A stretch of DNA of 55,890 bases, filler included, from Sphacelaria rigidula (GCA_964200075.2; 6 parts of 6 records of this genome joined end to end with filler, not necessarily neighbours in it), one strand, 5' to 3'; counted from the first letter of the whole stretch, positions 1 to 55,890 are shown. Program-made: numbers and translations. Notes: generated by a model not told the origin, from the letters alone.

Positions 1-270
1 GAATGAATATTGTTCTCGTACGTGAATTTTTTCGTGTGTGTGTATGTGTTTTTTTTTTTTTTTTCAATGTGCGTGCATAAGACTTTTTTTAGTTTCTTCG
101 TTTCTTCTGTTGTTCTTGTCTTGTTTTGGTTTCGTGTTAGTGAGGAAGTACGTGGATTGGTTACTGCTGCGTGCTGTTGTTGTTTTTGGTGCTGCTGTTG
201 TTACTCACCATGTAGGCTTGGTGCTACATGGTGCTCCTGCTGCTCGGTGAGGTGTCGGCGCAAAAGATAG

Positions 271-533
271 CAAGGGTCGGACGAACTAATGATTCGTCCG
301 GGAACCACTTGATTTTAGTGTGATTGATTCGCACCGCACAAATCAATCCTTGAACTTTGTTTTCGGGCGTTGCAACCCAGGTACGCGCAGCTGAGGCACG
401 TGGAATGGCGCGAAAATTACGTGGAGACCTTTTTGACCAGCGGTCAACTTTTGTTCCTCTCTTTCGAGCAATCAGGCCCGAAAAATCGTAGATTTGGTGA
501 TTCAAACCGATGATGATTCGTTCGAACCGTGAA
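271..533 (+). repeat. dispersed repeat (other copies at 48961-49220 and inverted partial at ~19357-19446)
   Basis: Colinear similarity from caagggtc(g/a)gac through gcgttgcaacccaggtac to gatttggtgatt..aaccgtgaa. Confidence 0.75.
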
Positions 534-1654
534 AGACAGCCTTACAGCTAACGCAGAGAAATTGCACGCTTTGCTTTCCCATTACGAAGTTACCTCCCTC
601 TCACCCCGATAGTGTCGATTTCTTGAGGACAAGGGTGTTGCGCGCACACATCTTGTGGCTTTCACTAAAATCTTGCCCTCTTTGCTTGCTCTCTGGGAGA
701 CTGGCAGCTGGTCCACGCGGTTGCAGTACCTTTTTACGATGTGCCCCGCGTTTTTTGTTTTTTTTTCCCATCTGTGTTGCTTCTTGTCTTCTCTGGGGGA
801 CGGGAAACGTGTCCACGCCGTGTACAGGGCTGTTGTACCTGAACTTTTGTAGAGTACATGTTCGTCTCGTTTTTATGATGTGTGCTGCTTCCCGCATCGG
901 GTTCGACCGAAAGATTCGTGGTGAGGCCGTGTCTTATCAAAATATTTCCATTTCGAAAAAGTGCGGTAAAACCGAATTCGCCCGTATCTGATCCGTCCAC
1001 GTCATTTATTTTCTCAGATGGTTGAGAGCCTGAATGCTGTGGACGTATCAGGTACGAGCGAATTCGATTCCACCGCACGTTTTCGAGCCGAAGACAATTT
1101 GATAATACACGGCCTGAGGCTGTAATGACCGTACACCAAATCGCGCCGACTGTGGTTCAGCCATTCGTTTCGCGACGTAAAGCAGTTACAGCACCGACTA
1201 CAAAGGGTCTTGTGCACTTTCGGAGTCGGTAGGGTAAAAGGTTTGGAATCCACTCGTGCCTACTTCTTACCATGATTCGCATGGTTGGAGGTTGTTCCTT
1301 CTCCTCTCGGTGTTGTTGCATCGGCTTCTTTGGCGAGGGCTCCCCCCCCCCCCCCCGAATTGCGGGCGCACGAACGTCGGAACACGAATGGTCCACCGAC
1401 TTCGTTTTGCAAACTTGTCACCGGCGGGGGCGNNNNNNNNNNTTCGCCTGGTTGGGGGGTTTTTCTTCCCCCCCCGGTGTTGTTTCATCCGCTTCCTTGG
1501 GGGGGGGCCCCCCCCCCCCCCCCCCCAGAATGAGCGGACAATCATCGTCGGAACACGATTGGTCCACAGTCTTGCTCTTGTCAATTTGTCACGTGTGGCG
1601 GCGCAATTTTTCGATGTGTCGGTGTCGATCAACGTTTCTTCTCTGCTGAGGTAG

Positions 1655-4600
1655 TCCTGAGGTGCGATACGGGGTGGGAGGGCTCTGGTTCAACAGCCTC
1701 GTGGCGTACGCTAACGTACTGGACGGGGCCATAGACGTGGCCTACGAGAAGATATTGTGCTGCGCTGACGTCATGGAGAGCAATCCCGGCATCTTGCGGT
1801 TCCCGGCATGGTAAGGCTTTGAAGCTTTTGTAGTACAAGGTGCGTTCCAGTCTTGCGTTTGTTGTTTCAGTGTATCATACCATACAGTACGACATTTTTC
1901 CTTTGTCGTTTTTTCTCGTTCCTTGACGCGCGATATTGACCGCTGCCCACGACTGTACGCTTTCCGGACGGTGTGGAAACAAAACGCTGGTCTGTCCTAT
2001 TGTGTTGTTGTTGTTGTTGCTGTTGCTGTTGTGTTTGTGCGTGTAGATATTGTAAACCTTGCGCGCGAAGAACATGTATAACTGCGGCTTGCCGATGCTG
2101 TAGCGGTTGAAATCCTGATTTGCGCGATTGGCGACGGAGGCTAGCAGCCGCAAGGAATATCTGCCATTTTGGTTGGTGCAGTCGATTTTTTTAGCTAGTG
2201 ACGGGGGGCGGGTGCACCGCAGAATGCCACTATTCTCCTCCTCCCCGATCGCCCTGTGCACAAACGGGACTTCATCAATGCACGGAGCATACATATCTAT
2301 TTTTTCAACAACAAAAAAGGCGTAACATTTCTACTCTGTAAGAGCATGCGTCAGGTGGGAGCGATGAGAAAAATTACGTGATCGTCACCGTGCCCTGACA
2401 AGGTGAAACGCGCGTGTAGTCATGTTCTACAAAATGAAGTAGACACGTGCACAGGGGTGGTTCCGGTGCTTGGGATCCAGATGCTTGGGTCAGTCGAGTG
2501 GCACACCTCGCCCTGAGCACGTGTGGTCACGCGGACCGCGGAGGCAAATCGTAGGCAGAGAATCAGAACTCCTCGCTACTGACCAATGAAGAACAGGCAG
2601 TGGGGCTCCTGCCCAATTGTTGGAGGTGTGAAGCACAGATATTTGTGAGGAAGAGCATCGTCGATTTCGGAGGAAAGTGTGGGTGAGCGGCTACAATTTC
2701 CCATGCACTATGTTAGCAATATTTGTTTCCTTACTCGCCCACCAGATCAATGCTCGAAGCGGGGGTCTTTGATGAGCTGTTGGTACGTGTGCGCACACGA
2801 GAAGTTGAGACGTATGAAAGCGTTCTGTGGGTTTAATACGTGTAATTTACAACCACTCGCGTAGTGGAAGCGTTTTTTTTTTTTCCCGCTTTGTCCAAGT
2901 AGCGCCTGTCCATGTGATTCATTCGGCGATGATTTTCACGTGAAGAGAGGACCAGATGGAGTCGGTCACTTCGGAATGACTAGCTGCTCTGTTCAAGAAA
3001 AGTCCGGTACACACATCCACGACTTCGGTTGTTCTTTGGACTTGGGGCGAGTGGGGGGAATTTCGCATAAAAATCATGAAATCCGTTACACGTCGGACAG
3101 CGCATAGTGTGTGTGTGTGTGTGTTTGTGTGGTGCCATCCCATTTATTCTGGACGTCGGTCTACACCTTTCGGTGTATGTGGGCGCACCAGCGGGGGTCA
3201 AACAGGAGGAGTGCCAGCACAGGAGTGTTTTCTTGAGCGCATAAGCTACCCAAAATAACCAATGGAAAATGACTCTCAGATCCCTTGTTCAAGAACACAA
3301 ACTATGTGACAGCGGGTCCGAGAAGCCAAGCCTTCACCTTTACGCTACTTCGCGTGCTCGGCGTCCAGCGCTTTAGGCAGCGAATATGGCGAAGGGGGCC
3401 AAATGAGCCAGGTCATGATCCGGATCAGTACACTAATAAAAAGTAATGTTCAGGTAGAGGTAATTCATGAGCTGTCCCATGTGTGACTTCCTTCGCGTTA
3501 TGGTGGTTATTCTTCTTTCAAGTATTTGCTGGTTCTTGAAGGCTGTCACGGACAATTTGTGCTTCGGACGCCAAACTGCGTGCACCACAAATCGCGATTG
3601 AGTGCGCCGAGATGATTTTCCGAGATGGCATATTTATTCCGTATGCCCGTCTTTCCGCGCGGAGAATATCGTCGAAGGGCCAGAATAGGCATTCTTGGAA
3701 GATAACTATTATTCCGTTTCCAAAAAAGGTGCTCTCAATGAAAACATTTCACACCATGGACGATATATGGTCAATAGATGCAATAGACGAGGGGTGTACT
3801 GCACAAAATACAGGCCTATTGCAACTATTGCCGGCCGACAATAGTCGCAATAGGCCTATACTTTATGCAGTACTTTTCTTGTTGACCGCAACTATTGACC
3901 ATATATTGTCCAAGGTGTGAAACATCTAAAAAATATTTTGTATCTCTCGCGGTTGTTAATCCGTCATCTGGACAGTTTCGGAATCCTCCTTTTCCCAGCG
4001 TGATGATGTTCATCATGTGTCGTGAGAAGGAATCTAAAATTGTTCTTCCATCTAATTGACCAGATACATGAGGAAAAAAAAGTTGGCCTAAGAACAGAAA
4101 CACCATGTTTCCCGATTTTTTTTTCAACTCCAAGTTCACTTGGCGACACACTACCCTGATGGTCATTTTCCGTGCCTCAATGGTCATTTTTTGTACATTA
4201 GGCAACAGACCATTTCCGGCTCTATTCTCCAGAAGAAGTACATGCACGTCACCCATGCGGCGCGACCTGAAACGGCTGAGGTGAAAATGCTGGAACTTGT
4301 GTGTGCGATACATAGATACCGCGTAGAGCCCAACAATTTTTCCGTTTTAATTCCGTCCTGCTCTGTTTCGTTTTTTCCTCTCACGGTTTTTCGCTTGCCT
4401 TCCGTTTTCTCTGCAATCCTTGTAGGGGGCACTTGGGACACTGCGTGCTGGCGGTGCTTGCTTCCACCTGCTCTTGCACGCGATACGAGCGCATACGGCT
4501 CGCCTACAACACAGTCATCGACGCAAGCAAACCGCGTGCGCCGCCCATGGAGGAGTGGGAAGGAATGCATCAAATTTGTGATGCCCTGTTTTGCAGGTGG

Positions 4601-6648
4601 GCAGTCACGGCATCTTCTGTTTTTGCTTATACTGAGAACGCGATGCTCCCACGGAAATCTGGTCCCCCAGGCCAAATTTACCAGAGGTTCTTTCCCACGA
4701 CCAACTGAGAAACGGTTTTGGATGGGAAGACGAGGAAACAACAACAACAACTGCTTGCTGCTGTCCTGTCCCCAAGGAGAGGCTACCTCCATCTAGGAGT
4801 ATCAAGCTGCGTGTGCTCCGCGAAGCCGGACTCTACGACTGAAGAACCTACACAGCCCACGGTAGCCAATCTCCCGTAGGCGCATGGTGTATTTATTTAT
4901 CTGGCGGCGAACGTGCTCTCCACGACGCTTGTTACTTCAACTTTGTATCCCTGTACTGCACGAGGCCGTGGTCCCACGGGACCAACCCTCTTTTCTCTTT
5001 CCCGACATGCAGTTGCCTGACGACATGTTTTTGTCGAGCACTCGATCAAAAGTCCCATAGCCTGCCGATACTCCGACGGAATGCTCATTTTCTTGCTTGC
5101 TGTTTCACCGCGGGATACAATATTTCGTGCTTGATTCCTTCTGGACTGTGAGGCGTTCAGGAATCTTGATTACAGGAGCACTCGTGCATCCACAAAGTAC
5201 AAAACGGAAAGGAGTCTGCGGTAGCACTCCTCGGATACAAAAATGGACAGTGAACGTAGTCAACAGGATTAGCTGCTGTTCTGCGGTGGATTTGTGGTTG
5301 CAACATTTGTTGCTGTGGTTTGGTGTTGAATATGCGAAAAATCTGTCTTGCGGGCGGGGATGCAAATACTCGCAGCTGCTTTGCGGTCAGGGTGATTGCA
5401 TGACGCCGTTGCACAGGAATGGACAAGTAGCTCACGATTTACAGTGGGCGATTCCCACAACTGCATGAATAGGGCAAACTACGCTTATGACAAGGCGACA
5501 GGTTGTTGGAATGGAAAGGCAACGTAGTGCAGGACATGCGTCTGTCACTCCTCGCGTAGCTCTCATTGCTGATCATAGCTTAACCCTCTCGATGTCACTC
5601 ATCCTCATCGCCTCTGTCGTCCCTCCTCACCTCCCTCAACACGCACAGGTCTCTACATTCTCAACTCGCACACAAGGCTCTGGAAGCAGAATCCGAATCG
5701 GACAGCTCGGCCCCCAGTGCACTGCATGACCCCGCTGACACCCCGGCGAGATTCCCCCCTGATACCGCAAGTGCAACCACGGGGGCGGTTCTCAGCAGCA
5801 GCAGCAACATCAGCACCAACCTCGAAGATCCTGCAGTGAATCCAGCAGAAAATGGCCGGAATGTCGCCAACCCGAACTCAGGGTGCTGCAGTAGTAATAA
5901 AGCAGGCGTTAGGGAAAAGTGCGTGATGCAGCGCGGGCGAGAAGATGGGTTGGATGTGATGAAAACGGAGGACCCGGGGGTGATCGGGGTGGTTGACGTT
6001 GCTGCTCAGGTGCCCAGCGGGATGTGGGGGGAGGAGACACGGTCTGTCGTATCTTTTCCCGTGATTGCTACCAGCGCTAGCATTAATGCAGATTCGACCA
6101 TCAGCGTAGATTCTCAGGCTGGTGATGGATCTGAAGTCGGCGCTGGTACCACCAGTGTCGGGTCGGGGGCAATATCTTTTGGTGTTCCTGCTGACGAAAA
6201 TTATCGTCCGCAAACATGTAACGATGCGCACGGCGTGGATGTTGGCAGCGGCATGGCCGCGCGAGGGGGTACAGCCGATGCGACGAGCACAACTATGTCG
6301 CAGGAAATACCCTCCGCGGGTTCCGACGATGCGTTGGAGAGGGTGCCCCCCTCGATGAAAAGCGATGGCGTCGATGGTTCGAACGCCGGTGCTAATATAA
6401 CTTCCCGAGCGGACGCCCAGGGAGGTCTGCCCGGCGAGGCGTTAGGCGGTGGTGACGGAGCGATCTCGGCAGAATGTGCGGACGGTGATGATCGGTCTGA
6501 TCACAGCAGCTTGATGGATGCGGTAGATGCGCTTATGGACAATGGGTACATGGACAACTTCGAGGACCTGTATGGAGGGAAGGAAGGGGATGGCGATGGA
6601 TTGATGCCGCTTGAAGTAGATTTTGCTGCAGGCGACATTTCATTGTGA
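1655..6648 (+). CDS. 5'-partial spliced gene; C-terminal region resembling a brown-algal expanded family (often Zn2Cys6 zinc-cluster transcription factors), followed by a long acidic low-complexity tail
   Basis: Exons 1655-1810, 4426-4596 and 5649-6648 (stop TGA) with AG/GT boundaries; both introns are phase 2 and join in frame: ..PEVRYGVGGLWFNSLVAYANVLDGAIDVAYEKILCCADVMESNPGILRFPAW|GHLGHCVLAVLASTCSCTRYERIRLAYNTVIDASKPRAPPMEEWEGMHQICDALFCR|SLHSQLAHK... Family assignment is from recalled motif similarity (GxGGL..N, PG..RF..W.H..H, PP.EEW.G...CD...CR); no zinc cluster is present in the window. The acceptor at 1655 is the least certain boundary. Confidence 0.7.
3107..3234 (-). mobile_element. 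3' fragment of the same SINE
   Basis: Reverse complement of the SINE 3' end: (GT)n, cccatttattctggac..ggtctacacctttcggtgtatgtgggcgcaccagc. Confidence 0.7.
3750..3919. mobile_element. hAT-type MITE, near-palindromic
   Basis: TIR cacaccatggacgatatatggtcaatag / ctattgaccatatattgtccaaggtgtg; TSD aaacattt / aaacatct. Confidence 0.75.
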
Positions 6649-7854
6649 TAAATAAATAGAAGAACTTGTCATCTACGCCCTTAACTGTTTTCGTTCGTGG
6701 ACGTCGCGTTCACCTTCCCCCGTTGTTTCGTGTGTTTTTGTATTCGTCTAGTTTTAGCGTGCCTTGGGTCGCCAGTCTCTTGTCGTGTGCAACATATAGG
6801 GCTGGTACGCGTATATTTTCTGTCGTTACTGCTGTTTCGCCTGTGGGGTCTGGGATATACAGATGTCAAAATGGTATGAGAACATGTACTGTTGTGTACT
6901 GTGTACTGTGTACTGTGTACTGCGTCGGGGTTATGGATTAATACGGGCTCTCTTGGCTCCGCCTCTTTCAAGCGGAAGGTATCGACAGTTGCTGCACACC
7001 ATCCAGTGTATGCCCGTCGTAGAGTACCATGCGTCAGGTATCGGGTTGAAGTCGATACGAGCTTGCCGCTGTCGCATCGTAGAGTAAATTTTGTATAATA
7101 CAACCCCCACCCCCCCGCATCCATGGGGTGCTGATATTTCGACAGATGGGCTCTCCACATGGTACCAACCACAAGCAACCAGGCTTCAATCACTGTCGCA
7201 CATTTAGTGATCCCCGAGAAACCGGTCCATGGTCACCAGGCACACAAAACGGACGGCAAGACCAGTCGCTAGGACCCTCAAAAGCCGTGATTTGCGATGC
7301 GATTGATTTTGGAGACACGTTCCAGGTACGACCTTGCAAATCTCAAGGCTCTCTCAAACAGGAGGGGAAGTGCAGGCACATGTTTTCCTTCTCTGTTCAC
7401 GGCGAGTTTTTCACCAGTAAGAGATCGGCCCAATGATACGCCACCATATTTCCTTTACACCGTTCGTCCTTTCAGAGCCATCGCCACAACACTCGCCTAC
7501 TATTTGGGAGAGTCAAGAACGAGATGGCTTCAGCTGTTCCGATCCCATGGCACAAGTCAGGCATATCGCATCAGTGGCAATATGACCCCCCGCGTGACAA
7601 CACTTCCGTTTCGCCTGGTGTGCATGCTTGAGGCCTGTTGCTTCATGCGTTCAGAGACGGGAATGCAAGCGTGGGCCAAAGAGGGACCATTCGTGAGCAG
7701 CAATGCATCATCTTATGACGTCGGCCCAGGAACGAGGTTAGAGCACTCGGCCCCTGGTTGCCACCTTTCCCGTGACGCATTTCGTCCTGCTCAGTGTCGT
7801 ACGCCTTTCGTCTCGCTTGTTGTCCAACTCCGTATTTATACCACTACAGAAGAC

Positions 7855-8192
7855 GGTCGTCCTGGTGGCTCAGTTGGTAACCTCAAAACCTTTTGACGGT
7901 TGCAACGTGGGTTCACATCTCGGTGAAGTCACAAGATCTGGACTAGTTTGCACACCAAATTCGAAAAAAATCGACTTCACGGTCGACGACGGAAAGGGAC
8001 TGCTGAACCCCTCTCGCGATTAAAAATAAAGGAAAGCACCGCTGAAGGAACGTGGGGTACCAAAAACAAATGGGAAAAAAAGCTCCTGTGTTGACCTTCC
8101 TACTACTGTGTGACCCCGGCTGGTGCGCCCACATATACCGAAATGTGTAGACCGGCACCCAGAATTGATGGGACGACAACACACACACACAC
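7855..8192 (+). mobile_element. tRNA-derived SINE, full-length-like copy
   Basis: A-box TGGCTCAGTTGG (7866-7877), B-box-like GGTTCACATCT (~7910), body shared with other copies, (CA)n tail. Confidence 0.75.
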
Positions 8193-8465
8193 ATGCCCAA
8201 CAATAGAGAGCGATCATGCATGTCGCGGGTACATAAAGTTCGACCTCACGGCCGTCGAGGGAAAGGGAACGTTGAACCCTTCCCGCGGAAAAAAAAGGAA
8301 GGCAATCACCGCACGCAGAAGGGAGGTGGAGTCCTATTAATTAAAAAAACTGAAACGGAGAAAACGCCCGTGTTAACCTTCCTTTTGGTGACCGCAGCTG
8401 ATGCGCCCACAAATACCGGAAGGTGTAGACTGGCACCCAGAACAGATGGGATGACAACACACACA
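8193..8465 (+). mobile_element. 5'-truncated copy of the same SINE, in tandem with the previous copy
   Basis: Shares atgcccaaca..gagagcga, gtgtagac.ggcacccagaa..gatggga and the CA tail with 14055-14320. Confidence 0.7.
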
Positions 8466-9232
8466 GTGCCATGGTGATGCCCTCCGTTACTACTGTGTCG
8501 CGCTTCACGTCATGTTGACCTTGCCATTTTTATTCCGCTGTTTCCCGTCCGATTGTTCGCGGGGGTAGTGATGGAGCCAAACAGCAACACGAGAACACAC
8601 TGAATCGTCCAAACGAGACATACACTGAAGCGCCCACACACGTGCAATTTTCCATCCGTGAACAGGGCAACATGCCATTTCTTGTTTGACCCATTTTTTT
8701 CACAGGTAGACCATGGTCGACGACCTTCCGGCGCTTCCATGTACGAAACACTGTTTACTTGCCCCGGCCAATTGCTTTGCTTCAAGCAAACAAATCATTC
8801 CAACGTTCGCCGGTGTACTCGAGACGATGCCAATCGTTAGGCTTTTGCTTCTCATGCTTTCGCATAGTTCGCATAAATCATGCCTTCTTGTTTTCGGTAT
8901 TGCATACTAAAATCAAGTAATTGTAACGCCTCGGCGGGGTTTCCGCTCCGAAATGACCCCCTTTTGAACAAGGCGCATATATTTTCTGGGAAAAAACGCA
9001 TAAGAAGCAAAAGCTCACCAATCGTATGGCTTGTATTGGAGCTTCGTTCCAGCGGTATGAATTAGAGGACGCGGTCATGCCATATGCTCCAGAAACCTGC
9101 CCATCATCCCATCATGATACGGCAACGGTACCACCACACATCGATGGTATCAAATGTCCCCCCCCCCCCCCCCCCCCCCGGCGTTGCGCGCGGCAAACAC
9201 CACCCCGCAGGCGCCGACCCCCCCCCCGAACT

Positions 9233-9332
9233 NNNNNNNNNNNNNNNNNNNNNNNNNNNNNNNNNNNNNNNNNNNNTTAATTAATTAANNNNNNNNNNNN
9301 NNNNNNNNNNNNNNNNNNNNNNNNNNNNNNNN
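9233..9332. other. artificial contig linker
   Basis: 44 N + TTAATTAATTAA (stops in all six frames) + 44 N. Confidence 0.97.
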
Positions 9333-10006
9333 CTACTTTGTTTTCTCACGTTCTCACGCTTACCACGGTGGGAATCATATATTACGAAGAAAAACCCCAA
9401 CGCATCGGGAATCGGACCCTCGTTCTCTCCACCCTAGTGGCGACAGTCGGACCATTACACCACCGGGGCGCGGCAATCTGGCATCTGATATTCGGCAAGG
9501 AACAATAATGACAACACATATTTTGTAGACACAATGGCGGGTCCTTGATATAAGGCATCCCATGATATGGCGAGCTTAGCGATAAGACACGTGGTTTCGG
9601 TTTGTCAATTAAGTTTATATAAGGGATAACCCATGTACTTCCATGTTCTGTGCACGTAGTGTGTAAGTGCCGCCTTCAATCGCTATCAGTTTTAATTAAA
9701 ATTATTACTACCCGATCCCCTACTTTCATTCCACAAGGTGTCATATGTCTGCTTCCTTTTTCCTCGTTTCATATTTTGAAAACAACGGTTGAAGATGGGC
9801 TACGCCCGCGCGCCTCGCCTCGCGTCGCTCGTATATGAAACTATTCCGAAGTGAAGCCAATTCACACGCATTGTACAAGAGCAAGGGCAGCGTATTTCAC
9901 CACGTTGTCTGACATCGGAACCTGAGGTGGACTGTTGCCAACACCTTTTCTCATACCTATGTACCCCTCGCCATTCAATCTCTTGAGCGACAGACAACAT
10001 TGAAGC

Positions 10007-10118
10007 CCTCTCTGCCCCCATTGCGGGTTGAGAGTTCGGTAAGTACGAGAATAGTAAAAGTAATGGAACAAACCAGAGCTCGAGTCACAGCCTCGTGAGA
10101 GAGGGGCTGATGAAGCCA
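10007..10118 (+). repeat. short dispersed repeat (second copy at ~16295-16405)
   Basis: Shared ctctctgccccc..gcggg/acggg..gag, gtacgag.atagt, tcacagcctcgtga. Confidence 0.55.
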
Positions 10119-10202
10119 CGATAAAGTTTGAGCGAGAGAGTGACGTGTGTGTGTAGAGATATCAACACATTTGTGCACTGATCTATTTTTGACCCCACAC
10201 AG

Positions 10203-13200
10203 GATTTCCACATGGACCTGATGGACACTATCGATGGTCTCCTATTGCCTGGAGGCAGGGCCATTTTGATACAACCGCAGCGGGGGGGCACGGCTGACCT
10301 CTTCGTGCAGCGGCTTTCGGATGCAAACTGCGGCGTTGCGGGGGGAGCTGGCGGCAGTGATGGCGATGGGGAAGCAGGAACGGGAGGAGCAGAGACGGTG
10401 CGGCGACCTGGACGACTTCGAGCCCGTCTTGTGGAGCGGTATGTGTCTTGTTGTTGCTGCCGCTGCCGCTGCTACTGATGTACCGTCTGTGGGCGATAGT
10501 GAGAGTTTGAACCACCCCAACCTCAATGGTACGTGGGTGGACGTTTGAAATTTGGAGTCAAAGATCACCAGAGTGCAACGGTGTTTGTTCAGGGGACTCC
10601 TTTCGCTGAACCACGCCAACCTCACCGGTACATGAGTGACCCGCTTTGTACCTGACTGAAGATGATGAGGGAGAGGCGCGCGGCGGGGTTGACACGGAAC
10701 CGTTATACCCCTTTCTATTCCTGTAGTTTACCTTACAACTTCAATGTTGTTTGCTTACGGTGCTCAGTCCAGATTCTGTCACGTCGGTGGGTTTCTATCT
10801 CCCCTAGACGTTCCTTATCTTCCGACCTCTCTGGTTCCGTCTTTTCTCAGTTCTTCCTTTCCTATCACCCTTTTGTTTTGTTTTGTTTGTTTTGGATGCT
10901 GCATCAGTGTTTGTGGCTCTCTCCTCGGAGCTCGCAAATGAGAGTCATGTCCATATTGTGTGGTTCACGAACAGCTGAGTCGCGACCTCCGTCCACCGCC
11001 GTCATACATATGTACGAAGTATATAAAATTCCACTTCGGGAGGATGGTACGCCCCCCCCGGGGGTGACGCAAGTCGAAAATATATGATTAAGAGAGGCTG
11101 TTCTATCTCAATGTACAGTAGTGACCGCGGCTATACAAAACATCGCATGTGCTATCGGATATCGTTCGGAAATATAGGAATTCGGACGGAGGCCGGCGGC
11201 GGAACCGTCGGGATAGAACATGTGTGGTATTCCCGAGGTGCCCGAGTGCGAAGTAGCTCGTATGCCACAAAGACATGACAGCGGGAGGCACTTACCGAAA
11301 AATTGGAATGCGTGGAACATTATTGGCATGCTCTTTGTACATCAGTGTGGCTTCCACATCACCGGGCCTTCTTTTAAAACAGGGTGATTGTTCTTTGCTG
11401 CAAAACTTCCCTGTGCTGCCGTGCTGCCGTGCTGCCGTGCTGCTGTGCCTTGTTCAACTTGCCAACGGCCTATTGCACGGTCTTGTATTTTCTGGTGACT
11501 AAGGCCACGGCAATGTTCGATTGTTTCCAATTGCTCTGCTCTCATGTTCACGTGACATTGGCGGCATAACCGGTGTAATCGTGCTCCCAAATGAACGAGA
11601 ACGCGGCAAAGAGAAGCACGGGGAAAAACCACCCCGCCAAAAGTAGTCCTGTTTGAAGATTTCCATGATCTTCAACAGGCTTTATTTGTGGTTCAGGTTC
11701 TTGCTGCAAGTTTTCCATGATCCTGAAAAGGCTCTTGCGGTTCAGGATCGACACCCCGCGGAAAAGGGCCAGTTTGAGCGACTTTCGGTGGCCAGAACAC
11801 GCGCCACAGGTATCAGATGACACCCAAGCGTGAACGGTAATGTACCGCTGAGCCTTCCCGGTGCGCTGCAAAAGGAAGCGCGGTAAAAAATACCTTGCCG
11901 CCAGAGGAAACTCGGCAAAAGTGGTAAACAATGTGAAATGATACATGCACATATATTACACGACCTCCATACCTGAAGCCACGCGGCACGGGCGGACCTT
12001 TCTTTCTTTCTTTTTTAGCCGGTCCGGCACTTGATCTGTAAGGGAAAAAGAGCCACCCTCTTCCCCGTGACCGACACCGATCCATCGACAGCATCCGCGG
12101 TCTCATCTGTTTTCTCCGCCGTCCGTCCCCCGAGCGACTTCTTAATCCCACTACCCGAAGAACTGGCACGTGTGGTGCCCCCGCCGCTGCCGTCACTGAT
12201 GCTATTGACACTATTTTCCCAAACACGTACCCAGCATACTACTACAGTGTACATCGCCTGACACTTGTAAGCCGTCCGTTGACTGTGGCCCGCCGGGGAT
12301 ACGTCGTGGGATATTTCTGTATCCATACCTGTATGCCTACACCGCAGTCGACGTGCAACCATAGTGCGGTCAAACACACTTCTCACATGTCCGATTCTAC
12401 TCACTAATGCCAAGTAATTCCACTATGCCAGTGTATTGCGGGGCCCCGCCACAGTGCGGTCATGCCGTGCTAGCGACTATGTACACTATGCTAGCACTTC
12501 CTCTGTACTGTATCGGGGTATGCAGCATATCAGCCCCCCCCCCCCCCCCCCCCCCCCCCAACCCACACCCCACCACACCCCCCCTCTTTTTCCGCCTCAC
12601 CAAACCCTTCGNNNNNNNNNNGGTGACCCCCGCCTTTCGTCTTTTTACACTATTCTCCCCCCCCCTCTTTACTTTTTTGGGGATTGCAGCAAATTACCCC
12701 CCCCCCCCCCCCCCTTCCGCAAAATACCATCCCGAGGTGATCAGCTTCTTGGGTCTCCAATAAGTCATCACTTGGGCGTCGTAGATTTTCCACCGTATCC
12801 CAAGTACAATCATAGTGACTTCTCCAATGGAGATATGGTACAAACGGTATCTACCTGGCTTATGCAGAATGTCATACTGTTTTTTTGTCAGACCACGAGT
12901 CGTTCTGAGAAATATCGAGTGCGTGTGTGTGCACGCGCGAACCAAGGATGAGTGTGGAGACCACATATTTATGAGCGTAATGGCATCCAAATACACATGC
13001 GAGCCGGAGAAGTAGTCGCCGGAACGGGGTCTGCCAGTGACACACATGAGTGGACCCGAAACGTTCAAGCCTGTGAAACTTGACCTTCGGCAACCTAGGC
13101 AAACCGGGTCTCCGGTACAAGAGCCCAAAACAACGGGGTCACCGCATGAACCCTGGTGGAACGTAGCCGGTACTACTGCACCATCTCGTTCACTTCTTCT

Positions 13201-16200
13201 TCTCCTTGCCTACCATCGGTCACGGCCGCATCCTTGCCTAAATGACAAGGAAGAGAATCACGCCTCGCTCTGGAGATCCTTCGACAGCAGGGTACGACAA
13301 CGTTCTTCTTCGGGACGCATCACTCTGCTGCCTCACCCCTAGCGAAGCCTAGTTTACATGAGAACCGAAAGTGGCGGCGAAAAAGGCTCGAAGCTATACG
13401 CGTAATCCTTTTCGTCGGAGGAAGGTTGCACTGCTTTTCACACCATGGACATGGATCATGTTGTCACATTAAGTGTACTGCGTACAGCATCGACTATTGC
13501 GTCTATTGCAGTAGACCAAATATTCCATACTGTACGCCGTACAATTTTTGATAATGCAATCTATTGTTCAGGGTGTGCTGCTTTTCACCGCCGGTTTTGG
13601 TTCTAAACTAAACCGGTTACGGCCGCGTGCTGTGGGTTCTCGGGGGGGGGAGGGGAGAGGCGTACTCATTTGTTCCTTGCCTCAGTCGTTTGACCGTTGA
13701 CGACGCATCCCTGTCGAAACGGAGCACTTCGGCGGATAGAGGAAAGTTGAAAAAAAATATGTGTTGATGGATTTTTGGCGAAAAAGTCCAACGAGAGACT
13801 TGGGAAATTAAAAAAATCGCGGTCCCCCTCCCCGGCCCTCCGAGTTTGAGGGAACGTGCTGCTGCAGAACTTGAAGATTTATGTCAGGAGTATTCCCGCT
13901 ATTCTTTCGAGTACCCAACGTATCGAAGAAGCAAATTATATGACACACACTCATACCCCGGTCGCCCCGGTGGCTCAGTTGGTAACCTCGAAACCTTCTG
14001 ACGGTTGGGTCGTGGACTCAAATCTCGGAGCGATCTGGGAGTTTTTCTCGCACCATGCCCAACAGTGGAGAGCGACTATGTCGTAGGTACACAAAACTCG
14101 ACTTGACGGTCGGCGAGGGACAGGAACTGCTGAACTCCTCTCGCGATAAAAAATAAAAGCAAGCGCCGCAGAAGGGAGGTGGAGTACTAAAATTCAAAGA
14201 AGAAAAAACTCCTGTGTTGACCTTCCTCGTGTGTGACCCCGGCTAGTGCGCCCACACATACCGAAAGGTGTAGACCGGTGTCCAGAATAGATGGGACGAC
14301 AACACACGACACACACACTCATGTCATGCACGTACATCATATAATCACTGACACACACACACACACGTACGGACGCGCGTGCGCATATGCTTCAGGTATG
14401 ACGAGCGAATCTCGGCGATGCACGAATGCTACTTGCAACGAACCGAAAACACAAGCTCGGTAGTCGGGGATAAAGACGGAGCGGGGAGCAGATGCGGGCG
14501 GGGATACGTGCCCGATCGACACCTACCGCTTCTTGTGGAAATCGTTGCCGAGACTGAGGGGCCGCTCAACAACGCCTCAGAGGGTATGGACAGTGGTGGT
14601 GGTGAAGGTGGTGACAAACTCGAGTGGTTGGACGACATGTTCCCGCTCGCGAACGATCAAGATGAAAGGGAACAACACACGTGCGATGGTGTCGACGACG
14701 GCGACCAATCGGACGATCAGAAACCGCGGAGTGATTGTTGTACTGTTTTTGTCGCCTCAGACGAGCAACGTTCAACCGCTACGGAAATCATAACGTCCGA
14801 GGCGGTAAAACACTCTGTCGTGGTGGAAGAGCGTCCTGTGGACAACGGCAGTTCTGTGGAGACTTCCCCTCATGACATCATATGCCCAGAACGTTCCGGA
14901 GAATGCGCTGCAGGACGTTCTTCTTCTCTTCCTCCTCCTCCTTCTGCTGCTTCTGGCAGTGGTAGGTGCGAGGTTGGATCAAGAGAAGACCAACGTCCAG
15001 ACCACAGGATGGAGGGCGTGTACGAATCTCTTGCCGAGAGGTTGCGGATGAAGCTGCGCTCTAGAACCAGAACCAGCGAGGCTGGAGTGGCCGGAGAGGG
15101 AGTCAACGAGCAACTGTGGCTCGGAATCGCTGGTCCTCCCGGGTCTGGCAAGACTACGCTGGCGGTAGGTGTCATTATTTAGTCGTTGGCCCGGTGGGCA
15201 TCGTCCGGTCGGGCTTAGGACCGTCGTACATACGCGAGGATCTAAGTAGCTCCCAAGAGCTAGTAGCTCCCAAGAGCTACCTCGGCTTGCTTTTTTAAGT
15301 GAATCTGAGTCATCCTTCGGGGGGAACGTAAACACATCGTTGGGTTATTGGCTTCCCTGACCCCTTGATTTCTCCGCAGTGAGGGGTGATGTGTATCATG
15401 TTGATGATCGCATCCGTATTCACAGCACTTGAGAAATTGCCGTTGCATGAATCAGCTTCCGATGGGAGCCCAGAAGAAAAAGACAGTGTAGCACCGGTGC
15501 TTTGACACCAACGGTGCGCTGTGTACCATGCCTAGGGCGATGGATTATGACTGCTTTTGGTGCCATGTAGGTGTCTACAGTACTGTTTCGGGGTAGGTTC
15601 TTTTCCATCGCCCCCTAAATAGCACCCCTGGGATATCAGTTTGCAGACTCCGAAACCGTATCGCCGGCGGGTGCTATATGCCGTAAATTACGATACTTGT
15701 CCACAGAGACATTCCGAGAAATAGTCCACAAGGAAAAAATATTCTAGCACCCCCGGTATGACTCGAACCTCCTCCCTGTATGCGATGATGGTGTATATCA
15801 TAGGAACGTTGTTCACCACAACTGGCCAAGAAGTCATGATGAGAAACGTATGAATTATGTTGGCATCATACCGATAACTCAAGTACCTTTAGTACGGGGT
15901 ACATCATTGCATATCTTCCCCCGAAAAATACCACCCCCGCCTTACATGATTTCAGGTGCCGAACCTCGTCATGTGGAGGTGATATGTACCACGACCCACC
16001 TCATCTTCTCGGTAAGCTTGTGCTACCTATGTACGGGCGGTACAAAGCTGTCTAAATTGCAAGCGGGTTGCGAAGTCAGTAGCGTTCGCCGTTTGCTAGG
16101 GCATAAGAAGGACAGGATATGATTGTTGAATCTGGACCGTGAACACCCACAGCGATCTACAGGGTACTCCTGCTGCTGCTGCTGCTGCTGCTGTTGCTGT

Positions 16201-18165
16201 TGTTTTAGTCTCCGAGGATCGGCCCACCTTCCTTCCGGCACTTCGTGCAGTATAGTAACAATGAGTAACGCTGATGTGGTTATTAGTTAACCTCCCTCTC
16301 TGCCCCCTGACGGGATGAGGATTGGGTACGAGGATAGTGAAGGGAGCCAGGGCTCAGACCAGGGCTCAGATCACAGCCTCGTGAAGGAGGGGGCGGTGAG
16401 GTCACACAGAATTGTTTAGAGGGGGAAATTACGTAAAAAACGTCCATCAAAGGTGTACTGAACGATCGAACCGATAATGCTTTCTTGTGAAAACAAATCT
16501 CGGTGGCAACTTCTATCTTGACCAAAACGCACTCCCCTCACCCGTTCTCTTCCGTACCCATCGCTGGAAATTTTTCTAGTGGTCAGCAGCTCGTGATGCA
16601 GCACGTAGCCACCTCCCCCCCCCACTCCTCTCCCGTAGAAGACAAGGAGTGATACGAGTAGTCTCTCCGCCCCGCCTCCTCCTCCCCTGCTGCGCGCACC
16701 TCCACGACATTTTCTCCTCCTCGCGTCTACTCGCGGCGCAATCGATGAATGCAGGCGGAATTATGCAAACGAGTCTCCTCGGAGTTTCCCGCCGTATGTG
16801 TGCCCATGGACGGATACCACCTCTACAGGTCAGTTCGTTCCTTCACAGTGCGTTTCAATGGTTATTGTAACGATACCCTTTTTTCTGCTGTTTTTGTGAT
16901 GCTGTGGTTTTTAATCCGTCCTCGGGAAGAATCCGTTGTCTTGACGTGCCGCCGATCGAATCTGCACTCGCCCACCGCGTGGAATCTCGTTGAATTTTCC
17001 TTTTGCTTCTCACTCCCCCTCATATTCTCCACTGCGACAACCAGACTCTGCTCGAATGGACTGGATGCGTCCGGGCCCGAGCCCGCACCCGTCGGCCCTG
17101 GCTGGCCATTGTTTAACAAGCTAGACCACCGACGCGCGGCGGTGACACATCGAAACGTACACGATGAACTTGCAGCTCTGCTTCTCGAGCGTCAAGTTTA
17201 CCTGGGCAGTACTCGCGTATATTGTATTCGTCGCCGTGCTTTCCTCTTGAAACATGGTGCGTAACGGTTTTTTGCACTGCATGAATAACGTAGACCATCG
17301 ATGTAACGCTGTTCCCTCTTGAAGCAGACTCTCCCATTGCCATGTGACTCAAAATAAAGTATTTTACTTATCCCTGAGTACACATACCGCTTTTCGTACG
17401 TAAAATGTGTTCAAGATCAACCGGAATGTATCGCCGCTGCCCCCCCCTCCCCCCGGTCTCGTCTCCTCCTGGATCGGTTTCCGATTGTTTTGAAATACTT
17501 CTTGGATTTGTTTTTTCCAAAATGACGAGGAAAAAGATTGTGAATGATTTGAGCTGCACGTTCTCGACTCGCAAGCTAGTATGTGGATACCGTGAAGCAT
17601 CCCGAGAAAGCTTGCTTACTGCCGCCGGGGTGCACAATGGATGTTTCACAAGAGTCAGTTTTGCGTGTGAATGTCTTGAACCGTTTCTCATTTTTGGGGG
17701 GAATTTTTTTCGACAGTTTCGACTTGTTTTTTGTTATTTCTGAATGTCCGTGAAGTCATATATATATACTATCATAGTACTTCTGGCGCGAGCTTTGAGG
17801 TCATGAAGGACCCCGAGGAGGCTGGCTTCAGGGGGAGGTTCACACGGGACGTTTGAACAGGAACCAGTTCTGGTTCATGAGTTCTCTATCTTCTCGAGCA
17901 GATGTTGACAAGATTGAGTTCACAACGAAAGGTTTCACACACAAGTGTAAAATCTTTTACGGCTTAATAATTCATGGTTGACACTTTCAGGCGCGAGCTA
18001 GATGCCATGACGGATCCTGCAGAGGCTTACCGCAGGCGGGGTGCGCACTGGACGTTCAACGGAGACCGGTTCTTGTCTGAGGTGAAGCAGGCCAGGCGGA
18101 ACCGGTTCGGTTCTTTCCCGGGGTTCGATCACGCCGTGGGAGATCCTGTTGAGGGAGAAATCCAG
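10203..18165 (+). CDS. partial spliced gene: calmodulin-lysine N-methyltransferase-like C-terminus fused to a P-loop kinase of the phosphoribulokinase/uridine kinase (YFH7/YggC-like) family
   Basis: Exons 10203-10438, 14396-15164, 16755-16828 and 17991-18165; all AG/GT, intron phases 2, 0, 2, joining in one frame. Both ends run off the contig (no start or stop seen). Confidence 0.8.
13439..13577. mobile_element. hAT-type MITE (CACACC..GGTGTG termini)
   Basis: Termini cacaccatggaca / tgttcagggtgtg; perfect 8-bp TSD ctgctttt on both sides. Confidence 0.8.
13960..14320 (+). mobile_element. tRNA-derived SINE, full-length-like copy (intronic)
   Basis: ggtcgccccggtggctcagttggtaacctcgaaaccttctgacggtt...ctcaaatctcgg head, conserved body, (CA)n tail. 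Confidence 0.8.
15009..18165 (+). other. P-loop kinase domain, PRK/uridine kinase/YFH7-like
   Basis: Walker A LGIAGPPGSGKTTLA, then VPMDGYHLYRRELD, RRGAHWTF, and FPGFDHAVGDPVEGEI; all are hallmark motifs of this family. Confidence 0.9.
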
Positions 18166-18505
18166 GTACTACGCATTCCACCAATGTTCACTTTATTTCC
18201 GTAGGTGACAAAAAGCAGATCTCCTCCCGTGATCAGCTTTTCGAAGCTGATTTCTCGAGGAGTCTGCACTCCCGACGATCCAAATCTTCATGTTGGAAAT
18301 ATCTTCATAGTATTCTTTGCTGGGACCATTTTGGAATCCAATTATATCTGAAATCGTGTGTGAAACCGAGTTGCGCAGTGTCATCAACGATACTGAAAGC
18401 AAGCGATTAGCCCAAAAGGAAGTTGAACGACGAAACAATTTGGTGTCCTAGTAAGCATTCCTCTACATGGACACAGAATAATGTCCGTATTTTCCAAGCC
18501 AGAGC

Positions 18506-18564
18506 GGTCGCCCCGGTGGCTCAGTTGGTAACCTCGTAACCTTCTGATGGTTGAGTTGGGGGGT
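18506..18564 (+). mobile_element. SINE head cut by the contig end
   Basis: ggtcgccccggtggctcagttggtaacctcgtaaccttctgatggtt, nearly identical to 13960 onward. Confidence 0.75.
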
Positions 18565-18664
18565 NNNNNNNNNNNNNNNNNNNNNNNNNNNNNNNNNNNN
18601 NNNNNNNNTTAATTAATTAANNNNNNNNNNNNNNNNNNNNNNNNNNNNNNNNNNNNNNNNNNNN
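18565..18664. other. artificial contig linker
   Basis: Identical 100-nt N/TTAATTAATTAA/N spacer. Confidence 0.97.
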
Positions 18665-19921
18665 CTGACATTTCCGAGACATCCGGGGGTTTCCAGAGCT
18701 CGGGGGGGGGGGGGATATCTATCGCAGAGCACCGGTAGACACCTGGTAGACATATTCGCTGTCTACCTTCATAACCCATTTTGATCATTCCTGATCAACC
18801 ATAGATTATATAACCAACACGCAGGTGTTTGAGCATCTTCGGTACACTGTTGTGTCTGTCTGTTCAGTGCTGCCTGAGCATCGTACTCGCTCCACACCTC
18901 CATCTGGTATCAAACATCATGGCGCAACACCCGAGCGGCGGGCACGAGTACCCGACGCAGGTAGATGTAGACAACTTCTTCGACGATGAGGCGACCGCCA
19001 TCGCCGAGCAATTGCTCTACGGTAGTCAGGGGCGTTCGCGGCGGTAGGCATGTTGCGATATCCAACGCATGCTGCGTACACTCGGCACGTTCAACACTGT
19101 AACATCCATTACGCTGCAGACCGCACGTGCAGCCGCGGCACGATACACTCGAGACTGCACAGCAAGAATATGAGGCGTAATAATTAGGTGGTCGACAACC
19201 ACACCACCGTCTGTGTCATGAGGCAACCATGCACCTCATATGCACTCCCCGTCCCTTCCGCCGTAAAGTAGGCGTTTGGAGTTGTGACAAAGGAATGATT
19301 CTGAACCCATAAGGTGTAGTGTCTACCTCAGTCTACCAGCGGGGGGGTCGCTGTCCAAGGGTCAAGGATTGATTCATGCGGTGCGAATCAATTACACTAA
19401 AATCAAGTAATATCCAGACAAATCGTTCATTCGCCCGACCCTTGCACGAATGGCATGTCATCTCGACTGTACTTTCTTTTTGACTCCTGCTGGTGCTGCA
19501 GGGCGTAACATGACGCATGCGGATGTTCGCCATCAGCAGCCACATACATGGAAGCAAACAGCGTGTCGTCGATTTCCACGGTTGCGATCACCGCAAGGTT
19601 CCGCAGCAACACCGCGCAGTGCAACCAACTTGGTTAATCTGTAATCTGATAGCAAGCATACACAATCCCCACCCTTTGGAAACCCCTACATGTCCCTGGG
19701 CTGTCAGTTGGAGAGAACATTTGGGCAATGTGCATGAACTGCCCCTTTCGAGACGGAGTGCCGTTCCCAATACTAATAAACACCTTCGACATGAAGGGAA
19801 TGGGGGTGGGGGGTAGGAGTACTCACAATTTTGCACTCCTCAGTCATGAGCCCAGTGACCTCGCATCCCTAAAAAGCCGGGACGGAGCACGCCGGGTTCT
19901 GGCCGGACCACGCGGGGTGAG

Positions 19922-19985
19922 GGCGTACTCATTTTTTGCTTGCCTCAGTCGTCTGACCATTGACCACGCACTCCTTTCGAGTGAG
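19922..19985 (+). repeat. dispersed repeat (other copies at ~13660-13720 and ~46502-46546)
   Basis: Shared ggcgtactcattt..t.cttgcct.agtcgt.tgacc.ttgac in three different contigs. Confidence 0.7.
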
Positions 19986-21943
19986 GTGGGGGTAGAGAAA
20001 ATAAGGAAATAGGAGTACGCCATTTTTTCGGCTCCACATCCCTTCCAAATCGTCATATTTTCCAGCTTTCAAGCAGTGAGACGTAGAGCACGCACTCGAC
20101 ACAGAGTATGGGAAGAACGGAAATTTAGTAGCAGGGCAAGAAGGGGAGCACAGCGTGATGCTCTGCACGTGTTTGAATCAAGGCCTGGATCTTCGCCAGA
20201 AACGAGCGCGATGGCGTGACACGACCCGGTGATTTCGTTCGGCACATTTTTGCACAACTTGCACACGTGTTCTCTACAGAACATACGAAGCTCGGTGTAG
20301 CTATTACCAAGGCCTATCTCCGCAGACCTCAAAAGCATTTCCTTCGTGGATTCTTTTGTGGACCTTGTTCTGCTGAGATCGGTGACTACAGATGGGATCG
20401 CTGCCTAGAGCACCTTTGCATAAACGCGTGCAGTTCGAGTTCCTGTTTCATCAAACACCTATTCGTCGACGAATGAGGTTTTCCATGCCCGACACACCAC
20501 CGCGTATGCTGCGAAGCTGAAACCATAGCACCAAGCTCGTTCGACAGCATACTCTGCTAAAAAGGGAGGTCGTCGCGTCCAGAGTCGTCGGAATGACACG
20601 AAAGTTCGGTGGTACGCTGTTGAACGGTGCTGCTGTCACAAACACTACCGTACAAACCCAGGTTCAAGACAGTAACCCACGCAGCGTCTTATCACCATTT
20701 TGGCGGCTCAAACCTAGATGCTCTTCAAAACCTGGTGAAAATGTCTTTGCCTGCGGTTCTCAGTAAGGAAATGTGCACTTTTCCTGATCATGTTCCGCAA
20801 GGAGCCTCTCCGACAAAAAGGCTCTAGCGCACTTCTCGCGTGTGAGGAAGCGGCTCTCGATGAGACGTGCCTTACAAAGAGGGATTACTGGAATCAACTG
20901 CCTCGTCAACCTCACTAACGGAATAGTTCACAAAAATCGACTATTTGGTAGGGCTGTGAACTGGACCAGTTTGTACTGGCAGTTAAACTAGAACTGGTGA
21001 TCAGGACTCCAGTTCATCCACTTTATTTGACGTTTGTCGTTACCAGCTATGTTTATACCATTTTTATTATGGTGAGTTTATAACATAAGCTGCTCACATG
21101 ATTACGAACAAAATGACAGTAGGATTGGGGTCTGCACCTGACAACAGTACAGTACAGTACAGTAGTACTCGTGGTCACTACACCTCGAAGTGATATCACG
21201 TATGTATGCCTGGTTTGTCGTTTCATAGCACATCTGGAATAAGAAATAGCAAACAAACGGTAATCAGCGACCACAAAGTATGAAATAAATTGTTTTCGAA
21301 TTGCTCGTCGCTTTGAATGGGATTTGAATGTCATCCGAGAGTGCCCAAAAAAACAGAGCATCTGCACCGTCAATTTATTCGACGGAATTGTGAAACGATG
21401 TGCATGAGGTATGTAGTGAGGACCGGGTTGTCTCCCCTTGTCATCTCTTTTTTCCCATCAGTGGTCGCCGACTTTGCACCGAATTAATGTTGCGATTGTC
21501 TCCATCACGAATAAGTCATGGAAGGGAGACGATAGGAGCTTCGCACTTACGTCATGTACACCGTATCAAAATTTGCATAGAAAACGATTCAAAATTGACC
21601 AGCGCAACCGCGCTTTCCTCATCAGAACCGGTTGACTTGCTCTTAGAGTTCAACCTCAGGCGGAACTTTGACGTTCTTTACAAGCTTTCTTGACCTGCTG
21701 CTCACCGGTTCGCACACCACGACCAGACGCCTTGGCGCGCTGGGGGCTTCGTCTGCGTGCCCCATCTCAGACACTGCGCACCTACAGTACGACATGCATC
21801 ATGGTACAACCACAACTTGTGCAGCACCATCACTTTGCGGCCGCGGCACAACCGACTGTAACCGAAGTTCCGATTTCAGTCGGTATGTTCCCCTAATTTC
21901 GCCGCACATGTCACCCTCAACTCTTTACACTTCGCAACTGACT

Positions 21944-22053
21944 CATACCCTGGACAATAGAATACACGGTCGAAAAATGTCATGCAATAGACAATAGATT
22001 CCATACTGTACGCAGTACATTTTTCGACCGTGTATTCTTTTGTCCAGGGTATG
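21944..22053. mobile_element. hAT-type MITE
   Basis: TIR cataccctggacaatagaatacacggtcgaaaaatgt / acatttttcgaccgtgtattcttttgtccagggtatg; TSD aactgact / acctgaca. Confidence 0.75.
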
Positions 22054-23770
22054 ACCTGACAACAGTTTGGTATTTCCTTTGATGAACACGTAAGGAATCG
22101 CAGTGCTACATGAAGTGAAAGATGCGCGTTGATATGCAGATTACCCACCTTGTGTCATAGTGGGCACAACAGGCGAAGGTCTGATCGAAAGTCCCCTTCT
22201 TGGGCGGCCCGGCCTGTAGCTCGTGGTTAAACTTTCAAACTTTCTGTGACCACGTCCCGTCGACTTTGGTATCACCGTAGACCCACATTTTGGCCTAGGG
22301 GATGTACCATCATCATCACACGTGAAAGTTAGTACCACTTGACGCAACGGGAGCCACCCCGAACGACTGTGTACAGTGCCATTTTCCAGTTTCAACGCCA
22401 TCCGCGCGGATCGCTGACAGCTGTCCTGAATGACGTGAACTGCTGGTGTCTGTGATCGAGTGCGCAGCAGTCCGTTCACCTGTTCGTTGATTTTTTCCCG
22501 CCCGCACCCTCGTTCATTTTTTCACCGCACCGCATGTATCCATTTCGACTGGTTGCACGGTTATTTCGTGTTCAGCTTTCACATACAGAATCCAGACATG
22601 AACCTTCCATCTCTCGTCCCCTCAACGCCCACCATGTACAGTCGATGCCCCCCCGTCATCCTCACAGCCATGCAACCCACCTCGACTTGTTCGCAGGCCC
22701 AACGCCGTCCGTGAGCAGGAAGGTACCGAAGACGAGGGAGCGCATCTCATATCCTCGGATGTCACGCCTTCCCCGATCTCACTGCGCTGTCCGCCGTTCA
22801 GGGCCTCTCGCACCTGTCATGTGTCCGTATCAGCCTGGGAGGCAAGTCATGATGGACCCAAAAACCACAGGCACAACGCGGGCACGCCAAAAGCCGTCAG
22901 ATGAAAACTCTAGATAACCATGTGTCACGGTAGAATCTAATCCTCACTGCCATACTTCCGTCAAGTCATTTTCGCACGAGGAAGTAAAACTTTTCCTCCA
23001 CGTGTACACCAAGTTCGCACATGGCCATCTCTGAACCGGGCGGCAAAAGAAAAAATCAAGCAACCATCGTGAAACTGGTTCAGGAACATGGAGAGCAGGG
23101 GGGGGGGGGGGAGGGGGGGACCACGCGTAAACCCCTTGACAAGGAAATGGGATTGAGTGGGATGTTGTTGATTGTGGGGGATTTTTCAGGTATGCATGGC
23201 AAGATATCCGATTTAAATATCGGCTGGGCCACCCCCACACGATTTCGAACGACGCAGGTCAGCCCAGCACAATACCCCCACGCAAGTTGGATATAGCAGC
23301 GAGCTGGCCAGGGAATTACACTGCTATCAACTGCTCTGAGTGGTACGCGGCACAGAGGCGATCAACAACATCACACACAGTGACGATGTTAGATGACTCG
23401 AGCGGCGCATCCTTCGCCACTGGCATCAAGGGCAGGCTTGCTGTGCGTGGCTCAGCGAATACGGTCAACGCTGCGTACGTGCTTGATGTAATGCACGTCA
23501 AACTGGCCCTGTACACAACTGTAGTCTTCGACGTTTTGACAGCAGCACATCGAGTTATCTTTCCCGGCTGTGCTGAAATAAACCCAATGGCGCCAAAGTT
23601 TTACTTCGAATTCAGGACATCCGAGCATAATTTGATGAGCACAGTTGGATCTGTAGTTCTAGGTCTCATAGAAGTGCCCGATGAGGGATGGCGATGCGTG
23701 TTTTTCAACTCTCTCGAAATTATCCCGTTTTTTGGTCGTGTATGATAGTATATCATCGCTAAAAAAATTC

Positions 23771-24017
23771 CAAGGGTGTGTTGGGTAGGGCAAACGCTAG
23801 GGTGTTTACTCCCCCGAATTCTGGACTGTGATCGTCCCATCTCCGAACTCTCCCCAAAAACTGGTTTTAATTAAATACAATCGCAATACTTGACCCCATA
23901 TCTAATCATTGACGGGTACGAATTCAATACTTTACTCAACTTTTGGGTATTTAGTGTTCGATTTTTCGGAATATCCAAGTACAGGATATATCCCACACCC
24001 TACCCAACACACACTTG
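23771..24017. mobile_element. MITE with 20-bp TIR
   Basis: caagggtgtgttgggtaggg / ccctacccaacacacacttg (1 mismatch); flanks aaaattc / aaacttc may be an imperfect TSD. Confidence 0.6.
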
Positions 24018-24093
24018 AAACTTCTAGAAAATCAATCAGGTCAGCCCTACTTGCTGCAAGGCGAGACAGCAGAGTTCTTGCCTTCTCGCCAAC

Positions 24094-25296
24094 ATGAGCA
24101 GACCAGGAGATTGACGCTGGAGAGTCTGACAGAAGCCACCATCAGAGTAGTATATATTTAACACCCTGGACAGCATACCATCGATAATGTCACTCCCGCG
24201 ATCTACAGTCGCATTGGCCAGGCATGGACGTGCTTCCGCAAGTACAGCAAAGCGGTATACGACAACCCGTACATCGCCCTCGCCACCAAGGTTCGTTTCC
24301 TGAAAACTGAAGTGATCGAGGTAATGTTGTAAGGCTGCGTGACCTGGACGGTCCCACACGACAGTTTCGGCGAGTTGCGGGAGGCCCATCGAGGATTCCT
24401 GCTGAGGTGCCTCACTATGCGTACCTCAAGCCGCTGCCATACCACGAGGTTCTCGGATGAACAAGCTGCGAGTGCATTCAGGCCACCGTAATGAAGCGCA
24501 CCCTCCTACACGTCGGCTGCGTTGTGCGCATGCACGATGAACGCCTGCCCAACATCATGCGTGGAGTCATGATTGGAGGTAAGACGAGGGCAGGCCGATC
24601 AGCAAGGCGCCTAGAACACTGCTTCACGGACTACTGCTCGAACTTCGGGATAAATGCGACAACGTGGACGCAGGTTGCCCAAGATGTGTCCGAATGGTCC
24701 CGAATTGTAGAGGAGAGGGTTGACATGTACGCGGCAGCCTGGACGAAAGCATGACATGCTAAGGAAGTGTTTACTGTGCTGCCACTAGAGCTCTCCCAGT
24801 GTCTATCGAGGACCTTAAAAAAGTAACCAGTAGTCCATGGGGTAGTTCTCTCACTGGTACATCTGCGGTCTCTCCGAACAGCTGTAGCGGTGCTCTATCA
24901 GGGTGCCTTGGATTGTTCTTTCAGTTGCCCCCTGCCCGGTATCCTTGCGAGTCCGTTTGTGTCATCTGTCTTTGCTTTTATTTTCCCTTCATGTCGATGT
25001 GCTGTTCTTCGCACATCCAAACCTTTTTTTCTTTTCTCCCCGTTAAACTCGGGGAAGCTCCTTCTCATGTTTTTCTCGGCGTCTCTCTTCTTGTTTGTAT
25101 CTTGGTAATATTTGAGTTGATTACGTTTCATTTTTTCCATGAAGCTGGAGCCTCAAAAAAATGGTGGGGACGCCGTGTATTTCAAGGAATAGCAGGGACG
25201 GGATTGGAAATACGAGCCTACGTCTGCGACCATAGGTTCGAGAGATCGGGCTAATGTGCTGGGATAATACTACTACTACTACTATTACTACTACTG
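24094..25296 (+). mobile_element. 5'-truncated, degraded RTE-clade LINE (reverse transcriptase C-terminal region, 3' UTR, (TAC)n tail)
   Basis: IYSRIGQAWTCFRKYSKAVYD...TKVRFLKTEVIEVML*GCVTW..., then VMKRTLLHVGCVVRMHDERLPNIMRG...W...AQD.SEW; stops and frameshifts present. Ends in tactactact repeats at ~25268-25295. Confidence 0.8.
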
Positions 25297-26938
25297 ATGA
25301 AGTTGCAAGAGATGAATAACTGTACTGCATCAAGTATTGGCCTAATGCACCATTATCGAAACAGTATACATTGCCGACCATAGACCATGTATTATCCAGG
25401 GTGCGATACATTCACGACTATCACATTCTTGACTGATCGGCTACTCTCCTCAAGTTCACCCCCGTCTGCCGTACATGGTTTACGCTTTCGAGATGATGTG
25501 CGTGGGTTTAGAGGGGTACGCGAGTGGGTAGACATGCTCTTGAACCAACCTAACACCGACAGTGCCGACCTACACACTTCCTCCTTTCAACAACCACAGG
25601 GAGAAAACAACGCGAACGTGACTTGTAGTGTCGTTGAGCCACGCGAAGCGTTGCGTAACTCAGCTAAAAAAAATCACGTATATTGGGGCTCCGTCAGAAC
25701 GGGTGAACGCATAGGGTCTCAGGATTGACATACGAGCTGGGCCAGCCTAAAAACGGATTCAAGCTCCCAAGACAATATCGCATCGACACAGACGAGGTGG
25801 GCGTGATCCGCATATCGTATTAATCGTCAACCAAGGGGAAGGTGCCCATCTGCTCGAAAGTGTGGACCAATATTCTCTCGTTGGCTAAACCCCATGCCTA
25901 GCAATGCCTGTGCCGTACGGAGATAGCGTCTGTACTAAAATCTAGTATAAAACCCCGAACGATATTTTTTCAGCGCATGACGATTTTTGATGTGGACATT
26001 TCATGGAGCATGGGGAGACAATCGATACCCTCACCTTCACCCACTTCGTCATCCATTTCGAAATAGGGCGCGCATTAGGTTTTATACTATTTCAATATAT
26101 TACGAGCAGAGGCACTAGATACCCCAAATTTGGATATCACGTCTCATATTTTGTCTGTTGGAAGTGAGCTTTTTCTTTCGCATCTCCTTCTCTCGCCACG
26201 AAATATATATATATATATATATATATGGTATACCGGTGGCCACTCATGAGACAGGCTGTCCGGTCCAGTCATCACGTACCCTACTCCGAATGTTCAAAGT
26301 CCTCCAGAACAAGATCACTGTCCGACAACACAAGGGTCACGCAACAATCGTGGGAGTATTCCTATTTCAATTGCCCTCAGCATTCAAGTGGTTATTAAAA
26401 CCGGTATCGCCACAGCCGCGATACATCACCACTGTACACCGAAGTACAGCAGCAAACGTGGCTCGGTAATCTCATGTCGAATTTATCATAGGGCAATAGA
26501 GCGAAGAAAACGCCAAACCTTCCCGATAACGCTTGGGCTTTAGTTCCGTATGCGCGCATAAAGTTGAGCTTCATTTCGGGTTTCTTAGCTTCAACCTGTT
26601 TAGCTCAAAGCCTATAACTCGCATAACGCGAATGAAGTTGCGATATTATTTTGCTCGCGAGTGCTCGATGTGGCGTAACTCGTCACCACCAGGCGGACAA
26701 GTTGAATTTCCATGGTCATGTTTTGTGTTCCAATTTTGTTGCGGATCTGATGAGCAGACTGCTCCACTTTACATTTATTACACATGGTACTGTGTTGGTT
26801 TCAAAACTATGAGAAGATACTGAAATGAATTATGCATTTGTACTTTGTACGAAGTACAGCAGACAGCAGTATATTAACAGCAGCACCAACAGAGACAAGT
26901 GACAACGAATGATCGCAGCGTTTGTGACTCACGAGGTC

Positions 26939-27200
26939 ATGGCGGGCCTACTGTCCGAGAAGGACGACTTTTCGGTCGCGGCCTCAGGCGCGCACTCGGA
27001 GTACGGTTTGCTGTGGTTTTGAGATGACAACAAGAACAGGCTTCCCAGTTGGTATCTCGTAGCGATGGATATTGTACTTATTCAGCTATCGAACGCGTCT
27101 GTGAAGCGAGTGCTTTCGATTTAGAGGGGGTGATTGAACTCCCGGCAGGAGAAGGCCTTGACTGGCTCGAATCCGCAGATATGAAGAAATACAATCGGTA
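26939..27200 (+). mobile_element. degraded hAT transposase C-terminal dimerisation domain
   Basis: LLWF*DDNKNRLPSWYLVAMDIVLIQLSNASVKRVLSI*..LNSRQEKAL/DWLESADMKKYNR matches the hAT W....LP.W...A......SSA.VER.FS pattern, with stops and a frameshift. Confidence 0.65.
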
Positions 27201-27896
27201 TTGGTACAGTAGTTCGACAAGATTTTCAATTTCGACTGACGGTAGATACGGGGGGAGGGGTGGTAGCTGGTAGCTTGCCGGGCGAGAGGTCAAAGACCGC
27301 AATGCCCCACGTCTAGAGACTACAATGCCGTACTGCTGTATCAAGTATCGTACGTATAGTGGCGTTTGTTGTTTCCGTACGTGGGTTACGGTGCAAGTGT
27401 GCAGGTTGTGGTCTCCAAACTCAATAACTGAAAAGTTTTATTTTTCAGTGATGAATAATCAACAAAAATTCGAATGCCCAACTTGTCTTGTCCTCATGCT
27501 AGAAGGCGCGCCTCGTGACGGGATACCGCCACAACGCCGCAACAAGGACGGGAATAAGGCGCATAAAGCGTGCCTGATTTGCGCTAAACAAGCTTGTACA
27601 AAAAAAATGGAGCTTGACCCTTTTGGGACTGGGCCTCCAGAACGACCAACGAGCCTGATTAGGAATGACGTGTCCTGCATATGCATGAAACCGTGGCTTC
27701 GTGTTGCTAAAAATCAACGAATGTATGTCACGGCAGGCTTAGATGAAGACTGAAAGTTTCATCCAACCTATTTTCAGGTACAAGCTGGATGTTAATTCGG
27801 ATGTTGTGCGCATCAGGCAATGTACAGATGTATCAAGCAGTATCAGTCGCGATGGAGAGCTTTCAACAGGATGTGGCAACCGCTGCCCGCCACTTG

Positions 27897-27996
27897 NNNN
27901 NNNNNNNNNNNNNNNNNNNNNNNNNNNNNNNNNNNNNNNNTTAATTAATTAANNNNNNNNNNNNNNNNNNNNNNNNNNNNNNNNNNNNNNNNNNNN
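27897..27996. other. artificial contig linker
   Basis: Identical 100-nt spacer. Confidence 0.97.
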
Positions 27997-28528
27997 GCTC
28001 CACCTTCATGCGGTTCGCCAAACACATCACGGGACTGCGCGCTTGGTGATTGAGTGCGAGCCTGGTCCAGCGAAAACCCGGCGTGCTCCGTCCCGACTTT
28101 GTAGGGATGCGAGGACACTAGTCTTATGACTGTGGCATGCATGATCATGAGAACACCCCCCCCTGGGAGATTAAAAAAAAAAGAACGGGTACATAAATGT
28201 GCGGGATTTGTTTTTTCGTGCACCCCTGTGTTCTCCGACAATAAAAAGTGCAGCACAAGAACAGACAATACTGCCATGCACGGTATTGCCTTCGTGGTAG
28301 GATGTAGATGGCAATTTGCGTAGTGTCGTAGTAGCACAGCGGTCCAGGGGCAATAGATACTGACACTGCGGTCCATGCGACGATGCAAAGGAGACGATGA
28401 GTGATGGTTACCCTAGAACCGCTGGTCGGAGGCCATTGCTCGCCTGTGTCTACTAGGGCGATGTGTTACGCGACGTGGACGGTGGACCACTGAGGGTCGC
28501 GGGGCCCTTGGATAACACGGGAGATGTC

Positions 28529-28666
28529 CACACCCTGGACAACAGATTGTATTGTAAAAAAATGCCCTGCGTACAATATGGAATATATCGTCTGCTGCAA
28601 TAGGTGCAATAGTCGATACTGTACGCCGTACAGTTTTTGACTGTGTATTCTGTTGTCCAGAGTGTG
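28529..28666. mobile_element. hAT-type MITE
   Basis: TIR cacaccctggacaacaga / tctgttgtccagagtgtg; TSD gagatgtc / gagaagtc. Confidence 0.78.
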
Positions 28667-31475
28667 GAGAAGTCAACGCGTGGTGTGCTCCGTCATTGCT
28701 ATCGTCCAATCAACTTGCACTGGGGACTGTCGTCAAGCACTCTCATACAAGCCCTTGACTGCAAAGATGGGCAAATGCGATGTGGGATGTACGTGCCAAA
28801 AAGGACCAATTTTGACCCCCGAGTATACCTGCGTTACGACCGGAGTTGGCAGATGCACTTATTCAGACAGAACGCGAAGGGTCCATCTGGGTCTATTATA
28901 TCTTGGCTTTAGTGTGCTTCCCTCTCACCCACTTACCCACGACAACACTGTTCTATTCATGTATTATTCCAGCTCGTGGCGAGCAGCGTGCTGCTGTCCT
29001 TTACGCTCCATACTTGACACTTCCCTGTTTCTTAGGTTATTGCTGCTTCATGATCATTAGGCGCTGTTTTTCATAATATGAAGCACTCTCCTTGCACTTC
29101 TTCACCAACCTCGCGGCTAGAAAAATAGACCCAATCTTTTCTTCCCCCTTCGGCGATTTGGATTATGACGCACATTTCTTTTCGCTTGCGGCGAAAAACG
29201 TTGCGCGTGACAAATTGCCCGGTACGGTGTGCCGCACATGCCACATTGCAGGGTCCGCACTTTCAATCCAGCTGGCGCGCTACCGGAACACCGCAATACC
29301 TTCGTCGAGCGCTGCGTCAGCTCGTTGCACCTTTCCTACCGCTCGCTGCCTTGTTTTCACATCCCCAGTCACTTCAACCTCGCCGAAATGCTTGCTGCTG
29401 TACTCGTCCACGCGTGATTTTCGCGCAAAGTGACCAGAGCATAGCCTTATTCTGTTGTCGCAGCAAGTAGTACCACGACCACAGCACCTAGAGTCTCATT
29501 CGAAGCCTTCAGCTTCATGGTGCCGCCGTAGTGCGTCATTGGAGAGTGTGACGGAAACGAACGGGGATGTCACACCACAGTGTAAGCCCCATGGTTGATC
29601 TGGCAAAGATGTTTTTGTCACAGATCTCGGGTGAACATTCGTGTCGAGGCGTGACGTCCGCAACCCGCGCACCGCGGTGCTTGTTGCAGTGATGCCTTAC
29701 TCGTAGTCTTGGGGTACAACTCATACCTTCTCTGCTATAAAGAGGCAGCGCCCCCCACGCCGGTGCTCGGTATGCGACTGGGTAGGCTCATTTCTACAAT
29801 TGAAATACACTTTTGTTCCTTCGAGTTGTTGGTCACGTGTCGAGGTTAAGCGTACTTCGTGTCTGCCAGATTCTTAACATTGGAGCATATAGTGGTTGAT
29901 GACATAGATCGGTGTTGAAGCCACAGGTTCGGTGGCGCATGGCACTCAGGACGCTGTGGGTGTCGAAACAGTTATCAGCATGGCGCCCTTTTTTGTCAGT
30001 ACTCATTGCCTAATGGCAATTATAGAGGATACGCCATCAAACTGGCACGGAGGCAGCAAGGGATCCTGCCAGCTGTGCCAAGGAACTTAGTCCGCTCATG
30101 CATCAGCGCTCGAAATTACACAGCTAACAAACACCTGTTAGGCTCCGTTGTATACCTGGGGGTACTGGACTAAGCGCTCCCGCTGCAATCGCGATGGCTC
30201 GACGTTGAGCTCCCTTGGCGCGAACTGCGGGTCCTATCAAGGACCCCTACAAAGCTTCCTGGCAAGCTTGCAACGCCCCTCCAAAGACCATACTAATGTA
30301 GAGCTTCCGGGCGAGACAGCGTGACAACCACAGAGATGGTTGCTATTGCATTCTCCTCCCAGTTTCGAGTAAGAGTATGGGAGGTGAGGGTTTGTACGCG
30401 AATATTTTGGTGGTTCAGCAGCTTCCACTTCGCCGGAAGCTCGGCGAGCTCTTGCAAAGTATTTTACTAACAAAGACACCCGTTATGCGATAATATGCAA
30501 GTCTCGTTTCACACCAGACACAGCAGCACAGTGCCCGTGTGCACAGAGTGGCGCCCGCAACTTTGAAAGCACAGTTCCAATTTAGTCGTGTACTCTCGGG
30601 TGGGGGCAGGTTTTGAGTAGCAACCGCTTGCGATCTGCGCATTGACGTAGCTCCTTCGTTATGCTCATTCCTCCACTGAGGTTGGATGCCTGTTGCGCCG
30701 ACAGTCCATTCTGATTGTCATCACCGGTTTTGCCAGGATGGCTTCTTCTTTGAGCTCAATTCAATTGATACTGCCGAACATGGCTACTCCAAGTGGAACA
30801 CTACAGTCAGTGTAACATCAAGGAATCAGAAGCCTCCGTATCATCAAAAAATACCACAACGAGCAGCATACGTTCTCCAAATGTGAAGGGAACACTACAC
30901 GAGCTACACGACGCTGCGCTCTCAAAGGCTTCTCCTGAAGATTCAACTTTAACCCTTTGACCGCAAACCCGCGGCAGGTGAACTGTGATGGACCATGCCA
31001 CATCCGGGGTTCAGAACGGCTCTTTTTTCGAAGAACAATATGCCTATTTTCATGAGCGTGCGGGTGTTGGCCATGTATGTAGAAAACAATCCCGGAGAAC
31101 CTCTGATGGGTTTTGAGCTACAAGCTAAGTGCGTGTAACGCGGTGCGGGGGTGTTGATCCAATCCGCGAGACCGAAATGCAAGGCGTGTGCCGGAAGGAA
31201 GATGAGATGAACCCTTGAGACCACGGATTCGTCCCGAGGAAGGGGAGGGCTTGGAGGGGTAACGGAAAAAACAAAAAAAACACCGAGGGGGGGCGCTGCA
31301 GTCCTGCCGAATCAATTGTCTCTGCAAGCGACACCAATCACGTTCATCTGATGCCTGGCCCGCAATCGTTGTGCCCTGCATCCTCCCAAACAGCGTGGTG
31401 AAGGGCACGACGGTCACCCCGGGTGCGCTTGCGGCGAACGCGGGAGAGGCCAGTGCCCTCCCACTGCGCAAAGCA

Positions 31476-34400
31476 ATGGCAGTCAATCGGGCTGCAACTG
31501 GAGCTGCTGCTGCTGCCGCTGATAACGTCGGCGACGCTAGCGCGGTAGCGGCGGCGGCCGCAAGTAATGCGAGTACGACGGAGAAGACCGGAACGGCCGA
31601 CGACACTGCTGCTGCAGCGGCAGCGGCAGCGGCCCTTGGCGGAGGAGGACCCACGCATCTTGTGGTCCTCGGTGAGAGCACTTCGGTGTCGATGAACAGT
31701 GGACGCACTGCTCGTCTTACTCGCGTGTACAACAGGTGTCTTTTGCTTGAAGCTATCACCGAACCGGATTCGTGCACTGCGTTATGCAGAGCACTCTCTT
31801 CGCCACTTTGCTTCGCGGAGTAGTACGATTTCACAGCTGTTGTCATGGCGGTCCCACAGTACGCCGTACATTCTGACACACAGAATCTCGTTTGCTTCAA
31901 CAAAAACTCTACATTTTGGATATAAATACTGCTACTGCCCCTGCTGCTGCCGCTGTTTAAACCACGAAAATATCTCTCGATACAGTTCATGGGCTGGCCG
32001 GAACACCAGAGGATTTGGCGTACCTGAAGGCGACCGTGGAAAAACGGAGCGGGCCGGGGATGCTGGTGCACCTGGCCCGCTGTAATCTAGATAAGACAAA
32101 GGACGGTGTGGCGGAGGGTGGGACACGACTTGCCAAAGAGGTATTGGGTACAGCGCCGGCTACGACACAGAAACACCTCGGGAAGGAGCGGGCAGGGGGG
32201 TGCTCATATCGTTTTGTGGTGTACGCGAATCCTCCTTTTAGGTAACGTACAGTTGGACATCCACTCCGGCGGTGATCACGCCCAGATATGATAACTTTTT
32301 GTTCGCATAGCAAATTTTAGTTTTCACCATTCGTTCTCGCGTTCAAAACGCTTGCCTTCTGAAGTGCCGACGCGTAGCGGTCGAGAGATGATGCCCTCAT
32401 CCTGTGTTTACTCCGGCGTACTCCAAGCGAGGTGTGTTGATGATCTCACGCCACTCTCTACATGGTACATCACAAATTCCAGGCCGTAGCAAGAGTAACG
32501 TGAGCGCGAAAAATACGATCTTGACGCACAATGATTTGCTCTTCATCATGAAGTTTTTCCTCGCCTCTGCTCGAAACACTGTTGAATACCTCCCTGTTTC
32601 CCGAATCAGGTGCTCGGATTGGTCGAATCGACCCCCTCGCTCAGTCGCATCAGCCTAGTGGGCAACAGCCTGGGGGGCCTGTACGTACGCTACGCCGCCA
32701 AACTATTGTACCGCGAGGACGGCGTTGGCGGTGATGCTGCACCTAGCCAAAATGTAACCGGTCGTGGTGGCACCGTGGCAGGCCTCACACCGACCGTATT
32801 CATGACCATTGCTACTCCGCACCTGGGTTTGCGTCATTTTTTTTACGTTCCGCTCCCACTTCAAGGCCTGGCACGTGGTGTTATCGGGCGAACTGGCTCC
32901 GACTTATTTCTCACCGACAGGAGCCGTAACGCGCCGGTACAGCAACAAAAAAGAGCTCCAACAACATCTGTATCGTCACCGGACTTCCGTGTTGGGAATG
33001 TCTCGGCGATGTCAGCAGGCAGGGCGGCGAGCTTGGGACCCGGGAGTATTCTTGAGACGGGAGACGGGGGCGGGCGGTTAGCGCCAGCGGGTGCTGGTAT
33101 TGGAGACTCACCGGCGGCGACAGAAATCCTAGATCAGGAGACAGTCGTCGGCGATGGTGTCTCCCGCAAGGCACAAAGCAATCGAAACTCGGAGATGCCG
33201 TTGCTATACGATATGGCAACGTCAGAGGACTTCCTGAAGCCGTTGAAAGCTTTCAGTATCCGCCGAGCCTACGCCAACCGGCGCGGAGATTTTTTGGTGC
33301 ACTACGGGACAGCAGCTTTCCTGGAGCCGAATGAGGAGGGTACAGCGGGCGCGCCCGGGCGCGGCGGGGGCGCCAGCGGTGAATCTGATGGTGCTACTGG
33401 AGCAAGCACGAGCATGGGATTATTGGGCCGGTTGCTGGGAACGAAGCAAGGATTGATCGTGGGGTCATGGCGCTTGCCGCCAGGTGCGGGCGTGCACGCT
33501 CGAGAGGGGCGAAGAAACGACCGGGCTGGTCTGGAAAATGCCGAACCATCGGCAGCGGTGACAACGACGGCCGACGAAGGAGTCCATGCGAAGAACACCG
33601 CGATTTTGGACGGGGTCCCAGGGGTGTTACAAGACGGCGGGAAGAAAATGGAGCAGGAGATGGCGGCCGGGCTGAACTCTTGCGGATGGCAAAAGGTACG
33701 ACTGAGAACTCAAAATATGATCGCAAGTTTCATTTTCGTTACTTTCAACAGCCGGTCGTTCGTGGGAAATGCATTGTGTTGGGTGCACGCTCAACAACCT
33801 CGCTTCATACAGGCCGGTCTCAGCGAAAGCGAACACCTCACGCTTCTTTGAGGATATTTTGCTCGACGTTGGGGACGTCGGACGTGAAGCGTACAGGAAA
33901 TTAGCGGAGAGACCGGTCGACGGCCGCCAATTTCGTTTGGGAAATTCTTCTCCCTGTTATTGAAATTCGATTCGTTTGACTGATTCTCCTGCATAAAGAT
34001 CCATATGTGACTATGATTTTCCAAATAACGGAATTACTCTGTTTGTTCGCGTAGTTGTGAATTTTCTATCCCTCTCAGGTAGCTGTCATTGAGCTTTCGC
34101 CCCAAGAACGTGCAATTCTTCATTTGATGGACACATTGTCCTTTTTGACTTTTTCTGTGAGTGTGTTTCTTGGTACTTTGGGCGGCAGCTCTGGTTGCTT
34201 GAAATCGTCCGTCACTGCTTGGGGGCATCCGGCCATTTGTCCAGAGCCGTTCACGAACGAGACAGTCACTCGTTTCTTTCCTTTTGTTTTCAGTCACTTT
34301 GTGCATAAAGATAATATCTACCGAACGCTTAATTTTTCGCTTCCCCGAAAATACGGCTAGGCGGATTCTGCTACCTCGGAATGGACTACTTCAATGTCGG

Positions 34401-34966
34401 ACACTTTCAGGACACTTTTCAGATTTCTCGATGTGACTCAAAGCCACACTGTGCGCACGCGGAGAATCAACAAACTGTGTTGGAATCCTCTCTCGAAAGG
34501 ACAGCAAATCATTCCGAGATGACAGATCTCGCCTGATCCTCTTATCGGACGAGGAAAAGACGCCGAAGCACCGAAACGGGCATTTTGATGCAGACGGATT
34601 TGTTCACGTGCATCGCTGTGAGCGGCAATTACCCCAGGGAGTGTTTCTGTGTCGACGTCATAATTTCTTTTTCACAAACGCGTGGTATCTCTTCATGCCG
34701 ACTGTTGTGTTATTTTGATCTTCTGCTTTATGCGCGATCGGTGGGCGTTGCACGTGCTTGTCCAGGTGGCTGTAGACTTTGGCGGCTTGCTGCCCTTCTC
34801 ACACAACAAGATCTGTGCGCTCTCCCGGACGCCGTTTCAGGAAGCCCTGTACAGTGCGGGGAAAAATATCATGGATCACGCTGCAGAGCTTTTAGCCGGG
34901 AGGTTCGATGAAAATGACAGCGATATTGTAAATCCGGTAGATGGACCACCAGAAAATCGGAATTGA
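31476..34966 (+). CDS. DUF676 putative lipase/serine esterase (alpha/beta hydrolase)
   Basis: Exons ~31476-31671 (start uncertain; frame is open further upstream), 31986-32140, 32610-33695 and 34766-34966 (TGA), phases 1, 0, 0. Motifs THLVVL|VHGLAG, T.DGVAEGG.RLA.E, ISLVGNSLGGLY.RYA (nucleophile elbow), FMTIATPHLG, FLKPL.AF..RRAYAN, V.V.F......HNKI. Confidence 0.9.
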
Positions 34967-36652
34967 TCGGCCTTGGGATGTTGCGTGTATAGAGTACCTT
35001 TTGTTGCTGTGGTCGGTGTTGTTGTGTCATATGATGCGGTTGGGGGGGTATATCGGTTCCGAGTGGCAGGAACTTCATCACCAGAGATGTGTGTACTTCT
35101 TCATGAATAATGACGTGTGCCGTACTTTATTTTCTCGACGGAGCGCTGTAGGCGCTGGCCTCGCCCATGTGGTTGTGTCCTGCCGCGCAGACTCACTATG
35201 GTTACTGTGTTGTCGTCGACGTCGTGTGAGGTATGAGATGTGAAGTGAAGATGAGTCATGGACGTTAAACTTGTGCTGCCCGGGGAGTGCAGTTGAGGAG
35301 GTTGTGTCTGCGGTAATCGTGTGATTATGAATAGATATATCGTTGTTCCCTTCAGCCGTGAGAGAGGCGAAAGCATATGGACGAAGTCGGGGATGCGAAG
35401 CGTCTCGCTCGTTGTGTACTGCTGGCGAGGGCAGGGCGGGTTTGTGACAAGATGCATGAACATCGCATGTGTCAAAAACTGAATACCCCTCCAGAACAAT
35501 ATTCGTTGCAGAATATACCGGAATCATGTCTCCCCTCAGGCGAAGGCTTGTAATTGCCCCCTCTGAGTCGAAACTTTGATAGAGATGGAGACATCCCTCC
35601 CCACGCGCACCGACTGTACATGCACATGCGCTCACAGATTACAGTATGCCGGCAGCAAAGTCACCGCCACAGGTGTCTTTTTCCACGCCGCATGCCAAGA
35701 AAGTCCCAATTAGCGTTCATCTCTCATGCATTGCCCCAACGGGAATATGTAAGACTCTTGCCCTTGTGTCAAACGTCGGGCAAAATCAACGCTAATGACA
35801 CCCCCCGGCATGCGATTGGATCTCGGCTCAACGGTCATTCTTCTCGCGTGTGTAGATAGCGGGGATTGTGGTGACAAGAGCATTGCCCTGTGTTTCGACG
35901 ACGTGTTATGTAGCTCACAGAGGCACGTCATGTCCAAATCGGAAGGCAGAAAGGAATCGATCTTTGCATTGGTCAGCACCACAGACAAGACACGATTGTA
36001 TCAGTGCGGCATCCCGAGCGGCATAATCTCTTTTGCGGACGGTACAACGAACTGCCTGCCGTCCTTGTGCCGGGGATGGCAAACTGGGTATGATGTGGTA
36101 ACATCATGCCAATCACTCCAGCGGTCGGGAACCGCCGAATGAAGTCACCTACAAAAAGGGATCCAGCGAGGAGCTACCTCTCCACCATTCCTCATCCGGT
36201 GGCATCATCATCAACATACGTGTACACCGCATTAATTGGGTGTGTCCGCCGTAGCTGATTAGCTTTGACAGGAAGAAAAGATCCGCAAGTGCTTTCGTTT
36301 CGCAAAACTATTCCGGAAATATGTGAATTTTCGGAAGGTGGGTTGAGCCCCATTCGTTTTTATTATGTACGCGTGTGGGATCGTCGCACCTGCACTTTTT
36401 TTACTGTCTCTGTTCTACTGCTGCAGCTAGTATTAGTGCTGCTACTTTGCCGTACATTCGTCACATACTTCGCTGAATACAACGGCTGTTATATTCGTTT
36501 CGAATTAGAATTGGTACTTTTTCCGGATCATTTCTCGTTAAAGGCTGAACAGATTCAACGGCATGTTCGTTATATTAGGAACACGTTTATTTGTTCAAGG
36601 GTAGGTCGAGTAGAGTATGCACTTTTGAGTACTCGAGTAAAACATTCAAGTA

Positions 36653-37221
36653 TGTGACGGTTTAAGAGACAACCAACTAGACTACTGAGCAGTCAGCGCT
36701 GACTAGTTGTCTAGTTGGTTGTCTCTTAAACCGTCACAAAAGTTAGTCGTGGGGGTTCAATGTGGCGAAATCACGCCATCACGGTTGAGTATATAGTGGA
36801 TCCTGGATGATGACCAGGGGACAAGGGCTTCCTGTGGATGATGACCCTTGCTGTGTAGCCCAGGCCTGATGGTAGGCTGCAGGTGTTTACTCCGAAATAA
36901 TGATAAGGTGTTGTAAAGGCTGACAACTGAGACCTTGAGGCCAGTGGAGCTGGGGAGTCCCTCAACAGCATTTAGAGGCTGCGGTACTAACAAACCTGCT
37001 AGCGTCCCAATATCGATATTAGTGCTAGTGCTGGCGTGCAAGTAGATGCAATCGCTTGAGACTGCTGAATTCTTTTAGCAGGGAGAGTCTGGACAACTAG
37101 TGATTAGCTTCTGTGACGGTTTGAGAGACAACCACCTAGACTATTGACCAGTCAGCGCTGACTGGTCAATAGTTTAGTTAGTTGTCTCTTAAACCGTAAA
37201 AAAATTAGTCGTGGGGGTTCG
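36653..37221. repeat. two direct copies of an ~86-bp fold-back palindrome, each followed by the same ~20-bp motif
   Basis: 36653-36738 has perfect 30-bp arms tgtgacggtttaagagacaaccaactagac; second copy at 37112-~37198; both are followed by aaa(g/a)ttagtcgtgggggttc. Confidence 0.85.
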
Positions 37222-37228
37222 GTCCCCG

Positions 37229-37328
37229 NNNNNNNNNNNNNNNNNNNNNNNNNNNNNNNNNNNNNNNNNNNNTTAATTAATTAANNNNNNNNNNNNNNNN
37301 NNNNNNNNNNNNNNNNNNNNNNNNNNNN
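37229..37328. other. artificial contig linker
   Basis: Identical 100-nt spacer. Confidence 0.97.
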
Positions 37329-37653
37329 CCCGCCAAGAATGCTCGGCCCGAAGCCCACTGATTATCTTGCATTTGGATGACAGCCTCCAATGAGTTTCTT
37401 CATTGTCTGGTATCGCCACTTCCAGAGACAGCCACGTCTTTTAGACAGTAGTATCGAAAACAACAGGGAACCTAGACGCACTTAGCATGAGTAGAACCAA
37501 AAAGGGCTGGACAAAGAGAGTGTTGAAAACAAGGCTTGCTTCAACTTCTCGGGACGCGTTGTTCATCCAGACAGCAACGGAACGCCAAACTTCCAGCTCA
37601 ACGTCCGGAACTAAGTGCAGTCTGAAAAACGTGCGCGAGCGAACACGTGTGAA

Positions 37654-40600
37654 TTAAGCACCCCGCCGCCGCTGCCGTTCTTCCCGCCATTCCGTCTGCG
37701 GCACCGCCTTGATCTTCACAGTCCCTGAAGCGTTTTCCCGTCCGACGATAGTCTTACAAGATAAGCGCCAACGCGCTGGCAGACCTCCCTGCGCCATGAG
37801 CATGTTCTCCTCTTGGTCTGCGGGAGACAGCAGTTGCTCGCCCTCCCTCACCTATGGTCGAGACACAAACAAAAACGGCGGGGCACGATGCAACTGCGCA
37901 ACTTTGTTCCCGGAGGTAGAAATAACGCAAAACCTGTTTGCACTTTTGGTGAACAAGCCCTCAGAAGTCCCCTCTATGAATGGCGCGAGTCACCGGGAAA
38001 AAAAAAACTCCAATTTGGCGTAAAAACACGCTGCAGGAAGAAGAATGCATTAAAGAAAACACCCCAAGCATGGTCGATTCTGACTAGGTGTGCTAAATCT
38101 TCTTGTCACCCACCTCTACAAAGCAGGTACCGCAGATACCCTCTCCTGCGCAGTTTCCCGTGGCGTACGGTTGATCATAGCGCAACGTCTTCGGATCGTA
38201 CACCTGAAATAAACGAGTGAGGATAGGGACGAATTTCAACAAACGAGCAACAAGAAGGGAGGATTCAAATATGAGGTAATGCAGCAGCTCGTTATCGTGT
38301 GTTTCTTCTTCATGTGTGTGCATATTGTCATCCCATTTATTCTGGACGCCAGTCTACACCTCTCGGTATATGTGGGCGCATCAGCCGGCATCACACGGGA
38401 GAAGGGTCAACACAAGAATTTTTTTTCATTTTACTTCCTTTCAGTACACCACCTTCCTTCTGCAGCGCTTGGCTTGATATTTATCGCGAGAGGGGTCCAG
38501 CGTTCAGCGGTCCCTTTCGCTCGTCGACCGTGAAGTCGAATTTTCCTTCCGAAGAACAAAGTACGAAATTTATATTTTCTGGCATTACCGCTGATTTTTG
38601 TAGTGTAGCTCGGCACCGATGCTGCCTCAAGAAGTTGGATTATAAATGATATTTCATTCTCATGCTTCGGTTAATAAGTTGAGTGAGTGCAAACCTTTCC
38701 TCAGTCAACAACTCAAGAAATTAGAGGTGGGGGAGAAAGGGGGGATCAAACAGCAGCGCCCTAGATCTGTGGGCAACGGAAAGATTCTTTTTTGAAGTGT
38801 TCAGTTTGTATCATCGCTTTCGTTTCATCACCACTAACCATTTCAGACGTACGCTCAGAGTATCAAAGTTCTGCCACTGTGTACCCTTTTCTGTACCGAT
38901 CAATTCATCGCTCCGAGCGACTCAGATCGCGTTCAGAGGATCGGACGTTCTCACACTGCACCACGGCCATCCCCACGCTCTAATGCACAGCTACACCAAC
39001 AACTATAGCACGAATCTTTATCCACGCAGACGGGTACGATCCCACAACAAATGCAATTCGGATCTTAAGAACTATTTTGTCGCGGCGGCTTCCGCCTTTC
39101 GCCACCACCACTTCTACACGACCACCACAGTCCAAATTCATTTCCTTCCTCCCTGCATCAATGAAGCGGGAGCAGTTTTTAGCAACACCATACGAAAGGC
39201 ACAGGATCGGTGTATGGCACAATATCCCCCGAAACGTTCATATATCGCATCATCGTGGTACCGTAAGGAGTGATATACTGACTGTAAGGCTTTTACAAAA
39301 GGTACAGGCCCCATCGTAGCACCCTAGCCCTTCCTGCTTGCACAAACCGACCTCAGAACTCGAAACGGGGCCACCACCCTTCACAAGGAATCACGTCGCT
39401 GGTCATTTTTCTGAGGGGCGAAAAAGGGTGCACCTTGTGAAGTAACTCACCGGAACGCCAAGTCTGATCATCTCTCCCCTAAGATTACTGCCCGCCAGAA
39501 TGTCGTGCTTCTGATCTCCGCTGGGCAGCTCGAACTGCACATTGATGGTTTCTCGTTTGACCAGACGCTTAATCACCACCATGATCTCACTGGTGTCGCC
39601 GACAAGAGAGGAGGCAGGGGCAGCGCGATATGAAAAGGACAAGGCAGGGAGGTAAACAGCAGCAATCGACCTCAACTTTTCGAAAGCATTTTCGGGGAGT
39701 ATGGGTTTGCACCTCCCTCTTCTCGCTGAGTCTCTGGCACTCTCCGCATTGGGAAGCAGACCCGGGGTACAGGACCTAGCGTCAAGTCCACCAGGTGATA
39801 AAACTCCAACAAGGAGAAAATATCAAATTCACGACTTGGGATTCTGGTCGGGAATTCGCATGGGAAATGGAGCCAAAAGCAGAATCTGCGTAAGATGCGT
39901 GTACACTCACCCACCGGCAGAAAAACCATGCCGAAATTCATGTACTAGCTACATGCCGGCAACCGTCATATATCATTCTAGGAATATGATGCAAACGCGA
40001 GACTTCCCATAAAAGACGCTTTGATCATCGACCCATACCGGGCGGGAGGCCAGGAGCGGTTGCTAAAAACCTCTGGTGGTCGATTTTTTTTTACATTTTC
40101 GGAACGGTTCCCCACCACTTTCAATGCTGGTACGACGCTGTCGTTTTTCTCTCGCCTTTCCTGTGTCAACTCGCCAAGAGCTCCCACGGTTCTGTCCCAA
40201 TCAAACGCTTCCACGCGTATCATTCCGTTGGGCTCTACGCCCACCCAGCTGATGGTGTCGCCTACGTAAATCTACGGAGGAAAGAAATGGAACAAAGTCA
40301 GGCGAGGAAGAACAGTTGAAAAGATCAACGACACGAACATGTTTCAACGTGACATCATAACCTTTCAACAGGATAAATTTTAGAAAATGAAAGCAGATAA
40401 GAAGGGGGTACACCCCCATATTGTAGTCAAAAGGGGCTTCACCAAACCAGAGGGCTCAGCACAGGCTCGGAAGGTAACACGTCTGTTTTTCCGCTTCGCA
40501 TGCCCTCTGGACACTCTCGGGTTTCCGAACGACAGTTCTTTTAAATGCAAATCGCAGCGCAAAATACAGAACTGGCGATGGAGAGGGAAGGCTCCCTCTT

Positions 40601-42670
40601 GAGGTAGCAGAGTACCCTTTTTTTGCCGCTCGGCAAGGGGGAGTATCCCCTTGTTTCTAGCATTATTGGGAGATATCTATTTTTACCTTGTCTGCTACCC
40701 CTCCTTGTCTATTTTTCGCCATGCTGGGTACCCGACACGGTCGTGGTTCTTGGCGTTGACTTGCCCTAACAAGTAACGGCCGACCAGCGAAAAGTGACTA
40801 AAATGACGCGCTTGCGGAAATCAAGATCCAAACGGGCAACTAGTCTAATTGAACCATGATGCGTACTATTGCAGTGTAGTGTGCTCTGCTTCATCTTGCA
40901 GAGCATAGGCGTTACCTGGCACGACGCACAAGTGCTTTGCGCTGGGCATGCAAGCTCTTTTTGACAGAGGGAGCTAGAAATGTGTGGTTTGCTTTACACC
41001 TGGATACTTTCATCGTGCTAGCTGCTGAAGGTTTCCTCCTCGAAGGATTCCTTTGTGCTCCTTTCCGGACAAGTTGGGCGGGATTTCAGATCCAAGTTAC
41101 TGTAGACCATAAAAAAAAAATGGGTAACACAACGCGCGTGTGGTGATCGAGGACCAACCGGGGTCAAAGCCATAGAAAGGGGCCCACATCGACGGGCTTG
41201 TGACGATCGATATTCAAAACGGGCAATTTGTCTGACTGAACTATGCTGGATGCTATACTGCTCTTCTAGTGTCGCGTACTCGGCTGCATATTCCTCTTCC
41301 AGGGCGTAGCACACTCTGAACAATAGATTGCATTCACGAAACGTGTATTGCGTACAACATCGACTATCGCGTCTACTGCAATAGGAAATAGGTCCCATAT
41401 TATACGCAGTACACGTTTTGATAACGTAATCTTTTGCCCAGGGTGTGCTGCCTTGCACGACACGCAATCACTCTGCGCTGTCGATGTAGGACCTCTTTGG
41501 CAAGAGGACCTAGGCACTCGTAGAGCGCTGTACACTCGAATATTGTGGTGTTCGCTGCCGCAGGTGTCTGTCGCAAGTGTGGCTACAATTGATCGAGGGG
41601 GGGGGGGGGTTCAACACGACCCTGATGATAGTACTACTTGGTAGTACGTTCGGTCGGACATGGCGGGCAACGTGGCAGGCTTGCACCAAGCTACCAGGCA
41701 TCCTCTTGGCCAATATACGGTGAATGCATTTTCGGCTAATCTTTTGGGGGTGTAACCCTTTCTGTATATTGCCCTTCAAAAGACGTGAGGTGGACGAGAA
41801 CAATCACTCAAATGGAAACCTCATCTACACAGCAGCAGAACTTCATCAGCAGTACTTGAAAGCATGATGAAAATAAGCATTAACAAATAATAAAGGAAAT
41901 GACACGAAAAAATAAAGTTCGCTTCAAGTGACTGAAACAAACATTTTCGACTCAAGACGACAAAATTCCAACAGGATTTGAACGAGACTGAAATCGATAC
42001 ATTTCAATTGAAACAACATTCTGTATGAGTAGCGGGACTAACCAGCAGAGCAAGGGCAGAAGACGAGACAACAAACGCGTACACGCATAGGGCAGTGACA
42101 CCCTCTCTCAGGCGGCTCCCGCAGCGGTGCGTGAAACAAGTGCCGACTTCAGAACGACTCTCTCACGCCGGTAACATCACAAACAAAGGCTGAAAAGAAA
42201 AAAGAACAAGCAGCCAGAATACAGCGATATTCAGTAGCTTTACGTGGAAACTGCGGATCCGCATACAACACATGAAAAAAAACACACATGAGAAAGACTG
42301 CACTGCGGCACTGTTCATACGGCGCTCGTGGCCTGCCGGGCCTACCTCTTCTTGACGCATTTCACGATTCCATTGGACATGCGACTGCCACCATTCTGCA
42401 GGAGATACACGTACGCACACGACTTCCCGCACGTCTGTGGCCGGCCAGCGAATAAAATTACCACGGCGAGATGTAAGGCGACGGGTCTGATTATGCTCAA
42501 CTATCTCTGCAAATTACTACGTTCGGTACCTTGCCCGTTGCTTCAGCGTTACCCCCGGGCTCCAGTCCTGCAACAAGCACCAGGCCACGCCCGTCACCGC
42601 CCCGTGCTACCTCCTCCAGTCGCATGCCCAGCGACGGCTCGCGCTTCATCTTCACCTTGACAATCTCTAC
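37654..42670 (-). CDS. PDZ-domain + 2Fe-2S ferredoxin-like protein (probably plastid-targeted); 5' exons unresolved
   Basis: Minus-strand exons 42670-42530, 40271-40156, 39589-39451, 38203-38114 and 37851-37654 (TAA). PDZ-like: SLGMRLEEV..GLVLVAGLEPGGNAEATGK|IYVGDTIS. Ferredoxin: GSNLR, NCAGEGICGTCFVE|V (Cx5Cx2C), WRLSCKT (fourth Cys). Confidence 0.88.
38313..38544 (-). mobile_element. 5'-truncated copy of the same SINE
   Basis: Reverse complement matches the SINE body from ttcgacttcacggtcgacga to the CA tail. Confidence 0.75.
41310..41447. mobile_element. diverged member of the same MITE family
   Basis: cacactctgaacaatagattg ... tgcccagggtgtg; internal tgcgtacaacatcgactat closely matches 13479 onward; no clear TSD. 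Confidence 0.6.
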
Positions 42671-45600
42671 CTGAAGATACCGGATACCGTTGCCCGCGTG
42701 TGAATGCCGCGAATTGCAACGTGGAATCGTCTGCAAATCTCCAACAAGTGTGTCCGGTCATAATTTCTTACGAGTAAATCTTGGAAATGAAAATCTAGAA
42801 AGATGGTTGCGTTGAATTATCAATTCTCCGTGTTGTTCCTTTTCGATAATATGGAGGGATTCGTGGGGCAGGTGTGTACCTCCTAGTAGATACTGTCATA
42901 TTCCGAAGGTTTCAATTGTCTGCACCAAGACTCGAGATCATCACGGGAAGAGGGGCGGGCACTTCCAGCGTTAAGAGCTCGCCTCGAGGGCGGTCTGCGG
43001 ACGTAGAGAAAGCTGCATCGCTTGCGAGGTATGTAACAGCATAGATTGCAAGCGATTTCTACTGGAAAAACGTGCCGTCCCGGTAGTGCACGACGAAGTT
43101 CGTGAAGGGTTATGTACATGCGGGCCTCACCCCGTGCGCACTGGTCTGAACACATATGATACAGTACAGCACATCATATACTGCGCGCCGCCTGTGTTTG
43201 AGACTGCGCACCACCCGCAGCAGTGACACCTGTAGCGGCACAACGTGCTCGATGCACAGCAGCAACGTACAAGGTGACATGGCACACCGCAGAACGTAAC
43301 ATCCTTCGTATATCTCTGCCCTGCAGTGATTTTCACTTGTCTTCCGCAGTTCACCACAACATGTACCCAGCCGCTTCTGCTGCCGTTCATGTGTACGGGG
43401 AAAACCACCTGTCGCGGGTCCAGATTTTCGTGACCCGACTGTCTTGCAGCGACGTTAGGTGTTGGGCTATGTCCTTTTTCACGTAACATTAAAGGCCTGG
43501 GCGGCTACATTTGCGCACTTGCCTTTGAAATAATCGTGCGTTGTACCGTTAGGATGCACTGTACAGAAATGCCCACATGGCATGGAGAAGGCGCGGTGCC
43601 GTATTATGGCCGACAATGACGAGGCTCGGGAGTAATCATCGGCGTTACCCATCAGAGTGCAATCTAATCCAGATGTGCGGTTGCTCTCCTGTAGGGGTTA
43701 TGATCTGCATGGCACTTGCGTGCCATGGACATCGACGTCAGAGAGAGTAGAGGCAATTCAGGTATTCGCCACTTGTTCTTACCCTGCGCCGTCAAATTAA
43801 TGTCGAAGTGTATAGGGTCTGGGAACCAGTAGGCGGTGGGTGCGGATGGAAGTCATTCCGGCCAAAGAGGCGGAGTGTCCGTCGACCATGGAAGGGACCC
43901 GCCACGATGTTTCCGGACCGGCGAAGGGCGAAGAGGAACGGAATATCGTCGCAAGAGGTGAGCGCCAGGCACTGATTGAAGAAAGCACGACCTGCCGCGG
44001 CGAGTACAGTACACTGTGCCGCAATTTTGCCGCGGTCAACTTGTCCATTTTTGTCTCTGAACTTGCGGCAGCACGCGAAATTTGCCCTGTGTACGTTTTG
44101 GGTAGTCAGGGGATATGCGATAGTGTTATCTCTTCTGTTTAAGGCGATTCAAAGTGCTGGCGTCGAGCGATATTGGGAAGAGAAGGAGGTCGGGCCCGCC
44201 ATATAATGCTGAATTGATATTGTTAGGGTCATACGGAGAAAGTGCCGTGTTCATGCGGGGTGTTTAAAGACCGTCACCAGTCGTCACAAAACACGGCATT
44301 TTACAAATTGGAAAAGGGTTTTTCTCTTGAAGCCGCTTCTTGTAGACTGACGAAAGTGTCCGAGTCAAGCCGTTGCGGTCAATTTCCAGAGACTTCTGCC
44401 ACAATGCGACGTTATAGGGCCATTTTGAAGGAAAATCTGCATGGGGAAACTGATCTAAATTCCCAGACAGCGATTTTTCCAAATATCTCCGGTAAAAAGG
44501 AATCGATTCCCAGAGATATTGTTCGGTCTGGGATTTGACGTTCCATCACACACTCCTCGCACACCCCACCCGCGATGGTACAGTCAGAGCTACATGACGC
44601 ACTCGTCGCATACAAGTGTAGCACAGTCAGTGAAAAACTTGCTCCGTAAGTACTGTACGCCTTACAAGCTTGGATCCTGACAACCGACATGTTGGGGCCG
44701 TAGTGAAGAAACAATTTTGGGGATTTGAGATGATCCGATAAGATGGCCGAAATTCACAGAAATTGGTTTTGCACCTAGGACCCCAACATTTCCGTTATCG
44801 AGATCAAAATTAGTATGGCGTGTAGTACTTGTCAATAGCTACCAGCATGTGCAGAAATGGATCATACTCCGAATATTGGATGTTGATACGAAGATTTTCA
44901 TTCTCTGGGTCAGTCATCCTCGAGAAGGACACCATCCCCAACGTGTACAATCCGGTGTTGAAAAACACTTTGGCGTCTCCGGCGCGATACATAGGCGAGG
45001 TCAAAATAAGTATTCATCTTCGTTCGTTCACAAAACGATGTAGATCGCCCCATTCTAGCCAAAACACTAGAGGGTTAGGCAGTATTTCCCGATACCCAAC
45101 CTATGTGACCAGTCTTTTACTGGAATGAACAGCGGCACGCGAAAACACTGCGAACATCCCTCACTACTTGAAAAATTCCCGACTTCGAACGTTCATTGAG
45201 GAAAGGGTATCGGGGGAAACAGGTTCCGGTCCACACGGTAGTCACGCCGTTCCAAAAAATTATCCGTGGACCTACCCGTCTTCGAGGAAAAATGACCGGG
45301 TAGGGAGGAAAAAGCGAGTGAGATACACAAAATAACGGATGAGCCACCGAGAAAACGCCCAGGCTTTCTTTTCACCATGTCCAGGACAACAGGAAGGCAT
45401 CGCAAGGTGTCGAAATGTGGCTGGCTCTCTTTTAAGGCGTCAAGCGACGTACACGCTCTACTAAGGGCACTGTTGCATATTCCTATTTGACTCTGCCATA
45501 AGGACCGGCGGCACGCAGGTATATCGTATCGCGAAATGCAGAAATCCCCACCACGGGAATTGCGCCACCGACCTCTGCATGATATGGGGGGAGGGGGGGG

Positions 45601-46559
45601 TGAATAGCGGCCGATCGCCATCGACGGAATTAGCAAACATGCTCCACATGTGTGCGGAGACTCATCGTCCCTTTCCGGCCTTGAAAATGTGCGCAGGAAG
45701 CGGTAATTCCCGCGGAAGACACGCGCACAGCATTGCAGAGGGGCGACCGATGCGGTCTCCATTGCAATTGAGATCGCCATGCAGTGACGGTACAGGGGGC
45801 GGCGGTGGAGCGGGTGGCAGAGCCGGTCGATCGACGCCAACCGCGGTCGAACGTACGCCTGTCGGACACCACAGCGGGACGCTGCAACACGCGGCGCCGA
45901 CACTTGCGGAGCTCCTGTGGATTCTCCGTGTTCAGACGGCAGGCGTAGAAGCGCTCGCCGCCAGTCCGCACTCCGGAGGGGGAGCGGCGATGGGCTGCGA
46001 GAAGGGTTCCTCCTGGGGCTTGAAGGGCGAACGCATGCTAACTCGCCCCCCCCTTGTAGGCAGCGTACAAACTGCCACCATGTATATTTTTTCCATTTTC
46101 TCTCCATGTGTACTACTACTGTGCCTTCTCTCCTGCTCCCTTGTGTTCCTGGTCTCGTACCGAGGGGGCCATTCAGCGCTGGGCACCCAACCGTCCACCA
46201 CCGCACTGTCTGCCGCTTCTCCGGAGTTTTTGATCCGATCCCACAATGCCGCCGCTTCCGCCACGGCGGCGTTATCGCCCAGGTGCCGAAATGCCCTTTC
46301 CGTGGCGAAAGTGAACCGGGGTGGGCGGTGGCAAGCGGTACACATCGGTTGACTCGAATGGGAAGGGTTTCCGGTGCACACGCCGCACCGCCCGCCCTAT
46401 GTGTCTGTAGATCCACACACCGCCTTCCCGCATGGCGACAGTCGCGGCTTGCGGGTACGCGCCGGCTGGCGCCCAACGTCCCGCTGCCTAGAAAGGGGGG
46501 GGGCGTACTCATTTGTTGCTTGCCTTAGTCGTTTGACCATTGACCAGTAGAAAGGGGGG

Positions 46560-46659
46560 NNNNNNNNNNNNNNNNNNNNNNNNNNNNNNNNNNNNNNNNN
46601 NNNTTAATTAATTAANNNNNNNNNNNNNNNNNNNNNNNNNNNNNNNNNNNNNNNNNNNN
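46560..46659. other. artificial contig linker
   Basis: Identical 100-nt spacer. Confidence 0.97.
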
Positions 46660-47234
46660 ACAGCTAAGCAAGAGAGGAAGGGGAGCGAGGACGAAGGGAG
46701 GGCGGGGGGGGGGGGGCTGGGCGAAAGCAATTTCTTCCACGAACTTTCTCATCATATCGTCGCTGAAAGCAGCAGTGATTGTTCGAACGCGCTTGCTACC
46801 GATAAATAATGCTCATTCACACTGCTTGACACCGCTTTTACCCAAATACAAGCGCACCGAGACAGTATCCGATCGTCTGACACCTATGAGCTCACTTCAC
46901 CAGGACCCCCCCCCCTGTATCGTAGCAAGACTGGTATATAGTACTTACACGCTCTAGGGTTCGGCCGTTTGAAACGAAAAGTAGAAAACAACTCGACATG
47001 AGGGTGATCTGCAACCAGTACCTTCACCATCAATCACCGCACGTTATATCGAGGCACGATCGCTCTCGGACAATTCCAGAAAACTATCCAAGCACCGTCG
47101 CGTCTTTTTTTCACCTCCGCTCAGTACGAGTTTTACAAGTGTCAATCACCCACGCGACGCCTTCCAAGAAAACGCCCCTCCATTTGTTAATTAATGACAA
47201 GTCTCTGATCGCACTGTCTGCTTTTGTTTATCAG

Positions 47235-50200
47235 GACGATGATTCGGACCTTGGTCTCAGCCAGAAGAGGCCTACTCGCTTCGACGAAAGCTTCAGGATC
47301 GCAGAATGGATGCGTGTTGTTCTGGGGGGGAAATTTTCACTGCCCCTGGTGAGATGGAGATACACTAGTACTCGAGAAACGCTTGCAGTAGTGGATGATG
47401 TTGCTGCAGCTCACTGAGCTTGGCTCACCTTGTGTTGTCAGTCGTCTGCGTCGCTTGGCGCGTTGAGTATTGCAGGACACTTCGATGTATAGGACATACA
47501 ATCATGAGAGCAAATAGTAGTGATTCGGTGGTAAATGTGCACATTGTAGTCCGAAAGGTTTCCCGAGACCACGCACAAAGTGTAATGCGTGAGAGGACCG
47601 CCTGCTGAGAGTACCGCATCGTAGTTCAAAACACCTCAGGATCGACGTTTTTCAAACCCAATCGGGTCAGTCCCTGCTGGGACCGCGCCCCTGACCCTAA
47701 TCCCAACACTAACCCTAACCGTCACCCTTACGACGGGGATGTTTAAATCCCGATGCGGTCTGTTGAGCACGCGGTCCTCCCACGCCTTACACTAAGGCCA
47801 CGCCGCACCCCACCATCGTGCACTGCACCCGCGACGTGGGTACTTGTGAGAGCATCGTGGGACAGATATTTGTCGTGGAGAGGCTACAGTGCAGAGCCTC
47901 AGGAAACAATGTGCACCCCTACCGCAGAACCGTTCATGCGAAGTGCTGTGCACACGGAAACGACGCCTCGATGCACAAGCGTCAGTTCCGAATGTTTGGT
48001 CGTCGGTATCCCGTCCTTGAATAAAATGAACACCCTCTTGTACGAACCTTCCTCCGAGTGCATCTACACCATCCTCGCCCCACTGGTATGTCACATCATT
48101 ATGGGCACCACACGCCACTGACAGATACAACTTCGCGTGCATAATCACCAGGTGGCCATGTTTAGTGCCGTACCTTCTTTGGTGGCTCTGTACAGCGAAG
48201 TAGCTGCCTTGTCGTTTGAGCCGGCGGGGAAACCTGTGGGTGAAATCGCCTACGAGACTTCACTGGCGCAGGTGTGTGACCATCAAAAACTGTGAACTGT
48301 GATGTTCTGTACAGTAGTTTACATCTGAAACAGGAGAGTTTCGTAGTCTCTTCCTAGTGGGGACTATTCGAAAGTGTTTTCGCGTGCCACCGCTCACCCC
48401 AGTCAACGTATGATCCCAAAGTTTGGGGATCGGGAGATACTAGGCATTCCCCCCACCTTCCGAAGTAAGGTCGCATTAGCGTTCATTATTGAACGACGTA
48501 TGGGCTTACCGACCTTCGGGGGTCATGTTCCTGAGACTACTCAACCCCAGGTTCTAACCCTTGAGTAATTTTGATCGATTGGAGCGCTGCCGATCGTTTT
48601 CGTTATCGAACGAATATTATTACTCCTTTTTACTTCAACCTATTTATTGCCCTAGAGCCGAAAAACGGTTGTTTGACCCAGTGACGGTCGATAACACCCC
48701 TTGAACAAGGTATTTACTCCGTATCACCCCGACAGCACCAATTGAGGATTGTGTTCTAAGCACGACCTGCTTCTCTTCCCAATAAATATCGACGTTTGGA
48801 CGTTCAAGGGCCAAGGACGGGAACTACACGAGAAAATTCAGAAAGTACCCAAAAACGAAAATTGACGAATCGAGCTCTGGATAGCATAGGCGTGAGTGAA
48901 CCGATTTCGAGCAATGCCACGGTACGGGTGCCATTGCTTTTTCACTGAAACTGATTGTTGCAAGGGTCAGACAAATTAATGACTCGTCTGAAATTACTTG
49001 GTTCTAATGTAATTGATTCGAATCGTACAAATCAATCCCTAGGCTTTGTTTTCAGCGTTGCAACCCAGGTACACGCAACCCAGACGCGTGGAATGGCGCA
49101 AACGTTGCGTGGATAACCCCTCGGACCAGCGTTCAACTTTTTTCTCCCTTTTGGGCAATCAGATCGAAAAAATCGTGGATTTGGTGATTTGAACACATGA
49201 TGTTTCGTCCTAACCGTGAATTGTTGTAGAAGTCTCTCAATGACAAACATTTGGGGCTTACTGTGCAAGCTTAATCCTTTGGGAACCGAACTCCCAGAAA
49301 CATGGTGTTTGCACGAAGGGGCCTTTGTGTGAATCGCATCATTTTCAGCCCTTTTCAAGTAAAAATGATGTCGAATTACAAAATGCCTTCTGCGCGCAAG
49401 CACCATGTTTTTGAGAGTTCGGTTCCAAAAGGGTTGAGACAGGCTTTGGCTCAAAACGTGCACACCTACCGCGGCATCACTCTTCCGATCACTCTCATGG
49501 ATGATCGTATGGGCCCTGATTTTTTCAGTTTAACCCATTCATTGCGCCGGAGCCGAAAAGGAATGTGTTTTGGACAAAGACGATCGATAGCACCCCCTTT
49601 CAAAAGAAACTCGGAAGTCGTTCGAAATTGAGTGCAGAATCGATTTTCCTCTCGAAATGTGGAGCAAATTCCCAGTATATACAGACTCACAAACATCGGG
49701 ACCACCCGCTCGCTGGGGTGAGCGTTGGCACCTAAAAAACATGGAAAACCGCCGACTACTAAAATAAAACAAGAAAATATGTTGTTTTGGATTAAAACTG
49801 CTACTGCGATACTCGCCGTTTCGCAGGGGTGATTATTTTGGGTGGTTGAAGAATGAAGCTACCGTAGTAGGTTTTGAAATATTGGTTTCTCCCTTCATGA
49901 CATTAGTACAACATTGAACAACAGCATTCATCTGCGGAACTGAAGTCCGGAGAACAAAACATTTTACAGCAAAACACCCCCCGCAGCCATGGTGGTTCCT
50001 GAAGTACGAACGTCGAGTTTATGCCACGATAGAGTTGTACAACATGATTCTCAGGTTTGAATTGTTGAAAGTATCATGTTTTCTCCAATAAATGACTTAT
50101 GATACACACACCACGTTTATAATTCTACCGGACTAAGAATAGATCCCATGGATGTTTTAAATGGGTATGTCGATCCATATTCTCCAAACTTTGGAAGAGC

Positions 50201-52470
50201 CTCAATGCAAAACACTGAAATGCAACGCCGACCGTGGCATGCCTCCGCCCCATAGTGGGACGTTGGTACACCTCGCCGAAGACTCTCTCCGGTCGACGCC
50301 GATCTCGGTCGGGCCAACATCAAACAGACATAACTTGCTACAGCGCAGCCCTCAAGATCAGCCGTTGTCCTGTCTCGCGAAACAACTGCTCAAATATTCC
50401 CTTGTGATTGCTTCTCGCAGGCGATCCACTACCAGAAGTACATCTCAGATGGACTCCCCCTGTACGATGCCGAGGTGTGCATCAAGATGGACCCAGACTT
50501 TTCCAAGTACGCATCGGTATTGTCGCGCGTGTTGACAGGTTCCGGCCGTGGCTGGGCAGGGGCGGAGGGGATACGTTTCCTGGTGATGTAATATAAAGAG
50601 AAGCAGACCGTACTGTTTATCATCCAATAGTGCCCACGTGATATATGTATCCCAACGGAGAAATATTAACGCGTCCATGTGGCATGAGTACGGTACATTA
50701 TCTTCACCGACAGGTGCTACCCGCAGATTGCCTTTGCGCCGATACTCCCCTGCTCAATGGACGAGTCCAACTGTAGCCTTTTGCTGACAGCGACGTGACC
50801 CCTGTTTACTTTTTTCGTATGTGCTGCTGCCCATCTTCACTAGCGCATACAAAGCTATTCATTCCGCCATGAACATGACCAAGACATTCGCTGGGGAGCA
50901 GGGCGTCATGCCCCTCAACGTTGCCATGGAGATGCGCTTTACCAAGCATAGTGATAGCCCGCTGTCGCCTGCCTACGGTGAAGAGGTGAATCAGGCGATC
51001 GTTCCAACGGCAGTGTGTTCTGTGTTGCCCTCTCTCGACCGTTACTACGTACCACCATCCATATTCATTTGTGAAATGGCCACGTTGTCTGCAATGTAAG
51101 AACATCCGGATTTCCAGAGCAGGACGTGTATCCATAGAGACTGCCGCCGTTTCAGGTCATGCACGAGGTAAGTGGCATAGTTTTGCCCACGGAGCGACGT
51201 TGCGTCTCCATGTAGTCGGTCTCGATCCGTGTGTTCTGTTTCATGTCTCTTGATTTACCACTAGGGCGACGTGTTCATGTGGATAGAGGTCTTAACGGCG
51301 CTTCTCACCCCCGGAGTACTGGAGTATTCAACCGCAATCATCGACGCTTGGCTCGATGTTACCCTCGAGGTAAGAAAGCCTCACTGTCTTGCACCACAAG
51401 CTCAACGTGAAACTCAAATGACGATATCCAGAGTCCGTTGAGTGATTTTACAGGAAGGGAGGGAGGGAGGGAGGGAGGGAGGGTGGTTGTTGTTTGGATC
51501 ATTTCTTCAGCGAAATTCCACTTCCAGTGGTAGTTGAAAGTAGCGACGTTAGTGCGAATGTGCATGTTCCCAAAAAGGTACACTCAGTTATCCTGCTTGA
51601 CAACGGTTCCACTTAAATAGAAGCGCATCGCCACTGTGTTTGGTCGTTGGACACACCTGGACCGCCTATTTTTCACGGAGTCACCCCCCCCCACATTGTA
51701 GGATCACTCCTACAATGGGCTCTCTGGCTAGTGGCTGTAATGCGTGAGAGGACCGCGTGCTTAGAGGACCGCGCCGTAGTTTAAAACACCTCAGGATCGA
51801 CGTTTTTCAAAACCGATCGGATCAGTCCCAGGAGGCACCACGCCCCTGACCCTAACCCCGACCCTAACGATAGTGATTTTCAAATTCCGATGCGGTCCTC
51901 TAAGCACGCGATCCTCTCACGCATTACAGTGGCGTTCAGTCCCTCGCCAGAACCACCAAGCTGACCTGAAGAAGAAAGACGCGATGTAGAGTCAATGCTC
52001 AATGTGCAACGTGGTGTATGTGTGACTTACAACCATGACTGTGCGCGACTGTGACCCCCGAAATATGTAGAACGCCTTGTCCAAGCCATGGGATATATGA
52101 ACGTTCGTCATGCGCTAGGGGCATGGTCGCCGGCGAGCGCTAGGGTAGATTTTTCTGCAGCAAATCTGTGTTGCTCCCATTTTATGCACAATAAACGCAT
52201 TCCTCTGTTCTTAAGAACTTAATCCAGCCGGGTCCTGCCGCGTTCCTCGTACATCACATCATCATCTATTATATCTGTTTGCAGGATGGATCTCAGGCAA
52301 CTCGCCCACACTGGGCAAAGCTAACGGAGGCCACTGTGTCCGGTGCGGATACAAAAATGAAGAGAGCATATGCCGATCGCCTTCCTCTCCTCAAGTCTCT
52401 CTCAGAAGAATTTGATCCGAAACGCGTGTTCGTGAACAACTATTTCGAAAAGCTGTTTGCCGAAGAGTAG
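47235..52470 (+). CDS. 5'-partial FAD-linked aldonolactone oxidase family protein (D-arabinono-1,4-lactone oxidase / L-gulonolactone oxidase ALO C-terminal domain)
   Basis: Exons 47235-47348, 48152-48271, 50421-50506, 50844-50985, 51265-51369 and 52285-52470 (TAG), all AG/GT and in frame. Motifs PLNVAMEMRF....SPLSPA, WIEVL, RPHWAK, FDPKRVFVNNYFEKLF. The first two exons are less certain than the last four. Confidence 0.85.
47581..47791. mobile_element. second copy of the TGTAA..TTACA element
   Basis: Same TIR and body; TSD caaag / ctaag; internal ccctgaccctaatcccaacactaaccctaacc. Confidence 0.78.
48961..49220 (+). repeat. dispersed repeat, homolog of 271-533
   Basis: Same colinear motifs as 271-533. 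Confidence 0.75.
51736..51928. mobile_element. non-autonomous TIR element with TGTAA..TTACA ends and 5-bp TSD
   Basis: ~37-bp TIR tgtaatgcgtgagaggaccgcgtgcttagaggaccgc; perfect TSD gtggc; internal ccctgaccctaaccccgaccctaac. Confidence 0.8.
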
Positions 52471-54606
52471 GTGCGCCCGCTCAATGACATGCGAGGATGC
52501 AGTATGGCAGTTCCGGGGTGTCCAACCCTGTTTGTGTCGGGGGTTGGTGTGTTTGTGGTACTGTCCGTTAAAGACACCTTCCGAAGCTTACCCGTGATTC
52601 CATGTCCTCAGCTGGTGCATGTGAATCGGGGAGTGTGTAGATTGTACAGAAAGTTCCGCTCTTGGTAAAGTCGAATTGGATCCCGGGGGCCATTGCATCT
52701 TGCGGCGAAGAGGGATTTCAGAAAGTGTTGCTCTGACAGAGGAGCCCCTGTGAGGTGTGACTCGAGACACTCACGGGTTTATGGCATGCTGCTGTTGAAT
52801 ATCGGAAATAAACAATTGAGCTTACATTTACCGCGAGTCCTCCACAGGTGAGGGTGGACATGTGCTTTTCATTAGCTGGTGTCACCTTCCGAGCAGCAGT
52901 TGGTCCCCCCCGAACGTAAGCCGACTCCGGGGCATTGCATACTACTGAGTAGTCGTCAATAATGTGTGGAGTTCTTCGTCTCTTTCGAATTTTCATCATG
53001 AGCATCGCGCGCGAGGTCTGGCGGATGTATCTAGGGTTGTTCCGTATCGTTGAAGGGTAAATGTGAAAAAAAAAACACAGTCTTCGGCCATGCAGGTGGT
53101 GCCATAGTGTTGCTGGTGCCGTAGGATGCGCCGAGTTGTTTTTCGGACTGCAAAATTCATGCTGCAAGAGAGTGCAAACGCTGTCTGAGCGCATAAGTGC
53201 ACATCGGCCGTTAGGCCAGATAAAGATTGCGGTGTATACTGCCCTTGCAGCAACTTGCCGTATAGTCCACGAGTGTACAGTCAAGGTGATTCTATCGGTT
53301 GAACACAGAAATTGCGTTGAACTTCGCCACATTATTTTGCTGGAACGGAGTTTTTTCAAGTATGATGCGTATCATGGCTGAAGATTTCAAGAATACAGCT
53401 CTTTTATTCAGGGGATATGGACAATGATCCGGTAGGTGCTGTATTAGCCTGCTGTACGAAACAAGAATCTCCAGGTATATCTGCTTGCTAAGCCTGGAAG
53501 GCAAAGAAGGGACGTAAAGCAATACAGGTATCGCTGACAGCAGGAACTAAAAGCATGCGTGCGGCTGCGTGACAGGCATAGTCCCGGTTTTCGTTTCCTC
53601 TTGTATAGGGCTTGCGTGTGTTATTCGGAGAAAGTGAATGATGCGTGGTGAACTGTGCCGTAAGGTACCGCCCTTTTTTTTGTTCTCGCAGTCATCGCCC
53701 GAGTGAGTAGCTGGGTTGACTCCTCGGGCATGAACGTGTATCGCCCTGGGGTGAAGACATGATTGATTGATAAGTTGCGTCGGCGTCATTCGTCACCGCG
53801 TCTATACGCTAAGATATAACGGTCGATGGGGAGTATGCTGTGTGGCGTGTGGAGCATCTGCGATCGATAAGTGGTGTATCGAGGTCCATTTCACTCGTAG
53901 TCACGCCGAGTTGCCGATACGCGTGATCAACCCGGAGCGAGTGGGTTTTGAAGCATCATCTAGCCGTTTGCTTCTCCACCAGCGCCGACTATTATTCCAA
54001 TTTCACGAAGTGAATTTAGTTTCTGCTGCGGGTAAAATCTCGACTAAGCGATTTTTTACGACTCCGTTCTTGCGATCTGATTCTTGCGACCCGATTCTTG
54101 CGATATTTTTTTGCTGGATTTCTCCTCTCTAAAACCCCTATCGATTTCGTTTTTTTGGGGACAACTTCGTCAAGCAGACACCAAACGCATCCTGCTCCAA
54201 GGGGCACTTGGACACACAGCAGTTGCCGCTGCCTACCTAGTATCATCCTCGAAATCGATTGTTGAGTGAGAACCCCCAGGGTTTGGTGCCCGTGCACAAA
54301 GAAGGATGATCTTCATCTAGTATCATGCTCCGAAACGTACCTGACAAGGGGGTAACATCCACGTAAAGACAATAGCAATGCTAGTGGACTCCACGTCATG
54401 ACTATCTGTGACAGTCTGGCAGCCGGCAAGGTGGTTATGATAGTGTCCTTGTAGCGATGTCAACGTACAGTGCACTGGAGCAGAGTTTGCAGGTAAATAT
54501 TTCGGCAATTGCCTCACCTGCAGTTCGCCCAGATGTTGCGGATTTTTTCTCGACATTACATACATGTACAGGTGGAGAAATACCAGAAACCCTGTGGGGC
54601 ACGTCT

Positions 54607-55009
54607 ACAGGGTTCAGGGAAATTGTGCAGTGTTTCTCGCGGAGATTTGGCGGTAGGGTGGGTTTTGCGCCACACAGTACGCTTCACAGGGTTTCAGGGA
54701 AACTGTGCAGTGTTTTTCGCGGGGATTCGGTTGTAGGGTATTTTTTCGCGCCGCACAGTACGCTTCACAGGGTTTCGTCACCCCGTGTACTGTTCATTGT
54801 TGTTAATATGCTGTATAGTGTTTATAGCGCACATGCAATCTACTCCACCTAACAGCATGGGCATGGTACTGGTAGAACAAAATGTACGCTTCACAGGGTT
54901 TCGTCACCCCGTGTACTGTTCATCGTTGTTAATATGCTGTACAGTGTTTATAGCGCACATGCAAACTACTCCACTTTACAGCATGGGCATGGTACTGGTA
55001 GAACAAAAT
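54607..55009 (+). repeat. composite tandem repeat: two ~80-bp units followed by two ~126-bp units
   Basis: gtacgcttcacagggtttc recurs at ~54677, ~54758 and ~54884; 54758-54883 is nearly identical to 54884-55009. Confidence 0.8.
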
Positions 55010-55890
55010 GGCAGCGATTTGGCAGTGGTGGGTATTGAACTCGCAATTTCGTTCTCCGGAGTACGACGAGGTAGACATTAAACCACCTACGATCTATTGT
55101 TGACATGTCACATATTTTTGTGCTTTTACTAAATATTAAGCAAAAGCCTCCATGAACAAAAGCATGATTGACTGAGTGATTTTTTCTAAACACCATTTGG
55201 TTTTTCTTGGTAGACATTGAACAACGGGGTTTTCATGAATCATGTAAATAGATATGCGAGGTATACACCTTCATCCCAGCATCCACGCCTAAAGCCAAAG
55301 CATCGTATCTAAGCTCAGGCGTGTGGACATACACTCGTGAGCAGTGTTTGAGACTTGTATTCCGCAGAAGCTGTTCTCTCAGGGGCACCTGAGAGGTATC
55401 CGTGTGGGAAATAAAAAAAGGGCGGTGGTGTTGGTGGTGGTTGTTGTGATCCCTTGTCATTCGACGGGCCAAACCCTTGCACTTTTTCAAATCAAGTGTC
55501 CTTCACGCTAAAAACCACCTCATTGCGCATCTGTAGGTAGTATAAGGATCCGCACAAAGTTTTAGGTCATTTCGTCCTCCCTGGGTTGAGTTTGACCCAT
55601 GGCTGCTAATTATGCGGCTGTGCCCCGCGCTGAACGGACGGTGGGTCGGAGAGATGTAACACACGCGCACAAAATCTTTGGAATAGTACATCTCTGTCAA
55701 TACGGAAGCAAAATGAACGTATGGCATATCAAATTAATGATCTCCTTCATCACAAATACATCCACACGTGTTTTATTGTCACCGTTTCCTGTGCGTTCAG
55801 ATATTGTGGTCTATCGTCCCAGGGGTTACGCTACAAACAGCCGATTTTCGAAAATGGGGTTGAAAAAAAAAATGAGGTTCAACTCAAAAG

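Follow-up and report, generated by a model that had tools for sequence, protein, structure and literature searches.

The locus at 10203-18165 raises the question of whether a calmodulin-lysine methyltransferase (CaMKMT) and a P-loop small-molecule kinase are encoded there as one protein, as a first-pass annotation had proposed from an exon carrying motifs of both. The window, meaning the whole stretch of DNA that was analysed (55,890 nt, Sphacelaria rigidula, GCA_964200075.2), consists of six 9232-nt pieces with artificial joins of the form N44-TTAATTAATTAA-N44; the locus lies in piece 2 (9333-18564), after which an artificial linker starts at 18565. We conclude that the four exons in piece 2 very probably form the middle of a single gene, from a brown alga or a close relative of one, and that this gene encodes a single methyltransferase-linker-kinase polypeptide. 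The features of the locus are collected in Table 1.

Table 1. Features of the methyltransferase-kinase locus in piece 2 of the window.
Feature	Position	Strand	Description
Methyltransferase exon	10203-10438	+	DFHMDL...ILIQPQRGGTADLF...RARLVER; AG 10201-10202, GT 10439-10440
Intron	10439-14395	+	10-N scaffold gap 12612-12621; dispersed repeat about 13959-14307
Junction exon	14396-15164	+	769 nt; acceptor AG 14394-14395, donor GT 15165-15166
Methyltransferase end of junction exon	14396-14546	+	C-terminal helix and last beta-strand, YDERISAMH...YVPDRHLPLLVEIV
Linker	14547-14990	+	~148 aa; acidic, Ser-rich, predicted disordered; open in frame
Kinase N-terminus	14991-15164	+	RPDHRMEGVYESLAERLRMKLR helix and Walker A GPPGSGKTT (15132-15158)
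Kinase exon 2	16755-16828	+	AELCKRVSSEFPAVCVPMDGYHLY plus 2 bases of split codon; AG 16753-16754, GT 16829-16830
Kinase exon 3	17991-18165	+	RELDAMTDPAEAYRRRGAHWTFNG...FPGFDHAVGDPVEGEIQ; AG 17989-17990, GT 18166-18167
Start of next intron	18166-18564	+	Runs to end of piece 2

We found that the exon in which the two halves meet is bounded by AG and GT and has 0 stops in its coding frame, compared with 4-10 in the other five frames, which bears out the earlier description of a 769-nt exon without an in-frame stop. No stop-to-stop frame in the 9.2-kb piece is longer than the one around this exon (14352-15182, 276 aa); the runner-up reaches 177 aa. The motifs also lie where the first-pass annotation had placed them: YDERISAMH starts at 14397, YVPDRHLPLLVEIV ends at 14546 and GPPGSGKTT occupies 15132-15158. 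An independent assembly (P0001) contains a 254-aa open reading frame (ORF) that is 98% identical over the junction exon and has neither a stop nor an indel. When the mononucleotides of the linker (444 nt) were shuffled, the frame was open in 229 of 200000 shuffles. The GC content of the linker by codon position is 0.65/0.51/0.49, and its third-position value (0.49, compared with 0.60-0.69 in the conserved exons) is a weaker coding signal that we counted against a fusion.

The exons can be followed in P0034, a relative's 916-aa ORF on a contig of 3984 nt, in which both domains are joined. We infer from the contig's length and its lack of introns that P0034 is transcript-derived, an origin that its source does not state; P0034 falls in a 90% cluster with the intron-bearing genomic ORFs P0002, P0032 and P0033. 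It joins ...LVER|YD... and ...TTLA|.E.C... at exactly the splice sites predicted at this locus. By tblastn, exon 10203-10438, which spans the end of the Methyltransf_16 core and a Gly-rich insertion, is 58.5% identical to residues 393-474 of P0034 (E 1.75e-17), exon 16755-16828 is 87.5% identical to residues 743-766, and exon 17991-18165 is 85% identical to residues 765-825 (E 3.6e-28). In the structural model of P0034, the part homologous to 14396-14546 forms a helix (residues 476-494) and a strand (residues 519-527), and the region of the kinase N-terminal helix spans residues 689-712 (pLDDT ~94). With respect to splice phase, position 10438 leaves two codon bases that base 14396 completes, a codon ends at 15164 and the next starts at 16755, and position 16828 leaves two bases that 17991 completes. 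The long first intron is absent in other lineages, where P0003, P0005, P0006, P0008 and P0012 read QPQRGGT...RYD as one ORF. A tRNA search of the whole window returned 0 genes and gives no support for a tRNA-like origin of the dispersed repeat in this intron. The portion of the gene in the window matches residues 393-825 of P0034, and residues 1-392 and 826-916 have no credible tblastn match anywhere in the window. Of the methyltransferase, piece 2 encodes only the final ~130 aa, and of the kinase only the initial ~135 aa, with the last ~90 aa of the kinase missing from the window; the window alone displays the junction, not the whole two-domain protein.

When we searched the junction profile against 1.84 billion representatives (E<=0.001), we found 31 matches, 3 of which are the profile's own inputs and 28 of which are new. 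In eight of the new matches (P0004-P0009, P0012 and P0014) a single frame runs from the end of the methyltransferase through a divergent linker into the start of the kinase, and both ends stand in one frame in 11 representatives (50% identity), with divergent linkers of 110-160 aa. Annotated proteins with both domains surfaced only with full-length P0034 as the query; they make up five of its six matches and all come from brown algae (Nemacystus decipiens, 759 aa; Cladosiphon okamuranus, 1530 aa; Undaria pinnatifida, 769 aa; Ectocarpus sp. 12 AP-2014, 717 aa; Scytosiphon promiscuus, 538 aa). All named carriers of the fusion are brown algae, and the methyltransferase alone is found in another organism; because a raphidophyte carries the kinase alone, the fusion seems confined to the lineage of brown algae. 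The earlier interpretation thus holds as regards an in-frame, lineage-specific fusion of a CaMKMT-type and a YFH7/PRK-type domain, and is overstated as regards a new architecture: the joined form is already public as unnamed predicted proteins in the proteomes of five brown algae, and what is new is the description, not the sequence. Each half is a member of a known family and the fused form is public, so the fusion is not a new kind of system. A literature search of main texts found no paper describing a CaMKMT-kinase fusion in algae.

Single exons of this locus, in which ~130 C-terminal methyltransferase residues are present, had no Pfam match at E<=1, and the best PDB match of exon 10203-10438 alone is CaMKMT (4pwy), weakly (E 0.2). 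Because the pieces of the locus alone miss the thresholds, the domains are named from full-length relatives. Residues 273-420 of P0034 match Pfam Methyltransf_16 (PF10294) with 45.7 bits against a cut-off of 21; the methyltransferase profile that the first-pass annotation had looked to is found in the relative and not in the exons of the locus alone. Residues 265-431 match human CaMKMT (4pwy) by sequence with E 1.3e-26, and Foldseek on the AF2 model of P0034 places 4pwy second (TM 0.61), with moderate confidence in the methyltransferase part of the model (10-residue pLDDT blocks of 51-88). SAM-binding motif I (ELGAG..G) and the TDGN and DCLFF motifs are present in P0034, P0036, P0038 and P0039, and the part of the gene expected to bear them here falls outside the window. 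Like CaMKMT, P0034 has DNTGNV.VWP, ELG.GM..LAGL, TDGN and DCLF, and both domains end with the H.PLL strand. In contrast to CaMKMT, the chain here runs on past this last strand into the linker and kinase, and the fusion protein has long low-complexity insertions; the stand-alone methyltransferase P0041 (533 aa) ends 25 residues past HPLLVV.

Lys115 of calmodulin is the site that CaMKMT trimethylates (PMC4527749, PMC3527508), and by analogy with its solved human relative the fusion methyltransferase probably does the same. A possible but rather unlikely alternative is that the fusion is real and its methyltransferase has been retargeted from Lys115 to a different protein, perhaps the kinase to which it is attached or that kinase's partner. 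Proteins of various kinds are reported as substrates of Methyltransf_16 enzymes (PMC10238732), and the brown-algal proteins bear long insertions that are not in the solved human fragment, both of which speak for retargeting; however, 4pwy is the sole methyltransferase among the three PDB chains that match P0034 at E<=0.01, and among methyltransferases it also ranks first by fold.

The kinase exons of this locus carry, besides GPPGSGKTT, VPMDGYH (in 16755-16828) and RRGAHWTF and FPGFDH (in 17991-18165), and the motif set of the FrcK/YFH7 family (Walker A G.PGSGK[ST]T, PMDG[YF]H, RRGA..TF) is present; through P0034 these motifs align to 3c8u and 2ga8. Exon 17991-18165 alone matches yeast YFH7 (2ga8) in the PDB, weakly (E 0.0038). 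The kinase of P0034 matches 3c8u (E 1.2e-20) and 2ga8 (E 1.4e-13) by sequence, and Foldseek with the P0034 model, in which 10-residue blocks of the kinase part have pLDDT values of 70-96, finds 3c8u (E 1.2e-17, TM 0.84), YFH7 (TM 0.57) and also PanK and UCK2. These matches support the earlier assignment of a YFH7/uridine-kinase-like kinase. P0034 also matches NCBIfam NF006743 (PRK09270) with E 9.1e-40 and 136 bits, below the cut-off of 227 of this bacterial equivalog model, and Pfam PRK, with a cut-off of 22, scores below it in P0011 (19.3 bits) and above it in the stand-alone kinase P0016 (26 bits). Walker A, PMDGYH, RRGA..TF, FPGFDH and VEGNYLL are common to the domain and to the FrcK/YFH7/PRK09270 family (3c8u, a putative kinase of a fructose transport system; 2ga8/2gaa, YFH7). 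Known members are single-domain (P0016, P0017, P0022 and P0023 have 284-351 aa), whereas the kinase here sits at the C-terminus of a methyltransferase. The substrate of this family is reported as not established even in bacteria (PMC10433430).

NADKc, a CaM-dependent NAD kinase of the green lineage with a zeta-toxin-type kinase domain, is a P-loop kinase too, with a functional connection to calmodulin (10.1101/521658). We rejected this identity for the kinase: Zeta_toxin (PF06414) scores 18.8 bits against a cut-off of 22.3 in P0011, where the match covers residues 192-238, the P-loop region only, and P0034 has no Zeta_toxin match at E<=0.01. The listed Foldseek matches belong to the FrcK, YFH7, PanK, uridine-kinase, YGR205w and glycerate-kinase types and include no zeta toxin. 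The earlier proposal that the fusion is linked to nucleoside/cofactor phosphorylation or NAD kinase is not supported.

The linker, predicted to be disordered, is fast-evolving and has one conserved short motif that contains Trp. Residues 530-679 of P0034 have pLDDT <50 in the model. Among relatives the linker is 110-160 aa long and divergent in sequence, yet the Trp motif is kept: W-x-x-W/D lies 28-39 aa past the PLLxE motif in 19/19 chains that hold both ends, and at this locus it reads LEWLDDMFPLANDQDE (14619-14666).

We consider it improbable that the locus gives two products, with a kinase-only mRNA or protein that would begin within the junction exon, either at an internal promoter or at a Met there (for example that of RPDHRM at 15009), instead of or beside the fusion. 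The NCBI model P0011 (Ectocarpus sp. CCAP 1310/34, 391 aa) starts within the linker and encodes just the linker tail and the kinase, and the Met of RPDxxM is kept in all fused and stand-alone relatives, as two products would allow. However, none of the 19 chains with both ends has an in-frame stop between the domains, so that a separate methyltransferase product would be without a terminator in the junction exon. The RPDxxM Met also sits 10-45 residues past the proteins' own start in the stand-alone kinases P0017, P0022 and P0023 and, being internal there, seems to have a structural role and not to mark a start. Both P0034 and three of the annotated models continue unbroken through the junction, and the conserved motif is retained in the linker, which likewise argue for one polypeptide. 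Gene models of the locus disagree, since P0011 is truncated and the annotated fusions P0038 and P0040 omit part of the junction exon.

It is extremely improbable, and already largely refuted, that adjacent genes only seem joined through an assembly or read-through artefact or that the gene is a decaying pseudogene: the sequence is a draft with a 10-N gap (12612-12621) and the window is made of concatenated pieces, but the junction lies inside one gap-free exon and is open both in the 98%-identical independent assembly and in all 11 representatives, and the kinase catalytic motifs are intact at this locus.

For the single methyltransferase-linker-kinase polypeptide, the continuous frame and its conservation across many lineages are established, as are a relative's spliced full-length ORF and, for each domain, its family and fold. 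The product is very probably a chain of roughly 700-900 aa: its N-terminal half is a seven-beta-strand, SAM-dependent lysine methyltransferase of the CaMKMT type, and its C-terminal ~230 aa, beyond a disordered linker of 110-160 aa, make up a P-loop kinase for small molecules from the FrcK/YFH7 branch of the PRK/uridine-kinase/pantothenate-kinase group. Both domains are predicted to be active; relatives retain intact SAM-binding and Walker A/PMDGYH/RRGA motifs, and the kinase motifs are intact here as well. The fusion would probably serve to co-express and co-localise the methyltransferase and kinase activities.

According to the Phaeoexplorer preprint, fusion or fission has affected some 7% of brown-algal genes; such events were common in the early history of the lineage and show an enrichment in signalling (10.1101/2024.02.19.579948). 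The CaMKMT-kinase gene fits this class of composite genes. The main text of that preprint does not mention this pair, the word 'calmodulin' occurring in it 0 times (10.1101/2024.02.19.579948); its supplementary tables may list the pair.

A 'Rosetta stone' reading, which we regard as doubtful, is that the orphan FrcK/YFH7 kinase, conserved from bacteria to yeast and algae, works in a calmodulin/Ca2+ pathway. Calmodulin would be caught by the methyltransferase domain and so brought next to the kinase, whose phosphorylation of a small metabolite would be under the control of Ca2+/calmodulin or of the methylation state of calmodulin; in another version, the kinase would remove or provide a metabolite to which the methylation reaction is coupled. 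A docking or regulatory role would fall to the linker's conserved Trp motif.

For annotation, some current models of the locus are split, truncated or exon-skipping. The fusion is conserved across the Ectocarpales, the Laminariales and the Sphacelaria lineage, which points to joint use of a CaMKMT-type methyltransferase with an orphan P-loop kinase. As a functional clue, it offers a concrete, testable lead for FrcK/YFH7 kinases and for Ca2+/calmodulin signalling in brown algae.

The window (55,890 nt) comprises six 9,232-nt pieces joined by spacers of the form N44-TTAATTAATTAA-N44 and is not continuous genome, so adjoining pieces are not necessarily neighbours in the genome; the piece ends cut through genes. 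We found the fusion gene in piece 2. The first-pass annotation had described the junction exon as free of in-frame stops, and we indeed found none in the coding frame and 4–10 in each of the five others; this frame lies within the longest stop-to-stop frame of piece 2 (276 aa; runner-up 177 aa). When the 444-nt linker was shuffled, 229 of 200,000 shuffles stayed open. GC3 is 0.60–0.69 in both kinase exons and wherever the junction exon is conserved, 0.56 in the methyltransferase exon (10203-10436) and 0.49 in the linker, as compared to 0.50–0.53 at the equivalent position in four intron samples; because linker GC3 is close to the intron values, linker composition by itself is no proof of coding. 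P0001, a 254-aa ORF from an independent assembly, is 98% identical over the junction exon, with no stops and no indels, and all five substitutions lie inside the linker.

Positions of features in the window
Feature	Positions	Strand	Details
Fusion gene exon chain	10203-10438 / 14396-15164 / 16755-16828 / 17991-18165		phases compatible
Junction exon	14396-15164		769 nt; AG 14394-14395, GT 15165-15166
Stop-to-stop frame around junction exon	14352-15182		276 aa
Intron, QPQRGGT exon to junction exon	10439-14395		4 kb
Piece 2	9333-18564		holds fusion gene
Scaffold gap in piece 2	12612-12621		10 N
Dispersed repeat, copies	7854-7923 / 13959-14028 / 18512-18536; 8107-8184 / 8385-8462 / 14230-14307	+	
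354-aa open frame	5584-6648	+	piece 1
Artificial spacers	9233-9332, 18565-18664, 27897-27996, 37229-37328, 46560-46659		

To find relatives, the junction exon was aligned with P0001–P0003 and the resulting profile was searched against 1.84 billion representative proteins. There were 31 matches at E≤0.001, three of them the profile's own inputs. In eight of the 28 new matches (P0004–P0009, P0012 and P0014), a single frame runs from the methyltransferase tail (R[YF]D..W.MH ... Y.PD.H.PLL.E) through a divergent linker to the kinase start (RPD..M..VY..LAER ... QLW....G.PGSGKTT), although P0014 stops short of Walker A. Most of the eight run into an intron right after TTLAV, indicating that most are genomic ORFs. 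The other new matches contain the kinase N-terminus only or are unrelated proteins of P-loop or repeat type (inspection covered P0013, P0015, P0018 and P0029; P0027, P0028, P0030 and P0031 were checked for the motifs only, and none was found). Both ends are present in 19 of the 46 chains compared; in those 19 the linker is 110–160 aa long, with a Trp motif 28–39 residues past the methyltransferase end (W-x-x-W, or WLDD in the window's lineage). Judged from sequence, the linker is predicted to be translated, since its sequence and length are highly variable, yet it never contains a stop and keeps this short motif.

A full-length relative, P0034 (916 aa, on a 3,984-nt contig), falls in the 90% cluster of P0002 together with intron-bounded genomic ORFs: P0032 ends ...LVER, and P0002 and P0033 enter an intron past TTLA. 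P0034 joins these parts exactly where the window splice sites predict, and its C-terminus (...IIDSL) is common to annotated brown-algal proteins. We infer that P0034 is transcript-derived because its contig is too small for introns sized as here (4.0, 1.6 and 1.2 kb). By tblastn, residues 393-474, 473-742, 743-766 and 765-825 match the window, and residues 1-392 and 826-916 have no credible match anywhere in it; the window thus holds just the middle of the gene. P0034 also has a ~140-aa N-terminal insertion (residues ~50-140) that is absent from Ectocarpales and Undaria proteins and whose equivalent falls beyond the window; it is modelled with strand-helix elements (pLDDT 35–65, low to moderate) and may be a lineage-specific extra module.

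When residues 265-916 of P0034 were compared with 7,998 candidate proteins (E≤0.001), six passed and five contain both domains: Nemacystus decipiens (759 aa), Cladosiphon okamuranus (1,530 aa, the model reaching far past the fusion), Undaria pinnatifida (769 aa), Ectocarpus sp. 12 AP-2014 (717 aa, short at the N-terminus) and Scytosiphon promiscuus (538 aa). Three of the five keep the whole junction, part of which is skipped in the Undaria and Scytosiphon models. The sixth, P0041, is a stand-alone CaMKMT-like protein ending 25 residues past HPLLVV. In the Cladosiphon models P0037 and P0044 (1,530–1,531 aa), the fusion occupies the first ~750 residues and is followed by a PF02622 domain, probably a neighbouring gene merged into the prediction. 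Gene models of the locus disagree: P0011, an NCBI model from Ectocarpus sp. CCAP 1310/34 (391 aa), starts within the linker and encodes the kinase only, and most of the case for a kinase-only isoform rests on it. The kinase family also has stand-alone members elsewhere, e.g. P0022, a complete 284-aa transcript ORF from the raphidophyte Fibrocapsa japonica; the RPD..M helix lies 10–45 residues inside such chains, so its conserved Met is no start signal. Taken together, these data make it very likely that the fused gene is real and conserved.

Both domain identities were supported in P0034. Pfam Methyltransf_16, one of the profiles that the first-pass annotation had proposed for scanning the window's spliced protein, scored 45.7 bits on P0034 (cut-off 21). 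PDB sequence matches were CaMKMT 4pwy (1.3e-26), the putative fructose transport system kinase 3c8u (1.2e-20) and yeast YFH7 2ga8 (1.4e-13); NCBIfam NF006743, 'nucleoside/nucleotide kinase family', matched at E 9.1e-40, with a score that falls short of its bacterial equivalog cut-off. In an AlphaFold2 model (23-row alignment, mean pLDDT 57), the kinase is confident (10-residue pLDDT blocks 70–96), the methyltransferase moderate (51–88) and residues 530-679 disordered. PLLVEIV is modelled as the last methyltransferase strand and the RPD..M helix as packing as the kinase's first helix. Foldseek ranked 3c8u first (TM 0.84), then 4pwy (0.61), YFH7 (0.57), pantothenate kinases and uridine-cytidine kinases.

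The 4-kb intron is present in the window and the P0034 lineage; in P0003, P0005, P0006, P0008 and P0012, genomic ORFs run from QPQRGGT to RYD unbroken, which points to intron gain or loss inside the fused gene. The dispersed repeat (a few hundred nt, at least three copies, 86–91% identity between copies) has one copy ending <100 nt upstream of the junction exon acceptor. The repeat begins much like a tRNA arm (GGTGGCTCAGTTGGT), but ARAGORN called no tRNA; it may be a SINE-like element. The 354-aa frame in piece 1 is acidic, Ser/Gly/Ala-rich and far longer than the frames around it; it may represent a coding exon from a different gene.

Methylation of calmodulin at Lys115 alters plant NAD kinase activation, and a link to NAD kinase or cofactor phosphorylation had been suggested; a profile scan ruled out membership of the kinase in the CaM-dependent NAD kinase family (NADKc). 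To our knowledge, YFH7 has no assigned substrate. The same is stated of FrcK, the nearest characterised kinase relative (PMC10433430), and CaMKMT is described as trimethylating calmodulin Lys115 (PMC4527749, PMC3527508). The fusion predicts that the two activities are used jointly, not what the kinase phosphorylates. Composite genes are reported to make up about 7% of the brown-algal gene complement, with an early origin in the lineage and enrichment in signalling (10.1101/2024.02.19.579948); the text of that study never mentions calmodulin, and its supplementary tables may list the orthogroup. Our literature search found no paper describing this methyltransferase-kinase fusion; the architecture is already in public sequences, without a name. 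The fusion is chiefly useful as a clue to what an orphan kinase family does.
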